A stretch of 64,000 nucleotides of DNA from a virus (Duplodnaviria; Caudoviricetes): the IMG/VR virus record IMGVR_UViG_3300032313_001158, positions 331 through 64,330 of that record, one strand, 5' to 3'. The position numbers and the translations under genes were made by a program. Shown here piece after piece: positions 1-64,000 of this stretch; within the stretch, counting starts at the first letter, position 1; the number at the start of each line of letters is the position of its first letter. The notes under the pieces were generated by a model. It worked only from the letters and a program-made list of their open reading frames with translations, had not been told where the DNA came from and did not search any database.

Positions 1-38
1 TCTTGCATTTTGGACTCCTTGTTAGTTACTATACTGCT

Positions 39-67
39 ATTATAGCAAAATGAGCCATTTGGGTCAA
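39..67 (-). promoter_or_regulatory. sigma70-type early promoter (TTGACC-N17-TATAAT, extended -10 TG)
   Basis: Minus strand reads GGTTGACCCAAATGGCTCATTTTGCTATAAT, followed by leader AGTAACTAACAAGGAG and an ATG at 8 (gene runs off the window edge). Confidence 0.85.
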
Positions 68-116
68 CCAAAAGAAAATGTTGCAAACGAGCAACAAAAG
101 TTGCTGATCAAGCAAG

Positions 117-320
117 TTATCGAGACAACATACGAGTTAGTTCTGCATGTAGCAGATTCATTTCCTCTTGGTCAACATAGTAATCAGTCAGCGGATCCCA
201 ATACTGGCCTTCTTTTGGATCATAGTACAGTACACGACCGGTAGCATAGAAGAACGGACCTTCTAATCCTTTACGCGGCTGCCATTTTGCATCACGCTCG
301 CCTAGTACAGCATATCCCAT
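117..320 (-). CDS. small early phage protein, unknown function
   Basis: 67-aa ORF with AGGAG RBS in an early operon; YYDPKEGQYWDP motif. Confidence 0.75.
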   Translation of the reverse strand: MGYAVLGERDAKWQPRKGLEGPFFYATGRVLYYDPKEGQYWDPLTDYYVDQEEMNLLHAELTRMLSR

Positions 321-335
321 AACAGTCTCCTTGAT

Positions 336-677
336 TTAGTCTAAGCGACTACCTGCGTATGCTTCAAAGCCGTATCGACGGAACACATCAGCCGCGGCCC
401 TAGCACCCGTTTCTAGTGTATCAATATTCTGTACCGGATATCCTGCTGGATTCCACAGTTGAAATGTCTTGGTGTAGTCTTGACGCACACCAGCTGCCTT
501 TAGCATACGACCGATCTTGGTGTTGCCTTTGACCTTATAGATATTGATCCATGCAAAGCCACAGGCATACTGGTCTACACCACCCAACTTAACTCGGAAA
601 AATTCATCAGAGGCCGCATAAGCAGCATCTCTGGCTTCACGCACAATAGCGTTGACTTGTTCTTGTGTAAAGTCCAT
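336..677 (-). CDS. hypothetical early phage protein
   Basis: ORF 336..731; likely start MDFTQEQ at 677, just after the stop of the upstream gene. Confidence 0.75.
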   Translation of the reverse strand: MDFTQEQVNAIVREARDAAYAASDEFFRVKLGGVDQYACGFAWINIYKVKGNTKIGRMLKAAGVRQDYTKTFQLWNPAGYPVQNIDTLETGARAAADVFRRYGFEAYAGSRLD

Positions 678-678
678 A

Positions 679-978
679 TTACATGCTCCAATAAGTTTCG
701 CTCGAAGGAGAACAGAAGCTGGGTGTATCATAACGCTCTTGGAACTCCTTGCCTGACATCATGTTCTTGCGGGTTACAAAAGTCTCAGACACTTTGGCAA
801 AGTAGCCCTTGGCGCGATATTCTTCAGCCACAGTGTTAATAAAATCCCGGGTAACCGGTGCAAAGTCCTTGACTTCTACAAAACGCATGCCTACTCGATT
901 ACGGCCATAACGTTCGTCTTTTTTAATACGCTTGTCTGCTTTGTACAGTTCAACGGTGTATGCGGTAAGTTTTGACAT
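679..978 (-). CDS. hypothetical early phage protein
   Basis: 99-aa ORF with AAGGAG RBS downstream of the promoter at 1011-1039. Confidence 0.75.
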   Translation of the reverse strand: MSKLTAYTVELYKADKRIKKDERYGRNRVGMRFVEVKDFAPVTRDFINTVAEEYRAKGYFAKVSETFVTRKNMMSGKEFQERYDTPSFCSPSSETYWSM

Positions 979-1010
979 TTGATACGCTCCTTATTAGTTA
1001 CTATACCAAT

Positions 1011-1039
1011 ATTGTAGCAAAATGGGTCTTTATGGTCTA
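1011..1039 (-). promoter_or_regulatory. sigma70-type early promoter (TAGACC-N17-TACAAT)
   Basis: Same cassette as 39-67, with leader AGTAACTAATAAGGAG. Confidence 0.75.
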
Positions 1040-1075
1040 CCGCTTTATTTTTGTTGTTATAATTGCAACTGTTGC

Positions 1076-1360
1076 TTATTCTGCAACAGACAGCATACTA
1101 GCAGGAACATTCCAGGTAGTAAAACCTTCACGTACCTTGACGTTTTTAATGTTAATTTTAACAACATTGCCCTGATGTGTGCGACCCGAGCGCGGATTTA
1201 CAAATTTAACAACATCGCCCAGCATAATGGCTCGTTTGGTTTCGCGAGCAATTTGGGTGCGACGATACTTAACAGCGGCAGCGATGCTTTCCAGTTGCTC
1301 ATTTGTAAACGAGCCAAACATGATTGCGGAATTAACATCCTGGATAGATAATTGTGACAT
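1076..1360 (-). CDS. small early protein with a possible SH3-like C-terminus
   Basis: 94-aa ORF, GGAG RBS; beta-rich GDVVKF...GNVVKINIKNVKV...WNV pattern. Confidence 0.7.
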   Translation of the reverse strand: MSQLSIQDVNSAIMFGSFTNEQLESIAAAVKYRRTQIARETKRAIMLGDVVKFVNPRSGRTHQGNVVKINIKNVKVREGFTTWNVPASMLSVAE

Positions 1361-1390
1361 TGTCGACTCCTAGTTAGTTACTGTTCTAAG

Positions 1391-1419
1391 AGTATAGCAA
1401 AATGGGCTATTTAGGTCAA
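1391..1419 (-). promoter_or_regulatory. sigma70-type early promoter (TTGACC-N17-TATACT)
   Basis: Third copy of the early cassette. Confidence 0.8.
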
Positions 1420-1426
1420 TGGTTGT

Positions 1427-1795
1427 TTAAATTGCAATTTTTTTCTGGGCACCGCGTTTCATTTCACCGCGGATTACGGTTGCTGCTACCAGTACACCAT
1501 TGCTTTTGATAAATGGAACGGTAATGTCAGTTTCCAAATCTACTACTTGTATAGAGGATCCTTCGGGCAGTTCTTGCAGAACCAACTGTTTCTTAAGTAA
1601 CAATTTGGAAAAGAAATCAACCACTTCACCTAGACCAATAGGTTCTTGATTTCTAGTGTCATTGATTCTGTCAACGAAATGTGTGGTGACTTTTACAGGT
1701 ATGCCAGCTGGTTGGAATCTGGTATTGAGAGCATCGGTATAATGCCTGGCTAATTGGCTATTAGTTTCTTCGATTAAAAATTCTGTTAGTCTCAT
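1427..1795 (-). CDS. putative head-packaged protein, possible BECR-like RNase
   Basis: N-terminus MRLTEFLIEE; HFVDRINDTR motif. Confidence 0.55.
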   Translation of the reverse strand: MRLTEFLIEETNSQLARHYTDALNTRFQPAGIPVKVTTHFVDRINDTRNQEPIGLGEVVDFFSKLLLKKQLVLQELPEGSSIQVVDLETDITVPFIKSNGVLVAATVIRGEMKRGAQKKIAI

Positions 1796-1805
1796 TTGTG
1801 ATCAT

Positions 1806-2594
1806 TTACACTAGTAAAGCAAAAGTTCCCGAGGTGGTAAATGTATGCACAACGTATCCTGGTCTTGACAAGGTACTTATTGTTCCGCCAGTGGCTCTAG
1901 CCACGGTTCCTGGATAAGCAACAATCACAACACCTCTACCACCAGAACCGGCCGTTGCACCAGCTGGACCACCGCCTCCACCGCCTCCAAGTCCGTTCGT
2001 TCCTGCAGTTCCGTTACCGGCACTTCCCCCGGCTCCGCCACCGCCTAGACCGCCACTGCCGCCACCAAAAGAGTTCAAACTAGCGCCGCCACCGCCACCG
2101 GCATAGTATGTAGCAGTTCCGGTAATACTATATAGTAAACCAATACCACCGGCACCACCATTGCCTCCGGCAGCTGCACCATTTGCACCAGCTCCGCCGC
2201 CACCGCCACCTGGGGTGTATGCTCCGCCATTGGCACTACCTCCGTTGTTACCTTGTGTGGGTGCAGTGCTGGACTGACCGCTGGGATAGTTTGTACTGTT
2301 ACCACCGCCACCTGATCCAGCTGCACCACCGGCCACTCTATTACCACCTCCAACAGCAGTGTAACCAAATCCAGTTGTGTCCTGCCCCCTGGTGTTTTGT
2401 GCACCGCCATTGCCAACTGTGATTGAGTAGGATCCAGTGCCAAGAGAAATAGTTGGGAAATATAACAAACCACCAGCGCCACCGCCACCACCACCGTCGT
2501 CACCTGAGCGGCCACCACCACCGCCGCCAGCAACTAATAATATTTCTGCTGACAGTGCCGGCGAGCCAGCAAAAAGCAATGATACCATTGTCAT
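1806..2594 (-). CDS. glycine-rich virion/tail-associated protein
   Basis: LLVAGGGGGG...YYAGGGGG...GSGGRGVVIVAY...VHTFTTSGTF, typical of the phage glycine-rich domain. Confidence 0.8.
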   Translation of the reverse strand: MTMVSLLFAGSPALSAEILLVAGGGGGGRSGDDGGGGGGAGGLLYFPTISLGTGSYSITVGNGGAQNTRGQDTTGFGYTAVGGGNRVAGGAAGSGGGGNSTNYPSGQSSTAPTQGNNGGSANGGAYTPGGGGGGAGANGAAAGGNGGAGGIGLLYSITGTATYYAGGGGGASLNSFGGGSGGLGGGGAGGSAGNGTAGTNGLGGGGGGGPAGATAGSGGRGVVIVAYPGTVARATGGTISTLSRPGYVVHTFTTSGTFALLV

Positions 2595-2595
2595 A

Positions 2596-4542
2596 TTAGG
2601 TTAATCCGGCTCCGGTAATAACAAATTGATTGCTGGCAATACATAATATGGTGCAAAGTCCATATCCAGCAAGTGTACGACTGCCCGTTAAACCAGTGAC
2701 CACTTGCCGCATGGTAACACTGGTTCCTTGTGTAATTGTTTGACTTGAACTGGAGTTGTTATAAATTGTTACAGATTGCCCTGCACTAAACACTCCAGAA
2801 TTTAGCGTAACTCCACCCGAAGTAATAGAAATTACCTGTCCAGAATCTGATACTAAAAGGCTATAACTTGATCCTTTACTTTGCACCGGCAAATTACGAA
2901 GATTACCAACACTGTCGGCCACACTGGTCATGCCAGACATTGTACCGCCAGTGATAGTTACATTATTGTCGTTCTGAATTGACAGGTTGCCTAAACTACC
3001 AGTAACTGCGGTTACAAAAGCAGTTGTTGCTACCGCAGTATTTGATGTACCAGTTGGCATGGTCAAGGTAGTTACAATTCCGCCTACACTTAGATTGCCG
3101 GCTATGCCTGCACCGCCCGACAATACCATTGCTCCTGTAGTAGTTGACCGACTGGCAGTGGTTGCTGTTGATAATAGGTTACCAGCGACATGTATGTTTG
3201 CACCTATAGTTGCTTGTCCGCTCGTTGAGCTATTACCGCTGATAACAACATTACTACCAATTGTGGCTGTTGTACCAACGGTTAACGCACCAGACAATGC
3301 AGCAGACCGAGTGTGTATGGTGTTAAATCGCATACCAGAACTGCCGATGTTTGAACTAATATTAGCAGTTGGAATTATATCTGCACCAAGATACATGGTT
3401 GCTACATTGCTTAAAGTAGAAAATGTATTAGCCGCGTTTATATTTCCTACCAATATACTTTCAGAAAAAATATTGGTCCAACGATTGGTGGTGTTCCCTA
3501 GAGTGTAAGTTAAATTTGCACTGGGTGTCACATCCCCGAAGAAATTGGCTGTGCCGTTTACTGACCCAGATAATGTATCAACATAATTTTTTGTGGCCAC
3601 AGATAAAGCAGGCGATGATGCTATAGGGTGACTGTAGACTTCAGCTAATCCGGTGGTAGAATTTCCTCGCAAGAAAGCAGTTTGTAGACCTCCAGATTTA
3701 ACACTGAGAACAAGGTCTCTATTATTAGTCTGATTTCTTAAAGTGACTACACCGCTGCTAACTGATCCAACGAAGTCACTTGCAGCGCCAAATGTGATGC
3801 CGCCATCATTGGTCAATGATAACGAGCCATTTACAGTGCCAGACTGATCATTTCGTAAAAAACTAGCTCCAGCAACGGCTACACCACTCACATACAAACT
3901 GCTGGCAACTTCGCTGTTGCCCCAAAATGTGTGTCCTAGTGTGCTGTTGAGATTTAGTCCTTTTTTGATAGTAGCAAATCCAGATATGTCTGAAGCAAAT
4001 GGACCATCCTTGCTCCAAATTCCTACCAAAATATCGTTAATAAGAAATTTGATCACCACAAAAGTTGTGCTGGGTGGTGCGTCAGTAATAACGTCAGGTA
4101 TGGCTCCTGAATTACCAGTAGCTGTTCTACTCAATGGGCCAATAAGTTGCCAAACTGTACCGTTATATAGTTTTAATTGGCCGTTGGTGGTATCATACCA
4201 CTGCTCACCTGTGTAAGCATTCAATGGGGTGCTGGCACTCAATGTCATTCCAGCAACAGTTTTCCAAATAGCACTAGCTGTGCCTTTGGTGGTAGCTATA
4301 TTTACATTTAATAATTTTGTTGTGCTATTGAACCAAAGTTGTCCAGGAACAGGTGCAGTGGGTGCTGTGCCAAGTGCAAAGTTTTCCATTAATCTTACTA
4401 CATTTTGATTTAGAAAAAGCCCGTATCCTTTGTAGTTTTTTCCTACCAAAGTGAGGCTTGAGTTTGTACTGTCTGTGGTATTATCTAATAATCCACCTGC
4501 AATTAATTCTGTTCCGTTGGTTAATGTTATATTATATGCCAT
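2596..4542 (-). CDS. tail fibre / baseplate-associated structural protein
   Basis: 648 aa, Thr/Ser/Gly-rich; GQLWFNS and GEQWYDT repeats, ATKNYVD and ATTAFV fibre motifs; TAAATA late promoter at 4562-4567. Confidence 0.75.
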   Translation of the reverse strand: MAYNITLTNGTELIAGGLLDNTTDSTNSSLTLVGKNYKGYGLFLNQNVVRLMENFALGTAPTAPVPGQLWFNSTTKLLNVNIATTKGTASAIWKTVAGMTLSASTPLNAYTGEQWYDTTNGQLKLYNGTVWQLIGPLSRTATGNSGAIPDVITDAPPSTTFVVIKFLINDILVGIWSKDGPFASDISGFATIKKGLNLNSTLGHTFWGNSEVASSLYVSGVAVAGASFLRNDQSGTVNGSLSLTNDGGITFGAASDFVGSVSSGVVTLRNQTNNRDLVLSVKSGGLQTAFLRGNSTTGLAEVYSHPIASSPALSVATKNYVDTLSGSVNGTANFFGDVTPSANLTYTLGNTTNRWTNIFSESILVGNINAANTFSTLSNVATMYLGADIIPTANISSNIGSSGMRFNTIHTRSAALSGALTVGTTATIGSNVVISGNSSTSGQATIGANIHVAGNLLSTATTASRSTTTGAMVLSGGAGIAGNLSVGGIVTTLTMPTGTSNTAVATTAFVTAVTGSLGNLSIQNDNNVTITGGTMSGMTSVADSVGNLRNLPVQSKGSSYSLLVSDSGQVISITSGGVTLNSGVFSAGQSVTIYNNSSSSQTITQGTSVTMRQVVTGLTGSRTLAGYGLCTILCIASNQFVITGAGLT

Positions 4543-4595
4543 TTTCTGTTCCTATACCCTGTATTTATGCTATTTTTACGGGGTAGTATTTGATA

Positions 4596-5273
4596 CTATT
4601 TTTGGCGCCCTGACTTCATGTTAGCACACCAGTGATACATTTTGGCTCGTTCACCACCGGCGTTCTTGGCACGAGCACGTAAATCAGTGACTGACCCGTT
4701 GCAACTGGCACCCGAGCGTTTTACACGACCAGGGCGACTTCGGCCTTTAACTTTACCGTCTGCAAAGTTTTCCCATACATTCTGTTCAGGACGATGTTTG
4801 CCCCAGAAGCCAGCCCCTGCATCTGTTTGCTGACCACTACGGCGTATCTTGTAGCCTTTGCTTTTAACATAGTCATACATGGCAGCAGCAATACCTTGTC
4901 CTTGGAAGCGTTCATCCACTTCTAAATCTTGTGGCATCAAGTATCCGCCTTCGTCTACAAACAACACATGACCTAGTTCACGACCATTGGCTATGGCTCT
5001 AACCATGATTTCATCGCCTTCTATGTCCATGTCAATATCTATACCACCGAATGAATCTTCTGTTACTTTTATTTGTTCTTGATCTTTGATCCACTCGTCC
5101 GGAGTCATTCCGTGTTTTTCAACAAAACGATCATGTAATTGTTTTGGGGTAATGTCTTGCTCTTTAGCAATTGTCTGCATCATATGATCTATTGCATCGT
5201 AGCTGTGTGGGTTTTTTAGATCTTTTTCTAAATCTTTAACAGCATCCTCGTTTAAAAATTCACTTGCTCTCAT
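4596..5273 (-). CDS. multidomain head-cargo protein with a GNAT acetyltransferase domain
   Basis: MRASEFLNE N-terminus; VDERFQGQGIA acetyl-CoA motif; QTDAGAGFW; separate C-terminal NFADGK...HWCANMK domain. Confidence 0.75.
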   Translation of the reverse strand: MRASEFLNEDAVKDLEKDLKNPHSYDAIDHMMQTIAKEQDITPKQLHDRFVEKHGMTPDEWIKDQEQIKVTEDSFGGIDIDMDIEGDEIMVRAIANGRELGHVLFVDEGGYLMPQDLEVDERFQGQGIAAAMYDYVKSKGYKIRRSGQQTDAGAGFWGKHRPEQNVWENFADGKVKGRSRPGRVKRSGASCNGSVTDLRARAKNAGGERAKMYHWCANMKSGRQK

Positions 5274-6562
5274 TATGAGCCTAACCGATCCATCCAGTGT
5301 ACAAAAGGATCATTAACTACAATAGTGCCATCAGGTCGTTGCATATAATTACTACTGTGTAAATCAAGTGAATATCCGTGTTTCCTACCAAACGTATGAA
5401 CAGTATGCACTGTTTTCAATAATCTTTCGGCACTTTGTCTACCGCCTAGATATCTTACAACTGCTTCAGCATCTGTACCCAATTTACTAAATATCTGATC
5501 AAAATCTTTCTTGCCAATTTGATCAGTGAATTGATCTATGTAATGAACAATGCGTCTGAGATCAGGCGATAATTCTTGCAATGCTTCCATTCGGGCCTGA
5601 ATATAGTTCTTGCCTTGGAATTCAAAACTTTCAAATCCCGAAAAACGTGGTAGGCTAGGATTGTTTTTATTGGCATTGCAATAATTAATCCAATCAATGA
5701 ACATGCGTTGGTCGGGACTAAAATTTTCTCTATTTCCCGGGCGATAACCAAATACAAGTAATACTTGCCCTGTATCGGGCTCGAGCCATGCTTGTTTATC
5801 AATACCACTACCAAGATATTGGTAGCCTTTGTCCCGTAATACTTTTCTTATGCCGCCGTGGACCTTGCCGGCCATTTCAGTTACTTCATTATTACGACTA
5901 GGGCCGTAGATAAATGCCGATGGATTTAGTCCAAACTTGGCAGCAACTTTTTCAATGAAAGCATGGACTATACTGTTAGGAATACGTTCAGCCACTTTCT
6001 TTTGAATTATTTGATCGTAGTGTTTACCTTTGAGATAAACGTCAACTAATTCTCTGTCACTGATGATTTTACCTTCTTCAATATCGGCATCTTCTTCAAA
6101 TTGTTTTGAATAACCTACATTAAATTGTGGGTCGGCGCCGGCCCATGTTCCTTTACTGACACCTGCATTGAATCCACCTTTTTGGTAGTTTAGGCCATAA
6201 CTTTGAATTCCTTGGTCTTTTTGTCCTGCTGCATTTAACGATACAGAACTATCATTTCCTACTGGTATATTATAAGACCCCGACACCGCACCTCGATCAC
6301 CCAAATATAAACTAGCAGGACCTTTGGCTATGTTTACACCTCGTTGTGGCATAAATGTAGCACTAGCACCAGGTTGGTCTGCTGCTATAGATAGATTTAA
6401 GCCGCCTGGCAAGTTTCCTGATGCTCGTTGATACCCTTGACCAGCATCCACCCCAATTTCTTGATGCCAATTTGGTTCAAATTCAGTTCCGCCGCCGGAC
6501 CAAGTGTCTTTGCCCAAGTCAGGAAGTTCACTGTCGTCTTTTAAAAACTCGTATGCTCTCAT
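5273..6562 (-). CDS. multidomain head-cargo protein with a C-terminal protein-kinase-like domain
   Basis: MRAYEFLKD N-terminus; YLGSG glycine loop, DLHSSNYM catalytic loop and NDP metal-binding-like motif. Confidence 0.7.
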   Translation of the reverse strand: MRAYEFLKDDSELPDLGKDTWSGGGTEFEPNWHQEIGVDAGQGYQRASGNLPGGLNLSIAADQPGASATFMPQRGVNIAKGPASLYLGDRGAVSGSYNIPVGNDSSVSLNAAGQKDQGIQSYGLNYQKGGFNAGVSKGTWAGADPQFNVGYSKQFEEDADIEEGKIISDRELVDVYLKGKHYDQIIQKKVAERIPNSIVHAFIEKVAAKFGLNPSAFIYGPSRNNEVTEMAGKVHGGIRKVLRDKGYQYLGSGIDKQAWLEPDTGQVLLVFGYRPGNRENFSPDQRMFIDWINYCNANKNNPSLPRFSGFESFEFQGKNYIQARMEALQELSPDLRRIVHYIDQFTDQIGKKDFDQIFSKLGTDAEAVVRYLGGRQSAERLLKTVHTVHTFGRKHGYSLDLHSSNYMQRPDGTIVVNDPFVHWMDRLGS

Positions 6563-8874
6563 GTCACAGGTACTATGGTAAATGGACCACGGTCTCTAAC
6601 TTCAGCTGGTGCAGTATTAATCATCCAATTTCTTGCATACTGATTGGCATCACTTTGTGCCGTGGTATTGATAAACGAATACACTTCTTGGTCATTGCGA
6701 TCTAGTATGAGCCATCTGGCATTGCCTGGTGGTAAGTTGTCTGAACCACGAGCAGATTGTTGCTGTACCTGAGAAGCTGCTCCCGGTGTTGTTCTTAGAT
6801 TGAATCCTTCTCTAGGTAAGCCGGGATTTCTAATAGCATCCTGCCAGATTCTAAATGCTTGCACCGCTTGTTCTTCAGTGTTGGCCGTAAATCTATAAAC
6901 GGTATTTTGACTGGATATGTTATATATTTCCCAATTACCGTCGGCAGTATCCAGTGCAGGCATTTGCGCTGCCAGTCGTTGACGCTGTAGATCTTGTGTA
7001 CTGCCTGACACAGCACCAGCTGGCACTGGTTCTCCTGATCTAGCTTGTATAGGTCTCATCTGTGGGCGAACATACACACGATCATCAAACCCTGTTTCCT
7101 CCTGCCATCTTGCAGCATGGCGTTCGGCATCAGCAACAGCATTGCCTATTCCACTTATAGTATGCACGACTTCGTCGGTAGCTCTACTAACAACTTCCCA
7201 AGTTCCAGTAAATTCTTGATCTCTGCTGGGCGTCTGCTGCGGAGTTTCTTCGTATGGACGAATAGGTTCAGCTTTAACATCATCCTTGCCACGCCATTCT
7301 GCATACCCATTTGGGCCGCTGGTTCCTTTTTCAATGGCCTCTTCGGCACTTGTGGCCACAACTTCTACACTGGCCCAAATACTGGGTCTATATACACGCC
7401 ACCAATAGCGTTTACCATCGCCTGGCTTTTGTTTTGTAACTTCACGCTTGGTTTGTATTTGTCTAATAAAACTCTTTAGTGCTGATGTAGGCAATTCACC
7501 TGCTGCGTACCGGGCAAAGTACTGAATACTGTCATCGTCACCTTTTGGATTTAAAGTTTTGTACAACTTTTTGTAGTATTCTTGTTTGAATGCGTCAGGT
7601 TTGGTAGCAACATCCAGTGCAACTACAGCTCGTAATAATGTGTTCTTTACAGGACCAAGGTCATCACCCAACCAGTCTCCGCCCGGACTACGAAACTCAA
7701 TCCAGTCGCCACGATTGTTAATGCTGACAAATTTTTCTGTTGATCCGGTGTGAATCATCTTGCTGGCCAATTGATTAAGACCATTCTGAAACTGACGCAT
7801 CATTTCTGTGACTTTATCAGGATTACTGCCTGCTTGTGTTCTAATTTTCTGCAATGCAGATTTGCAATAGTGGTTGCCTTCACGACCAAATTGTTTTAAG
7901 ATGTACTCGTCGCCTAGGAACATGGCCAATTTTACATAGTCAAGATTCTGTTGATCAGGTACGCTCACGTTCATGTGTAGTCCAGTGCTGCTGTTGGTAT
8001 AAGCACCAGCCTGGCTGGCCCATTTTGCTACCTTGTCTATGTCCTCTAACATCTCAGGAACAGTTAGTACAGGACTAACAAACTCCAAGCCTGTTTCACC
8101 TTCATCTCCTTGCAGACTGCCGTCAGGTTCTACCACATAGTGTCCAGCTTCTCTGCGACCGCCATGATAACTAGATGCAGCATTTACTGGTCGACCTATT
8201 GCTTGACTAAATTCGTCAGCCACAGCATCAATGCTGATTGCGCCACCACCACCGCCATAATATTCCGGATAGGTCCAGTAAGGCCAGTCTAGATTGTATT
8301 GATTAGCAAATTCACTCATTGAGCTAATGTCTTGCTCATCTAACCAGCGTTCAAAAAGTGTGTCGGCATCATCTCTGAATTCTTGACCAATTTCATCACG
8401 GATGTCGTCCTCATTTTGGTCAATGTAGTCTTGAATAGCTTGTTGCAGTTCTCGTTCTGAATCTTCATCGTAGTCGCTGGGATCAACATTGTCGATAGCA
8501 ATTTCTCTTATTCTTTCTTGTCCCGCAGGCGACGCAATGAAGTCTTGCTCGGCTTCGTCTATCCAGGAATAGAAATCTTCGTTCAAGCTGTCTATTGCTC
8601 GTTGTATAGTGCTGGTGCTGTTGCCCATGTCGCCGCCACGGAAGAACGAAATAATGTCACGTTGCCAACCTCTACCAGTAGGAAAACTTTCATCTGCATC
8701 ATAGTCAGGTTCTGAATCGTATTCCTCTTCTTCCTTCTCAACACCGGGCACTATTAGCTCAAATTCCATACCTGCTCTGGCATCAATGTTCTTGACCATT
8801 TTGCTCAAGTTAGTTGGGCTCATATTGAGCTCAAACAATTCATCTTCGGTTAGTTCAAATTCTCTGTATCTCAT
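6559..8874 (-). CDS. putative amidoligase (COOH-NH2 ligase type 2) with an acidic insert and C-terminal repeats
   Basis: GMEFE, EPDGSL, GLEFVSP, TGLHMNVS and IEFRSPGG motifs; MRYREFELTE N-terminus. Confidence 0.85.
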   Translation of the reverse strand: MRYREFELTEDELFELNMSPTNLSKMVKNIDARAGMEFELIVPGVEKEEEEYDSEPDYDADESFPTGRGWQRDIISFFRGGDMGNSTSTIQRAIDSLNEDFYSWIDEAEQDFIASPAGQERIREIAIDNVDPSDYDEDSERELQQAIQDYIDQNEDDIRDEIGQEFRDDADTLFERWLDEQDISSMSEFANQYNLDWPYWTYPEYYGGGGGAISIDAVADEFSQAIGRPVNAASSYHGGRREAGHYVVEPDGSLQGDEGETGLEFVSPVLTVPEMLEDIDKVAKWASQAGAYTNSSTGLHMNVSVPDQQNLDYVKLAMFLGDEYILKQFGREGNHYCKSALQKIRTQAGSNPDKVTEMMRQFQNGLNQLASKMIHTGSTEKFVSINNRGDWIEFRSPGGDWLGDDLGPVKNTLLRAVVALDVATKPDAFKQEYYKKLYKTLNPKGDDDSIQYFARYAAGELPTSALKSFIRQIQTKREVTKQKPGDGKRYWWRVYRPSIWASVEVVATSAEEAIEKGTSGPNGYAEWRGKDDVKAEPIRPYEETPQQTPSRDQEFTGTWEVVSRATDEVVHTISGIGNAVADAERHAARWQEETGFDDRVYVRPQMRPIQARSGEPVPAGAVSGSTQDLQRQRLAAQMPALDTADGNWEIYNISSQNTVYRFTANTEEQAVQAFRIWQDAIRNPGLPREGFNLRTTPGAASQVQQQSARGSDNLPPGNARWLILDRNDQEVYSFINTTAQSDANQYARNWMINTAPAEVRDRGPFTIVPVT

Positions 8875-9323
8875 GTTCTGTACTTTTCTTTTTCAATGCT
8901 AGGTAACAATGCATTAGATTTATTTTTTGTTGGTTGTTCCTTGGGTTCGAACCAGTCAATGTTTTTGCTTTTTTCAGCATCTAGTTCCACGTCTCTAGTG
9001 GGTATTCCTTTCAAATCTCGTACTGGAACCTTACCGCCTCGCGACTTAGGTGCTGCTGCCCAATATTCATCACGTGGTGCATTGGTGTATATTTTTCTGG
9101 GATCAATCGATTTTTTTGTATCAACGGCGGGCTTTGATGGTGCCCATGGTGTATCTGGTACAGTGTATCTTGGTCCTGTGTTGGTTGGTTGACTGGCAGC
9201 AAAAGTTGATTCTGGCCCACTTTTTATATCTTGTACTCGCATTTGTTCGCGCCACTGGACAATTTCTCGTGGATCCATATGCACCCAGTCTTCGCGCTCT
9301 GTTATGAATTCTTGAGCTCTCAT
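8871..9323 (-). CDS. putative head-cargo protein, low complexity
   Basis: MRAQEFITE N-terminus; ATGA overlaps with neighbouring genes. Confidence 0.65.
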   Translation of the reverse strand: MRAQEFITEREDWVHMDPREIVQWREQMRVQDIKSGPESTFAASQPTNTGPRYTVPDTPWAPSKPAVDTKKSIDPRKIYTNAPRDEYWAAAPKSRGGKVPVRDLKGIPTRDVELDAEKSKNIDWFEPKEQPTKNKSNALLPSIEKEKYRT

Positions 9324-10321
9324 TCAATGATCTCCGGATGCATTTTTCCGTACAACTTCATAAGATATCCGGCCATGGCATCGGCTTCTTGTTCAATAGG
9401 CGATCCTGGGTAGGCCTGATCACCAATGATCCGGTTGTCTTCGTGTTGTTTACGATGTGTCAATTCATGCGCCACAGTACGCATGATATCAATCATGTTT
9501 CTATTGCCAGTGTAGATCCACATGATATCTTTGTTGTTGTTATAGTATCCAGTATGATGTTGATCTGGACCTTCTTTGTCATCCTGGAATCTGATACGTG
9601 GTAATTCTTGTCGGATGTCGAGTTTTTCAACGCACCATGCAACGAAGTCACGCAGTTGCTCTTCGTGTTCTTGGAAGGTGCTTTCGTTTATTTTTTTGTC
9701 TGGTGCAACTGCAACTGGTAATCCTCGATTCAAACTGGGTGTCAATTCCAGGCGATCTGGTTCGCGAAGTCCTTTAAGAATTTCTAGCGCACGTCGTAAC
9801 CCTGCGGCCACAACATCTAGTCCATTCTCGTCTGCTTGATATTTGATACCAATTCCACCAGCAGCTTCCCATTTGATGATGTTGTCTTTGCGATCATCAA
9901 TTAGTATGTTGGGTGTACCGTCTGGCTGTGTTGCATGTCGTTCTTTGCGTGATTCTATCAAGATCCGATTGGGTTGCGGATTCAAGTTGGCCTGTATCCA
10001 CCGTGTTTTTTGTACGCCCGAGTTTTCGTGATCACCACGCAACGGACTGGAACAAATGCTGTAACCACCAAAAATTTTAACCACCATGGCAACTAGTTTA
10101 TCTGCACTAGCAAACTTGGGTAATCTATAAAAGAAGTCGGTGCCTACCATTTTGTTCAGGGTAGGATCATTTTTGGCTGGTGGAACGTCTCTATAGCTGC
10201 TACCCGGGGGTAACCCTGCAAGTACAGCATATTCTGCAAAGAAGTCAGCTAGTACTCCGTCCATGTCCAGGAATATTTCTGTGCGACCTCTGGGTTTTTG
10301 TTCAATTTCAAATAAGCGCAT
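9320..10321 (-). CDS. HAD 5'(3')-deoxyribonucleotidase fused to a zincin-like metallopeptidase
   Basis: IFLDMDGVLADF and ILIDD HAD motifs; C-terminal VAHELTH...EQEAD HExxH domain. Confidence 0.85.
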   Translation of the reverse strand: MRLFEIEQKPRGRTEIFLDMDGVLADFFAEYAVLAGLPPGSSYRDVPPAKNDPTLNKMVGTDFFYRLPKFASADKLVAMVVKIFGGYSICSSPLRGDHENSGVQKTRWIQANLNPQPNRILIESRKERHATQPDGTPNILIDDRKDNIIKWEAAGGIGIKYQADENGLDVVAAGLRRALEILKGLREPDRLELTPSLNRGLPVAVAPDKKINESTFQEHEEQLRDFVAWCVEKLDIRQELPRIRFQDDKEGPDQHHTGYYNNNKDIMWIYTGNRNMIDIMRTVAHELTHRKQHEDNRIIGDQAYPGSPIEQEADAMAGYLMKLYGKMHPEIIE

Positions 10322-10335
10322 TTTGTATTTATGGG

Positions 10336-11199
10336 TTAAGAAAAATCAACTGCTTTTACAAATTGTCTAGTTTCTAAGTTTTTCAAGACGTTGACTGGGT
10401 ATTCTAAATCAGCTACAGGTATGCTTCCTATACTTTTTGCTAAACTATTCCAAGTATATCCTATGGACATAAAAAAATCTTGATGTTGGTCATAATATGT
10501 TCTTAACTGATTTTCTAAATTGTTATCATCATCCCAAAAACGTACAACAAAGTCTGCAGAATAATGCCAGAAAGGTTGAAATGCTGCAGGCTCTATATAC
10601 GAGTCGTTGTCCATCATCAAATCAAACAATGTTTTACCAATTTCTACATAGTTAATATATACTGTTCCAAATTTGACACTTGGTTCAAAGTATTTGTAAT
10701 CATCCAACTCGAGCGTTTCTGTTTTAGGAAGTCCAAAATAGGTGACAACATGCCTTGGATGTGCTCCTCTGGCAATACTTTCGCAGCGATGTACCAACAA
10801 ATTCAAATCACACAAGGCTTGTTTGTATTCTGTATTGGGATCTGTTTTATCCAACAATCCATGTTCAATTTCGAATATGTGATGTAATTTGTTTAATGTG
10901 TCCTGATCGCTGACGCATTGTAAACCATAATCAATCGTAGTCCAACGGTTTAACTTGTCTATTAGAGCATTTATGTCAGTTAGTGCGTTGTTGATCTGTT
11001 CTTGTATGCTGCCAAACCCGTAGAATCTAGCAGGATCATCAATTGGGTAGCCTATTTTTTGCGCTGTTAATACTCGCTCCGCCCACTTATAGGCAATTTG
11101 AGTATTTCTTAGGCAAAAAGTTAACACCATCTCGTCGGATTTATCCAATGGGTTTGCATAAGTTATATGCAGATATTTTAAACTTTGAAAATTTAACAT
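10336..11199 (-). CDS. hypothetical protein
   Basis: 287-aa AT-rich ORF; no motif recognised. Confidence 0.7.
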   Translation of the reverse strand: MLNFQSLKYLHITYANPLDKSDEMVLTFCLRNTQIAYKWAERVLTAQKIGYPIDDPARFYGFGSIQEQINNALTDINALIDKLNRWTTIDYGLQCVSDQDTLNKLHHIFEIEHGLLDKTDPNTEYKQALCDLNLLVHRCESIARGAHPRHVVTYFGLPKTETLELDDYKYFEPSVKFGTVYINYVEIGKTLFDLMMDNDSYIEPAAFQPFWHYSADFVVRFWDDDNNLENQLRTYYDQHQDFFMSIGYTWNSLAKSIGSIPVADLEYPVNVLKNLETRQFVKAVDFS

Positions 11200-11241
11200 T
11201 TATTAAAAATTTGATATTTGAAACAACTTGCATCTTGACGT

Positions 11242-11277
11242 AAAAAAACTCCCGTAGTATTTAACTAGGGGAGTTTT
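11242..11277 (-). terminator. intrinsic terminator with a TAAATA late promoter in its loop
   Basis: AAAACTCCC/GGGAGTTTT stem with a U-tract; TAAATA at 11258-11263. Confidence 0.7.
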
Positions 11278-11296
11278 GGATGAGTTTTATTTAATA

Positions 11297-11854
11297 TTAA
11301 TTTTTATCTAAGGCATTAAATGCACGTTCCGATCGCTCTGCTGTATTTTTACCGGCTTGCAGTTGATCCTTGCGAGTCTGTAGTTTGTTGGCATCGCCGG
11401 TTGGTAATGCAACCAAAACATAAGTCCGGAATCGACCGTTTTCTGAAACACGTACAGTATCAACAGTTTCTGCACCAGTGATATCAACTCGGCGGCACAT
11501 GCTGCGAATTGCCACTTCACTGTTTTCTGTGCTGGCTGATTCTGTATCGTTCATGTACACTTTGCTGCTCTTGTCAACTTCACCACCTGCTGCCATACAA
11601 ATCTGACTGTATGCAATAGTTTTTGCCTTCATGTCCGACATAGCAAAATCTCTACTGATGGCAGAACCATTGGCATAAACTGCATTATTGGATTTAGGCA
11701 GTTCGGTCATCCACTTGGGTGCCCGATCAATTGCTCGGTCTACGGCCTTTTCTTGACGCTCACGCTCGTAGTCAGCACGTTTATCATAAGTGTTAGTTGT
11801 ACCGCAAGCAGTAACAAGTGCAATTAACGGAACTACAAAAAGAAGCTTTTTCAT
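11297..11854 (-). CDS. LPP20-like lipoprotein
   Basis: Lipobox VTAC; PKWM...YANG pattern of LPP20-like proteins. Confidence 0.7.
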   Translation of the reverse strand: MKKLLFVVPLIALVTACGTTNTYDKRADYERERQEKAVDRAIDRAPKWMTELPKSNNAVYANGSAISRDFAMSDMKAKTIAYSQICMAAGGEVDKSSKVYMNDTESASTENSEVAIRSMCRRVDITGAETVDTVRVSENGRFRTYVLVALPTGDANKLQTRKDQLQAGKNTAERSERAFNALDKN

Positions 11855-11862
11855 ATCAATCC

Positions 11863-11985
11863 TTATTTAGATTTAATCCAATCACCGACGCGACTAAGAT
11901 CACTACCAGCACCACTTATAGTCCCGCCCACTGTACCACAACCTGTCAAGGCTGCTACCAACAACAAAACAATTAAAGTACGCAT
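11863..11985 (-). CDS. entericidin EcnA/B-like small lipoprotein (40 aa, not in ORF track)
   Basis: Translates to MRTLIVLLLVAALTGCGTVGGTISGAGSDLSRVGDWIKSK; lipobox LTGC followed by the GxGxD entericidin pattern. Confidence 0.7.
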   Translation of the reverse strand: MRTLIVLLLVAALTGCGTVGGTISGAGSDLSRVGDWIKSK

Positions 11986-12000
11986 ATTATACCCTTTCTA

Positions 12001-12606
12001 TTAGAATTTGTCAACCACAGTCCATTCATCCCGGATTATACATCCAACAATTTGCCACTGCATCAAATTATTGGTTCGAGTATCTATATCCGATTCCAAG
12101 AAATATCTGCACATGGCGCCTTTGTACTCAAACGGTTGACTGTTCGGTACAGATTTCAATTCGCTAATTTTAAAGGTATCAAATTTTTTGAGTCCTTTTC
12201 GCAATTGAGGAGTTTGAAAGTCATTGCAGTACAAGGTTTGACTGGACTGTACCGCTGTACCTTCTACCTTCTCCAAAATTTTAGTTCTACCCACTTGCAT
12301 GGCCTGCGAACATATTTGATCTGTACTGTCTGTTATTGGTCCTTGGCTTTCGCCTCGGCCATCATACCATTTGTTGTTGATACGAGCACGAAACATAACT
12401 GTACATACCTGCTGTCGCGAATCCACAGTTTTAACAAATTTTTGTAAATCAACTATTTCTCGTATCTCGGATCGGGCCTGATTGACTGTAACTGCTTCTT
12501 GATAACACTCAGCTGCTGCTGTCAAAGGCAGAACGAGCATCAGCGCAAATTTAATCGCCGTTGTTGTTCTTCCAGGTATCTTCGATCTGCATCTTGTATT
12601 GGACAA
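12001..12606 (-). CDS. secreted Cys-containing protein
   Basis: Signal-like LVLPLTAAA-EC segment; true start probably near 12540. Confidence 0.65.
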   Translation of the reverse strand: MSNTRCRSKIPGRTTTAIKFALMLVLPLTAAAECYQEAVTVNQARSEIREIVDLQKFVKTVDSRQQVCTVMFRARINNKWYDGRGESQGPITDSTDQICSQAMQVGRTKILEKVEGTAVQSSQTLYCNDFQTPQLRKGLKKFDTFKISELKSVPNSQPFEYKGAMCRYFLESDIDTRTNNLMQWQIVGCIIRDEWTVVDKF

Positions 12607-12923
12607 TTTTCCCTCAACTCTCTTTGTGCATGTTTAATCATGACTTCATGTTTTGAATCCATTGTATCGGCACTGTCTTGCATAGTACCATTATACAAAT
12701 TTAATGCTATGCCCGTAATGCCAGTCATTTGAAGTGCCACTTTTAGTCTATCCGTTTGACTGTATTTTTGGCTTTCCAAAAATTTATACTGCTCTTCTCT
12801 TCGATTGCAATCCACTTTGAATGTTCTTAACTCATCAAAACTCATTCTAGTAGGTGTTATTGTACTAGCACAAGCACACTGAGAAAAGCAAATAGCAACA
12901 ATCAATAATTTTTTCATTGACAT
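12540..12923 (-). CDS. exported protein or lipoprotein
   Basis: MKKLLIVAICFSQCAC signal peptide. Confidence 0.65.
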   Translation of the reverse strand: MSMKKLLIVAICFSQCACASTITPTRMSFDELRTFKVDCNRREEQYKFLESQKYSQTDRLKVALQMTGITGIALNLYNGTMQDSADTMDSKHEVMIKHAQRELRENCPIQDADRRYLEEQQRRLNLR

Positions 12924-13126
12924 TCTTTCTGTAGATTCCAGAATATCTGTCTTATGCGTCTGCGCCCTTCAATGTCGTCAGCTGACAATTGTGCTTCAGA
13001 CCGAGCTAGCAAGGACTCTTGATGCTTTTTGTTATAACAGTCAGCATACCAAGTTGATGTGTCAGGTGCATGTCTGGTAGCACACGCCGACACAATCAAA
13101 CAAACCAAAACAATTAGCAATTTCAT
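12914..13126 (-). CDS. small lipoprotein
   Basis: Lipobox VSAC. Confidence 0.65.
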   Translation of the reverse strand: MKLLIVLVCLIVSACATRHAPDTSTWYADCYNKKHQESLLARSEAQLSADDIEGRRRIRQIFWNLQKECQ

Positions 13127-13278
13127 TTTTGCTTTTTAGGCATAACTGCTGCCTTGAACACTGACATAGCAGTTGGTTCGTTGCAACCTGCATTGCGTTG
13201 AATATACCTAACTGCATCTCGGCTGTTAAGTTGCAGGATAAAAACTGCTTCGTCGGCGAATCGTTGCGCTTGTGTCAT
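13123..13278 (-). CDS. small hypothetical protein (51 aa, not in ORF track)
   Basis: MTQAQRFADEAVFILQ... with AGGA RBS; ATGA-coupled to the next gene. Confidence 0.55.
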   Translation of the reverse strand: MTQAQRFADEAVFILQLNSRDAVRYIQRNAGCNEPTAMSVFKAAVMPKKQK

Positions 13279-13290
13279 ATTATCTTTTCC

Positions 13291-13665
13291 TTACCAAGAT
13301 GAGTTGTAAAAAACTTTTAAACCTGTAAAAATCTCTGCTCGTGCTTTGCGAACAAATTCCAAATCTTGCTCACGATAATACGCATCGCTATCGTCACCAA
13401 AGAAGAAACCTCGTGTGGCTGGAAGATGTCCGTTTTTAACATCTGCTTCCAGTCTATCCAAATCTTCCCAGGTTAGTTCAATTTCAACACCGTTAAACAT
13501 AGGGTCGTCAGAGTTAGCAAGCGGAAAACCTTTCTCGTGCCACAGTTGTTCCATCCAACCATGCAGATTAGGATGTTTACGCCAGTAAGCCAATTCACGA
13601 CTGTCAGATTCTGATGTGTGATCATAAGGTTTGGCAGCTACATACGCATACATGTCAAGTCCCAC
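13291..13665 (-). CDS. conserved early phage protein
   Basis: MGLDMY...YWRKHPNLHGW...YNSSW; GGAGG RBS; promoter at 13697-13725. Confidence 0.8.
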   Translation of the reverse strand: MGLDMYAYVAAKPYDHTSESDSRELAYWRKHPNLHGWMEQLWHEKGFPLANSDDPMFNGVEIELTWEDLDRLEADVKNGHLPATRGFFFGDDSDAYYREQDLEFVRKARAEIFTGLKVFYNSSW

Positions 13666-13696
13666 TACAACCTCCGTTGTGTTATTCAGTTTTTAA

Positions 13697-13725
13697 ATTA
13701 TAGCAAAATGAGTCTTTTTGGTCAA
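13697..13725 (-). promoter_or_regulatory. sigma70-type early promoter (TTGACC-N17-TATAAT)
   Basis: Copy of the repeated early cassette. Confidence 0.85.
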
Positions 13726-13997
13726 TCTTTTTTTGGCTTTAGTTTGACTACTGTGAGTTTTGCATGTTTGTTAACAAGTTGGGGACGAATTCTGTTAAAT
13801 TCTCTGTTTACATAATATTCACAAAGACGATGGCGGCACATGGTAGGTACGTCTTCAAACCCGGGTTCAAGTATAAATTGATAAGGACTTCGTCCCCAAC
13901 TTGAGTTGGTAATAAAAGTATGATATGCTTTGCGATGCTCTTTGTTGTTAGCATCAAACACAGTGCCAGGGCGGCAGTTTAGAAGTAGTTTATTCAT
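13722..13997 (-). CDS. hypothetical phage protein
   Basis: Likely start MNKLLLN; promoter TTGACA-N17-TATACT at 14032-14060. Confidence 0.7.
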   Translation of the reverse strand: MNKLLLNCRPGTVFDANNKEHRKAYHTFITNSSWGRSPYQFILEPGFEDVPTMCRHRLCEYYVNREFNRIRPQLVNKHAKLTVVKLKPKKD

Positions 13998-14045
13998 TAT
14001 TATACCTATTAGATTAGTCAATAACGTAGTGAGTATAACATAAAG

Positions 14046-14068
14046 AAAAAGCCCTGTCAAGCAGGGCT
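14046..14068 (-). terminator. intrinsic terminator overlapping the -35 box of the next promoter
   Basis: AGCCCTG/CAGGGCT stem plus U-tract. Confidence 0.7.
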
Positions 14069-14094
14069 CGTAAGTGTTGTATTTCTACAACTGT

Positions 14095-14313
14095 TTACTT
14101 TTTAGCAACAGTTTGCTTGGGAACGAAACTGATTGCTGATTCTGCAACGGTCTTGGCAATGTCAGTGGTCGCAGCAACTACTGTCTTGGTGTAAGCGGCT
14201 TGTGCATCAATTAGTGTTTCAAATCCGTTGCGAATTTCTTCGTTTGGGATATAAGTAAAAACTGATTTGGTTTGTTTGACTGCGGTGTCAACTAAGGTAT
14301 CTACTGTAAACAT
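14095..14313 (-). CDS. phasin-like (PHA granule-associated) protein
   Basis: 72-aa amphipathic Ala/Thr-rich helix; AGGAG RBS; PhaR-type palindrome upstream. Confidence 0.5.
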   Translation of the reverse strand: MFTVDTLVDTAVKQTKSVFTYIPNEEIRNGFETLIDAQAAYTKTVVAATTDIAKTVAESAISFVPKQTVAKK

Positions 14314-14359
14314 TTGAATCTCCTTAAAAGTTAATGTTCTGTATTATACTATAATTTAT

Positions 14360-14374
14360 TGTTGCATTGCAACA
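14360..14374. promoter_or_regulatory. perfect palindrome TGTTGCA-T-TGCAACA, PhaR-operator-like
   Basis: 7-1-7 inverted repeat over the -35 region of a promoter whose -10 TATAAT is at 14343-14348. Confidence 0.55.
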
Positions 14375-14454
14375 TAGAATATGCCCATATAATGATTTTA
14401 TTCTGCCATTTTTAATCGCTAAATATTTTACATACTTTTCAAGGAGATTTTAAA

Positions 14455-14748
14455 ATGGAATTAGTAATTCTATTAATTGCAGTAATTGGTGTGTTGGGTT
14501 GGTTTTTGTGGCAAGATCGCAAACATGATGAAGCTGGTTCGCATCCGCTTGATGGTGCTACTAAACACTCAGTGCTTGATGTTAACAACGACGGCCGAGT
14601 TGATATCAAAGATGCAGTAGCAGCAGCCGAAGTAGTTGTTGAAGAAACAAAGAAAACAGCGTCTAAAACCAAAGCAGTGGCCAAAGCCACTGCCGCCAAG
14701 GTAAAAACTGTTGCGGAAAAAACCGTCGCTAAAAAACCTAAGAAGTAA
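14455..14748 (+). CDS. membrane-anchored protein with an EF-hand/dockerin-like loop and a Lys/Ala-rich tail
   Basis: N-terminal TM helix, DVNNDGRVDIKD, histone-like KKTA/KTKA tail; TAAATA at 14420-14425 and AGGAG RBS. Confidence 0.75.
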   Translation: MELVILLIAVIGVLGWFLWQDRKHDEAGSHPLDGATKHSVLDVNNDGRVDIKDAVAAAEVVVEETKKTASKTKAVAKATAAKVKTVAEKTVAKKPKK

Positions 14749-15837
14749 TTGATGCTGTATCCACATGTCGGAGTCTATTACGACTCCGACAGTATTCGTT
14801 ATCATTATTCCCAATTTAAACAAGTTAATCCGCTAACTGATTGTGCCAGTTACAACAATTTAGAAGAATTTTTAAATTCCAAACACACAATAAAAATAGC
14901 CGGGTTACATGTCCCGTATCCGTTTGATCAAGAATTCCAAAATCTAGTACTAGATCTAAGTGCTCGATGCACACATATTTTCGTTGTTGCCACAGAAGTA
15001 CATCCAGAAATTGTCAGTTTTATTCGAGAAACAGATTTGCCGAATATAACTTATTACATTTGTGGATCGCTTAACTTTGAATTGCAACATGCACAAGCAA
15101 AACAATTTATGGACTGGTTTGAAACCAGTACATATTTTTATCGGCATTGGTTACCTGAGATTTTGACTAGGCTTCGACCGTTTGATATAAAATATCGAGC
15201 ATTTGATATTTTACTTGGTCGTAAAAAATTACATAGAGATGAACTGTACCAATACACGCAAAAAAATCCCTATCTTGGTATTGTGACCTATTTCAATGAT
15301 CATGGTACCAAAATAGATAATGATCCAGAAAAATGGATATGGGAACACACCGGAGTCAAAGTGACCGTCGCGCCAGAATGGACTGTTGACCGAGTTGACT
15401 ATTACGGGTATCCAATAAGCCTAAGCCAAATTATCCCGATTAACGTGTATAATCAAACTGCTTATTCAGTAGTAGCAGAAACTTGCTTCCATGACAATTT
15501 TGCTTTCTTTACCGAAAAAACCAGTAAGCCAATTATAGCAAAGAGATTGTTTGTTATGTTTGCTGGACAAAATTATCTTGCCAACTTGAGAAAGTTAGGA
15601 TTTCAAACATTCGGGAATATCATTGACGAAAGTTATGATCAAGAATCGGATGCATTAATTCGATGGCGTCGTGCTTGGGAACAGATGCAATGGTTAGCCG
15701 ATCAACCACAAGCGGAAATACTAGAAAAGATTCGCCCAATCGTAGAACACAATTTTAATCATGTTATGACTACTAATTGGGCTGAAAAGTTTAGGCAGGA
15801 ATTTGAGCAAGACTTTGTTCGTATAACTGCTGGCTAG
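14749..15837 (+). CDS. putative glycosyltransferase-like protein (GT10-like TEK motif)
   Basis: VVAET...FFTEKTSKPI...LRKLGFQTF...IDESYD; paralogue of 24980..26233. Confidence 0.6.
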   Translation: MMLYPHVGVYYDSDSIRYHYSQFKQVNPLTDCASYNNLEEFLNSKHTIKIAGLHVPYPFDQEFQNLVLDLSARCTHIFVVATEVHPEIVSFIRETDLPNITYYICGSLNFELQHAQAKQFMDWFETSTYFYRHWLPEILTRLRPFDIKYRAFDILLGRKKLHRDELYQYTQKNPYLGIVTYFNDHGTKIDNDPEKWIWEHTGVKVTVAPEWTVDRVDYYGYPISLSQIIPINVYNQTAYSVVAETCFHDNFAFFTEKTSKPIIAKRLFVMFAGQNYLANLRKLGFQTFGNIIDESYDQESDALIRWRRAWEQMQWLADQPQAEILEKIRPIVEHNFNHVMTTNWAEKFRQEFEQDFVRITAG

Positions 15838-16816
15838 CAAGATTTTTACCCTTGGCTTCAACCATGATGTCAGCCCACAAATTATGCTCTAGTGCCCATT
15901 CATTGCAGGCACGATTCCAAGCAAAGTCACTGTGTGCCCGAAGCTTTTGTTTTTTGTAACTCGCTGCTAGAAGTGTATCAAGTTCCGGACGACAGGTACT
16001 GTCATGATCCACCAAAACATCTTCGCGACTAGTGCTAAAATGAACAACAGGACGCACACCACGCCAGCTATCCATGATCCTCTTAACACGATCGTCTCTA
16101 TGGTCAATATATTCTCCTGTACGAATCCAGTGATGATGCAGATCTAGCACCAGCGCGACGTCGTTGACCAATTCAAGACTGGCGTCGAGTCCCCAAGACA
16201 TTTCGTCGTTTTCGATCGTGATGCAATTTCTTGCTTCGGGGCTGAGTCTTGTGAGCGCACTGCGGATACCGGCTGGACCGCGTTTACCCGAGATGTGGAC
16301 ATTGATTTTAAAGTCCTGGAACGAAGTGCCATAGCCCATCCATCTGACCATATCTGCATGATATTCAAACTCCTCTATACTTCTATTTACGATGTTATCA
16401 TTCTCGCTAGCCAACACACAGAACTGACCTGGATGAAAGCTGAGGCGTACATCTAGTCTACGTGCAGTCTCACCAATGGGTGCAAAGATGCGTTCTAAGT
16501 GCCGTTGTACATCAGTCTGTTGCCACCATGTCTGCCAATCCTTCTCAGTGTAGCCTTGCAGCATTTCCGATCCAAGACGTACCATTCTACGTTCTGGGGG
16601 TAATGTGGCCACACGTTCAATCATCTTGACAGCAGCAGCAGTATTGTGATTCATGATATCCCATTGGCGCTGTTCAGCTTCGTCTTTGTGTTCGCGGAGC
16701 CAACGCATAGTGGTACTGCGACCATTTAGGTCTCTATCCACGGCATTCACTTTCATGCCGCCACATTCCGACGGATCGTTTAGCCATTTGCAGGCAAAGC
16801 CAATGCGTTTAATCAT
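15791..16816 (-). CDS. uvsE: UV-damage endonuclease
   Basis: RIGFAC, RLSFHPGQF, IENDE, LDLHHHW, RAHSD and MVEAKGK motifs. Confidence 0.92.
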   Translation of the reverse strand: MIKRIGFACKWLNDPSECGGMKVNAVDRDLNGRSTTMRWLREHKDEAEQRQWDIMNHNTAAAVKMIERVATLPPERRMVRLGSEMLQGYTEKDWQTWWQQTDVQRHLERIFAPIGETARRLDVRLSFHPGQFCVLASENDNIVNRSIEEFEYHADMVRWMGYGTSFQDFKINVHISGKRGPAGIRSALTRLSPEARNCITIENDEMSWGLDASLELVNDVALVLDLHHHWIRTGEYIDHRDDRVKRIMDSWRGVRPVVHFSTSREDVLVDHDSTCRPELDTLLAASYKKQKLRAHSDFAWNRACNEWALEHNLWADIMVEAKGKNLASQQLYEQSLAQIPA

Positions 16817-17111
16817 TTGTTGAATTTACCTTCTCTGACGATTTTTCAGGAATGTTATATTTGCGTTCATATTGTGATTCAATACTCCACCTAGGATCCA
16901 CAGCTGGATATTTTATATTGCTTTCCACTGTTAACCCAAAACGCTTTCGAATATTTTTAGAATCAGACTGACTGCCACATTGCTTTGCACATTCTTCTAT
17001 TATTAGTTGAGCGAATTGTTCGTTGTAAGTTTCAATCCATTGATCAACTGACAATCCTGCCGGAACCATATTTTTAGCTTGTGCAGCAAATTCTTGTATT
17101 TGTTTGTTCAT
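16809..17111 (-). CDS. hypothetical phage protein
   Basis: FAQLIIEECA motif, common in phage ORFs. Confidence 0.7.
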   Translation of the reverse strand: MNKQIQEFAAQAKNMVPAGLSVDQWIETYNEQFAQLIIEECAKQCGSQSDSKNIRKRFGLTVESNIKYPAVDPRWSIESQYERKYNIPEKSSEKVNSTND

Positions 17112-17146
17112 GTGTTTTTGTTTTGATATGCCAAAGTCATAATGTA

Positions 17147-17175
17147 ATAATAGCAGTTAATTCATTAAGTGTCAA
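17147..17175 (-). promoter_or_regulatory. sigma70-type promoter (TTGACA-N17-TATTAT)
   Basis: Consensus -35 with extended -10 TG. Confidence 0.7.
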
Positions 17176-17436
17176 TTATGCAAACCTCAAGGCAAATTCA
17201 GTAGCAATCCGTTCGTCTTTGAAAAGAAACACAACATCGGTTTCGGCTAACTGATTCTCTTCCTGAGCGAATTCCGAATAGTATAACCAATCATCTCCGT
17301 TGAGCCAATGACGAATTGTGCCTTCACGGCCACCAAATCTTGCGGATCCTGTTCCGGCGTTAGTGCGTAGCCATTGATCAATATCTTCGCGGCGATCTTC
17401 TAACTTGTTGTACTTGATTCTTATTTCAGCTGACAT
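17176..17436 (-). CDS. small phage protein, FxFxxExxAxxFxLR/KW family
   Basis: C-terminus FLFKDERIATEFALRFA; likely start MSAEIR. Confidence 0.7.
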   Translation of the reverse strand: MSAEIRIKYNKLEDRREDIDQWLRTNAGTGSARFGGREGTIRHWLNGDDWLYYSEFAQEENQLAETDVVFLFKDERIATEFALRFA

Positions 17437-17675
17437 TAACCATCCCATCGTAATAAAAAATTACTTGCATCAGCTTCGTTTTCGATAATTACTACCATAC
17501 CTTGTTGATGTTTCCTACCTTGTGGTAAACACTCGTCCATCCAGGCATAGATTTCAGTTTCATTATTGGTCCACCAGCGATAATCAGCAATAATAATGTA
17601 GTGATGCGGCATGTCATTGTCAAATGGACCAGTAGCAATAAATCTACCTTTATCGGCTGGAAATACTACGCTCAT
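17436..17675 (-). CDS. small phage protein, same family
   Basis: C-terminus IIENEADASNFLLRW. Confidence 0.7.
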   Translation of the reverse strand: MSVVFPADKGRFIATGPFDNDMPHHYIIIADYRWWTNNETEIYAWMDECLPQGRKHQQGMVVIIENEADASNFLLRWDG

Positions 17676-17866
17676 GGATTTTTTTTATCTTGATCGTCTA
17701 TGGGTTTAACTGAACACAAAGCCACAAGCCCTTTGTTGTCCCATTCTTTTCTAGCCTCCATACACGCTTGATAGTTGGGATATTCTTTTTTGAAAACGAA
17801 TTTTATTTTAGGTGGCGGATCAGTCCAAAGTTGAACTATAAGTAACCAGGGCATCAAATCTAACAT
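17672..17866 (-). CDS. small exported protein
   Basis: Hydrophobic N-terminus and a YQAC...ALC Cys pair. Confidence 0.6.
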   Translation of the reverse strand: MLDLMPWLLIVQLWTDPPPKIKFVFKKEYPNYQACMEARKEWDNKGLVALCSVKPIDDQDKKNP

Positions 17867-17867
17867 G

Positions 17868-18089
17868 TTAACTCCACTTTAGTAAAAATATTGTAACTTC
17901 TTGTTCATTACGAAATCGAAATATTTCAAAACTGGTTCTTCTACCACAGCGATTTTGTACGCACCAATCTTGCACAGGATTTAGATCGTCTGAGCGTAAT
18001 CCAGTTGGTGTAATTGCGCCATGACTGTATGACATTCTGGCATGCAATGTCAGCGGGTGCGTGGTATCTCGTTCCCAAACAATTTTCAT
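17868..18089 (-). CDS. small phage protein, same family
   Basis: C-terminus FRFRNEQEVTIFLLKWS. Confidence 0.7.
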   Translation of the reverse strand: MKIVWERDTTHPLTLHARMSYSHGAITPTGLRSDDLNPVQDWCVQNRCGRRTSFEIFRFRNEQEVTIFLLKWS

Positions 18090-18436
18090 ACAATCCGAAC
18101 ACGATTCTTTTCTGCACGAGCACTGTATAGTCGATGCCCGCGGCTTCTAAATAAATCTGCTGCCGTTTGAGGATCATCCTCAAACATTTGTTCTATATCT
18201 GTTTTTTGAATACTGTGATCACAGTCTATAGCATAAAGTTCATAATGCCTCTGACTATTAACACGAGCTCTAAGCAGCATGTTTTGTATCAATTGGTTAA
18301 GTGGATTACGCATCGGCTCTTGATTATTTAACACTCTAAATGTGTTATCTCTATCATAGTGTTCGTATTCAGTAATAGGAATCACACTTTCCAGGCCTTC
18401 ATTGCACCAGTAAACAAGATATGCATTAGTAGTCAT
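18086..18436 (-). CDS. hypothetical phage protein
   Basis: 116-aa ORF, ATGA-coupled on both sides. Confidence 0.7.
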   Translation of the reverse strand: MTTNAYLVYWCNEGLESVIPITEYEHYDRDNTFRVLNNQEPMRNPLNQLIQNMLLRARVNSQRHYELYAIDCDHSIQKTDIEQMFEDDPQTAADLFRSRGHRLYSARAEKNRVRIV

Positions 18437-18663
18437 AGATATTTCAATCTAAAAAATGTAGCAGCGTCTTCGTCGACAAAGTCCAAACGTATATCATTGA
18501 CCCAATGCCCATTAATTGGATTATGCCCTTGGTGACGACGTACAGTAAATCCCAAAGTTTCTTTAAGACGCCACGAAACCAAAGTTGTCACCTGACCATA
18601 GTCGTGATCTATCTTGTGCCGAATTACGGACCATCCGTAAGCATCGAGTACAATTGTAGTCAT
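18433..18663 (-). CDS. small phage protein, same family
   Basis: C-terminus LDFVDEDAATFFRLKYL; promoter TTGACC-N17-TATAAT at 18669-18697. Confidence 0.7.
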   Translation of the reverse strand: MTTIVLDAYGWSVIRHKIDHDYGQVTTLVSWRLKETLGFTVRRHQGHNPINGHWVNDIRLDFVDEDAATFFRLKYL

Positions 18664-18693
18664 ACTACATTATAGCAGCATATTTAGATTAGG

Positions 18694-19047
18694 TCAAGCT
18701 GTCCAGCCTTGTCCGGTTATCTCATGATACCAGGGATAAAATGGCGCAGGGACTACAAATTCCCAATCAGTGCTGATCCAATTGGTTGCAGGTTTAGCAA
18801 GATGCTGATATACAGGTAGCACTTCATGACCATTTATTGTTATTTTTGCAACTTCTACAGCACCGTTGCTGATTTTACAACAAAATTGCAATTCAGCTAA
18901 CAAACAAAAAGCAAATCGCATACTACGTACTATAGGTAAATCATTTACAGTAAATTTATATTCTGGATTGTCATGCTCACGTAATTCAACCGCAACTTCC
19001 AATTGATTTTCAATATCAATAACTGTAACTTCGTAAAAATTTTTCAT
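18694..19047 (-). CDS. hypothetical protein
   Basis: 117-aa ORF downstream of a radical SAM gene. Confidence 0.6.
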   Translation of the reverse strand: MKNFYEVTVIDIENQLEVAVELREHDNPEYKFTVNDLPIVRSMRFAFCLLAELQFCCKISNGAVEVAKITINGHEVLPVYQHLAKPATNWISTDWEFVVPAPFYPWYHEITGQGWTA

Positions 19048-20326
19048 AGTTTGGTAAATGGTCTAATATACTATTACCTCTAACGCTTTCAAACGCTTTG
19101 ATAAAATTAACAAGATCGTGTCTTGATTGTTCTGCATCCTGGGGCAATTGATAGGTGCAAATAAATTGATAGTAATCTAATATTACGTTCGAAATCACTT
19201 GATCGATCTTGTCTGTTCTTCTAATATTGATTACGGATTCTTTTGACAACTCATAATAATTAATTAGATTTTCTAATTTTTGTTTGATTTCAATACGTAT
19301 GTTATCCGGAATCAGTTCCATACGTAAATGTTTTGGATCATGCAGTATATTACAACTTTCAGCAATAACTTGATTTTCTATCATGTAAACAAAAAGTTTA
19401 TCTATTTCCCATATTGTAAACACATTAGGCGTAACACGTAAAGAAACATATAAACCAGAATTAAATTCTCTGAGGGTTAAAAATTTATCAATATTGGACA
19501 ATATACTATCAATACGTCCTGGCCAGCGAACATAATCGTTTAGTTTGGTCACAGACTCAATACTGATACCCAAATGAAATTGTTTAAAACTTTCAATGAA
19601 CTTCTGTATACGCTCGTTGTATATTGTGCCGTTTGTGGTTGTACCTATAATTATATCTTTGGCAAGATCATGTTTGATCAACTGTTCACATATGGTGTAA
19701 AACGATTCTTCATACAAAGTTTCGCCGCCCAAGAAATGTATGTATTGTATATTAGGAATATCAACTAGTTCGTCAACAAATCGTTGTACTAATTTTGGGT
19801 CTTGTGTCCATTGTGTGTATGCCGTGGGCTTGATGAACAACTGTGGATTGATCAAATTTAGTTTATGATATTCAGATTCAAGACGACTACTGGCTTCTGG
19901 ACCACACATGATACAGGCGCTGTTACAGGTGTTACCCAGTTCTATTTGTAAATCAACCGGTGCCATGTTGGCCAGACCATTGTTGTCTAGACTGTATTTA
20001 AAATTTTTATAATGAGGACTGCTTCTTGTTGTAAGAGCAAAATTTTCCGTATCAATTGCACTTTTAAGCAGTTGTCGACGACGTCCGTTAAGTTTGCCAA
20101 AAGATTCTTCATAGTAACAGGTCGAACAATGATCAGGCTTTTCCCCAGCGAGTAACTGTTGTCTTAACGAACGCATTTGCTCACTGTTGTAGTATTCCAT
20201 TACGGAACAATTTTGAAATGATTCAATTCTTTTGGGATTTTTGGCCCAGCGGCACGATTCAAAACTGCCGTCGTATGTGAGCCTTACATGAAACCATGGG
20301 CTAGAACAAAAAGTTTTTTCGAACAT
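19016..20326 (-). CDS. radical SAM protein with an N-terminal twitch/SPASM-like Fe-S motif
   Basis: CNSACIMC (CX3CX2C), FLGGET and TTNGT; N-terminal FCSSPW...SC...CSTC. Confidence 0.9.
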   Translation of the reverse strand: MFEKTFCSSPWFHVRLTYDGSFESCRWAKNPKRIESFQNCSVMEYYNSEQMRSLRQQLLAGEKPDHCSTCYYEESFGKLNGRRRQLLKSAIDTENFALTTRSSPHYKNFKYSLDNNGLANMAPVDLQIELGNTCNSACIMCGPEASSRLESEYHKLNLINPQLFIKPTAYTQWTQDPKLVQRFVDELVDIPNIQYIHFLGGETLYEESFYTICEQLIKHDLAKDIIIGTTTNGTIYNERIQKFIESFKQFHLGISIESVTKLNDYVRWPGRIDSILSNIDKFLTLREFNSGLYVSLRVTPNVFTIWEIDKLFVYMIENQVIAESCNILHDPKHLRMELIPDNIRIEIKQKLENLINYYELSKESVINIRRTDKIDQVISNVILDYYQFICTYQLPQDAEQSRHDLVNFIKAFESVRGNSILDHLPNYEKFLRSYSY

Positions 20327-21591
20327 CAGTCAATGATGCCAAAATTAGCCCAATTGGCGCCACCTAGACATATCCAGCCCAGCGGACCGCCAGGATTGGG
20401 ATTGGTATTCCATACCACGTGGCATCGTTCGCTAACAAAATTTGGAGGTGCACTACCGGTAGTAAATTGCATACTGCCTATTTTTAAATGATCTATTTGT
20501 GCAGAACCGTCATCCGATAATACAATGTTGTCTTTGTTGTTTGAAGTTAATACTAATTTTTGTTGCCTAGTAGTTCCCAACATACCTACGTCTCGAGATT
20601 TTTTCTTAACTACAACTTCTATTTCGTCATCCCATACACTTAGTGCAGCCGATGGTTCGATAGTATTGACACCCACACGACGTGGAGTGACGTAGAGTGT
20701 TTGTGCCAATAAGCTTTCGCCACTTACTCGTAATTCTTGTAGTTCGCCCAATGTTTGTAAGTTGCTGCTCACAATGCTGCTACCCAACGAGCTGCCACGA
20801 ACTACTTCAGTTCCATTTATTGTTATTCGATTTAGATCTAGTCCATCTTGATTTATTTTATTAAAAATCAAGGTACTGTATCTGTCAAACAGAGTATTAT
20901 CAAGTGTACCTAATGTGTTTGTTGTTGTTGAAGCCACCAATGTTTTAAAAAATTCAGTATCTTCGGGCACAGTTCCATTTACAACAAATTTGCCATTGAT
21001 CGTCATTGATCCATCAACTGTTAAATTTTTAGTTAATAAATTATTTTCGATTACAGTGTTGTCATCTAAAATTGTCAATGCAACTTGCGTGGCTCGATCA
21101 TCAATTCCGGTGCTACTAAAATTTTCAATAATACCACCACTGACATTGTCTCCGGTAATTTTAAGATCTAACAATTTTAGTGCTTTGGGGTCAATACTGT
21201 TGAATGGAAAAACAAATTCATTCATTCTATCAGCGACCAATGTACCAACTGAATCTGTAATTGCTCGCTGGAAATCAACTGTTGCCAATCGCTCTTGTAC
21301 CTGAGTCTCAACTAATGTTTTAGTTTGTTCTTGTGCTGAGTCAATTGTTTCGTTTATTTTATTTACAATTCTATTTTCTAATCGTTTTGGGTCAACAGTG
21401 TACTCGCCAACTCTGCGTTCAAATGCCACAGATGCAGCTTCTTGAATATGGGCAGCATAATCATATGCAGCCAATCTATTGTTGATAGCAGCACTGATAG
21501 CACTATCTACCCTTACCAATACATTGGAAGTGATATCTGCTACAAGGCCTTCAACTATTTTTGCTAAATGTGTGTTAAGATCCATTATCAA
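20326..21591 (-). CDS. probable virion fibre-like structural protein
   Basis: Coiled-coil N-terminus, SNLQTLGELQELRV and RVGVNTIEP fibre repeats, C-terminal GWIC...W..FG. Confidence 0.6.
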   Translation of the reverse strand: MIMDLNTHLAKIVEGLVADITSNVLVRVDSAISAAINNRLAAYDYAAHIQEAASVAFERRVGEYTVDPKRLENRIVNKINETIDSAQEQTKTLVETQVQERLATVDFQRAITDSVGTLVADRMNEFVFPFNSIDPKALKLLDLKITGDNVSGGIIENFSSTGIDDRATQVALTILDDNTVIENNLLTKNLTVDGSMTINGKFVVNGTVPEDTEFFKTLVASTTTNTLGTLDNTLFDRYSTLIFNKINQDGLDLNRITINGTEVVRGSSLGSSIVSSNLQTLGELQELRVSGESLLAQTLYVTPRRVGVNTIEPSAALSVWDDEIEVVVKKKSRDVGMLGTTRQQKLVLTSNNKDNIVLSDDGSAQIDHLKIGSMQFTTGSAPPNFVSERCHVVWNTNPNPGGPLGWICLGGANWANFGIID

Positions 21592-22312
21592 ATTGAATAC
21601 TAATTACATGCTCGTAATTTTTCTTGATCAAGCTTTTATACATTAAATTTTTGTGTACGTTAAATCCTACTGCACCTGCATCATGACTAAATTTTGCCAA
21701 CTGCTTAAAAAACATTGTTCTTCTTGAATATGGGCCGCTAGCTGTCAATTGGTTATCAGTTATTTGATACACATGACTTTGCCAACTATTTCTATCGGTC
21801 ATATTATGGTCATGGAATTCTAAAAATATATTGTTTGAACCGGCATTTTTTATCAGGGCCGGAATTGAAAACTCTTTATCTTTGAAATCTTGATTTTTAT
21901 AATCCCTACAAGTAGTTATCACATATTCCACAGCCAGGTCACAAATTTCTAAAACTTTTAATCGTTGATTGTTGTCGTTATCCGAAAAGGTAAAATACTC
22001 GTCCAGGGCAATAACTGAATCAAATTTCTTTTTGTACGAAGTCAATTTGTCACGAGATATATGGGTAAACTTGACACCTGCTTGTTGTAAATAATCTTGT
22101 ACATCTTTTGATATTTCAGTGATATATATATTTTGGGTAGTATCTACTAGAACGGCAGGATTGAATCCAACGTATAGTACGCTCGCTGGTGCAAAATTAT
22201 GAAAGAAAGCAATTTCATCAATTATTTCTTTTTTTCTTTTTAGAACTTCCGAGGGTTTGCTGTGTATCAAAAAAGCATTTAATAAACAATTGGTATAACT
22301 TTCAAAGCCCAT
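21575..22312 (-). CDS. methyltransferase-fold-like protein
   Basis: SVLYVGF and KKFDSVIAL resemble degenerate SAM-MTase motifs I and II. Confidence 0.45.
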   Translation of the reverse strand: MGFESYTNCLLNAFLIHSKPSEVLKRKKEIIDEIAFFHNFAPASVLYVGFNPAVLVDTTQNIYITEISKDVQDYLQQAGVKFTHISRDKLTSYKKKFDSVIALDEYFTFSDNDNNQRLKVLEICDLAVEYVITTCRDYKNQDFKDKEFSIPALIKNAGSNNIFLEFHDHNMTDRNSWQSHVYQITDNQLTASGPYSRRTMFFKQLAKFSHDAGAVGFNVHKNLMYKSLIKKNYEHVISIQFDNGS

Positions 22313-22340
22313 AGTAACCTTTTTATTTTTATATAATTAT

Positions 22341-23258
22341 TTATTGAGGTTGACGTATTAAATCCAAAGTAACGCAATGAAAGCCGCCGCCCAGTGTACG
22401 AGAATGACGTAATTCTAACGGAATCACGGTAAAATTATACATTTCTAGCATATTCATTAGGTTTGTTTGATGTTTGTCTACAATAACAGTTTCAGGGTTT
22501 ACTACCAACATGTTCATTGCTATCCATTTACTAGCATAAGGATATTCATAGAAGTTCTGTGCTACTACATCAGAAACCCAAACGACTTCCCAATTGTCAA
22601 ATACCCGGGGTAAATTATCTGCATTGACCCTACTGGCATTAACCATTACCAATCCTTCGCGTAATGGGACTATTGTGCTGTCAATGTGTACTCCAGAATA
22701 AAAATTACAAACTTCGATTGGAACATCGGGAAACTTTGTCTTTAACCATTTATATGCTTGTTGATTTCCACTGGCACTTTGTAAGTATAACATACTTTCG
22801 TTAAGACGTAAAACATTTGCGGCATCTAACGTCATGCCCGCATCTCTAGGCATACGATGTACTGTATCAGCACGATAGATAACTTGTTGTAATGCTTCAC
22901 TCTCCATGTCCCTACAAGGATACATCATGGCAGGATCAACTATGGTATTACCATATATCAACAATCGATCACGTGGGCAATAATTGTACATACCGCCACG
23001 CTGTTGAAAGTCAATTACATCAGGTCTGTGTACTGTAGCGCCACACATTTCAAGTGCGGATGCTAATAAATCTAAATCTTCATTGGCTTCGTCTATAATC
23101 CAGTCCGGTACCGGTCCACTGGGCACCGGAGTTTCTCGCCATGTAGTCTTTTCACTTTCTTGACTAAACACAGGATCATTGCTGGGCCAATTGGCAAAAT
23201 CAGCACGACCCACAACTACTTCTCGTAGTGAATCCCATTCGTTGTAACTATGAATCAT
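22341..23258 (-). CDS. amidinotransferase (glycine/inosamine-phosphate amidinotransferase family)
   Basis: SYNEWDSLREVVVG, CPRD, DAAN, HIDST and GGGFHCVTLD catalytic motifs; start MIHSYNE. Confidence 0.9.
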   Translation of the reverse strand: MIHSYNEWDSLREVVVGRADFANWPSNDPVFSQESEKTTWRETPVPSGPVPDWIIDEANEDLDLLASALEMCGATVHRPDVIDFQQRGGMYNYCPRDRLLIYGNTIVDPAMMYPCRDMESEALQQVIYRADTVHRMPRDAGMTLDAANVLRLNESMLYLQSASGNQQAYKWLKTKFPDVPIEVCNFYSGVHIDSTIVPLREGLVMVNASRVNADNLPRVFDNWEVVWVSDVVAQNFYEYPYASKWIAMNMLVVNPETVIVDKHQTNLMNMLEMYNFTVIPLELRHSRTLGGGFHCVTLDLIRQPQ

Positions 23259-23770
23259 ACATGTCCAGTGATCTGAAGTGTATAGCGAGGAGCAAATCCC
23301 ATGTTGTATGCACCGTGTAGTGCATTCCATGGCCATACCAAAGTAAATCCTGCAATCCAGTCCGAATATCCTTTACCGTCGCATTCAGCAAAGTGACCAG
23401 GAAGTCGATCTTCTAAGAAAATAACTGCACGTCTGATAGTGCTTTCTTTGCCTTTTAGATTGAAAAGTTCAATGTACTTACGGTATGTGTCAATATGATT
23501 GGGTAAACTACTACCGGGATCCATGCGATAATAACTTGTACCAATATCTTGCCAATGCTCGTACCGTTCAAAGAAGTCTATGAATTGTTGATTCCATGAG
23601 GGCTGTGGACTACGCATATCGCACATCCACCCGCCAAACGGTCCTCTAAATCCTCGATCTTCCCATTCAATTTGTGTAACAGGATCATTGAATTTTTCTT
23701 TTATATAGTCAAGACTTTTAAATTCATCGTCCCAAAATCGTGCAATATTAAACGAGTCGTGTGTTGCCAT
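23255..23770 (-). CDS. 2OG-Fe(II) oxygenase-like protein
   Basis: LPNHID (HxD), distal H in LHGAYN, and RYTLQ; start MATHDS. Confidence 0.75.
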   Translation of the reverse strand: MATHDSFNIARFWDDEFKSLDYIKEKFNDPVTQIEWEDRGFRGPFGGWMCDMRSPQPSWNQQFIDFFERYEHWQDIGTSYYRMDPGSSLPNHIDTYRKYIELFNLKGKESTIRRAVIFLEDRLPGHFAECDGKGYSDWIAGFTLVWPWNALHGAYNMGFAPRYTLQITGHV

Positions 23771-24977
23771 AGTGTATAACCTTATATTTGATGTGGTCTT
23801 TGGGATACTTCCTCCACGGATCAACAATCACACTGTCGGTCTCTAGATCGCAGTAAAATTCTTGATCAGTTTGATTACCAGTATATCCATAGGTAATTTC
23901 TCTATTGTGAGCTAAAAAAGCAATAACAGGCACACCAATAAATGGTGGCTCATCTCCGGTAAGCGGATCAATGTAAAAATACTTTGCTTGGATTTCTTCC
24001 AAGTAGTGGCCAATAAGCAAACTGTAACTGCCGTCGCAGTAATCAACATCAGGCTTGTATGCTTTGCCCATTATATAGATAGGTAAGTTGTTTTCAATTT
24101 GTATTCGTTTCAAATATCGAGCCAAATTCTTTGCCTGTTGTTCTCTGGCATGCATCACGGTATCAAAAATATCGTATCCAAGATGTAGATTCTCTGCTAG
24201 CCACCGTAGTGCAATGTTATCACGTGGATGACAAGGTCCTGCATCTCCCATGCCCGCAGTCATGTACTTGCTGCTCATGATACGTGTGGTGCTTGCTGCC
24301 AGTGCATCTGTGACTACATCTACATTGATATTACCGTTTTTCATGGCAACATCTTGTATCATGTTAACCAAGCCAATCTTGGTACTGATAAATGTATTGT
24401 AGAATATTTTAATTGACTCTGCTTCGTCCCATGTACCTACTACGTAGCGTGGATCGTTTTGCATTATGGGTCGATAGAAGTCTACTAGAGTTTTAGCATC
24501 ACCTGTTTCGCTACCATCTTCTGTACCAATAATAACCATCTCCGGATTGACCATGTCCCATTCTACACTGCCCATAGCAATAAGATAAGGATTATATATA
24601 AAACGTGGTACAGTAATGCAATCTCTAAGTTCTCTACGAACTGTGCCAGGTAATACTGTGGATATAAGCACTACAAGTTGATCAGGTCCGGCCCAGGTAT
24701 CAATATCTCGTAATACATCTTTAACTGTGGTATAGTTAAAATCTTTGTTGGGCAAGTGTGTAATTGGTTTAGATCCATCGTAGTCAGGATCATGTGGTGT
24801 TTGTACCGCAACAAATACAATGTCTTTACCTGCAACTGCACCGCGTAAACTATCTGATATTTTAATTCTGTTACTAGTTTTTGAGTAAATATCATACCCG
24901 GTGACAGAATAGTGATTGGCCATTGCTTCGGCACACGGCAATCCTAATTTACCTAATCCAATAAAACCTACTTTCAT
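23748..24977 (-). CDS. ugd: UDP-glucose/GDP-mannose 6-dehydrogenase
   Basis: GLGKLG Rossmann motif, AVQTP, STVLPGT, AESIK and catalytic GPCHPRD. Confidence 0.9.
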   Translation of the reverse strand: MKVGFIGLGKLGLPCAEAMANHYSVTGYDIYSKTSNRIKISDSLRGAVAGKDIVFVAVQTPHDPDYDGSKPITHLPNKDFNYTTVKDVLRDIDTWAGPDQLVVLISTVLPGTVRRELRDCITVPRFIYNPYLIAMGSVEWDMVNPEMVIIGTEDGSETGDAKTLVDFYRPIMQNDPRYVVGTWDEAESIKIFYNTFISTKIGLVNMIQDVAMKNGNINVDVVTDALAASTTRIMSSKYMTAGMGDAGPCHPRDNIALRWLAENLHLGYDIFDTVMHAREQQAKNLARYLKRIQIENNLPIYIMGKAYKPDVDYCDGSYSLLIGHYLEEIQAKYFYIDPLTGDEPPFIGVPVIAFLAHNREITYGYTGNQTDQEFYCDLETDSVIVDPWRKYPKDHIKYKVIHYGNTRLV

Positions 24978-24979
24978 TT

Positions 24980-26233
24980 ATGATCTCCGTTGAAAAATTT
25001 GTTAATGTAATTCATGAGCAATTACTTGATCCGTTATTAATTACGTCTTTTGGTTTCAGTCCCCGATATTCTACTGATCCAAAAAATTTTAGTAGCGCAT
25101 TTCTTCATACCAAATCATCTAGCGGAATGGGGAAAATGAATGGAAGATGTATTTGGTGGCATGAAGAACCTTTAAATTATATTGACTTAGATGGTATTCG
25201 ATATCAAGATGTTTATATGCCAGAAATGGAAATGTTATGCTATCGTTCAGCTGAATATACCGTTGCTCCCGGTCCACCTAGTCAACCCGGAATGCTTGCT
25301 CAGGCATATACTGTCAATTTTCATGTATTTGCTAACTCCGAAAAAAGTCCGTTGAAGAAACAATTTTTAAAAGATTGGCAGGTATACGATTGGTATTTCT
25401 TTTTTCACGGATTTGCTGCATTAAATTGGTTTAATGACTACAAGTACTTGAACTTTTCAAATTATAATCTAAGTAAAGTATTTATTTGTTTAAATTACCT
25501 AATAACGAATAATAGAAGTTATCGATTAAATTTGTTATCACACTTAAGACAAGCCAAATTAGAACCATATGGTTTTGTATCTGCTCCTCTGCTGAATAAA
25601 GATATAATTAAACAAGAGTTATTTGATCCAAATACTAAACTATCAGTGCCAGCTAAAAAACATATACTAAATCATTTAACAACAACTGCTGCTCCTATTG
25701 TTCTTGATGTTTGTAATTACAAAAGTGCCAGTGCTGATGTCATTGATCCTAAGTTCCAAGTTGAATCCTTGTGGAGTGTAGTCACAGAAACAGTATTTTA
25801 TGAAGATAAACTGCATTTAACTGAAAAGATTTTTAAGCCTATTGTGACTCGACGACCTTTTATCCTAGTAGGCGGTTTTGGAAATCTAGCGTATTTAAAA
25901 AGCTATGGGTTTAAAACATTCGATCGCTGGATTGACGAAAGTTACGACAACGAACAGGATCCCGACATTCGTATCAAATTGATAACAGATCAATTGAAAA
26001 TACTCTGTTCCATGCCATGGACAGATTTACTAAAAATGTACGAGGAAATGCAAGAGACTCTAGAGTTTAATCATCATCATTTTTATAACAAATTTAAAGA
26101 AATTATCGTCAATGAGCTGGTTGATAATTTCGAGATTTGTACTAAACAATACAACATGGGCTTGTCTAATAGGTTTAAACTACCCACAAAATACATTAAT
26201 TTTGAATCTGTTAAAAAACTTTTATTAAAATAA
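24980..26233 (+). CDS. putative glycosyltransferase-like protein (GT10-like TEK motif)
   Basis: VVTET...LTEKIFKPI...LKSYGFKTF...IDESYD; paralogue of 14749..15837. Confidence 0.6.
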   Translation: MISVEKFVNVIHEQLLDPLLITSFGFSPRYSTDPKNFSSAFLHTKSSSGMGKMNGRCIWWHEEPLNYIDLDGIRYQDVYMPEMEMLCYRSAEYTVAPGPPSQPGMLAQAYTVNFHVFANSEKSPLKKQFLKDWQVYDWYFFFHGFAALNWFNDYKYLNFSNYNLSKVFICLNYLITNNRSYRLNLLSHLRQAKLEPYGFVSAPLLNKDIIKQELFDPNTKLSVPAKKHILNHLTTTAAPIVLDVCNYKSASADVIDPKFQVESLWSVVTETVFYEDKLHLTEKIFKPIVTRRPFILVGGFGNLAYLKSYGFKTFDRWIDESYDNEQDPDIRIKLITDQLKILCSMPWTDLLKMYEEMQETLEFNHHHFYNKFKEIIVNELVDNFEICTKQYNMGLSNRFKLPTKYINFESVKKLLLK

Positions 26234-26238
26234 TATGG

Positions 26239-26991
26239 TTATGAATTAATCGAAGACAAGATCAGCTGTTCCATGTCTCGGATTCTGGTTCTTGTGCTGT
26301 TGCTGTTCAACACAATAAACAGTCTTTTTTTTCCGTTTACAAAAACACTCATTATTAAACAGCCGCCACTGGCGCGAACATATCCAGTTTTACTAACAAT
26401 CACATTATATTTAGCGACCAGCGGATTTGTATTAGCATATTTCCATTTTAAGATTTTTCTTTTAGTAGGTTGTAGTAATTCTCCTACATACTGATTACTG
26501 GCATGCACTATATGAGGATACTTTTCTGCCGCCATGAGTAATTTTATTAAATCTTTTGGAGTACTGACATTGCGATTATCAAGCCCGCTACTATCTTCAA
26601 ATTTGGTTTCTAACATACCCAATGTCAATGCTTTGTGATTCATATCATCAATGCAAGACTTATAACCCCTATGATAACTTTCGCACAACATCTGGGCAGC
26701 TTGATTGTCAGATTTTATTATCGCTAAATTGAGCAGTTGTTCTCTGGTGACAGACAGTCCTCTAAATTTTTTGCCAAGTGGTTGTTTAAGATTTTCGTTT
26801 GCATCAAGAATAACCATCACAGTCATAAGTTTGGTTATACTAGCAATTGGTTGTTTTATTTCAATATTTTCTGAATCAAGTATATTGCCTTCACCATCGG
26901 CTATCAGCCAAGACTTGGCTAAAATGTTTGCTGAATGAACAGGCAATGAAACAGCTACGAAGACTATAAAAGTAAATAATTTTTTTAACAT
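26239..26991 (-). CDS. D-alanyl-D-alanine carboxy/endopeptidase (peptidase S11, PBP7-like)
   Basis: Signal peptide; ASITK (SxxK), SDN and KTG motifs. Confidence 0.92.
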   Translation of the reverse strand: MLKKLFTFIVFVAVSLPVHSANILAKSWLIADGEGNILDSENIEIKQPIASITKLMTVMVILDANENLKQPLGKKFRGLSVTREQLLNLAIIKSDNQAAQMLCESYHRGYKSCIDDMNHKALTLGMLETKFEDSSGLDNRNVSTPKDLIKLLMAAEKYPHIVHASNQYVGELLQPTKRKILKWKYANTNPLVAKYNVIVSKTGYVRASGGCLIMSVFVNGKKRLFIVLNSNSTRTRIRDMEQLILSSINS

Positions 26992-27008
26992 TGATTCTAA
27001 AATACTAT

Positions 27009-27170
27009 TTAGTGGTAGTCTTTTGCCAGATCTTCACAAAAGTATTCCATTATCAAAAATCCTGCAACAGATATAATTGTCCCAAACAGGCTAGGAATAT
27101 TAAAACTCAAGAGTAACAGGCAATAGAAATAAATTCTCAAGCCCCAGGTAAGTAAATTAGGTATATCCAT
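27009..27170 (-). CDS. small two-TM membrane protein (53 aa, not in ORF track)
   Basis: MDIPNLLTWGLRIYFYCLLLLSF... Confidence 0.5.
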   Translation of the reverse strand: MDIPNLLTWGLRIYFYCLLLLSFNIPSLFGTIISVAGFLIMEYFCEDLAKDYH

Positions 27171-27288
27171 TGATAATGTTAATCACTTCCTCTATATGAA
27201 GATTGAGTGTCTTTGCAATTTTTACCATACTGTATCCCTGATTGTGGAGATCAAGTACCAATTTAATCATTGAACTATGCGAACCCAT
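27157..27288 (-). CDS. small HTH-like protein (43 aa, not in ORF track)
   Basis: LHNQGYSMVKIAKTLNLHIEEV helix-turn-helix pattern. Confidence 0.5.
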   Translation of the reverse strand: MGSHSSMIKLVLDLHNQGYSMVKIAKTLNLHIEEVINIINGYT

Positions 27289-27434
27289 TTTCTACTTTAT
27301 GCCTTTCAATGATGCGTTTTACCTCGTCAATGTCGTATCTTAGATTTAGGCATATATGTTCTGCCAGATAACTGTGTTCAAAATACATACGTACAACCAA
27401 GTCCGCATTTGCTGCAAATGTATATTTAATTTCT

Positions 27435-28202
27435 TTATCTTTCACAATCAACCCATTTTAAATTATTGTATTGCTTGTAACCCCAAGAACCTTTTGGTAT
27501 TAAGCATGTTCCTAATTCGGGACGTTCAACTTTACGAAGTTCTATTACACTCCAAATCAATACACAAAGATAAAGTATAGATATTACTACAATACCCCAG
27601 GTTGTGATTTTTTCTTTTATGATCTTAATTCGCCCGGCTTTTCTTTCTGCGGCTTTTTTATCGTTTATTTTTTTTGCAGCCCACGCAGCAGCCTGTTGCT
27701 TTTTCATCTGCTGCATCATCTTCTCAACTCTGCCGTAAAGATCGCCTAACTCTTTGGGACAGTTATAGACCATGAGCTCACGCAATTCGGCCTGCATGGC
27801 AACTAATTTACTTTCCATGAGAACCCGTTGTAAAGCTCTTTTGCCTAGACTGACTTCTCCAGTATAAACTTCATTGTCGTGTTTTGCTTCTTCCTCAAAG
27901 ATAGCAGAACATTTGGCATAGTTTTCAAAGTACGCACCAAGTTCTTCGCCGATCATTGTATAAATATCATCAGGTTGCTTTTTGCTAAGTTCAATGATTC
28001 GATTTTTTTCTTCTACATACTGATTTTTTTCAGTTACAGTAGGTCTTTTATCTTTGAACTTTTCATTAAATTGCTGATCTAAATCTGCAAGAACGCCTTT
28101 GACATCGCCGGCGACACTTTGTATTTCTTTATATAAGGCACAGCCTTTTTTGACAGCAGCAACGGCACCATTGGCCAGGGCGAAGAGGGTTAATGGATCC
28201 AT
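27435..28202 (-). CDS. coiled-coil membrane protein of unknown function
   Basis: MDPLTLFALA N-terminus, long helices, C-terminal TM and a short Cys-pair domain. Confidence 0.75.
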   Translation of the reverse strand: MDPLTLFALANGAVAAVKKGCALYKEIQSVAGDVKGVLADLDQQFNEKFKDKRPTVTEKNQYVEEKNRIIELSKKQPDDIYTMIGEELGAYFENYAKCSAIFEEEAKHDNEVYTGEVSLGKRALQRVLMESKLVAMQAELRELMVYNCPKELGDLYGRVEKMMQQMKKQQAAAWAAKKINDKKAAERKAGRIKIIKEKITTWGIVVISILYLCVLIWSVIELRKVERPELGTCLIPKGSWGYKQYNNLKWVDCER

Positions 28203-28349
28203 AACCCCCGCCCCTTATGTGATACTATTATAACCCTGTTTATCGGGCTAAACATTTGTGATCCTTTGTAATTATTTTTGATGGACCAATAGTAATCGAA
28301 CTTATTATTACTTATTTTGATTAAAGTAAAAAAGCTCTTAGGGGGCGGA

Positions 28350-28424
28350 TTACATTCTATGCGGTGGAGTTACTGGACTGGGTCGTGGTGGATTTCTTGG
28401 GGGACGGTGTGCAAACCAACTCAT
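28350..28424 (-). CDS. 24-aa proline/arginine-rich peptide (not in ORF track), candidate leader/arrest peptide
   Basis: AAAGGAGA RBS then MSWFAHRPPRNPPRPSPVTPPHRM*. Confidence 0.65.
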   Translation of the reverse strand: MSWFAHRPPRNPPRPSPVTPPHRM

Positions 28425-28445
28425 AATATTCTCCTTTACATGTCA

Positions 28446-28470
28446 TAAAAAAACCTGGAAATTCCAGGTT
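28446..28470 (-). terminator. intrinsic terminator
   Basis: AACCTGGA/TCCAGGTT stem plus U-tract after gene 28469..28825. Confidence 0.7.
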
Positions 28471-28810
28471 ATTTGTAAATTGTTCTAACTCCTAATCCTA
28501 CACCTTTTTTGAGTGGACTTTCGTCTGGTATATAAATTTTATTACCCACTCCTAACATACAGTATTCATCTGTTTGCAAATCGTGTATAAACCAGCTGGT
28601 AGTGTGGGTTTCAAAATTAGCATATACCAAATTAACAGTTCGCTCGTTAGGACTCTGGGTGGCCATGATCAATTTTTCACCATACTTCTCCATAGTCACT
28701 TCAACATCTTCAAAACTGCCACACATAAAGCGAATCTGTTTTGAATTAGGTTCGGCTGTAGCTGCCATGGCTATTGTAGCCAGTAAGATGGCAGCTAATA
28801 AGTTTTTCAT
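28469..28810 (-). CDS. secreted protein with a Cys pair
   Basis: Signal MKNLLAAILLATIAMAATA. Confidence 0.7.
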   Translation of the reverse strand: MKNLLAAILLATIAMAATAEPNSKQIRFMCGSFEDVEVTMEKYGEKLIMATQSPNERTVNLVYANFETHTTSWFIHDLQTDEYCMLGVGNKIYIPDESPLKKGVGLGVRTIYK

Positions 28811-28821
28811 ACTAATATATA

Positions 28822-29454
28822 TCACTTATTTGCTAGCGGATTATCTAATGCTTTTTTAATTTTATCATCTAATTCGCGGCGCAATTGTTTAATTTCTTGC
28901 TCATTTTCTTTTTGCAACTGTCTTACTGCACCATCAACTTGACGTTGTAATTCTTTATTCTGCTGAGTGGTATCTTTTTCTAATTGGCGAGTTATTTTGT
29001 CTACTTCTTGTTTGGTTTCACGTACATCTTTACGTGCATCTTGTACACTTTTATCTGTATCGCGCTGTGCTACTTTACTATCACGTTCCACTGATTCAAC
29101 CACGGTCTCAAGTCGACGTATATCGCTTTTTAGATCATTTTTAATATCTTGGCTGTATTCCACTGTTTTATTAGTGTTTGCTTCTAGCACTTCTAGTTTC
29201 TTGTAGACTTCTCCTAGATCAGGAGTAACATAGTCGGCAATCTTTTGCTTCATGTCCATGTAGTCTTTATAAACTTCAAAAGATCCGTAGAGGCCGCCCA
29301 ATACAGAGGTAACAATGGTGCCAGCTATCATGAGCTTGGCTGGAGTAAATGCATAACCGCCAATGCTGATAACTGTGTTTTCGCTAAGATATTTTTCCTT
29401 AGCAGCTTCTAAATCTTCTACTTTTTCGTCGATGTTTTTGTTTTTGTCTGACAT
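28822..29454 (-). CDS. single-TM protein with a long coiled coil
   Basis: TM segment near aa 40-60, heptad repeats, ends ALDNPLANK. Confidence 0.75.
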   Translation of the reverse strand: MSDKNKNIDEKVEDLEAAKEKYLSENTVISIGGYAFTPAKLMIAGTIVTSVLGGLYGSFEVYKDYMDMKQKIADYVTPDLGEVYKKLEVLEANTNKTVEYSQDIKNDLKSDIRRLETVVESVERDSKVAQRDTDKSVQDARKDVRETKQEVDKITRQLEKDTTQQNKELQRQVDGAVRQLQKENEQEIKQLRRELDDKIKKALDNPLANK

Positions 29455-30888
29455 TTATTTTTCTCCTAATTGGTATTGTTGTTCTATCATCTGTTGATGA
29501 CGGGCTTCACTTGCACCACTCAACAATCTTTGTGCATTTCTATTGTCCACAGATTTTTGATTGGCGTATATTTCTCGTGATTTGTAAAATTGTGTATCTG
29601 GTACTGCGTTATACTGGTAAGCTTCGAAGCCAGGCAATATGCCCATGCCCGATACTATGATATTTTGAACTGCAATAATGTCTTCTTGTTTTTTAGATTT
29701 TGCAATTTCTTTAATTGCATTCTCAGCATTCTTTTTATTTTCGGTATTCTTTTTAGCAATCGCTTCACGTTTTTCTTCCTTTGGAGGTGTACGTGTTTCT
29801 GGATTACTAACTGTTTCACGTTTTTCTTCTTTTGGAGGTGTGCGTGTTTCTGGATTTGGTTCTCGTACTGCAGAATTCACGGCAGTCACTGATGTTGGCG
29901 ATGTGGTTGCGGTTGGTGTGATTGCTTGCGATTCTGCTTGTTTCTGTAACGTTGTTGGGCTGCTAGATGCAGTTGTTGCCAGTGATTGATTAATTAAACT
30001 GCTGTTAACATCTAGTACTACTAAATTTTTTATTGCATAGGCAGTAGCATATCCTTCGCATTGACGATCAAACAAACTATCTTTTTTACATTGTTCTAGG
30101 AAATAGGCTTGTTGATAACCCGGGCATCCTATATCAAATAACGGACTAACTGTACACTGATATACATAATATCCAGGGCAACTTGGACTGTATCCGGGGC
30201 TTATCGAACACTGACGTGTCAAGTATGCGGCTTCATAGCCCGGACAACTGGTTGAACTTAATGGATCGGCTGTGCAGGTATCTCCTTGTGCATAAACTGG
30301 ACGTGAGTATGCATTACGTATATTGGGTCCATAATTGCCTCCCCAAAAACCAGCATCCATGCCTGTAATACCCATGGTGAAATTACCCATGTTGGCCAGA
30401 TCATATGGACTAGCAAATCTTTGTTCTGTGGCCACATTCTGCCACGTTGGATTGTAGGCGCTGTTACCATCAGCAGCATTTTTTGCTCCCAACCCGTAGT
30501 ACTGTGAATATATTGTACCACCACTACCATTGGTAATCGTAATGGTAGCATTCAATGTGTCCTGCTTGGAATTGCTAGTACAATCAGATCCAATTTGTTG
30601 ACCACAGTTGAATCGATATTCAAAACCGTAGTTAAATCCATAAATTTGAATACCTGACCCTTGTAGTGCCTGATTGATAGCATAGGTTTGAGCTATAGTA
30701 CCACTTTGAAAGCTGAATGTATATCCCGGACCACCGGCACCGTCAACACCACCAGCCATACCGCTTCGAGTCCATCCTGTTGCATTGCCGTTTAACTCAC
30801 CATTGACCAGTGCGTTATCTCCAACAGTGGGTTCCACAGCAAATGCCGGAAGTGTTATAAATGCCAGTGCCGCCAAAAACTTTTTCAT
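29455..30888 (-). CDS. secreted Cys-repeat protein
   Basis: Signal peptide, beta-sandwich-like N-domain, four CxxxP/SxxxxxCxGY repeats. Confidence 0.75.
   Translation of the reverse strand: MKKFLAALAFITLPAFAVEPTVGDNALVNGELNGNATGWTRSGMAGGVDGAGGPGYTFSFQSGTIAQTYAINQALQGSGIQIYGFNYGFEYRFNCGQQIGSDCTSNSKQDTLNATITITNGSGGTIYSQYYGLGAKNAADGNSAYNPTWQNVATEQRFASPYDLANMGNFTMGITGMDAGFWGGNYGPNIRNAYSRPVYAQGDTCTADPLSSTSCPGYEAAYLTRQCSISPGYSPSCPGYYVYQCTVSPLFDIGCPGYQQAYFLEQCKKDSLFDRQCEGYATAYAIKNLVVLDVNSSLINQSLATTASSSPTTLQKQAESQAITPTATTSPTSVTAVNSAVREPNPETRTPPKEEKRETVSNPETRTPPKEEKREAIAKKNTENKKNAENAIKEIAKSKKQEDIIAVQNIIVSGMGILPGFEAYQYNAVPDTQFYKSREIYANQKSVDNRNAQRLLSGASEARHQQMIEQQYQLGEK
29764..29856. repeat. intragenic tandem duplication with a 51-bp period
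   Basis: Encodes NPETRTPPKEEKRE twice, with synonymous differences. Confidence 0.85.
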
Positions 30889-31340
30889 TAGTCTTTGCTC
30901 TTAACTTTTTGTGGTTGACGCTTGGGGTCTGATTCCCAGATATCACGAGCTTCTTGTCCAATTTTACCATCAACCGGACAAGGTGTTCCGGCATTCATCA
31001 TAGCAGTGAATACACGTTCGTCTTGACACAGCGTAGCTACCGCTGCCACTTTCATTCCCATATCAAATAGTGTCTTAGATAATTTTAAGCGTTCGCAATT
31101 TTTGTCTACAAAAGTACTACCAATTGCAATACCTAGAATTTGTGTTTGTGCTGCTCCACTAACCCCCACAGCACATAAATCGCTGTTCATGCTGTTGATT
31201 CCTGGCGCTATTGCAGTAGGGGGCGGGGATTTGATTGTTGTTTCCGTTGTACTACGACTGGTACTATCAGTTACAATAGGATCTGCAGCATAAGCCGAGA
31301 TTGACGATAGAATCAAAACTGATAATAATACTTGTTTCAT
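30888..31340 (-). CDS. secreted four-Cys protein
   Basis: Signal peptide; PPPTAIAP...DLC...CERLKLSKTL...LCQD...TPCP. Confidence 0.75.
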   Translation of the reverse strand: MKQVLLSVLILSSISAYAADPIVTDSTSRSTTETTIKSPPPTAIAPGINSMNSDLCAVGVSGAAQTQILGIAIGSTFVDKNCERLKLSKTLFDMGMKVAAVATLCQDERVFTAMMNAGTPCPVDGKIGQEARDIWESDPKRQPQKVKSKD

Positions 31341-31402
31341 GTTAGCTCCTTGGGCATTATTGCCTCTTTTTAGTTCGGAGTCGTGATTGAAAACTGTAAT
31401 AG

Positions 31403-31436
31403 AAAAAAGCTCCTTTGTTTTATTTAAGGAGCTTTT
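31403..31436. terminator. bidirectional terminator with a TAAATA late promoter in its loop
   Basis: AAAAGCTCCTT/AAGGAGCTTTT stem; TAAATA (minus strand) at 31421-31426. Confidence 0.75.
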
Positions 31437-31444
31437 GAAAAAAA

Positions 31445-31768
31445 TTAACTGCTTGGTTCTTCTTTGTATTCAAACCGTCCGCAAACAATATCGTAGAATT
31501 CGTCTAATTCTCCGCCCCATTTGCCTTTAAGGTAGGGACGTAAATCATGACACAATTTTGCGTTTTTTTCTTTATTGGCATTTACAAATTCGTTGTGCAG
31601 TTTTTTCCAGTGATCCAATTTAACTACTTCTTCTATTGGTATTCGATCACCAGGAACTACACAAAATGTTTCTAGAACTTTACCTTCAACGTCAAAAGTT
31701 TCTAATTCTAAAACTGTATATCTTTCACTGAGTTCATCAGCTGCTTGTCTTGAAAAAATAATGTCCAT
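31445..31768 (-). CDS. hypothetical protein
   Basis: 107-aa ORF in an operon. Confidence 0.7.
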   Translation of the reverse strand: MDIIFSRQAADELSERYTVLELETFDVEGKVLETFCVVPGDRIPIEEVVKLDHWKKLHNEFVNANKEKNAKLCHDLRPYLKGKWGGELDEFYDIVCGRFEYKEEPSS

Positions 31769-32322
31769 TATTTGTTTGCACTTTCATATGTTCTTTTCTT
31801 TATACCCGCACTGTTATATATCTGCTGAACAGCCCGGGCTTGATAATAACAATCAATTAAGGCATTGTGAGCACCGTGTCTGTCTTTTTTCCTAGGATCA
31901 CCGTGTACCCCAAACAGGGTACGACTATCTCGTATTTGCCAAAATTGCCATGGTGTTGGACGTTCCATTTGCCTATATAAATCTTCCAGTATAACAATAT
32001 CAAATGCAGGACCTTGACACCAGATATTATCTGCGCCAACGAGAAATCTGTTTAGATCATCTAGCATGGTGTTTAGGCTGATTCTGCCTTCGACACCCAT
32101 TGCTTCTTCACGAACCTCTTCGGTTTGTGTCCCCCACCATTCAACAGTTAGATCTTGAACGTGTCTATCTAAAGCAATTTGTTCATCCACATTGGGTTTT
32201 AGATATAATCCATGTTCGGTGTCGACATCCTCATCCCATGGACTGAATTTAACTGCACCCAGAGTGAGTATGACTGCCCAAGGTCTTGTACTCAGTGTTT
32301 CCAAATCCAACATCACATCCAT
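31768..32322 (-). CDS. DEDDh 3'-5' exonuclease (DUF5051/DexA-like)
   Basis: MLDLETL, QGPAFD, RDSRT and HNALID motifs. Confidence 0.88.
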   Translation of the reverse strand: MDVMLDLETLSTRPWAVILTLGAVKFSPWDEDVDTEHGLYLKPNVDEQIALDRHVQDLTVEWWGTQTEEVREEAMGVEGRISLNTMLDDLNRFLVGADNIWCQGPAFDIVILEDLYRQMERPTPWQFWQIRDSRTLFGVHGDPRKKDRHGAHNALIDCYYQARAVQQIYNSAGIKKRTYESANK

Positions 32323-32798
32323 TATTGACTCCTTAGAGCTTTCTCGGCTTCGGCCGCTGCAACTCGTTTACGTAGACTGCTGCTACTAAAGCTATGATCA
32401 CGTCCGTTGAATATCAATTCAATTTCACGATCCCAACATTCTTTCTTGCCAGTGAAGTCCTTGTTTTCGTATTCTACACCCAGTATTCTAACATCAACTG
32501 GCAATATGAGCAAGAGGTCAATGAGATCTTGTTCAGTTTGATACACAACTATTTCATCCACGAAACGGGTAGCACTTAGTTGTATTTGTCGTTCCACAAT
32601 ACTCTGCACCGGAGGATTTTTACTATCTGGACGATCAATTGTGGGATCTGTTTGCAAGCCAGCAATCAAGTAATCGCAATGATTCTTTGCTTCACTTAAC
32701 ATGGCAATATGTCCGGCATGTAGCATATCAAAGGTAGAGAAGGTGATACCAATCTTAAGGCCCTGTGCCTTAAGCTCTTTGATTTTATTAAATATCAT
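32322..32798 (-). CDS. cytidylyltransferase (TagD-like)
   Basis: FDMLHAGH (HxGH) and SSSSLRKR motifs. Confidence 0.88.
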   Translation of the reverse strand: MIFNKIKELKAQGLKIGITFSTFDMLHAGHIAMLSEAKNHCDYLIAGLQTDPTIDRPDSKNPPVQSIVERQIQLSATRFVDEIVVYQTEQDLIDLLLILPVDVRILGVEYENKDFTGKKECWDREIELIFNGRDHSFSSSSLRKRVAAAEAEKALRSQ

Positions 32799-33110
32799 TT
32801 AGGTTGCTGGTTCTAGTTTGACGTTGAGTGGAAAGCCATTGTTTCGAGCAAGCAATGTGGCTTCTACACCTTTTTGTTCTGCAATTTCATATGGCAATGT
32901 GCTTACTACACTGCTTCCTTCTTCGTGAATTTTCACAGTAATTTCGTGTGCAGTTTCTTCGGTGTGATGAAAAATATTCTTTAGACTTTCAATAACAAAT
33001 TCCATAGTAGTTATATTATCATTAAGATAGATGACATTAAACAAACTGGGAGGCTGCACATTTGTTTTAACCTGAATTCGAGGTTTTACTACGATGTCTG
33101 TTTTGCTCAT
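32799..33110 (-). CDS. clpS: ATP-dependent Clp protease adaptor ClpS
   Basis: PPSLFNVIYLNDNITTMEFV...IHEEG...EIAEQK...FPL. Confidence 0.92.
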   Translation of the reverse strand: MSKTDIVVKPRIQVKTNVQPPSLFNVIYLNDNITTMEFVIESLKNIFHHTEETAHEITVKIHEEGSSVVSTLPYEIAEQKGVEATLLARNNGFPLNVKLEPAT

Positions 33111-33125
33111 AATCTTATTGGGTAA

Positions 33126-33149
33126 AGTAGGGGAAGAATTTCCCCTACT
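33126..33149 (-). terminator. hairpin terminator after hsp20
   Basis: AGTAGGGGAA/TTCCCCTACT stem. Confidence 0.65.
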
Positions 33150-33158
33150 GTTATTATA

Positions 33159-33596
33159 TTACTTAGCGAAAGTAATTGCAATTTTTTTGGCTTTTTGTTC
33201 TTCAGGAACAATATGCTCAAGACTAATTGCCAAGATACCGTTAATTACAGTTGCACCTTTTACTTCCACATTGTCAGCCAAAGTAAAATGGCGAACAAAA
33301 GTACGAGCACTAATTCCTCGGTGCAGGTATTCGTATTCATCCTTTTGCTTTTGTTCGCCGTGAATCGTTAGAACATTTTCTTTGTATTCAATGTCCAATT
33401 CATCTTCACTGAAGCCAGCAACTGCAAGTTGGATGGCATAGTGATTTTCGTCGATCTTTACAATGTTGTGTGGTGGATAGTTATCGGTTTTGCTATTGGC
33501 AAAAGTGCGTCCTAGCTCATTGAATAATCTATCAAAGCCCACAGCGTGGCGATGTAGAGTAGGTAAATCAAAAGTGCTAATTGTATATGTTGTCAT
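33159..33596 (-). CDS. ibpA: small heat-shock protein (Hsp20/IbpA)
   Basis: GFDRLF, YPPHNI, LAVAGF, YLHRGIS and NGIL motifs. Confidence 0.95.
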   Translation of the reverse strand: MTTYTISTFDLPTLHRHAVGFDRLFNELGRTFANSKTDNYPPHNIVKIDENHYAIQLAVAGFSEDELDIEYKENVLTIHGEQKQKDEYEYLHRGISARTFVRHFTLADNVEVKGATVINGILAISLEHIVPEEQKAKKIAITFAK

Positions 33597-33664
33597 AGTC
33601 GTCTCCTTTCATATAAGCAAGTTATGACATATATGAGAGTAGACCCCACCTGGGCATCTACTCT
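33597..33664 (-). promoter_or_regulatory. ROSE-like RNA thermometer leader of hsp20
   Basis: Upstream hairpin plus CUUGCUU positioned to pair with AAGGAG. Confidence 0.65.
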
Positions 33665-33673
33665 GCATATTCT

Positions 33674-35560
33674 TTACTTCTTTTCTGTAAACTCAGCGTC
33701 AACTACTGTGTCGTTTGTGTTGGGCTGTACAGATTCCTCAGCAGCGGGTGCTTGGGTTACTTCATTAATTACCTTAGCAGCTACAAACAATTCTGAGATC
33801 TTGGTCGTGATCACTTCCTGGTCTGTTTCTGCTATTGCCTTTTTGAGGTTGGCAATAGCCTCATCAATTTGTTTCGTCTGATCTTCCGAAAGCTTGCCTT
33901 CTACTTCCTTCATGTCAGTTTGAACCTGGTGGATTACAGAATCCGCTTGGTTACGTACTTCAATTAATTCACGTTGCTTTTTATCAGCATCAGCATTGGC
34001 TTCGGCATCGCGAATCATTTCTGCAATCTGCTCCTGGCTTAGGCCACTATCGCTCTTGATAGTAATCTTGTTTTCTTTGCCAGTTTGTTTATCTCGGGCA
34101 CTTACTTTGAGAATACCATTTGCGTCAACATCTAGGGTGACTTCAATCTGTGGTTGACCACGTGCAGCAGGATTGATTCCTTCTAGGTTAAATTCACCTA
34201 GTAGCTTGTTATAAGAGGCCAACTCACGTTCGCCCTGGAACACCTTGATAGTAACAGCAGGTTGATTGTCTTCTGCGGTCGAGAACACTTGGCTATGTTT
34301 GGTTGGAATAGTAGTGTTCTTTTGTATTAGTTTGGTCATCACACCGCCCATGGTTTCAATACCAAGGCTTAGTGGGGTCACATCAAGTAGTAGAACGTCT
34401 TTGCGTTCACCGCCTAGTACAGCACCTTGCACTGCTGCACCAACTGCTACTGCTTCATCCGGATTGACATCACGACGTGGTGCCCGTCCAAATAACTTTT
34501 CAACTTCTTCTTGTACACGAGGCATACGTGTCATACCACCAACAAGGATAACTTCATCAATGTCCGTGGCAGTAACACCTGCATCACGCATGGCAACACG
34601 ACATGGTTCAATGCTGCGTTGGATCAGCTCATCAACCAATGACTCTAGTTTAGCACGAGTAATCTTGATGTTGAGGTGTTTGGGACCTGTGGCATCTGCT
34701 GTGATGTATGGCAAGTTAACATCTGTTTGTGTGCTATTACTTAATTCAATCTTGGTGCGCTCGGCTGCTTCTTTTAGGCGTTGTAATGCCATGACATCTT
34801 TGCCAAGATCAACACCCGATTCTTTACGGAATTCGTCAATCAAGAAATCCATAATACGTTGGTCAAAGTCTTCGCCACCTAGGAATGTATCACCATTGGT
34901 GCTAAGTACTTCAAATTGCTTATCACCGTCCACGTTAGCAATATCAATAATGCTGATGTCAAAGGTACCACCACCCAGATCGTACACAGCGATCTTGCGA
35001 TCAGCCTTTTCATTTTTGTCCACTCCATATGCCAAAGCTGCTGCTGTTGGCTCATTGATAATACGTAGAACTTCTAGACCTGCAATTGCTCCTGCATCTT
35101 TGGTTGCTTGACGCTGGCTGTCATTGAAGTAAGCAGGTACTGTGATAACTGCCCGAGTAACTTCATACCCAAGATAGTCTTCGGCAGTCTTTTTCATTTT
35201 GCGAAGAACTTCGGCACTGATCTGTGGAGGTGCTAGTTCTTTACCATCTGCCTGTACCCATGCATCGCCATTCTTGGCTTCCATGATTGTGTAAGGCATG
35301 AGGTCAATATCTTTCTGAACAGCTTCTTCCCGGAACTTGCGTCCAATTAGTCGCTTGCTAGCATAGATTGTGTTTCGTGGATTGGTTACTGCTTGACGCT
35401 TGGCGCCGGCTCCCACAATAATCTCCTCTGCGGTGTAAGCCACGACGCTGGGAGTAGTACGTGCACCTTCTGAATTTTCAATTACTCGGGGGATTCCGTT
35501 TTCGACAACTGCTACGCAGCTATTGGTGGTACCGAGGTCGATACCAATGATTGTACTCAT
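33674..35560 (-). CDS. dnaK: chaperone DnaK (Hsp70)
   Basis: [40 protein letters not shown] and VDAEF. Confidence 0.98.
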
Positions 35561-35625
35561 AGTTTTCTCCTTAAATTAAGCAAGTGGTTGCAGGACCCTT
35601 GCGGCATCCTACACAATTATTTATA
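35561..35625 (-). promoter_or_regulatory. TATAAATA late promoter plus ROSE-like leader of dnaK
   Basis: TATAAATA at 35618-35625; hairpin at 35589-35613; CUUGCUU before AAGGAG. Confidence 0.65.
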
Positions 35626-35659
35626 CCTGTATTATAACAATTTTTTTGTTTTAGAACAA

Positions 35660-35905
35660 TTATTTTGGATTTTTAAATTCAAAATATGTTGAAGCCGAAT
35701 ATTGGGGATTCCATGTAAGCGCAAATTGTGTGTAGTCTTTGTCTGTGGCCAAACACAATCTATAGGTGTATTTGTGCAATTTTGTTTTGTGATGCTCAAT
35801 ATTGAACTTATTTACCCAGTCGTTGATGTCAATGTTGATATGTGTGAGAGCATAGCCAGCAGCCGCTCCACCTGCACCAGACGGCAAACGGAATTCTATA
35901 TACAT
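35660..35905 (-). CDS. small phage protein, FxLxW family
   Basis: RLCLATDKDYTQFALTW resembles the 17.1-18.7 kb family. Confidence 0.65.
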   Translation of the reverse strand: MYIEFRLPSGAGGAAAGYALTHINIDINDWVNKFNIEHHKTKLHKYTYRLCLATDKDYTQFALTWNPQYSASTYFEFKNPK

Positions 35906-36141
35906 CAGTACAATTTTTTAGGTAGCTGCTCGTCGGTGAGTTTTTTCTTCCAACGACGACGAGCTGCTGCTTTGGCTTTTTTTCTGCGGGTGGTGGGTTT
36001 TTCGTAAGTTTCGCGTTCACGTAGATTTTGCAGCAGGCCTGATTCGGCCACTTTCTTCTTGAATTTGCGTAAGGCTTTTTCCACGTTGTCGTGTTGCACA
36101 ACAACTAGATTACCTGTGATTTTATTTGATTTAATGTACAT
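35905..36141 (-). CDS. rpsU: ribosomal protein bS21
   Basis: NVEKALRKFKKKVAESGLL...RETYEKPTTRRKKAKAAARRR. Confidence 0.93.
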   Translation of the reverse strand: MYIKSNKITGNLVVVQHDNVEKALRKFKKKVAESGLLQNLRERETYEKPTTRRKKAKAAARRRWKKKLTDEQLPKKLY

Positions 36142-36146
36142 AGCAG

Positions 36147-36497
36147 CTATTTATCTGAATTGACTTGTGCAGCGAAAAAGTGCAGGGGATCTGGAATTTT
36201 TCTTGTATTTTCTAGATAAAATTGATCACCGTAATAATAAGTTTTATCCAGTAAACATAATTTTTTGTAATTGTTAGATTTTGAGTTTACAATAACCGCG
36301 TCACATGCAGTAACAGCTTGGTCCAGCCAGGCCAAGTTCTCCATGTTTGATGTATAAACATACACATTAAATGCACGTTCTGCATATTGGCAAAACTTGA
36401 TTACAGCATCCAACTCTGATTGTTCAGGATCCACTATCAAAACAGAATACAGGTCATTCGAAACAATGTCCGGTGGAGTAACTAGATTACTAACCAT
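36147..36497 (-). CDS. hypothetical protein
   Basis: 116-aa ORF. Confidence 0.7.
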   Translation of the reverse strand: MVSNLVTPPDIVSNDLYSVLIVDPEQSELDAVIKFCQYAERAFNVYVYTSNMENLAWLDQAVTACDAVIVNSKSNNYKKLCLLDKTYYYGDQFYLENTRKIPDPLHFFAAQVNSDK

Positions 36498-38109
36498 TTT
36501 TATTTTTTAAAATTTCTTCAATTTGTTGTTCAACTTGTGCCTGTTCAGCATCGCTGAGATCTTCAATTTCGTATTCGCCGGCTTCGAGCTTTTGAATCAA
36601 ATGCTGTATATATGCTTGATTGTAGGTGTAACTGTCAGTGGTGTTTTTGTCTACTTCGATCCATTTGGTTCCGTTCCATTTAAACAAACGGTCGGGCAAA
36701 TAGTCTGTTCTAATAAACATGTCACCCTTCATTGGACTGTTTGGGAATTGATCACCAAACCCACATTGACTGGCAGCTTCCAGTTTATCGTTATCAGCGC
36801 GAATGGCCATGTCAGGATGTAGTGCATTAAATGCATCTAGGTTATAAACTTTACCTTTGTATCTGACAGCGTAATCGGCGCCTCGACGAATAGGTGTGTT
36901 GTATTCGTCGACGGGTTTTGTTTCTTCAACTGGTTCAACTTCTTTGGGAGCGTTGTCCTGGAACAATTTTACTAGTGCTTCGTGCGAAGCTTGTTCTTCG
37001 GCTTCTTCTTTGTGTTCATCAATCACACGCTGTGCCCACATTTCTTCGTTTTCAAGAACTGGAATATCCAGCTCTGGTGCTTGATATGTACCTGCATTAA
37101 TTGCTTGTGCTGTGGCCTGTGCGTTGGCAAAGAACTGCTCTACTTCAGGCTCTATTACCTCAACAACAGGCTCGGGCTTTTCTAATTTGTCTACCGCAGC
37201 ATTGGCTGCAACGGCACGTATCTGTTCTAGCTGTTCTTCAGTTAGTTCAGGATAAGGTTCATCATGAGGTGGCGACTCTACTAGTGGTTCCTCTGTCGCA
37301 GTGGCTACAGGAACCGGTTTTTCTTCCTCATCATGCACCCAACCTCCACGGCCTTGCCTTGCCCATTCCAACTGTTTGTTAGCGGCCAGGATCAGGCACA
37401 ATGCCAAGGGATCAAACACAATCACAATTAGAATAATAACCCAACGTACTGCTGCTTCAAGTAAATTTTGATCAGGATTGTCGCCGTATATCAAGGCAGC
37501 GATATACTTGATAGGACCAACTTCGGCTTCAACTTTTCTAAATTCAGCTGCCAGTGGAGCACGTTCTTCTTGTAATTTTTGTATTGCTTTTTGTGACCGG
37601 GTAATTTCTGCTTGTAATGCGCTACGTTCCTTGGCCTGTGCTCGACGAATATTAACGGCACGTTGAGCACCGGTGTCCGAATCAGTACGACCCATCATCT
37701 GGTCTACTTGTGCATTCATTTGCTCAAGTGCTCGTTTGGCCTGTGCAATATTATCTTTTTCTGTAGCAATCTTTTCGTCGTAAATGGCAACTTTACTCAT
37801 TGAATCGCCACTCACAATACTTTGATCAGCGTGTCCTTTTGACAGGAAACCAAAGATGCCCATACTGGTCAGCAGCATGAGAAACACAATGGCCGGAATC
37901 AGATAAGTTTTGTATGCCCAGCTGACTCGTTGCCAATTGTTGTGCAACCAAACAGTGGCCACAATCTTGCCAGCTTCAAGGGCACCGCCCATTATAATCA
38001 CAGGAATGACCGCTGCGGCAAAGATGGCAGCAAGTCCAGCAACACTGTACCAAGCAGCGATTGCAGAAATGGTGATCGCTATCACCAACATTAGGTATCC
38101 GAATATCAT
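36490..38109 (-). CDS. multi-TM membrane protein with a coiled coil and an acidic C-domain
   Basis: Three N-terminal TMs, coiled coil, further TM (VFDPLA), acidic tail; sigma70 promoter at 38139-38167 and TAAATA at 38116-38121. Confidence 0.75.
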   Translation of the reverse strand: MIFGYLMLVIAITISAIAAWYSVAGLAAIFAAAVIPVIIMGGALEAGKIVATVWLHNNWQRVSWAYKTYLIPAIVFLMLLTSMGIFGFLSKGHADQSIVSGDSMSKVAIYDEKIATEKDNIAQAKRALEQMNAQVDQMMGRTDSDTGAQRAVNIRRAQAKERSALQAEITRSQKAIQKLQEERAPLAAEFRKVEAEVGPIKYIAALIYGDNPDQNLLEAAVRWVIILIVIVFDPLALCLILAANKQLEWARQGRGGWVHDEEEKPVPVATATEEPLVESPPHDEPYPELTEEQLEQIRAVAANAAVDKLEKPEPVVEVIEPEVEQFFANAQATAQAINAGTYQAPELDIPVLENEEMWAQRVIDEHKEEAEEQASHEALVKLFQDNAPKEVEPVEETKPVDEYNTPIRRGADYAVRYKGKVYNLDAFNALHPDMAIRADNDKLEAASQCGFGDQFPNSPMKGDMFIRTDYLPDRLFKWNGTKWIEVDKNTTDSYTYNQAYIQHLIQKLEAGEYEIEDLSDAEQAQVEQQIEEILKNKNG

Positions 38110-38176
38110 AGAGTGTATTTATTTAGAATAGTCTTGCCAGTATAGCAGTTTATTGCTGGCGTGTCAAACTTTTTGG

Positions 38177-39883
38177 TTAGGTGATTTCTTGCCAGCCTAT
38201 TTGCGCTAGTACATCAGCGTTGTTTGATGTTGCTGCCATAGCTAAGGTAATTATATCACTAACTCCAGCTAATGTTCTGCCTATTTGAAAAGCAAAAGCA
38301 TCTGCACCTAACTCTGACAATTCTCTGCTACTAACATAGCCAGCTTGTAGTTCTATTCCACCTGATATAGCGGTTGCGGCCGTGTCATATTCAACAGTTC
38401 CTGATGAACTGGTTCCTGCCCAATTGGCATTGGTTAGGGTAGGGTTCAACACTAATTTCCAACGATAATAGTTTACAGTGGGACTTAACACATCTACTTG
38501 TCTGGGCAGTACTATGGCATCTAATCTTGTGCTCGCCAACCTAATGCTTACTACAGGATAATATGTTCCTGCCGTTCCCAATCTCAGTACTGAAGTACCA
38601 CGTCCTGCTGTTTCACTGTAGGTAAACGCATTATATCCACCTTCGCTGATAACTGTGGCACAGATTTGACGCATCATACTAGCTTCTGTGGTACCTGCTG
38701 TATTTGTTATTTCATAACGTACAGGTAATGTTGCGGTGGTCATGTATGTAGTAGTATTGCCTGCAACGTTGGCGTGATGAAATGTATGACACAGCACATA
38801 AGCACCATTGATCACAAAGCCGCAACGAACAGATCCTACTCCCAACCATTCTACATCTGTCCAAAATATCTGTGTTCTATCTACTTGTAAAGCAAGTAAT
38901 GGATTGTCCCAGGCATCTTGTCTTTTTCTTTCCTCAACTAAAGCACCACTACTATAACTTCTTATTACTAGATAGTTATAAGTTCCATCATTTTCAAAGT
39001 AGATACCGTTGTTGGTAGTAAAGTATCCCGCACGTTGACGTAGATTAGTTTTAGGTGTGTTCATGCAGAAAGTTGTTAGCACTAACAGACTCTTACCTGG
39101 TTGATAAGGAAATACTCTTTTTGTTTCTCTTATCACACTAGAACCGTTGGCGTCAGTTACATTCAATTCAAAGGTAGAACTATTAGCATCATATACTACT
39201 GTTCCGCCGGTGGTATTGACATTACTGAATTCATTATGATCGTAGTATCTTAATTTACTATCATATAATGTATATGGTTCACTTACCCTAAGCCTACCAA
39301 ACGCATCAGTAGATCCTGTACCTAGAGTAAATGTATTAGTGCCTGTTAGTGTGGCAGTTACATTGCCATCTATGGTGATACTTCCACCACCATCTGTGAT
39401 AGATACGTTACCAGTAACACCTGGCATCTGTTCTATTTTAACATTGCCACTAACTCCAACGTTGCCTGTTACACCAGGCATGTCGGTAATACGAATGTTG
39501 CTGGGAAAGTTTGTAACAAACACGCCCGGCATGTCAGTGATGCGAACATTGCCTATGCTGTTTGTTCCTGCATCTAAAGTTACATTACCAGCAATGGGTA
39601 ACCAAGGCACTTGCAAGTTGCCACTGGTGCCTACTTCGGTGGTGTGATTATGTATTGGATTATCAGGATCAGAAAAGACTTGAACAATACCAGGGATAAG
39701 AACATTGCCCGAAATTACAAAAGCATTTGGTCCAAGGTTAACACGCAGTTCGGGCTCACCGGTTAGGTAACGATATTGTAAAGCACGAGCTACATCAAGT
39801 AAATTGGTTTCTTGCGGGTGTTCGTAGTTGGTAGTGTTTAGTCTACGGTCGCCTCGACCCTGTGATGGCGGGGTATATCCCAT
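38177..39883 (-). CDS. probable virion structural protein
   Basis: Beta-repeats NVRITDMPGV/NIRITDMPGV/NVKIEQMPGV; DAFGRLRVSEP...WLGVGSVRCGF domain. Confidence 0.7.
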   Translation of the reverse strand: MGYTPPSQGRGDRRLNTTNYEHPQETNLLDVARALQYRYLTGEPELRVNLGPNAFVISGNVLIPGIVQVFSDPDNPIHNHTTEVGTSGNLQVPWLPIAGNVTLDAGTNSIGNVRITDMPGVFVTNFPSNIRITDMPGVTGNVGVSGNVKIEQMPGVTGNVSITDGGGSITIDGNVTATLTGTNTFTLGTGSTDAFGRLRVSEPYTLYDSKLRYYDHNEFSNVNTTGGTVVYDANSSTFELNVTDANGSSVIRETKRVFPYQPGKSLLVLTTFCMNTPKTNLRQRAGYFTTNNGIYFENDGTYNYLVIRSYSSGALVEERKRQDAWDNPLLALQVDRTQIFWTDVEWLGVGSVRCGFVINGAYVLCHTFHHANVAGNTTTYMTTATLPVRYEITNTAGTTEASMMRQICATVISEGGYNAFTYSETAGRGTSVLRLGTAGTYYPVVSIRLASTRLDAIVLPRQVDVLSPTVNYYRWKLVLNPTLTNANWAGTSSSGTVEYDTAATAISGGIELQAGYVSSRELSELGADAFAFQIGRTLAGVSDIITLAMAATSNNADVLAQIGWQEIT

Positions 39884-39885
39884 TC

Positions 39886-40179
39886 TTAGTCTAGATCAAG
39901 TATACTCATTTGACTTGCAGCGACGCTGGCAGTGGCAACTTTGTTCCCAGGTCTAAAATTAAAAATCATTTGTGTGTTACTGGGAATAACAAAACCATTG
40001 CTGGTGGTCACACCGGGTGCTGTGCCAAACTGCACACTTTGAGCCACATTGCCTGTGGTTATCAAAATTCTGCGTCCGGCGATCACTGAACTTACTGTTG
40101 CGGTAGTAGTTGTTTGTAATGTTTGAAATTTTACGGTGTCTACGCCGTCGATTGTTTGTATTGTGTAATATTGACTCAT
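39886..40179 (-). CDS. small beta-rich virion-like protein
   Basis: 97 aa, Thr/Val-rich, in a late operon. Confidence 0.65.
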   Translation of the reverse strand: MSQYYTIQTIDGVDTVKFQTLQTTTTATVSSVIAGRRILITTGNVAQSVQFGTAPGVTTSNGFVIPSNTQMIFNFRPGNKVATASVAASQMSILDLD

Positions 40180-40188
40180 TGGTTTTCC

Positions 40189-40494
40189 TTATTTGGTAGC
40201 TTGCCAGCTTGGGTACATGCTGGGTGCATTGGTTCTAATATCTGCGGGATTCTTACTGTGATGTACATCATCACCTGCTGGAAATGCTGCTCCAATAGGT
40301 GCTACAATTTCCACAGGAGCATTAGCATATTCAGGTTCTTCAAAATCAAGTAAACCGGCCAAACGCTGCATATCAGCTAGTTCCGCAGCAGGTTCAACTT
40401 CAAGTTCAACGGCTGCTACAACCGGTTCTTGCTCGGGCTCTTCTGCGCGGTCAATAACATCTAGTACGCCGCGAATAATATCTGTGATCTTCAT
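40189..40494 (-). CDS. acidic head/scaffold-like protein
   Basis: MKITDII N-terminus, MQRLAGL motif; TAAATA 5 nt upstream. Confidence 0.65.
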   Translation of the reverse strand: MKITDIIRGVLDVIDRAEEPEQEPVVAAVELEVEPAAELADMQRLAGLLDFEEPEYANAPVEIVAPIGAAFPAGDDVHHSKNPADIRTNAPSMYPSWQATK

Positions 40495-40508
40495 ATGAAT
40501 ATTTAGTC

Positions 40509-40533
40509 AAAAACAAGCCCGCACTAGGCGGGC
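40509..40533 (-). terminator. intrinsic terminator ending the early operon
   Basis: GCCCGC/GCGGGC stem plus TTGTTTTT. Confidence 0.7.
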
Positions 40534-40558
40534 CAAGTTCTTCTGCGGGATTTTTTGA

Positions 40559-40843
40559 TTACTGTATTACGTAGTTTTCTAGTTCAAAATAACTATTGCC
40601 ACGGGCCATGCTAGCTTCAATGGTTTCGTCCCAATCACCCGACTCTTGGTGAACAAAACGAATTTCTGCGGCATCTTCGATCACATCCACAAGTTGCAAC
40701 AATGCTTCGCTTAGATCCTCATTGGACATAGTGGAAATATGATCGCGCATGAAATCAATTACTGCTTCCATTTGTTGGATATCAAGATCTGCAATTGCAA
40801 TTTTGTCAGTGAGAATATTATCTACCAGTGTTTCGATATCCAT
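40559..40843 (-). CDS. acidic hypothetical protein
   Basis: 94-aa ORF. Confidence 0.65.
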   Translation of the reverse strand: MDIETLVDNILTDKIAIADLDIQQMEAVIDFMRDHISTMSNEDLSEALLQLVDVIEDAAEIRFVHQESGDWDETIEASMARGNSYFELENYVIQ

Positions 40844-41037
40844 TATAGTGTCCGAATACGGTTGATCACTTCGTTAGCTTCGGGAAAGCCAGCATATTCT
40901 TTTGCCAAAACTGCGGCGTCAATCATGGCCATTTGCATGGCATGCAATTCTTCAAGAGTTTCGTTAATGATCTGACGCTTGCGGCTTAGGCTGTACCTAA
41001 CAGGGCCATACGAATTGTCACTGTAATCTGGGTTCAT
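40843..41037 (-). CDS. hypothetical protein
   Basis: 64-aa ORF with AGGAG RBS. Confidence 0.65.
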   Translation of the reverse strand: MNPDYSDNSYGPVRYSLSRKRQIINETLEELHAMQMAMIDAAVLAKEYAGFPEANEVINRIRTL

Positions 41038-41046
41038 AAGATCTCC

Positions 41047-41253
41047 TTAATCTAGTGCTACACCGGGATCAATATCGCGGCCTTCAAAATGTGCTTGACT
41101 CACACAAACCTTTTCCAACCTGAATCGTTTGAGACCATCAATTCGTGCTGTTTGACATTGTTGCTTGTTTGCAAACGGTCCAATGGCTACTTTTTCTACG
41201 AACTTGCCACTGGTTGTATTGATCATAATAATTAGAATCCAACCGGCAGTCAT
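41047..41253 (-). CDS. small exported protein
   Basis: Hydrophobic N-terminus and Cys pair. Confidence 0.6.
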   Translation of the reverse strand: MTAGWILIIMINTTSGKFVEKVAIGPFANKQQCQTARIDGLKRFRLEKVCVSQAHFEGRDIDPGVALD

Positions 41254-41403
41254 TTAGGCCTCCTGATTACGATGTTTAGCATTACGCTTGAACTCGCGTT
41301 TTTTGTTTTCTACCGTACGGCTTTTAAACGGACTGCCTGCTTCAAACAGAACACGATGTGCTCTGGTCTTTTGTTGGTACGGTATTTTTACTATCTTTTT
41401 CAT
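41254..41403 (-). CDS. ArfA-like basic protein (49 aa, not in ORF track)
   Basis: MKKIVKIPYQQKTRAHRVLFEAGSPFKSRTVENKKREFKRNAKHRNQEA; fills the gap between two genes exactly. Confidence 0.6.
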   Translation of the reverse strand: MKKIVKIPYQQKTRAHRVLFEAGSPFKSRTVENKKREFKRNAKHRNQEA

Positions 41404-41405
41404 GA

Positions 41406-41792
41406 TTACATATTTACTGCTTGTCGATTAATAACAAAGCGATGCAAGGCTTCACACTCTCGGATGAAGTCACCGCTCACATCCATGCTCACATAGTTGC
41501 CGCCTTGCATACCGGCTTCGCTATAACCAATGTCAGCAAGTGCTTGAACACTAAATCCCATAGTTGCCATACAACTCAAGAACGAACTCATCCAGGCCTT
41601 GTCGGTATAAATCAAGCCGTTGTTGTCTGTATCCCATTCTTGAGGGTCAAAGTAGGCACGAAGTTCACCAAAATCACCCTCGTCATTGACATACGCAAGA
41701 CGAACACGATTAATGCTCACGAACTTCTCTGTTGCGCTCCAAAGACCGCTACCGTTGGTTCGAGTACGGAAATTTACAGTTTGATCAAACAT
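41406..41792 (-). CDS. hypothetical early protein
   Basis: Likely start MFDQTV; YSEAGMQG motif. Confidence 0.7.
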   Translation of the reverse strand: MFDQTVNFRTRTNGSGLWSATEKFVSINRVRLAYVNDEGDFGELRAYFDPQEWDTDNNGLIYTDKAWMSSFLSCMATMGFSVQALADIGYSEAGMQGGNYVSMDVSGDFIRECEALHRFVINRQAVNM

Positions 41793-41940
41793 TGGCAGTC
41801 TCCAATTCAAGAATTTGTGCCATGAGTTTACGACGCTGATCATCAATGAAACGATTAGTTTCTTCATCAAAGCAACCAGCCTGCTCGTCCAAATTGATCA
41901 GTTCGTTGTACAAGCAATCAAGTAAAGTTTGGTCAGACAT
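41785..41940 (-). CDS. small acidic protein (51 aa, not in ORF track)
   Basis: MSDQTLLDCLYNELINLDEQ...; GGAGG RBS. Confidence 0.55.
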   Translation of the reverse strand: MSDQTLLDCLYNELINLDEQAGCFDEETNRFIDDQRRKLMAQILELETANV

Positions 41941-42143
41941 TACACTGCCTCCAGGTCTTGGTAATTTGCAACAGCAGTATTGAACTGCTCCAGTGCTTCG
42001 TAGTATTCGGTCTCGTGGAACTTTAGACTCTTCTTGTAGATGCCTGTGCCAATCTCCAGTTCGTACTGGTAATCACCGTGACGCCAAAGTACCACACGCT
42101 CACCACGTCCGTTACGACCATCTGCAATAAATTGAATACTCAT
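41940..42143 (-). CDS. hypothetical early protein
   Basis: TAATG-coupled. Confidence 0.7.
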   Translation of the reverse strand: MSIQFIADGRNGRGERVVLWRHGDYQYELEIGTGIYKKSLKFHETEYYEALEQFNTAVANYQDLEAV

Positions 42144-42346
42144 TACGCTGCCTCTTTTAATTTAGCAACCAACTCTTCGGCACAATCACGTGCATTGGTA
42201 ATCGCATAGTCATCTGATATTTCATGAAACGATCGAACCCTGGTCCAACCTTGCTCATTGTATTCTACAAATTGCTGAACTATCAGCTCGTACCCTTCGG
42301 AAACAATTCGAACGTTTCCGTAGTCCTTGTACACACGAGCACTCAT
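42143..42346 (-). CDS. hypothetical early protein
   Basis: TAATG-coupled. Confidence 0.7.
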   Translation of the reverse strand: MSARVYKDYGNVRIVSEGYELIVQQFVEYNEQGWTRVRSFHEISDDYAITNARDCAEELVAKLKEAA

Positions 42347-42621
42347 TATGCAACCTCCCCAATTACACGACCATCGGAACTTACCAAAACCATTTCTTCT
42401 TCACGCTTGGCATCCATCATTTCACTCAGGATGAACTTGGCAATGTTCATCTGCTTGCGAGCAGCTTCTTTGCGATCCATTGCCAGCAATTCTTGTGCAT
42501 CTGACAACACACCCATTGCAACCATTTCCAGTCCGCTCAGTCGGGCGGTGATTGATTGCATGTACTGTTCACGGATATCTGCTTGGCTCATACCGTAGCA
42601 GTTTTTTTCGAATTCTGTCAT
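42346..42621 (-). CDS. hypothetical early protein
   Basis: First gene after the early cassette at 42654-42682. Confidence 0.75.
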   Translation of the reverse strand: MTEFEKNCYGMSQADIREQYMQSITARLSGLEMVAMGVLSDAQELLAMDRKEAARKQMNIAKFILSEMMDAKREEEMVLVSSDGRVIGEVA

Positions 42622-42653
42622 TTGTTACGCTCCTTATTAGTTACTGTACATAC

Positions 42654-42682
42654 ATTATAGCAAAATGGGTCTTTTTGGTCTA
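42654..42682 (-). promoter_or_regulatory. sigma70-type early promoter (TAGACC-N17-TATAAT)
   Basis: Cassette with leader AGTAACTAATAAGGAGCG, near-identical to the one at 985-1039. Confidence 0.8.
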
Positions 42683-42782
42683 CCAAAATAAATGTTGCTA
42701 AATTAACAATGATGATTGTCGTTGTCGTTGTGGGCCAAATAACCCCAAATAGCAACTATTGCAAAAACAATAACTATCCAAA

Positions 42783-43010
42783 TCATAACAATTTAACAAC
42801 TAGTCCCACAGTGTAGATTAGCAACAATGTTGCATTAATTGTAATAAGACTCCATTCGCGCCATCGTATTGCTACAATGAGCCATAAAAATGCACCTACA
42901 TTAAGTAGGGCAGGGCCTAGTGGGTAAAGATTAATACTGGTACAAATGGCTCCAACAATTGTTACTAAAGTTGCAAGCCATTTAAGATAAAATGTGGTGT
43001 CCTTTTTCAT
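42783..43010 (-). CDS. small three-TM membrane protein
   Basis: Three hydrophobic helices; promoter TTGACC-N17-TATACT at 43017-43045. Confidence 0.7.
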   Translation of the reverse strand: MKKDTTFYLKWLATLVTIVGAICTSINLYPLGPALLNVGAFLWLIVAIRWREWSLITINATLLLIYTVGLVVKLL

Positions 43011-43048
43011 GCTCTTAGTATAGCAAAAAGGATCTTTTGGGTCAACCG

Positions 43049-43276
43049 TTAATGAATTGTTAAGTCATTGTTAAATTGTGCTAGATCAATAACACCCAAG
43101 ATCTTCATTATTTTAGCAATATTTTTTGGTGGTTTGTCGGGAACGACCTCGGGGATAAACGCAAATTTTAAATTACCATCTGCGTCGAAGACAAATCCAT
43201 AATCTTCTTCCCCAATTTCGTCTTCGATACTGTACGCTAGTTCTTCTACTTCGATTTCGGCACGTTTTGTCATCAC
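43049..43276 (-). CDS. acidic hypothetical protein
   Basis: GGAGG RBS; TAAATA at 43295-43300. Confidence 0.7.
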   Translation of the reverse strand: MMTKRAEIEVEELAYSIEDEIGEEDYGFVFDADGNLKFAFIPEVVPDKPPKNIAKIMKILGVIDLAQFNNDLTIH

Positions 43277-43304
43277 TGCCTCCTGTTCTACGAGTATTTA
43301 TGGA

Positions 43305-43673
43305 TTATTTGAACAGGATCAATGCCATTAAAACTGCTTGCACAACAAAGCCAAGTCCAATAGTCACAATGTTAAGCAAGTCTCGAAGAATAACTGCACG
43401 ACCGAATAAAAACACCAGTCCCAACCACATAAACAGTACAACATCTACACTGGGTGTAGTATCTGTTAATCCAGTTAGTAGTGCAAGCAAAGTGGGAATG
43501 GTAGCAGCATGTAATGCAATAGCTGCCATCCAACCCATGGTCTCTGCAGAGATTTTACTAAAATGGGCGTGGAAGAATTCCACGGCTACATTTTTAATTT
43601 GATCAAAGTCAATTTTTTTTGGAAAATTCATTTTTGTAGATTTAAGTTTAGATGTTGAAGTTGAAATCGGCAT
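43305..43673 (-). CDS. three-TM membrane protein (SemiSWEET/PQ-loop-like topology)
   Basis: GWMA...ATIP helix plus two more TMs. Confidence 0.6.
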   Translation of the reverse strand: MPISTSTSKLKSTKMNFPKKIDFDQIKNVAVEFFHAHFSKISAETMGWMAAIALHAATIPTLLALLTGLTDTTPSVDVVLFMWLGLVFLFGRAVILRDLLNIVTIGLGFVVQAVLMALILFK

Positions 43674-43687
43674 TTGTATCGTCCTGC

Positions 43688-44242
43688 TTAACTACCATAA
43701 AAAATATGGCGTCCAATCTTGGCTATAGGTTTTTTACCCCACCCTGGTTGAACATAATCAGCATGATAATACATTGCATTCTTAATACTAGGTAAACGAA
43801 ATCCTTCTAGTAAAACTTTTTTAGCAACTTCTGCACTTTCGTTGTACAGGGGTTGATGTATTGGTCTTACTCGATGAGTACCTTCACAGTACCAACTGAA
43901 CTGACAAACTACTCGTGAGTAGATCACATTCTTCTGATAAACTACTGCACAGATGTCATTGGGGAACTGGTTACTGTTAGCGCGATTGAGTGTTACTTGA
44001 GCCACAGCGACTTTGCCTTCAAATGATTCGCTGGCAGCTTCCCAATAAATGTTCTGCGTGAGGCAACGTAGCTGGCGAGATCTTTCTTCTCCAGTTACCG
44101 GATGCACGGCAGCCATTTCGGCCTTCTCGGCCTTGAGTGATACAAATTTGTTTTTGGTGACCTCTACCAGGGTGTATGTGGCCAACCACATACCAAAAAC
44201 GATCGATACAAATTTTGCTAGGTTTGGCAAATATTGTTTCAT
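43688..44242 (-). CDS. cell-wall hydrolase, SleB/Hydrolase_2 family
   Basis: CLTQNIYWEA, VAQVTLNR, CQFSW, YYHADYVQPGW and IGRHIFY; N-terminal TM. Confidence 0.92.
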   Translation of the reverse strand: MKQYLPNLAKFVSIVFGMWLATYTLVEVTKNKFVSLKAEKAEMAAVHPVTGEERSRQLRCLTQNIYWEAASESFEGKVAVAQVTLNRANSNQFPNDICAVVYQKNVIYSRVVCQFSWYCEGTHRVRPIHQPLYNESAEVAKKVLLEGFRLPSIKNAMYYHADYVQPGWGKKPIAKIGRHIFYGS

Positions 44243-44384
44243 CTATTTTTCCTCCTTCTTTAAGGTTGTAGTTTTATATAACTATGATATTTTCGAGAAA
44301 ACAACTGCTATTACCCCATTCAGTGAGTATATTATAGCATTTTTTCTGGTTTTTTACAAGTAATACGAGTAGTTTATGAATGTA

Positions 44385-44672
44385 TTAGCCGGCAATCACA
44401 TCCGGAGAACCTTGTGCCACTGAAGTGCATCCTGACACTGCATCACCAACTCGACCGCAACCTTTACCATTTATGATTACGGTTGAACTACCGGCTGCAA
44501 TTGGTGCTGCATGTGATGGACAGGGGCTTCCTGGGAGTAGATGAGTAGTATTGTTGTCACCTTGTCTGCTCACTCCTAGACCATTTACAATAACATCCGC
44601 CGAACCTCCTGCCCGGACCATTCCGCTACAGTGAGCAACATCTGCATCTCCGATTCTAGTTACTGCGGGCAC
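44385..44672 (-). CDS. PAAR-motif spike tip protein (T4 gp5.4-like)
   Basis: MPAVTRIGD...HC...RQGD...GSSTVIING...RVGD. Confidence 0.9.
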   Translation of the reverse strand: MPAVTRIGDADVAHCSGMVRAGGSADVIVNGLGVSRQGDNNTTHLLPGSPCPSHAAPIAAGSSTVIINGKGCGRVGDAVSGCTSVAQGSPDVIAG

Positions 44673-44862
44673 GTTCTATCTCCATTAATTTTTGGAATTT
44701 ACCGTTCCAACTTTCAATTTCCTCATGTTGTTCTTCAGTATGAGGACCTGGTGGTATTTCTGGAATAAAGGCTATCACATGTTCGAAGTCCAATGGTATA
44801 CTATTGTAGTCGCTAAATTCTTCTACTCTACCATTACGAAAGACTCTAAACACATGTGGCAT
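44656..44862 (-). CDS. conserved PAAR-adjacent small protein
   Basis: PEIPPGPHTEEQH motif. Confidence 0.7.
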   Translation of the reverse strand: MPHVFRVFRNGRVEEFSDYNSIPLDFEHVIAFIPEIPPGPHTEEQHEEIESWNGKFQKLMEIERARSN

Positions 44863-45176
44863 TAGGTTATGATACTTCCTCTAGTGACAGGCTCGATACC
44901 AGTTGTAGTTTTGATATAATGTTTTTGCATTTGGTCTATACTAGGAGCATGCATAACGACATGTTCTTTTTGTAGCACAACACCAACATCAGCGTCGGCA
45001 GTGAATAAACTTTGAATAAGTCCCATCCCTTGCGGGCTAGGCATTACTGTGCATGGCTTTTCGATTTCAAATCCGTTAGGACCGGAGTCAACGATTCTTG
45101 CTACAATTTCGTCTCCGGTTATTAATTTGAAACTGACGATATCGCCTTTTTGATAACCTTTTGATACTAACATCAC
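44862..45176 (-). CDS. Sm-like-fold phage protein
   Basis: KLITGDEIVA motif of T4-like phage Sm-domain proteins. Confidence 0.6.
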   Translation of the reverse strand: MMLVSKGYQKGDIVSFKLITGDEIVARIVDSGPNGFEIEKPCTVMPSPQGMGLIQSLFTADADVGVVLQKEHVVMHAPSIDQMQKHYIKTTTGIEPVTRGSIIT

Positions 45177-45418
45177 GATCCTTTAAGTTTATTGAAAAAT
45201 TCTTGTGGTTGTTTATTTAAACCATCAAATCCACCTGGGATAATTTCGTATCCATGAAAAATTTGTGGCACACTTCTTAATCCTTTATCTACTAGCATCT
45301 GTCTTGATTCTGGATCTTTTTCTATATTAACTTCTGTGTACTCGACACCCTTGCTTTCTAGTAATGCCTTTGCTCTGTCACAGAACGGACAATTATTTTT
45401 TGAATACACTGTTAACAT
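45173..45418 (-). CDS. glutaredoxin
   Basis: CPFC active site, SVPQIF and GGF. Confidence 0.93.
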   Translation of the reverse strand: MLTVYSKNNCPFCDRAKALLESKGVEYTEVNIEKDPESRQMLVDKGLRSVPQIFHGYEIIPGGFDGLNKQPQEFFNKLKGS

Positions 45419-46545
45419 TATAAACTAAATCCTTTGAATGTGTTACTGTCTACGTCCTGCTTGGTACCACCTATTACATAACTTGAAATTTCTGTTTCTT
45501 GTGGTGCCACTTGAACTTCTGCACCCGCGATCCACTTGGCTGTCCAAGGTAGTGGATTTGATCCTGGCTTGATACCACAGTCCAGTCCCACTGCTGTCAT
45601 ACGCTTACAGGTCAACCAATCCACATACTGTGCCAACAATTGCTCGTTAAGACCAATCATGCTGCCGTCCTTGAACAGGTAATGTGCCCAAGCTTTTTCT
45701 TGTGCTGCTGCTGCTAAAAACATCAATTCACATTCGGCACGAGTTTCTTCTTTAATACGAATGTAATCTGGATCATCCTGAGGTAGCAGTTTAAGTAGGG
45801 TCTGCGTGGAACCTAAATGTACGTTTTCGTCTCGTGCAATCAGTTTAATGATCTTGGCATTGCCTTCCATCTTCTTTAGTTCTGCAAATGCCCACGAACA
45901 GGCAAAGCTAACATAGAAGCGGATTCCTTCTAATGCGTTTACGTTGTTCAAACATAACCACAACTTCTTTTTAAGCTCATATCTGTCAATAGTAACAGTG
46001 TTTCCGTTAACAGTATGAACTCCATAACCTAACAATTTATAATATCCAACATAATCAATTAGATCATCGTAATACTTGCTGATATCTACTGCACAATCAA
46101 GTATCTCTGGTATTTCTGTTAGCTCATCAAATACAACGCTAGGGTCGCTATAAACATTACGGATAATGTGAGTATAGCTACGGCTATGTATCGTTTCATT
46201 AAAGCTCCAGGTTTGAATCCAAGTTTCGAGCTCAGGAATAGTAGCGACGGGAAGAAAAGCAAGATTGGGACTACGACCTTGAACACTATCCAATAGGATT
46301 TGTCGCTTGAGATTACTTGTAAAAATATGCTGTTCATGTTCTGTTAATTCCTTGAAGTCTTTGCTATCTCGAAGTACATCAACTTCTTCTGGTCTCCAGA
46401 AGAAGCCTAACTGTTTGTCTGTCAGTTTGTCAAACTGTCTATATTTTAGTACATCATAACGCTGTATTGGTGTTGCCCCAGACTCATCTAAAAATGCCAA
46501 TGCTTCTGTGTGATTTTTTTTATTATTAATATTGAATACGCTCAT
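45418..46545 (-). CDS. nrdB: ribonucleotide reductase class Ia beta subunit
   Basis: [31 protein letters not shown] and [11 protein letters not shown]. Confidence 0.97.
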
Positions 46546-46555
46546 TGTTTCTCTC

Positions 46556-48850
46556 TTAAATTACACAACTGTCACAATCCATCTCATCGGTTGATTCTGC
46601 TAATGGTTGTGACTCCATTAACTTATCAATATTGATTTCTCCTTGACCATCAAATGTGTTGAAGTAATATAACTGTTTTAATCCGTACTTGTAACACATT
46701 AGTATATGTTGTAACATTTCTGACATCGGAATCTTTTCATCCGGGTAGTGTTGTGGATTGTAAGAAGTATTTACACTAATACCTTGATCAATATATTTTT
46801 GTAGTACCGCACATAGCTTCAAATAACCTTCGGGGCTAGTTTGGTCCCAAAGTAGTTCATATCGGTTCTTTAACTTGCGATATTCAGGCACAACCTGCTT
46901 CAATTGGCCATGTTTTGAACCTTTAATGCTGACATAGCTTCGCGGTGGTTCTATACCATTGGTGGCATTACTAATTTGTGCGCTTGTTTCTGCAGGCATT
47001 AAGGCCATTAGTGTTGCATTGCGTTGACCAGTGCGTTGTACTTGTTCACGTAAGGCTTGCCATGGCATACGTTCTTGATGTGCGACTAGTTCATCCACAT
47101 CCGACTTACGTGTGTCTACGGGCAATATACCCCGTGCTGATTTCAAGTCTTGCCATCTGGTACAGGCGCCTTGTTCTTGTGCGAGGTCCGCAGAAGCCTT
47201 GATCAAATAGTACGACCAGGCTTCTGCATACTCATCTACTAAAGGTAATGCACGTGGATCACTGTAACCGACATCATTTTTAGCTAGGAAGTAGGCAAAA
47301 TTAATAATTCCAACCCCAATTGGCCTAAACTCTTCTGTAGCTAACTGTGCTGCAAGAATTGGATAGTTCTGATAACTTAATAGAGCGTCCAATCCTCTTA
47401 CCGCCAACCGACACATCTTTTCGAAGTCATGTGGGCTTTTTACATTGCCCCAATTGATCGCTGATAGAGTACACAGGGCGATCCTACCATCCTCGTCGTT
47501 GACATCTCGTAACGGCACAGTTGGCAAATCTATTTCAGCGCAAAGATTACTCATCTTGATTGGTGCAACTTTCTCATCAAATGGACTATGCGTATTGGCA
47601 TGGTCCACATTCTGTAGATAGATACGACCAGTATCCTTGCGTTCCTGCATGAATCTACTAAACAACTCACTAGCCTTGAAAGTTTTCTTTCTCAGCTTGG
47701 TATTACGCTCTGCTCGCTCGTAAAGCTCTTTGAATCGGTCTTGGTCATTGAAAAAAGCAGAGTACAGCTCAGGTACATCATGCGGACTAAAGCAGGTAAT
47801 GTCGCCACCTGTAATTAGTCTTTCGTACATCAACTTGTTAAATTGCACGCCGTAATCCATATGACGCACACGATTATCTTCGGTACCTTTGTTATTTTTT
47901 AATACAATCAAGTCCTCAATCTCGAGGTGCCAGATTGGGTAGTACAATGTAGCGGCGCCATTACGTACACCCCCTTGCGAACAACTCCGTGTTGCGCTTT
48001 GGAACAACTTGTAAAAAGGTATAACCCCGGTGTGGTAAGCATCTCCGTTTCGTATTGGGGAGCCAAGTGCTCGTATTCTACCTGCTCCGATACCAATTCC
48101 GGCTTTTTGACTAACGTACTTAACAATACTAGCGGTAGTGGCATTGATACTATCCAGACTATCATCAGACTCGATGAGCACACAAGAAGAAAATTGTTTT
48201 TGAGGCGTTCGGACACCAGCCATAACAGGAGTAGGCAAGCTGATATCGTGCAAACTAATAGCGTCATAATAATCTTTTACCCATTGTAGTCTTGTTTCTC
48301 TAGGATAGTTTTGAAATAATGTTGCTGCAATTAATAGATAGGCCACTTGTGGAGTTTCAAATATTTCTCCAGTCACACGATTTTGTACAAGATACTTGCC
48401 TCGCCATTGTTCCATGGCCACATAAGTAAAATGTTCGTCTCTCCCATGATGCAGAATAGAATTTAACTTGTCCCATTCTGCATCGCTATAAGCATCAAGT
48501 AATTCTTTATCGTAGAAACCAGATCCCACATTTTGTCTTACAAGATGCAATAGATGCCAGGGCTCATAGTCTCCGTATACCTGCTTACGCAAATGGTAGT
48601 TGATCAATCGACCGGCTACGTACTGATAATTGGGTGTTTCTTCGCTAATAAGATCAGCTGCACTTTTGATCAGGGTTTCTTGAATATCTGCTGTTTTTAT
48701 TCCGTTGTAAAACTGTATGTGACTTTTAATTTCTACTTCGCTTGCACTTACTCCGGTTATCCCTTCGGTAGCCCACATAACTACTCGGTGCATTTTTTCT
48801 ATATCCAGTGATTCTTTACTGCCGTCTCTTTTAGTAACTTGAATTTGCAT
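46556..48850 (-). CDS. nrdA: ribonucleotide reductase class Ia alpha subunit with ATP cone
   Basis: VTKRDG ATP cone, QFSSC, SNLCAEI, MPAETS, LYY and C-terminal CDSC. Confidence 0.97.
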
Positions 48851-48861
48851 TGTTCACGCCT

Positions 48862-49311
48862 TTAGTATTGTTCTAATTTTAAATTGATCGCTGTATAGCG
48901 ATATTTTAATTTTAATTGTTGATTAATGTGTTCTTTATTTACAATCTCACCTTCAATCAAATTAAGAACATATTTCCCATGACACAGATAAGCTATATGA
49001 TAATAGTATCTGGTATTTTGATCAAAATACACTCGTAATTCTGGAAAAAGGGTATCTTTGTGAGTTGTTAGATGTAAAGTATACAACATTCCTAATGATT
49101 TTGCAAGATCGCAGTAATAATTTTCTGTAATCAATTGCCAGGGATCCGGCCAGGTATCTACTTCGTTGTAATCTAGAAAAAAAGGTATAAACGGACACTT
49201 CTGCCAAAAGTCATTGACTTCCTGCACAGCTTGATCAAGAGACAATGAGCTGAGTTCTTCTCGAAATTTTTTCCATTGGCCCAATCTTGAACTGGGCTGA
49301 GCATTGAACAT
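48862..49311 (-). CDS. hypothetical protein, possibly transglutaminase-like
   Basis: WPDPWQL...YCDLAKSLG...YH pattern. Confidence 0.5.
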   Translation of the reverse strand: MFNAQPSSRLGQWKKFREELSSLSLDQAVQEVNDFWQKCPFIPFFLDYNEVDTWPDPWQLITENYYCDLAKSLGMLYTLHLTTHKDTLFPELRVYFDQNTRYYYHIAYLCHGKYVLNLIEGEIVNKEHINQQLKLKYRYTAINLKLEQY

Positions 49312-49314
49312 TAA

Positions 49315-50679
49315 TTAAATAAATCTAGAAATATTGAATACAAATTGAGCTGTACCGCTGTTTACAGAAGCCAACAACGAAGTTGTATTGGCAAATAAGT
49401 TGGCGCCAACTCCGGTTGCTGTCTCTATGTAATCGTCGTCAAATTGAGTTGCTGCAAGATTGTTAGAAACTTTTAAAATTCCTTTTCGATGATTATTTCC
49501 ACTGGTTATTTGATAGTCAGTATGAACTCCGGTATTTGAAATTAGTTGTATGACTAATGGTGTAGTTGACAGTGTGTACTGGTTCGTGGGGGAAATTTGA
49601 AGATTTCCTAAATACAGACCTGCACTTAGAAGATCACTTCCAATATTCAACGACATATTCAAGCTGTTACCAAAAAATAATTCTTGTCTACTAGTGTCAA
49701 CGTAATTTCCGATTCCTACAAATCCCAAACTACTGCCAAGGTGTGCGGTAATATTTGATTGATTATTGAATCCGCTATTTAATATCCTTACTGCACTTAC
49801 TGTGGTACCAATACATGATATTCCGTTTCCGCCACCAATGAACTGACAACCGTCAAAAGTTATTTTTGATGTGGCACTGTTTGTACTCAATATTGCTACC
49901 AAATTGGGATAATATCCTGGTTGATTATTTGCATAAAAAGTACAAGAATTAATTTTTAAATTACTGGTACTGTCAATGACCAAAATTGGTTGTGCAATGT
50001 TGCTGTTTGAATTGAAGAAATTGATTCCGTTTAGTTCGATCCCGGTTGGTAGCACTGCAGAACTGGTTCCGATCAACGACCCTGACTGAAACGAAGAATC
50101 GCAAATATTTGCCACTGATCGATTGCCGTTTACCTGTTTTATTATTGTACTAGATAATCCGTCACCGACTAGACGAGCGTATGTGGGAATCAATACTGTG
50201 TCTGAAGTTAAATACGTGCCACCTGGAAAATAAATTGTGCGTCTAGCCCTGGGCTCGGTTGGACTAACTGTTGATTTGTAAATTTGTTGTATTGCTCGAT
50301 TTAATGCCAAAGTATCATCAGTTGTACCATCGCCCGTTGCGCCAAAATCTCTAACGTTTATAACATCATCAAATTTTTGTTGATAACTTCTAATTACAGG
50401 AGCCAAAGAGCTTGGACCAGTTTGAGCTGTATATCCAGCAGCATTGCCAACAAAAGTATAATTGGTATAAAAACTGGTATTTGATGTTATATCAGCAATG
50501 TCGTGTTCAGTTAAAACTCTTGTTACCCCAACAATTGGAGCACCTTCGTCTAATGTACCATTTCCAATATATAATTGTCTAGTATCCACGCTCCAACCTA
50601 GTTCAGCTGAAGCCAATTGTGGTAAATCTTGTTCTAAACCTCTTCGATGTTGAATTCTAGAAATTTGTGTAACAGCCAT
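49315..50679 (-). CDS. tail-associated beta-helix (pectate-lyase-3-like) protein
   Basis: RIQHRRG...AELGWSVDT N-domain; NVRDFGATGDGTTDDT...YFPGGTY; TAAATA at 50701-50706. Confidence 0.85.
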   Translation of the reverse strand: MAVTQISRIQHRRGLEQDLPQLASAELGWSVDTRQLYIGNGTLDEGAPIVGVTRVLTEHDIADITSNTSFYTNYTFVGNAAGYTAQTGPSSLAPVIRSYQQKFDDVINVRDFGATGDGTTDDTLALNRAIQQIYKSTVSPTEPRARRTIYFPGGTYLTSDTVLIPTYARLVGDGLSSTIIKQVNGNRSVANICDSSFQSGSLIGTSSAVLPTGIELNGINFFNSNSNIAQPILVIDSTSNLKINSCTFYANNQPGYYPNLVAILSTNSATSKITFDGCQFIGGGNGISCIGTTVSAVRILNSGFNNQSNITAHLGSSLGFVGIGNYVDTSRQELFFGNSLNMSLNIGSDLLSAGLYLGNLQISPTNQYTLSTTPLVIQLISNTGVHTDYQITSGNNHRKGILKVSNNLAATQFDDDYIETATGVGANLFANTTSLLASVNSGTAQFVFNISRFI

Positions 50680-50703
50680 GCTAAATCCTCAATTATTGTG
50701 TAT

Positions 50704-51402
50704 TTAGCTTGAGAGATAGTAGAGCTCAACTCTACGCATCCACTGGTCGCTCCAGTAAGCAAAATCTTTAGGTTCTAGCACAAATTCCTGATATTCTGGG
50801 GTGGTATTTTCGTCAGCTGGTTTAGCACACATGAGAATAACTCCCGTGTTAATGCTCGTTCCGTGTGTGTCGTTGTGAGCTGCCGCATACGCTGCGAGCT
50901 GCAAAAAATAATCGTCGATCCATTCGCGTTTCTTAGGTTTGTTCGTTTGTTTAAAATCCATGATTGCAGGCTGTCCTTTCCACACCCCGATACAGTCAGT
51001 AGTACCAGCGTAGAGCCCAGAATAATATACAGGAACCTCGCAACCCCAATATTCATCAACATGTTGTAATCCTTCTAGTATAACTTGTGCAGCCATAAAC
51101 CACGACGGTTGTGCAAATGGATTTGTGGGCAGTTCTCCTAGATCGTCATTCTTTACATAACGTTCAAGATAGGTGTGCATCCTGGTGCCACGATTGGCTG
51201 CTTCTGTAGTAATCTGTTGAGCACGTTCGTGCCCTACTCTGTTGCGCCATTCCTGCAATTTCTGCTTGGCTTCTGCGGGTTTTGTTCGATCTAGAATTGT
51301 AGTGACACTAGGAACACGGCTACCGTCTGGCAATGCATAATGGCGCTTGCCCTCTATGCTTTCTCTGGCTAGAGGGGTATAGTCAAATTTTGGTATAATC
51401 AT
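50704..51402 (-). CDS. PD-(D/E)XK exonuclease (Cas4-like/MGME1-like)
   Basis: PSVTTIL, RGTRMH, AGTTDC, IMDFK and QLAAYA. Confidence 0.88.
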   Translation of the reverse strand: MIIPKFDYTPLARESIEGKRHYALPDGSRVPSVTTILDRTKPAEAKQKLQEWRNRVGHERAQQITTEAANRGTRMHTYLERYVKNDDLGELPTNPFAQPSWFMAAQVILEGLQHVDEYWGCEVPVYYSGLYAGTTDCIGVWKGQPAIMDFKQTNKPKKREWIDDYFLQLAAYAAAHNDTHGTSINTGVILMCAKPADENTTPEYQEFVLEPKDFAYWSDQWMRRVELYYLSS

Positions 51403-51729
51403 TTAAACTCGAAAACTTTCACCGCAACCGCAGCGGTCACGTTCATTGGGGTTGACGAACTCAAATCCTTCGTTGAGTCCTTGTCTTTTGTAATCCATTG
51501 TTAGTCCGTTTATATACGGTAGATCTTTGCCGTTGATATAAATTTTAACACCATTACTGTCGTATGTCATCCAATCTCTAGTAGCAGGCGGAGTGTCAAC
51601 ATATTCTAATTTGTAAGCAAGACCCGAACAGCCTGTTGTTCTTACACCAATCATTATGCCTTCACCTCGCCCACGTTTATCTAGATGTTGTTTTACTTTT
51701 TTGGCTGCTATTTCTGTTAAAGTTATCAT
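51403..51729 (-). CDS. iscA: Fe-S cluster assembly A-type carrier
   Basis: GCSGLAY and CGCGESF; start MITLTE. Confidence 0.93.
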   Translation of the reverse strand: MITLTEIAAKKVKQHLDKRGRGEGIMIGVRTTGCSGLAYKLEYVDTPPATRDWMTYDSNGVKIYINGKDLPYINGLTMDYKRQGLNEGFEFVNPNERDRCGCGESFRV

Positions 51730-53447
51730 TAGAAGTTCTCCGGAAACCAAGATTCTAAAGGCTGATATTTGGTAATTTTAGTAACAAGAGTAGAGGTGTT
51801 GATGCTGTGTAATGTTGATTTAACTAACATTTTTTTAAATTCAATCGAGTTAGACCAGTGATACGCAGCCTGTGCCATATGGCAAGCAGGAATATTTTTT
51901 TCATTCAAATTGAAATCTATTGTGTAAAAAAACTTATCGTTAGTTACCCAATTGTTGTATAAATTCTCTGTCAATAATTGATATTGTTTAGAATTTAAAA
52001 AAGTATCTACTAGAATGTCAATATTCAATATTGACGTTAATTCTGTGTAGTTGATTTTTTCTTTAAAATCAGAAATACCTGTCATAAACGAAACAAGTAC
52101 TACCATTTCTACAAACTCTTTTTGAGTAAACGAAACACAGCTCTGGGGGAATTTTCCACGAAAAATAAAACCGGTATCGTTGATTCTTTCACTGGTGCTG
52201 TAGGTAAATTGAAACTTTTGTTGATATTCAGGATTCAATCCTGCAGGACTTGCAGGCAAAAGTTCGCTTATAAAAGGACACAGTATCACACTGGGCAATG
52301 AAATTATTTCTTTTAGAGATTTTTTTATCGTGGTTGGGGTTTGTCCTGGCAGTCCAACAATAAATTGAACTTTTGAAATATACTGAGGATGACATTCGTA
52401 AAGCTCTTGTATCATTTTTTTATGTATGGGCCATCCAACATCTGGACGTTCAATATTTTTTAAAACATTTTCATTTATGTCCTGAACACTGAATGTAAAT
52501 CCCCATCCCTTGGCAACCAAGTCACCTTTGGCAAACAGGTGATAAATTTTTAAATTATTATCTTTACGTAATTTACTCAGATTACCATCAGTTTTAAACT
52601 TTGCATTTTCATGAAGATTTTTATGTACCATATACTCAACAAGATCAATATCCTCTTCATACTGTCCAAAATTTGCATCAGAAAAGTAAATATTTCTGAT
52701 TCCCAACTGTTGAAAAAGATCTATTTCCTCTTTATAGGTATTTTTTCTCCTGGATACTTTGTTTGATAATCCGCTATTCCAATCACAGAAAGTACATGCA
52801 TAAGGACAACCGCGAGTTAATTCATACGGCAAAATGACATTGAGCTTGTTGTGATTGATTTCATGTTCTACCATATCTTTAAAAAACTCTTTATTGGACA
52901 AAAACGGACTGATCTGTGATTGAGGAACATTTTTGTAATCGGCCACAATTAATTTATCTTTAGCGGTGTCGTGCCAGGCCAAATTTGAAACGTTGAATGC
53001 AATAAGATTTTTTTTATTGACCAAATTTGTAACTAAATCTGTAAAGGCAGCTTCGCCGGGACCGTATACTGCAAAATCTGCATAACTATTTTGTTGAAAA
53101 AATGCAGAGTTTATGTTTACATCAATACTGGGACCTCCTACCACAATTTTACATTTTGAGTGAAGTCTTGATCTGATTCGCGACAGTTGCTCCCGTAAAA
53201 AGTCTGCATTCCAGAGATACATAGATATACATAACAGATCTATGTTGTTGCTGTTGCAATAATCAACCAGTTCATCGTCGTCTATCTGTTTTTGTATAGG
53301 TCTTAACCATTGAAGATTTGATGCAGCTTCAGGTGAATGAGTTTCTAAATGTGTTTTAAAGTAAAGTGCTGCAACAGACAAAAACAAACTATTCTGAAGA
53401 TCTTCAAAGTAAAGCGTGTTAGCATGATAGAATAAAATTTTAAACAT
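51729..53447 (-). CDS. cobalamin-binding (class B-like) radical SAM protein
   Basis: SMYLWN, VVGGP, GPGE B12-domain motifs; TRGCPYACTFCDW; GLPGQT. Confidence 0.88.
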   Translation of the reverse strand: MFKILFYHANTLYFEDLQNSLFLSVAALYFKTHLETHSPEAASNLQWLRPIQKQIDDDELVDYCNSNNIDLLCISMYLWNADFLREQLSRIRSRLHSKCKIVVGGPSIDVNINSAFFQQNSYADFAVYGPGEAAFTDLVTNLVNKKNLIAFNVSNLAWHDTAKDKLIVADYKNVPQSQISPFLSNKEFFKDMVEHEINHNKLNVILPYELTRGCPYACTFCDWNSGLSNKVSRRKNTYKEEIDLFQQLGIRNIYFSDANFGQYEEDIDLVEYMVHKNLHENAKFKTDGNLSKLRKDNNLKIYHLFAKGDLVAKGWGFTFSVQDINENVLKNIERPDVGWPIHKKMIQELYECHPQYISKVQFIVGLPGQTPTTIKKSLKEIISLPSVILCPFISELLPASPAGLNPEYQQKFQFTYSTSERINDTGFIFRGKFPQSCVSFTQKEFVEMVVLVSFMTGISDFKEKINYTELTSILNIDILVDTFLNSKQYQLLTENLYNNWVTNDKFFYTIDFNLNEKNIPACHMAQAAYHWSNSIEFKKMLVKSTLHSINTSTLVTKITKYQPLESWFPENF

Positions 53448-53820
53448 TATTTTTCTTTTTGTAATCTGCCAGTGCAGCCTTGATTGCATCTTCGGCTAAT
53501 ATAGAGCAATGTATCTTGACAGGAGGAAGTGCAAGCTCTTCAGCAATCTGGGTATTTTTAATTGTACCGGCTTGGTCAAGAGTTTTGCCTTTAAGTAATT
53601 CTGTTACCAGCGACGAACTTGCAATTGCTGAACCGCAACCATAGGTCTTGAATTTGGCATCTGTAATAACATTGTTTTCTACTTGAATTTGAAGTTGTAG
53701 TACATCTCCACAAGCAGGTGCGCCCACTAATCCTGTGCCCACACGAGAATCGTCTTTGTCCATTTTACCTACATTACGGGGGTTCTCATAGTGGTCCAGA
53801 ACTTGACCTGAATAAGCCAT
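53440..53820 (-). CDS. iscU: Fe-S scaffold IscU
   Basis: GAPACGD, YGCGSAIAS and LPPVKIHCS. Confidence 0.96.
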   Translation of the reverse strand: MAYSGQVLDHYENPRNVGKMDKDDSRVGTGLVGAPACGDVLQLQIQVENNVITDAKFKTYGCGSAIASSSLVTELLKGKTLDQAGTIKNTQIAEELALPPVKIHCSILAEDAIKAALADYKKKNNV

Positions 53821-53850
53821 TTAAGTCTCCTTTGGATTATTATAAATTAA

Positions 53851-54276
53851 TTAACTACGTTTTGCAAGAGCTGACTTAGCCATCGAATCCACAGTACGCT
53901 CAGGAGCAGTTTTAAATCCTTCTGGGCCTTCGGAATCTTGTGCAAATTCTACATCATCGGCAAAAGGTTCTAGATAAGCATATTTGACACCCGATGCATC
54001 ATCTTTTATCTCTTTGATTAAATTTTTTACATCAGGATTATTTTTGTAGGCTGCTAATAGGTTTTCTAAATTGAACTGTTGTTCACCGGTACCTTGTACC
54101 AAGTTAATTAAACTGTCAACTCGGATTCTTGGTTGAATGTGAGTATCGTGTGCTCTATTACGTAAGAACTCTAGCGTGGTAAGCAAATTAGCATCACCAC
54201 GCCCGTCAGCTTCATCTTCGAGAACTTCGTCAATGTACTTGTCAAAATTCTCTACTATAATGTCACGAATACGCAT
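53851..54276 (-). CDS. head-associated protein
   Basis: MRIRDIIVE N-terminus; late operon. Confidence 0.65.
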   Translation of the reverse strand: MRIRDIIVENFDKYIDEVLEDEADGRGDANLLTTLEFLRNRAHDTHIQPRIRVDSLINLVQGTGEQQFNLENLLAAYKNNPDVKNLIKEIKDDASGVKYAYLEPFADDVEFAQDSEGPEGFKTAPERTVDSMAKSALAKRS

Positions 54277-54965
54277 TACCGTTTTTCTCTACCAACAACA
54301 TTTGGTCCTGCTGCTGCATCTGTTGCAGCAAACTCGTCTGTGTCAAGATCACTTTCTGTACCATCCGGTGCTGACATTCCTGGTGGTGCCATTCCTGGTG
54401 CACCAGCTGCTGGACCCATGCCCATTGGTTGTGCTACCTGCTCACCGGCTAAAGATCTAGCCGCATTATCAGCTGTACCTCTTGCTGAACTCAGTTGCTG
54501 TGACATATTTGCTAACAATGGTTCTACTGCTGCTTTGAATGCATCAGCTTGTTCCATGCCAATTTGATCGCGGATAGTGTCCAGCAGTGCTGGCATTTGC
54601 TCGTTTTGCATTTTGCTAACTTCTTCTAGCATGTCCTGAATACTGTCAACCATATCCTTAGCAGCAAGGATAGCTTGACTCTTGCCCATTTCGCTTTCCA
54701 TGATCAGCTGTTGCTTGTTTTCTACCATCCAACGATGTAGGCCTTCACGCACCATCAAAAGCTGCATGTATTTGGAATTTGTTTCTGCTACATGAATGCC
54801 ATGGCTACGTTTGATTTGATCTAAACTTTCAGTTAGTTCACGAGCCAAAACGAATGCTTTTGGAAAATTCAGTTTGTCGTAATCAATCGTGACTCCGAAG
54901 CGACTTTCCATAACTTTATTAATTTTTTTGCTAGTTGGCTTAACGCCCATTTCAGTTAATCTCAT
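54276..54965 (-). CDS. probable prohead core/scaffold-like protein
   Basis: MRLTEM N-terminus, LIMESE site, helical with an acidic tail; TAAATA at 54990-54995. Confidence 0.55.
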   Translation of the reverse strand: MRLTEMGVKPTSKKINKVMESRFGVTIDYDKLNFPKAFVLARELTESLDQIKRSHGIHVAETNSKYMQLLMVREGLHRWMVENKQQLIMESEMGKSQAILAAKDMVDSIQDMLEEVSKMQNEQMPALLDTIRDQIGMEQADAFKAAVEPLLANMSQQLSSARGTADNAARSLAGEQVAQPMGMGPAAGAPGMAPPGMSAPDGTESDLDTDEFAATDAAAGPNVVGREKR

Positions 54966-55480
54966 AGTGGTAATTTCCCAAAGTTTAAGTATTTAGCCGA
55001 AATTAAAGTTTTTTTCAAAATGTTTAATACAGCCTTACGTTGTAATTTAGCATCTATGCATCTATTTAATACCGCAGCTGATTTAACTAAATCTTGGGTT
55101 TTTGATAGTGTATATTCATACTGTACAATATTCAAATCTAAACGTCCGAGCTTTGTATCTAAATCTAATAGTGTTTGTGCTGATTCGTATTTTTGCCGTA
55201 CTTCGCTAACACAGTAAATGATAGCTGAAGCTTTTGATGTAAAATCGTGTATGTGGCGTCCATCAATTTTTTCTACAGTCCAGCAAGCAGAATGTACTCC
55301 GGTGATACGAAACTCCCCAACAAAAAACCCATGATCATTGATTGGAATGACCACGGGTTTGTTACGGTATTTTTTAAGTTCTTGTTTGGTCCAGTTTTTA
55401 AGATATGATGTACTAAAATCTACAAATGCATTTTGTACCTTTATGAAATCAGCTTTTTTTCCTGTAGTAGATTTTCCCAT
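54962..55480 (-). CDS. hypothetical protein
   Basis: Likely start MGKSTT. Confidence 0.65.
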   Translation of the reverse strand: MGKSTTGKKADFIKVQNAFVDFSTSYLKNWTKQELKKYRNKPVVIPINDHGFFVGEFRITGVHSACWTVEKIDGRHIHDFTSKASAIIYCVSEVRQKYESAQTLLDLDTKLGRLDLNIVQYEYTLSKTQDLVKSAAVLNRCIDAKLQRKAVLNILKKTLISAKYLNFGKLPL

Positions 55481-55655
55481 TTTCGTTTTTTCTAAATAAA
55501 ACATCTTTGTTTACCAATTGGTTAGCTATCAAAGACTGTCTGTGTGACATGTCTTCTTTGGCAATTTGCTTTTTTTCGTCAAATTGCCCCAAAACATCTG
55601 CTTCTTCGTTGGTAATTGGTATTCTAATTTTATTTACTAGTTCTACAATCTTCAT
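55449..55655 (-). CDS. small winged-helix-like protein
   Basis: MKIVEL N-terminus; ANQLVNKDVL...GKIYY. Confidence 0.6.
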   Translation of the reverse strand: MKIVELVNKIRIPITNEEADVLGQFDEKKQIAKEDMSHRQSLIANQLVNKDVLFRKNENGKIYYRKKS

Positions 55656-55657
55656 TA

Positions 55658-55924
55658 TTATTTTAAAATAAGTTGTACAAATACCATTATCAAGCCAGTT
55701 AACATTGCTACGCCAAATGCGGTGCCAACGGTAATCAATTGTCCGCTACTTTTATTGGTAACCTCAACAGCTGATTCTGATATTTTTGTTCGTATGATGA
55801 TGATATGTTCTTCCATCGCGGTCATACGATGTTCTAGTTTATCTAATTTATCTTCCAAGCTTCGGTATCTTTCAGCACATAAATCCACGTGCGCTCCGAG
55901 GCTGGTTCTTTCGCTTTCTGCCAT
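55658..55924 (-). CDS. coiled-coil plus C-terminal TM protein (holin/XhlA-like)
   Basis: HVDLCAERY, heptad repeats, terminal TM. Confidence 0.6.
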   Translation of the reverse strand: MAESERTSLGAHVDLCAERYRSLEDKLDKLEHRMTAMEEHIIIIRTKISESAVEVTNKSSGQLITVGTAFGVAMLTGLIMVFVQLILK

Positions 55925-56008
55925 ATCACTCTTTCGTAAAAGTTAGAGGGTTCTGTGTTGTTGTCTAGATTGTGTGCCATGAAAAAATGCCTTAATGATG
56001 CCAGTGGG

Positions 56009-56443
56009 TTAGACAGTATTTAAGTTGATACGACCTTTCATAAAACATATGTTTTTTATGGCACCATATGGGTAAAAGATTGGAAGCATAAATCTGGCAG
56101 TTTCTTCTAATCCGCATATAACAGGCACTTTTGTAAAGGCTTGATCCAGTCCAGCAACAGGATCATCATCAACTTGAAAAACGTCCTCGTGGTCAACACC
56201 AAAACTAAAAATCCAACATCGCTGTTCTCCATGGTACATTTCAGGAAAAACGGTTGTTTCGTCAATTACGACTGTTTTACAGTATGGCCCTTCAACTAAC
56301 TGAGGTTGAGCTTTGATTCCTATACACTGTAAAACTGTTTCCCAATTGCGCTGCTGGTTCCTTGGAATTTCGTCAGCAGTGGTGTGTCGAATAACTCCGG
56401 TTGCAGTAATATCAACTAATGTGATGCCGGTATAAAAGTACAT
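56009..56443 (-). CDS. conserved late phage protein
   Basis: Start MYFYTG 5 nt after TATAAATA; TLVDITATG...RNQQRNWET. Confidence 0.7.
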   Translation of the reverse strand: MYFYTGITLVDITATGVIRHTTADEIPRNQQRNWETVLQCIGIKAQPQLVEGPYCKTVVIDETTVFPEMYHGEQRCWIFSFGVDHEDVFQVDDDPVAGLDQAFTKVPVICGLEETARFMLPIFYPYGAIKNICFMKGRINLNTV

Positions 56444-56463
56444 ATAGATATTTATAGTCAACA

Positions 56464-56488
56464 AAAAAGGCAGAACAAGTCTGCCTTT
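56464..56488 (-). terminator. intrinsic terminator
   Basis: AAAGGCAGA/TCTGCCTTT stem plus U-tract. Confidence 0.75.
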
Positions 56489-56510
56489 GTTTGTACTAAT
56501 TTATATTAGA

Positions 56511-56876
56511 TTAGCTAACTACAAAACTTGTACCGTTAGTTACTGTGGCGCTGCCTAGGTTAACTGACCCTTTTCTAGTACCAATTGCTTGGATGGCTGT
56601 TTGTAATACGCTTGCGTCTGGCGCATTGACACCATCGCAGCACAAGCTGATAGCGCCCGATGTTGGGTGTGCGTAGTAAGCTAGTACTGGTGGAAACACT
56701 TGAATGATTGCTTCAAATGCTTCGTTGGCTGCATCATCTTCAGACGAAAGGTTCACACCTGCAGCGACAACATAAAATACCACACTCTGGCCAACTTCGG
56801 TATATTGAATACCGTTTAGTACGCCAGTTAAACCTGCATAGTTGTAGCCTGCGCTACGATCAATTCCGATTGCCAT
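56511..56876 (-). CDS. abundant virion (capsid decoration-like) protein, paralogue A
   Basis: MAIGIDRSAG; own late promoter, strong RBS and terminator. Confidence 0.6.
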   Translation of the reverse strand: MAIGIDRSAGYNYAGLTGVLNGIQYTEVGQSVVFYVVAAGVNLSSEDDAANEAFEAIIQVFPPVLAYYAHPTSGAISLCCDGVNAPDASVLQTAIQAIGTRKGSVNLGSATVTNGTSFVVS

Positions 56877-56930
56877 TTTGTTTCTCCTAAATTATTTGCG
56901 TGACCGCATGTTAATATTTATCCTGGCCAT

Positions 56931-56956
56931 AAAAAAAGCAGCCGAAGCTGCTTTTT
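56931..56956. terminator. bidirectional terminator
   Basis: AAAAAGCAGC-CGAA-GCTGCTTTTT. Confidence 0.85.
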
Positions 56957-56973
56957 AAACACTCAATGTTAAA

Positions 56974-57423
56974 TTAAGCTAGTTTGATACCGCCGGTGCT
57001 AGTTACTGCAGCAGCCGATGGGCAAACATTACCATATGCTCCGATGTTACCAGCACTACCAACTGGACCTAAAGCACGAATAACATTTTGTAGACTTGTA
57101 TCGCTGTCCCAACCACTGCGCTCAGTGATAACGCTTAACTGTGCTGTTGCACCAGTTGCGTCAACTTGATATGCTAAAACTGTGGCATTTGCTGCAACTG
57201 CTTTTAGTAGTGTGTCAACTGCACCAGTAACACCTGCTCCGCTTGGGCCTTTTAGTTCGTTTGCTAGGTTAGCTGTAATACCTAGTGTAGTAATTTTGTA
57301 AGCCTGGATTGGGCTGTTGATACCTGTGTTGATAATTTGTGCATTTGCATTTTTTGTGTAGCCATCACCAACGTTATTAACTAATTGGGTATCGCCGCTT
57401 ACTCTTGTGACTCCGATTGCCAT
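56974..57423 (-). CDS. abundant virion (capsid decoration-like) protein, paralogue B
   Basis: MAIGVTRVSG; LQNVIRALG shared with paralogue A; same leader. Confidence 0.6.
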   Translation of the reverse strand: MAIGVTRVSGDTQLVNNVGDGYTKNANAQIINTGINSPIQAYKITTLGITANLANELKGPSGAGVTGAVDTLLKAVAANATVLAYQVDATGATAQLSVITERSGWDSDTSLQNVIRALGPVGSAGNIGAYGNVCPSAAAVTSTGGIKLA

Positions 57424-57485
57424 GTTGTTTCTCCTTAATAATTTGCGTTTACCGCATGCTAATATTTATACCAAAGAGAAAAAAA

Positions 57486-58580
57486 TTACAATCTTCCTTG
57501 CACATTTGCGGTAGAAAATACACCACGATTTACTAGTTTTATAAATCCGCTGGGAGTGTTAACGACAAAACCTTCGCCTTTTGGTACGCCATTTACATAC
57601 TGCTCAACACCTTGCACTTGAGGTTCTAGTTGTTCTAAAATAGCCAGTTTTAATGCATAAATTGCCACATAAGCAGCATCCATTGCTTCCATAACTGGAC
57701 GATTTTCTTCTGCTGCAACAATAGCAAACTGTGGTTTTGTAATGTTATTTGCTAACCAATTGGCGTCCGCTGCTTGGCCGGTGTATTTTCGATTATAGTA
57801 TGTTTGTAACTTGGCCACAGTTGTTTGAGTTAATTTACTCAAAAAATCGTCGCCGTTTAATTGTGCGAATCGTTGTACTGCTGCTTGAGCCGCTCGAACC
57901 TGTTGAACCGGCTCTCGAAGTTTGAACCTGTTTCCCATAGTGCCAGTTAGCACTGTTATGTATTGATTGGTCTTTGCCAATCCTCCTGATCCTTGCATGG
58001 ATGTTTTGCCAACTAGTTCTGTTCCCTTGGTTGTCTTTTCTACATCAGTACCAACGGTATGCACTGCCAAACCAAATGATCTACCTTGAATTTCTTTCCC
58101 AACTGGGCTATCAATTTTTACTCGATACTGAACTCCGTAGGGATTGGCTTGAAACACAAAATATCCGTTATCCGTTGATACTGGTTCAGTCCACATAACA
58201 TCGGCCTGTACAAACCCTTTAAAACCAGCTGGGACTATACTTGCTACTGCATCGAACATGTTGGCTAATTTTTGACCAACATCCATATTCTTGCCGTTTT
58301 GTGCAAAAAAGTTTAGTAAGTCTTGTCCCGAAGTCGCTTGTCCGCCAGGCATGGCAATATATTCTTTGTAATTCATTGTGAACATGCCGTTGGCTGTTCT
58401 GCGTCCAAATATGATAGACGGGCTTCCGTCCCATTTGATGCTGACAATAGTGGGATTGGATATTGCTGCCAACATACCGGTTATGGCATCCGTGGCAGCT
58501 TGACTGCCGTTGAGAATAAAATCTTCCGGGTGCGGTGTTCTGATACCTTCAGTTAGTGTTGTTATAAATTCTAATAGCAT
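57486..58580 (-). CDS. RNA-ligase-like ATP-dependent nucleotidyltransferase (DUF6267-like)
   Basis: KWDG (motif I), EGFVV (motif IV) and IKLV (motif V); HPED near the N-terminus. Confidence 0.6.
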   Translation of the reverse strand: MLLEFITTLTEGIRTPHPEDFILNGSQAATDAITGMLAAISNPTIVSIKWDGSPSIIFGRRTANGMFTMNYKEYIAMPGGQATSGQDLLNFFAQNGKNMDVGQKLANMFDAVASIVPAGFKGFVQADVMWTEPVSTDNGYFVFQANPYGVQYRVKIDSPVGKEIQGRSFGLAVHTVGTDVEKTTKGTELVGKTSMQGSGGLAKTNQYITVLTGTMGNRFKLREPVQQVRAAQAAVQRFAQLNGDDFLSKLTQTTVAKLQTYYNRKYTGQAADANWLANNITKPQFAIVAAEENRPVMEAMDAAYVAIYALKLAILEQLEPQVQGVEQYVNGVPKGEGFVVNTPSGFIKLVNRGVFSTANVQGRL

Positions 58581-59326
58581 TATACAAACTTATTTGAGTA
58601 TTTCCTAAACCACCTGGCAGTTCCCGGTAGTGGTGCTGCTTCTGGTAACTGAATATTACTTTTAGATAATGTTTCTCTTGCTGCTGCAATCAGCTGGTCG
58701 TAGTTGGGTCTTTTACTAACAGCGTCCAGAATATCGTCGGCTGTGTTTAACTTGGCAACTGGTATGCCAGTAACATCACTTAGTTTTTTAGCTGATCGTC
58801 CATCTTCAATTGTTTGATTGGTTACCCTATCAACCAATCCATGTTTGTAACTCCATTTTAATCCTGGTTGTAATGCCGATACAATGCTGGCCAAAATAAC
58901 ATGTCTACTCATGCCAGTTAACTTGCTTTCTTCTGGTGCTCCTGACATGCTGAATGCTTGCCAAGCAGGATCGCCAAACATCAGATCGGCTTGCACAAAA
59001 CCGTTGCTGGGGTTGCCGGCAATGGGTGCTTTTACATGAACACTGTCTCCGGATTTTTTGATATCTTTGGCGTCTACACCTTTTGCTAGTAAAACTTTGA
59101 TTAGATCTTCTTTGGTTGTGCTGGTTTCATCTACTGCTAGGTCAAGGTCACCAGAACTGGATTTTCTACCTGTAGTACCTAGCCAATTTTCTGTAGGAAA
59201 GGCAATTCCGGTCGCAGATTCTATCCATTTTATTGTGCTGGCAACGTCATCACGATTGATGCGTTGCGTCAGCGGTGTACCATCTGCGGCTTTAAAAATA
59301 TTTCCGCCTTCGTTGAGTTGCATCAC
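58580..59326 (-). CDS. Pol-beta-family nucleotidyltransferase
   Basis: LGTTGRKSSSGDLDLAV (hG[ST]...DxD) and VQADLM third Asp. Confidence 0.75.
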   Translation of the reverse strand: MMQLNEGGNIFKAADGTPLTQRINRDDVASTIKWIESATGIAFPTENWLGTTGRKSSSGDLDLAVDETSTTKEDLIKVLLAKGVDAKDIKKSGDSVHVKAPIAGNPSNGFVQADLMFGDPAWQAFSMSGAPEESKLTGMSRHVILASIVSALQPGLKWSYKHGLVDRVTNQTIEDGRSAKKLSDVTGIPVAKLNTADDILDAVSKRPNYDQLIAAARETLSKSNIQLPEAAPLPGTARWFRKYSNKFV

Positions 59327-59949
59327 TTTTTCTTTCTCGTGTATCCAGGTAAGTCAACTGGGGTATTTTTAGTAGTGGCCATCTGGGATTGACCCGACGG
59401 TCCACGTGCCATACGTTCCAGGCGGTCAACATCTCCGGGTATAGCAATTCTTGCTCCTGTTTCATCGTACCAATTACCGCCATATTTTGTCACGTATTGA
59501 CCTGATGGCATTCGTACTTGAGCAGGGGCCGGCTGAGCTGCGGCAGGACGAGCAGGTGCCGGTTGAGCGGGATCACCAAACACATCTCTTGCTAACCGTC
59601 GTTTGCCTCTAGTGACACTAGCTTGTTTAACTTTTGCCTGTTCTTTTCGTCTAAGTTCTACATCTTGTTGCTGGGCTATCTTTGCCTTATAGTCTACTAG
59701 AGCTTTCTGTTGTTGCGGGGTTAACCACCCCAATACACCTGGTAAGATTGATTCCGGATTATCTCCATATTTTTCTTGTGATGCTTTAGCAAGCTCTACT
59801 TCGTCAGGCTCTAGTTTGGTTCTTTCTTTTGGATCTAAAGGTCTCTTTGTTTGCTTTAAAGTCTGTAGTGTTGTTTGCAATTGCGAAGGCAACAAAGCCT
59901 TGCCAAAACTTGACGCAAACCCTTCATGTACGATATCTTTAATTTTCAC
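59323..59949 (-). CDS. putative head-cargo protein
   Basis: Likely GTG start (M)KIKDIVHEG; Pro/Ala linker. Confidence 0.6.
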   Translation of the reverse strand: MKIKDIVHEGFASSFGKALLPSQLQTTLQTLKQTKRPLDPKERTKLEPDEVELAKASQEKYGDNPESILPGVLGWLTPQQQKALVDYKAKIAQQQDVELRRKEQAKVKQASVTRGKRRLARDVFGDPAQPAPARPAAAQPAPAQVRMPSGQYVTKYGGNWYDETGARIAIPGDVDRLERMARGPSGQSQMATTKNTPVDLPGYTRKKK

Positions 59950-60187
59950 GCTTGAATCTCCTAACACCGCGAGCGAATTTGGCAGGATCTTGTGCTCTGA
60001 TACTGTTAAGCAATCTGCGCTCTAGTTCAGCTGCTTGCTCACTATCATAGTTTTCTTTGATATAGTTGATCAAATTGATAGCACCCGAGATAACATGCCC
60101 AGCACGACTTTCCACCAAATTTTCACGATCTTTCGTGACTGGCATGTGTGCAAGTTCATCTAAGATACTACGGGTACGCTTTTGCAA
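59939..60187 (-). CDS. conserved late phage protein
   Basis: TTG start with GGAG RBS; TAAATA at 60207-60212. Confidence 0.7.
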   Translation of the reverse strand: MQKRTRSILDELAHMPVTKDRENLVESRAGHVISGAINLINYIKENYDSEQAAELERRLLNSIRAQDPAKFARGVRRFKREN

Positions 60188-60209
60188 GATTTACTCCAAT
60201 ATTATCTAT

Positions 60210-61625
60210 TTATTCAGCTTTGGACTTTAATCCTGCTAGCATCTGCTTGAGCTTGGTACTGTCAACATTACCAGCAATTTTGCTCTCGATGTCAAATCCA
60301 GCTTTGGGTTTAGCAGCAATCATCGGACTAACTGAACTTGTGCTCTTGATTTGATCCATAATTGCTGACGGTTTAGCTCCATATCCGCCGTCATTGCTGT
60401 CTAGTCCCGGGTCAGTGATACGCATGGTTTCGATGTTGTATTCTAAATCCACTTTCATGCCCACGCCTGTACTGCTACGACTTTTCATACATTGTATTTG
60501 ATAGCGGCCACGCTCTTTCATGGCCCTGCTTGTAAAGATACCAAACACGTTATCTGCTGTGTTAATCTTGGATATACCACCTGAAATATGACTATGGTCA
60601 AATTCCACTTCTTCCACTGCACTACGATTCAACTGCGAAGCAGTTACCATTAACATACCCAGTTCTTTGGCCAAGTTACGCAGTTCTTCACTCACATATT
60701 TGTCTTTGACAAACAGGTCATTTGGGCTTACTTTGGCACTTACTGGCATCAACAAGTCCAAGTAGTCAATCATGATAAAGTCAACAGTACGTCCTGTTTG
60801 GATTTGATATTCTTTTAAATATGCACGGATATCATTGATGTTGCTTTGTGCCGGTAATCCTTTGACTTGATATGTGCCTGACTTCTTGCCTACCATTTTT
60901 ACTTTAAGTGTAGTAGTGTCAATGTCCTTGCGAATGTCTTTGGTACTCATGTTACTCAACATGGCATCAGTACGAAGACTAGTTAGCTCTTCACTCAGTT
61001 CCAGTGTAATATAAACACCATTCAATCCTGCTTGTAGCCAGTTCAGGGCAATGTTCATCATCACAAGCGATTTACCAGATCCTGAGCCTCCGGCAAAGAT
61101 GTTTAGTTCTCCTCTACTAAACCCACCGTACAACAGTTTGTCAACGCTGGGCCATCCTGTACTCACTTGTCCACCTGCATTAAAGTATTTGTTAATACGT
61201 GCCGCTGGATCTGCAAAATAATCTGTACCCATATCCTTGGTCAAACTGATATGTACTGCATCCTTGATCAACTTTTCTACAGGATCATATTCGCCTTTTT
61301 CGATCATGTCCGCTGCTTGAAGAATTGCTCGTTCTAATTCTTGCCTACGACTAAAACTTTCAAATTCAGTCAGGAACCAATCGTGATGTCCTCGATCTAG
61401 ATTTGGTATTGATCGCAATTCTGTACCAGTTACTGCTTGAATTTGATCACGTGTGGGTAATGTGCGATGATCATCACTGTGCCGCTTGATGAACTCAGCA
61501 GTAGAACGCAAACTACGATCAAAATTTTCTGCGTTAAATATGTTCTGAACACGCACATAGGTGCTGGCGTCTTCCAACATCATTTCTAAAAACAGTTTCT
61601 GAATATCAGTGTTATAATCTTTCAT
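60210..61625 (-). CDS. replicative DnaB-like helicase (T4 gp41-like)
   Basis: GGSGSGKS Walker A, TLELSE, IDYLDL, TASQLNR and KSR. Confidence 0.93.
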   Translation of the reverse strand: MKDYNTDIQKLFLEMMLEDASTYVRVQNIFNAENFDRSLRSTAEFIKRHSDDHRTLPTRDQIQAVTGTELRSIPNLDRGHHDWFLTEFESFSRRQELERAILQAADMIEKGEYDPVEKLIKDAVHISLTKDMGTDYFADPAARINKYFNAGGQVSTGWPSVDKLLYGGFSRGELNIFAGGSGSGKSLVMMNIALNWLQAGLNGVYITLELSEELTSLRTDAMLSNMSTKDIRKDIDTTTLKVKMVGKKSGTYQVKGLPAQSNINDIRAYLKEYQIQTGRTVDFIMIDYLDLLMPVSAKVSPNDLFVKDKYVSEELRNLAKELGMLMVTASQLNRSAVEEVEFDHSHISGGISKINTADNVFGIFTSRAMKERGRYQIQCMKSRSSTGVGMKVDLEYNIETMRITDPGLDSNDGGYGAKPSAIMDQIKSTSSVSPMIAAKPKAGFDIESKIAGNVDSTKLKQMLAGLKSKAE

Positions 61626-61634
61626 AGGGGCTTT

Positions 61635-62534
61635 TTATAGTAATTTAGGACAAACAAAAGTGCAATATCTTAATTTTTTTTCTTCGATAGTTTCGTAAAA
61701 TTCTTTTAAATTTTCCAAAACTTGTGTAATTGTTGTTTTACTTATATCGTATTTGTCTTTATTTTTGTAAAATTCGCTAGAGTAATAAAATCTACTATCG
61801 GCTACTACACAGCAAGGAACATAAAATCCATCTGCCATGATAAAATGTTCGTTGTTATTTTTTTTACACTTTGCATCAATTTCTATATTTGATGTTGTGG
61901 ACCATTGCAAAACATGTTCAGATCTTTTATCAACCAAGGAAGTTGGTTTCAAGGGATCATCGTCTCCGCTCCATCTGCTGCTGGGGTCTAAATAAAATTT
62001 ATACATTCCCAAATCTGTAGATATTTTTTTTGCTTGTTGTATATTATTTTCATTAAAAGCAAAAGGTATAAATTTCCAAACTGATCTGGTTGTCTTGACT
62101 GTTTCTTCTATTCCAACTTTGATAGATTGCCAGTCAGCATTAATTCTGTATTTTGTAAAATTTTCAGGAATTCCATCTATAGCAAATACAACTGCATCGT
62201 TTTTATCTAATAGCGAACATATTTTCTTCCACCAGTCTCTGGATTTATAACTGCCATTGGTTTCAATTGTGACCAATCCTCCATTTTGTTTGATCCACAA
62301 AACTAATTCAAATAAATCATTGTAGTATATTGGATCTCCTGAGGTTCCGCTAATTATAAACATTTTTTTGTTAATATCAACGTCAATAAAATTTTTTAAA
62401 TGATCCAAATTTAATTGTTTATTGACCCATTTACTTGGAAATTTATCAATAAAGACTGTCCTTGGACATTTTGAACATTTTAATGTGCATATATTTGTTG
62501 GTTCTAAAACAAAGCCAGTAAGTTGTTCAAGCAT
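61635..62534 (-). CDS. radical SAM protein with a C-terminal SPASM/twitch motif
   Basis: CTLKCSKC, GDP, ETNGS, FAIDG, PCC and CTFVC; start MLEQLT. Confidence 0.88.
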   Translation of the reverse strand: MLEQLTGFVLEPTNICTLKCSKCPRTVFIDKFPSKWVNKQLNLDHLKNFIDVDINKKMFIISGTSGDPIYYNDLFELVLWIKQNGGLVTIETNGSYKSRDWWKKICSLLDKNDAVVFAIDGIPENFTKYRINADWQSIKVGIEETVKTTRSVWKFIPFAFNENNIQQAKKISTDLGMYKFYLDPSSRWSGDDDPLKPTSLVDKRSEHVLQWSTTSNIEIDAKCKKNNNEHFIMADGFYVPCCVVADSRFYYSSEFYKNKDKYDISKTTITQVLENLKEFYETIEEKKLRYCTFVCPKLL

Positions 62535-63552
62535 ACAATTTTTTCTTTTTAAGTTCAATTTTAAGACGACTAGTTTCTCTTGCAGCAAGAATACTTTTTA
62601 ATACAAACAATTTACCATACTTGACAACTGCTTCATTGATATCTTTGCAAGTTTCCTGCCATACAGGAAAACTCACAGTCCATCCTGCTTCAACAGCACG
62701 ATCAACAAGTTTTCTACCTGCACGGTCAGTGTCCGGAACAATGATCACTTCACGCTGTAGTCTGTCAATTTGATCAACCTGCACATCAGATATTTCAGCA
62801 CCACTGACACTGACTCCATCAATGCTCATGGCATCAAATGGTCCTTCACATACTATAACAAATTTACTGTCAGGCCGTTGCATGTCTAGATTAAACACAA
62901 AATCTGCAGGATGACTGCTCCAATACTTGGGCTTTATACCATCTGCAATTGATCTAGCAGTGTAACCTACTATTTCTTTTTTATAATAATATGGTATTAC
63001 AATTCTGCGATGCAAGTTGTATGCTTCTTCCGGAGTCCAGAAAAAATTGTACCGGTTGGGATCAATTGATCTACGGTGTACATATTCTATACCGGCCAAT
63101 AACTCAGCAGGTACATTGTTGTAGTCGCCGATGCTGTAAAAATTTGCTAGTTCGACTACATTTTGTGCTTGCTCAGGTAATGTCCTGGCTTCATATTTTA
63201 TTTCTTCTTCTGGAACCCGTTCAAGTTCTTCAGGTGCCACTAGTTCTCGTAATCTGACTGCTTCAATTACTAGTCTGCGTACAGTTAGATCATCTGCTCC
63301 TAACCAGGCGAGAAATTTACGAAACTTGAAAGTTAAATGACGTCCAGGAACAAAACTGGCTTTGAATTGGCAATTAAAGCAATGATAACTTACAGCGCCT
63401 GCGTTTGTTTTGATACCACCTCTACCTCTGGTGTCCGCACTTTCGCCATTATGTACACAGCAAGGTGCATTAAAACTGGTCCAGCCGTTCTGGCCCGTTT
63501 TTTTGCGGGCAGGTAACAACTGCAAAACTGTTTGCTGGATAGAATCTAACAT
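62527..63552 (-). CDS. DNA primase (T4 gp61-like)
   Basis: Zn finger PCC...HCFNC, Toprim CEGPFD, PDTDRAG and KDINE. Confidence 0.92.
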   Translation of the reverse strand: MLDSIQQTVLQLLPARKKTGQNGWTSFNAPCCVHNGESADTRGRGGIKTNAGAVSYHCFNCQFKASFVPGRHLTFKFRKFLAWLGADDLTVRRLVIEAVRLRELVAPEELERVPEEEIKYEARTLPEQAQNVVELANFYSIGDYNNVPAELLAGIEYVHRRSIDPNRYNFFWTPEEAYNLHRRIVIPYYYKKEIVGYTARSIADGIKPKYWSSHPADFVFNLDMQRPDSKFVIVCEGPFDAMSIDGVSVSGAEISDVQVDQIDRLQREVIIVPDTDRAGRKLVDRAVEAGWTVSFPVWQETCKDINEAVVKYGKLFVLKSILAARETSRLKIELKKKKLYA

Positions 63553-63566
63553 CGTGTTATTATATA

Positions 63567-64000
63567 CTAAACTTTGACTTTTGCCAAACGCAATGAAGTC
63601 AAAATTTGAATATACATCCAGCCAATATCAAACTCAAACCAGCGACGACTTAATCTTGCACTGGCTGGATCTAGATGATGATTGTTGTGCAGCTCTTCCC
63701 CGCCAATAACGATACCCCATGGAGAGATGTTGGTACTGGTATCTCTGGTTTCACCGTTGCGATAACCCCACCAGTGCCCGATTCCGTTGATAACTCCGGC
63801 CGCCCATAGTGGTATCCACAGCATTTGTACCAACCATACTATGGCACCCACCCAACCAAAGACGGCAAGGTCGAGCACAAGGCAAAGGCCAATGCCAAGT
63901 CGGCTGTGAGGCGTGTATATGCGACGCTCGATCCAATCATCAGGAGTGCCACGACCGTAAGTATCAACCATTTCCGTATCTTTGCTTGCCGCATGATATA
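63567..64000 (-). CDS. membrane fatty-acid (delta-9 acyl-CoA-type) desaturase, 5' end outside the window
   Basis: AAGVINGIGH, GEELHNNHH histidine box, FEFDIGW. Confidence 0.9.
   Translation of the reverse strand, partial: YHAASKDTEMVDTYGRGTPDDWIERRIYTPHSRLGIGLCLVLDLAVFGWVGAIVWLVQMLWIPLWAAGVINGIGHWWGYRNGETRDTSTNISPWGIVIGGEELHNNHHLDPASARLSRRWFEFDIGWMYIQILTSLRLAKVKV

What the first reader, a model, noticed from the sequence alone, without database searches (positions are those of the whole stretch)
28200..28435. Apidaecin-like proline-rich leader peptide coupled to an anti-RBS switch
Seen: an unannotated ORF at 28350..28424 (-) with a strong AAAGGAGA RBS encodes MSWFAHRPPRNPPRPSPVTPPHRM*. Directly after its stop codon the mRNA reads UCCGCCCCCUAA. 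This is complementary to UAAGGGGCGGG, the RBS region of the next gene (27435..28202) about 120 nt downstream, and these are the two GC-rich tracts in an otherwise AT-rich spacer. Known: type II PrAMPs such as apidaecin (ending PRPPHPRL) and drosocin bind the ribosomal exit tunnel, trap release factors at stop codons and also bind DnaK; PP motifs make elongation EF-P dependent. Inference: either a ribosome stalled at this peptide's own stop codon masks the anti-RBS and switches on the downstream membrane/peptidoglycan operon, or the peptide is a phage-made translation inhibitor acting in trans.
Basis: partly seen in the sequence, partly recalled or inferred. Interest (0 to 1): 0.8.

Follow-up and report, generated by a model that had tools for sequence, protein, structure and literature searches.

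The report
Conserved tiny proline-rich phage protein
The small reading frame is a real gene for a 24-residue proline-rich protein from a large, unnamed family of tiny phage proteins, but the proposed RNA switch and the likeness to the bee peptide apidaecin do not hold up.

Summary
ORF 28350..28424(-), its AAAGGAGA ribosome-binding site and the CCGCCCC/GGGGCGG complementarity are all there. The ORF is a real gene: 21 distinct nucleotide versions of the 24-aa form vary mainly at third codon positions (8/6/20 variable columns, pN/pS 0.13). It belongs to an unnamed family of 20-83-aa basic, proline-rich phage proteins that start MSWFxH[KR]PP[KR]xPP. Pfam, PHROGs and NCBIfam have no match.

The family is conserved at the N-terminus; tails differ in length and sequence. 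Downstream genes vary. In L080 the ORF is the last gene before convergent genes. In 18 of 94 loci it lies out of frame inside CsgG-like or fibre-like genes. It is therefore not a dedicated leader peptide.

The anti-RBS pairing is strong only in the window and one or two close relatives. Its C-tract aligns with the 5' arm of a terminator hairpin that is intact in other loci. The apidaecin pharmacophore is not met. Function is unknown; I favour a trans-acting docking micro-protein.

The parts
28350..28424 (-). Gene for a 24-aa proline-rich basic micro-protein, MSWFAHRPPRNPPRPSPVTPPHRM, with its TAA stop. It is a member of the MSWFxH[KR]PP[KR]xPP family.
   Evidence: It is conserved in 43 loci / 31 distinct sequences found through neighbouring genes. 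Codon-position variability is 8/6/20 and pN/pS is 0.13. The family profile matches here at E 7.2e-10.
28430..28437 (-). Shine-Dalgarno sequence AAAGGAGA of the small gene.
   Evidence: An SD-like GGAG/AGGA/GAGG lies before the ATG in 31 of 31 distinct relatives.
28447..28470 (-). T1: hairpin AACCTGGAATTTCCAGGTT plus a run of seven T. It is an intrinsic-terminator-like element after the 118-aa gene, 22 nt before the small gene's ATG.
   Evidence: 8 pairs. A hairpin plus T-run is present in 30 of 31 distinct relatives. Stem versions are CCTGG, GCCTGG and GCCTC, each with a matching 3' arm.
28328..28349 (-).
   Evidence: In alignment A2 it lines up with intact terminator hairpins of L020 (GCCCC-GCAA-GGGGC plus T-run), L052 and L093, and the T-run is invariant in 16 of 16 rows.
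28278..28314 (-). Conserved leader core of the 255-aa gene, TAAGTAATAATAAGTTCGATTACTATTGGTCCATCAA. Possibly an operator, a 5'UTR element or a promoter.
   Evidence: Near-invariant in 16 aligned leaders, including L020 where no small ORF is adjacent. It occurs once in the window; other matches need 3 mismatches, at chance level.
28190..28255 (-). Second small ORF (uORF2, 21 aa, MFSPINRVIIVSHKGRGLWIH) with its own AAAGGA SD (28267..28262). It ends 11 nt inside the 255-aa gene. The G-tract lies within it.
   Evidence: An ORF of 16-21 codons sits in the same place, with ATG, TTG or GTG starts, in the leaders printed and aligned. The peptide sequence is conserved only within the window's own clade.
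28205..28216 (-). G-rich tract AAGGGGCGGGGG, the ribosome-binding region of the 255-aa gene and partner of the C-tract.
   Evidence: G-rich versions occur only in the window's clade (GGAGCGGGGG, GGGCGGCGG, GGAGCGGAGG); the other clades read TGGATCGGAGC.
27435..28202 (-). 255-aa protein gene with a hydrophobic stretch near the C-terminus (TTWGIVVISILYLCVLIWSVIEL). No known family.
   Evidence: There are 71 relatives in IMG/VR. Pfam, PHROGs and PADLOC give no match; NCBIfam gives only two rows at E 0.099 and 0.14, far below their cut-offs.
28469..28825 (-). Secreted 113/118-aa protein gene, the constant upstream partner of the small gene in this clade. It contains SWFIH at 28583..28597.
   Evidence: The small ORF follows it in 29 of 32 loci. 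AF2 model has pLDDT 78: one helix plus four strands, with no fold match at E <= 0.001.

Best explanation
The ORF is a free-standing, translated gene for a 24-residue member of a widespread, so far unnamed family of tiny (20-83 aa), basic, proline-rich proteins of aquatic T4-like phages. The family is defined by the N-terminal motif M-S-W-F-x-H-[KR]-P-P-[KR]-x-P-P.

Shown:
- The reading frame is under purifying selection.
- It always has its own Shine-Dalgarno sequence.
- In this clade it sits between a strong terminator-like hairpin (T1) and a second terminator-like element (T2) that has decayed in the window.
- What lies downstream changes from phage to phage.
- In other phages the same gene is overprinted, out of frame, inside CsgG-like and fibre-like genes.

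Inferred:
- The product acts in trans. The invariant 13-residue N-terminus is a docking module for a conserved partner.
- The variable Pro/Lys/Arg tail is an extended, positively charged arm that binds a polyanionic target: DNA, RNA or the ribosome.
- My single favoured version, at about 1 in 4, is that the N-terminus works like the capsid-targeting sequence of T4 internal proteins, so that the peptide is packed with the DNA.
- The CCGCCCCC tract is the 5' arm of the decayed terminator T2. Its complementarity to the G-rich ribosome-binding site of the next gene is a feature of this lineage only, not the purpose of the ORF.
For: Coding:
- 21 distinct nucleotide versions of the 24-aa form have 8/6/20 variable columns at codon positions 1/2/3 and pN/pS 0.13. 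These loci were found through neighbouring genes, so the test is unbiased.
- The SD is present in 31 of 31 and the T1 hairpin plus T-run in 30 of 31.

Family:
They hold 117 ORFs of 20-72 aa.
- A profile of 45 members found 45 clusters (E <= 1e-3) among 1.84 billion representatives. All are 29-83 aa, matched at or near the N-terminus, and none is fused to a larger domain.
- Members found through neighbouring genes rather than the pattern share M1, W3, F4, H6, P12, P13 (A1).

Not a dedicated leader:
- The 255-aa gene lies within 3 kb in 33 of 97 distinct loci.
- In L080 convergent genes follow the ORF.
- L052 and L093 have a full terminator between the ORF and the next gene.
- 55 of 71 loci with the 255-aa gene have no such ORF in the flanks fetched.

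Overprinting:
- In 18 of 94 testable loci the ORF lies inside a longer open frame: 8 CsgG-like (Pfam CsgG, E 1.6e-47) and 10 fibre-like.
- Beyond the 13 codons fixed by my pattern, the small frame is better conserved than the host frame: 0.42 vs 0.36 (21 of 28 pairs) and 0.43 vs 0.30 (14 of 15 pairs).

C-tract as terminator relic: alignment A2.

CTS analogy: T4 internal proteins carry 10-19-residue N-terminal targeting peptides, conserved while the basic mature parts diverge (PMC9026906, passages). The window's structural protein is closest to T4-like cyanophages.
Against: - No partner or activity is shown. There are no RNA data, no family annotation and no structural lead.
- With T1 directly upstream and no recognisable promoter, expression must rely on read-through, which is unproven.
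- Against the capsid-targeting version: the motif is attached only to tiny proline-rich tails and occurs once in the 64-kb record, and I did not look for a prohead-protease cleavage motif.
- Against 'the pairing is incidental': in the window it is strong (6 of 300 shuffles). RNAalifold places a 5-bp long-range helix at the same spot in 16 leaders, with 85% of cells paired and double changes in 3 of 5 pairs. However, the folding term is +0.17 kcal/mol and the changes separate only two clades.
- The two cultured relatives with CsgG (Melnitz, HTVC008M) lack the gene, so the family cannot be studied in them.
Confidence: 0.6

Rival explanations
1. Cis-acting switch, but limited to the window's own lineage. 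A ribosome translating or pausing at the end of the small ORF covers the C-tract, which begins 2 nt after the stop. That frees the G-rich ribosome-binding region of uORF2 and the 255-aa gene.
For: - The pairing is in the MFE fold and is stronger than 294 of 300 shuffles.
- The closest relative, L007, has a different C-rich tract 8-13 nt after the stop that also pairs with its G-rich SD (7.8 expected pairs; -11.7 kcal/mol).
- A 5-bp helix at the homologous place shows two sequence versions in 16 leaders.
Against: - The duplex is at shuffle level in 17 of 19 relatives.
- L074 has the C-rich/G-rich pair without any small ORF.
- An invariant T-run and, in some loci, a full terminator lie between the two arms' genes.
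- The leader is a self-contained block, also found behind other genes.
- The G-tract lies inside uORF2, whose own translation would open the helix.
- The peptide family is conserved in contexts with no downstream gene.
Confidence: 0.12
2. [quoted passage not shown] The 24/25-aa clade acts on the terminating ribosome, either staying in the tunnel after its own release or acting in trans, and traps a release factor through its penultimate arginine.
For: - 25 of 27 distinct 24/25-aa peptides end R-[M/I].
- Their net charge is +3/+4, and arginine outnumbers lysine 66 to 25.
- Type II peptides trap release factors through the penultimate arginine (PMC13233979 introduction), and active apidaecin variants have net charge +2 to +4 (PMC11347161 section 21).
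- Apidaecin genes expressed inside bacteria are active (PMC11347161 abstract).
Against: - The pharmacophore PRPPHPRL is matched at only 4 of 8 positions. The equivalents of R12 and L18, which tolerate almost no change, are V and M.
- PRP occurs in 1 of 27 peptides of the clade.
- In longer homologues the P-H-R motif is internal and followed by 20-30 more residues, so it is not a C-terminal device in the family at large.
- The 26-aa forms end in R with no hydrophobic last residue.
- Blocking termination globally would also hit phage translation (inference).
Confidence: 0.08
3. The conserved block is a nucleic-acid element (a recombination or regulatory sequence), and the open frame is a by-product.
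For: - The same 40-nt start region recurs in unrelated genes and between genes.
- The ORF is poor in T, so shifted frames stay open easily (inference).
Against: - Variation is three-periodic and falls at third codon positions in loci not selected by the pattern.
- Start codon, SD and stop are kept while length stays at 24-26 codons in the clade.
- Tails after codon 13 are better conserved in the small frame than in the host frame.
Confidence: 0.04

Closest known systems
[quoted passage not shown]
   Same: Short, proline-rich and basic with net charge +3/+4. The window's clade has a penultimate arginine and a hydrophobic last residue. The length falls within the 15-34 aa reported for apidaecin-like peptides (PMC11549390 section 7).
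   Different: The C-terminal pharmacophore PRPPHPRL is not kept (4 of 8 positions; R12 and L18 equivalents missing). The peptide is made inside the cell by a phage, not cut from a secreted insect polyprotein. Family conservation lies in the N-terminus. The wider family is rich in lysine, not arginine (389 K vs 177 R).
Regulatory leader or arrest peptides that act at their own stop codon or unmask a downstream ribosome-binding site (TnaC-type and erm-leader-type; recalled, not checked in a call)
   Same: A short ORF with a strong SD upstream of another gene. In the window there is a complementary pair linking the ORF's end to the next ribosome-binding site.
   Different: The downstream gene is not constant. 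The pairing is not conserved. Terminator-like elements flank the ORF on both sides. Homologues exist with no downstream gene and inside other genes.
Internal proteins of phage T4 with an N-terminal capsid-targeting sequence (PMC9026906, passages)
   Same: T4-like phage background. A short invariant N-terminal peptide is followed by a basic, fast-diverging remainder, and the gene lies in a variable genome region.
   Different: The cargo is only 7-70 residues and always proline-rich. Only one copy occurs in the 64-kb record. A cleavage site was not looked for, and packaging has not been tested.
Rz1 embedded in Rz of phage lambda (a proline-rich small gene overprinted in another frame; recalled, not checked in a call)
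   Same: A small proline-rich protein is encoded out of frame inside a longer gene, with its own ribosome-binding site, in 18 of 94 loci.
   Different: It has no signal peptide, lipobox or cysteine. The host genes are CsgG-like and fibre-like, not a spanin partner. Most family members stand alone.
Other proline-rich mini-proteins noted in this scan: YnaL of E. coli, and the three polyproline mini-ORFs beside a membrane protein in P2-like prophages (AI notes, leads only)
   Same: Small proline-rich ORFs with strong ribosome-binding sites next to a membrane-protein gene. YnaL was likewise first read as a leader peptide.
   Different: No sequence relation was found. Pfam scans of 14 family members, plus the window's uORF2 peptide, listed no YnaL-like family. 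The look-up by sequence found nothing.

Membership tests
[quoted passage not shown] | Conserved C-terminal 8-residue pharmacophore PRPPHPRL (PMC11549390 section 7). | tested here: not met
   The window peptide ends PVTPPHRM. Aligned from the C-terminus, 4 of 8 positions are identical.
[quoted passage not shown] | Residues P11, R12, R17 and L18 tolerate almost no substitution (PMC11347161 section 21). | tested here: not met
   The equivalents are P17 (kept), V18 (not R), R23 (kept) and M24 (not L). Whether M is tolerated may be in the paper's supplements, which I could not see.
[quoted passage not shown] | A penultimate arginine that contacts the GGQ glutamine of the release factor (PMC13233979 introduction). 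| tested here: met
   R23 in the window. 25 of 27 distinct 24/25-aa peptides end R-[M/I]. The 26-aa forms end in R itself.
[quoted passage not shown] | Net charge +2 to +4 in active variants (PMC11347161 section 21). | tested here: met
   K+R-D-E is +3 in 19, +4 in 7 and +1 in 1 of 27 peptides.
[quoted passage not shown] | Arrest of ribosomes at stop codons, release-factor trapping and stop-codon read-through. | not testable with these tools
   Needs toeprinting or ribosome profiling.
Leader peptide with an anti-RBS (translational unmasking) switch | Constant association of the leader ORF with the regulated gene. | tested here: not met
   Of 71 loci with the 255-aa gene, 13 have the ORF directly upstream and 3 more have it 2.3 kb away. 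The gene lies within 3 kb in 33 of 97 distinct family loci. L080 has convergent genes downstream.
Leader peptide with an anti-RBS (translational unmasking) switch | The alternative pairing is conserved or covaries in relatives. | tested here: inconclusive
   The duplex is better than 95% of shuffles in 2 of 19 relatives. Expected pairs reach 4.9 or more in 3 of 19. RNAalifold finds a 5-bp helix with two sequence versions, but its folding term is +0.17 kcal/mol and it separates only two clades. Overall weak.
Leader peptide with an anti-RBS (translational unmasking) switch | Both arms lie on one transcript. | not testable with these tools
   No RNA run holds the region. An invariant T-run and a conserved leader core lie between the arms.
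MSWFxH[KR]PP[KR]xPP micro-protein family (defined here) | N-terminal motif, length 20-83 aa, proline-rich basic tail, own Shine-Dalgarno sequence. | tested here: met
   The window ORF matches the family profile at E 7.2e-10 and aligns with M1, W3, F4, H6 and P12 invariant. Its SD is shown.
T4-type internal proteins with a capsid-targeting sequence | A 10-19-residue N-terminal targeting peptide shared by otherwise divergent basic proteins of one phage, removed by the prohead protease (PMC9026906). | tested here: inconclusive
   An invariant N-terminus with divergent basic tails across phages is met. Sharing among several proteins of one genome is not seen: there is one copy in the 64-kb record, which is 18% of the genome by CheckV. 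Cleavage and packaging were not tested.

The most novel reading that the evidence does not exclude
The 24/25-aa clade, which includes the window's peptide, may have been trimmed from longer family members down to a C-terminus that mimics type II antimicrobial peptides: penultimate Arg, hydrophobic last residue, arginine-rich, charge +3/+4. It would then be a phage-encoded inhibitor or sensor of translation termination, holding a release factor on the ribosome that has just made it. In the window's lineage this pause over the C-tract would also open the ribosome-binding site of the next gene. More broadly, the family would be a mobile micro-gene able to overprint itself into the linkers of unrelated phage genes.
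Probability: 0.1. Interest if true: 0.9.

Novelty: new variant of a known kind. Interest (0 to 1): 0.55.

Why it matters
Tiny phage genes below the usual gene-calling length are mostly invisible. This one is conserved at the protein level across well over a hundred uncultured aquatic T4-like phage contigs, yet has no entry in Pfam, PHROGs or NCBIfam.

Its strictly conserved 13-residue head with a free-running proline/lysine/arginine tail points to a docking peptide with a conserved partner. Candidates are the capsid core, a nucleic acid, the ribosome or a chaperone.

The gene also occurs out of frame inside CsgG-like and fibre-like genes, with the small frame the better conserved of the two. 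That makes it a clean natural case of overprinting by a portable micro-gene. Finding its partner would add a new small effector to phage biology.

For the scan, the lesson is that an attractive RNA-switch reading of one sequence did not survive comparison with relatives.

Tried and rejected
- blastn of the region and tblastn of the 113-aa protein and of a 52-aa family member against 50,697 phage records: no match.
- Rfam at E <= 1 over 26000-31000: one hit, tmRNA_permuted at 19.8 bits against a gathering score of 47, taken as chance.
- Sigma-70 promoter scan: 16 sites against 16.6 expected; none uses the TATAAT at 28227-28232.
- Relatives could not be drawn for a virus record.
- The 24-aa peptide was too short for the search for related loci in genome contigs and for the search for homologous proteins.
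- The DNA pattern scan of 185,579 prokaryote genomes gave 8 stretches, none a family-like ORF. The pattern covers only the 24/25-aa type of start region.
- Sequencing runs: no RNA holder listed, so no reads were laid.
- A word-index search with a 46-aa member found 4 unnamed proteins.
- ESM Atlas: one unnamed cluster at score 0.83, below the level of evidence.
- PADLOC: only coiled-coil-level matches for the 210-aa neighbour.
- Own record: no CsgG.
- Cultured CsgG-bearing phages Melnitz and HTVC008M: no family member by pattern or by profile. The same profile does ring in the window's record.
- Foldseek of the 113-aa protein model against the PDB: no match at E <= 0.001.
- My first codon-position and logo counts on the pattern-derived loci are biased, because the pattern fixes positions 1 and 2 of nine codons. 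I replaced them with the test beyond codon 13.
- No complex prediction was sent: the window's peptide is under the 30 residues the tool asks for, and I claim no specific binding pair.
- Ideas considered and dropped for lack of any test:
  - a ClpS ligand after removal of Met-Ser
  - a DnaK-cleft binder
  - a substrate of a phage prolyl hydroxylase
  - an o-spanin (no signal peptide or cysteine)
Full report
**1. What is in the window**

On the minus strand the 118-aa gene (28469..28825) ends in TAA. It is followed at once by a hairpin, AACCTGGAATTTCCAGGTT, and seven T (28470..28447). The terminator scan picks this up with 8 pairs. Ten bases further on comes AAAGGAGA (28437..28430), and six bases after that the ATG of a 24-codon ORF, MSWFAHRPPRNPPRPSPVTPPHRM* (28350..28424).

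After the TAA the RNA reads UCCGCCCCCUAAGAGC followed by six U. Then come a 37-nt AT-rich block and a second small ORF (uORF2, 28190..28255, 21 aa) with its own AAAGGA. Last is the ATG of a 255-aa gene at 28202, preceded by AAGGGGCGGGGG.

The C-tract and G-tract form a 10-nt, 90% complementary inverted repeat 121 nt apart. The 7-bp helix is part of the minimum-energy fold (z -2.65). The duplex of the two 25-nt windows is -18.6 kcal/mol, reached by 6 of 300 shuffles.

**2. The genome**

- The window is nearly the whole of a 64,330-bp IMG/VR virus record that CheckV rates 18% complete.
- Its 568-aa structural protein is closest to T4-like cyanophages, at 45% identity over 66% of its length.
- It encodes a DnaK homologue (33674..35560, 65% identical to Salmonella DnaK), a ClpS (about 32820..33053), a ribonucleotide reductase and an S11 D-Ala-D-Ala carboxypeptidase.
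- Nothing in the phage collection matches the region at the DNA level.

**3. The ORF is a real gene**

I found relatives through the two flanking proteins: 71 IMG/VR loci with the 255-aa protein and 32 with the 113-aa protein.

- An ORF starting MSWF.H is present in 43 of these loci, giving 31 distinct sequences.
- Of the 32 loci with the 113-aa gene, 29 carry it directly behind. That is 26 by pattern, 2 cut by the contig end, and 1 MTWF variant. The other 3 have a desaturase-like gene there and no hairpin.
- The 21 distinct nucleotide versions of the 24-aa form differ at 8, 6 and 20 columns of codon positions 1, 2 and 3, with pooled pN/pS of 0.13.
- Start, stop (TAA or TAG), length (24-26 codons), the SD (31 of 31) and the upstream hairpin plus T-run (30 of 31, in three stem versions) are all kept.

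**4. The family is much larger than the clade**

They hold 117 ORFs of 20 to 72 aa. The same pattern found 8 stretches in 185,579 prokaryote genomes, none of them a family-like ORF.

The pattern fixes positions 1 and 2 of nine codons, so I do not count those residues as evidence of conservation. Independent support comes from three sources:
- The neighbour-anchored set has M1, W3, F4, H6, P12 and P13 invariant in 22 sequences.
- The positions left free by the pattern are still conserved: P8 in 76 of 78 and P9 in 56 of 78.
- A profile search of 1.84 billion representative proteins returned 45 proteins at E <= 1e-3. All are 29-83 aa and matched at or near the N-terminus. They include variants the pattern would miss.

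None is fused to a larger domain. Pfam, PHROGs and NCBIfam have no match, a word-index search found four unnamed proteins, and the ESM Atlas gave nothing usable.

Longer members (43-59 aa) share a second motif, P-H-[RH]-x-S-P-x-x-[ED]-K, followed by a lysine-rich tail. The window's PPHRM aligns with the start of this motif. The 24-aa form therefore looks like a truncated version.

**5. Context varies**

- Among 97 distinct loci, the 255-aa gene lies within 3 kb in 33 and the 113-aa gene in 30. Other subfamilies have quite different neighbours.
- In L080 the ORF is followed by four convergent genes.
- In L052 and L093 a full GC-rich terminator separates it from the next gene. In other groups the next gene follows within 15 nt.
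- Conversely, only 13 of the 71 loci with the 255-aa gene have the ORF directly upstream, and 3 more have it 2.3 kb away.

**6. Overprinting**

In 18 of 94 loci that could be tested, the ORF lies inside a longer frame that stays open on both sides.
- Eight hosts are CsgG-like lipoproteins. L145 matches Pfam CsgG at E 1.6e-47, and the ORF sits in the linker after the CsgG domain, around host residues 277-375.
- Ten hosts are proteins beginning MKSIKEKQ, with fibre-like variable C-terminal parts. There the ORF sits at host residues 84-150.
- Each nested ORF has a GAGGAG or AAGGAG before its ATG.
- Beyond codon 13, pairwise identity is higher in the small frame than in the host frame: 0.42 vs 0.36 (21 of 28 pairs, 4 the other way) and 0.43 vs 0.30 (14 of 15 pairs). 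The nested tails also resemble those of free-standing long forms (0.37).

CsgG/CsgF clusters are known in pelagimyophages, where their function is called unclear (PMC7029224, passages). The cultured CsgG-bearing phages Melnitz and HTVC008M have a short CsgG without the extension and no family member by pattern or profile. The profile does find the window's copy.

**7. The anti-RBS pairing**

- For 19 relatives with the same downstream gene, the duplex of the two windows beats 95% of shuffles in 2 (L048, L050). In most relatives another part of the spacer pairs better with the SD.
- Partition-function folding gives 4.9 or more expected pairs in 3 of 19 (L007, L002, L054) and 2.8 or fewer in the rest.
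- In an alignment of 16 leaders the window's C-tract lines up with the 5' arm of a terminator hairpin. That hairpin is intact in L020 (behind a different gene), L052 and L093. The T-run after it is invariant.
- In the window the 3' arm has decayed from GGGGC to AGAGC, which leaves the C-rich arm free.
- Among 27 distinct leaders, strong pairing of a free C-rich arm with the SD occurs in the window (-17.7 kcal/mol), L153/L007 (-11.7) and L074 (-10.5). L074 has no small ORF at all.

85% of cells are paired and 3 of 5 pairs show double changes. But the folding term is +0.17 kcal/mol, the helix closes a loop of about 135 nt, and the changes separate just two clades. I read this as weak. The G-tract also lies inside uORF2, whose translation would open any such helix without help from the upstream ORF.

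**8. Apidaecin likeness**

The defining C-terminal sequence of the apidaecin family is PRPPHPRL (PMC11549390 section 7). P11, R12, R17 and L18 tolerate almost no change, and active variants have net charge +2 to +4 (PMC11347161 section 21).

The window's PVTPPHRM keeps P11 and R17 but has V for R12 and M for L18. It is not a member.

What does resemble type II peptides is limited to the 24/25-aa clade. There 25 of 27 peptides end R-[M/I], the charge is +3/+4, and arginine outnumbers lysine. The penultimate arginine is the residue that contacts the release factor (PMC13233979 introduction). The same paper notes a general tendency of arginine- and proline-rich peptides to bind the tunnel in either orientation.

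Against this, the wider family is lysine-rich (389 K vs 177 R). PRP occurs in 3 of 88 peptides. The family's conserved part is the N-terminus. I keep a termination-directed action as the boldest reading not excluded, at about 0.1.

**9. Most likely mode of action**

Shown: the ORF is a translated-looking, selected, portable micro-gene. Everything about its target is inferred.

An invariant 13-residue head on a fast-changing basic, proline-rich tail is the architecture of a docking peptide. In T4-like phages the closest precedent is the capsid-targeting sequence of the internal proteins: 10-19 N-terminal residues, conserved while the basic mature parts diverge (PMC9026906, passages).

I put this version at about one in four. 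The weaknesses are that the motif is found only on tiny tails and only once in this record. Binding of the ribosome, of a chaperone or of nucleic acid are alternatives I cannot rank with the tools at hand.

**10. Oddities left open**

- The upstream 113-aa secreted protein carries S-W-F-[IV]-H in 20 of 22 homologues. This is the only SWF.H in 36,792 residues of long frames in the window, and it sits next to a gene whose product begins MSWFAH. In the AF2 model (pLDDT 78) it lies in the third beta-strand. I have no explanation.
- The motif TAAATAC is strongly strand-biased (12 vs 2). Six of the 12 minus-strand copies lie 3-25 nt before ORF starts. In other subfamilies it lies between a terminator and the small gene, or directly after the small gene's stop. 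It recalls the T4 late promoter (recalled, not checked).

Noticed in passing
window 28583-28597 (-), within the 118-aa gene: The secreted protein directly upstream contains S-W-F-I-H, the same pattern as the small protein's N-terminus MSWFAH. It is the only SWF.H in all long frames of the window, is kept in 20 of 22 homologues, and lies in a beta-strand of the AF2 model.
   Followed up: partly
window 28190-28255 (-): A second small ORF (21 aa) with its own SD ends 11 nt inside the 255-aa gene. An ORF of 16-21 codons holds this place in all 16 aligned leaders, with ATG, TTG or GTG starts, which suggests translational coupling. A TTGGTyC segment of the conserved leader can pair with its initiation region in three clades.
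   Followed up: partly
window 28278-28314 (-): A 37-nt leader core, TAAGTAATAATAAGTTCGATTACTATTGGTCCATCAA, is almost invariant across relatives of the 255-aa gene, occurs once in the window, and has no Rfam match.
   Followed up: partly
window 33674-35560 (-) and about 32820-33053 (-): The phage encodes a full-length DnaK (Hsp70) homologue, 65% identical to Salmonella DnaK, and next to it a ClpS adaptor homologue (Pfam ClpS, E 1e-26).
   Followed up: no
window, minus strand: 54995, 50706, 43300, 38121, 10331, 4567 and others: TAAATAC occurs 12 times on the gene strand and twice on the other. Six copies lie 3-25 nt before ORF starts. It looks like a phage promoter or an initiation signal.
   Followed up: partly
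L145:207-1523(-), L136, L162, L167, L172, L185, L192, L214; L221, L231, L246, L132, L147, L149 and others: In other phages the small gene is overprinted out of frame in the linker of an extended CsgG-like lipoprotein or of a fibre-like protein beginning MKSIKEKQ. Curlin-repeat and FecR-domain genes follow the CsgG-like gene.
   Followed up: yes
L072, L074, L082 (about 3340-3700): Three relatives lack the small gene and the hairpin. Instead a gene with histidine boxes (HRxxxH, HRYHH), typical of fatty-acid desaturases, follows the 113-aa gene directly. Freshwater pelagimyophages are reported to carry a stearoyl-CoA desaturase (PMC7029224 passage).
   Followed up: no
window 29455-30888 (-): A 477-aa secreted protein has repeated C-P-G-Y motifs and a tandem repeat ETRTPPKEEKRE. 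It matches no family.
   Followed up: no
window 26239-26991 (-): A phage-encoded D-alanyl-D-alanine carboxypeptidase with a signal peptide (Peptidase_S11, E 2e-36).
   Followed up: no
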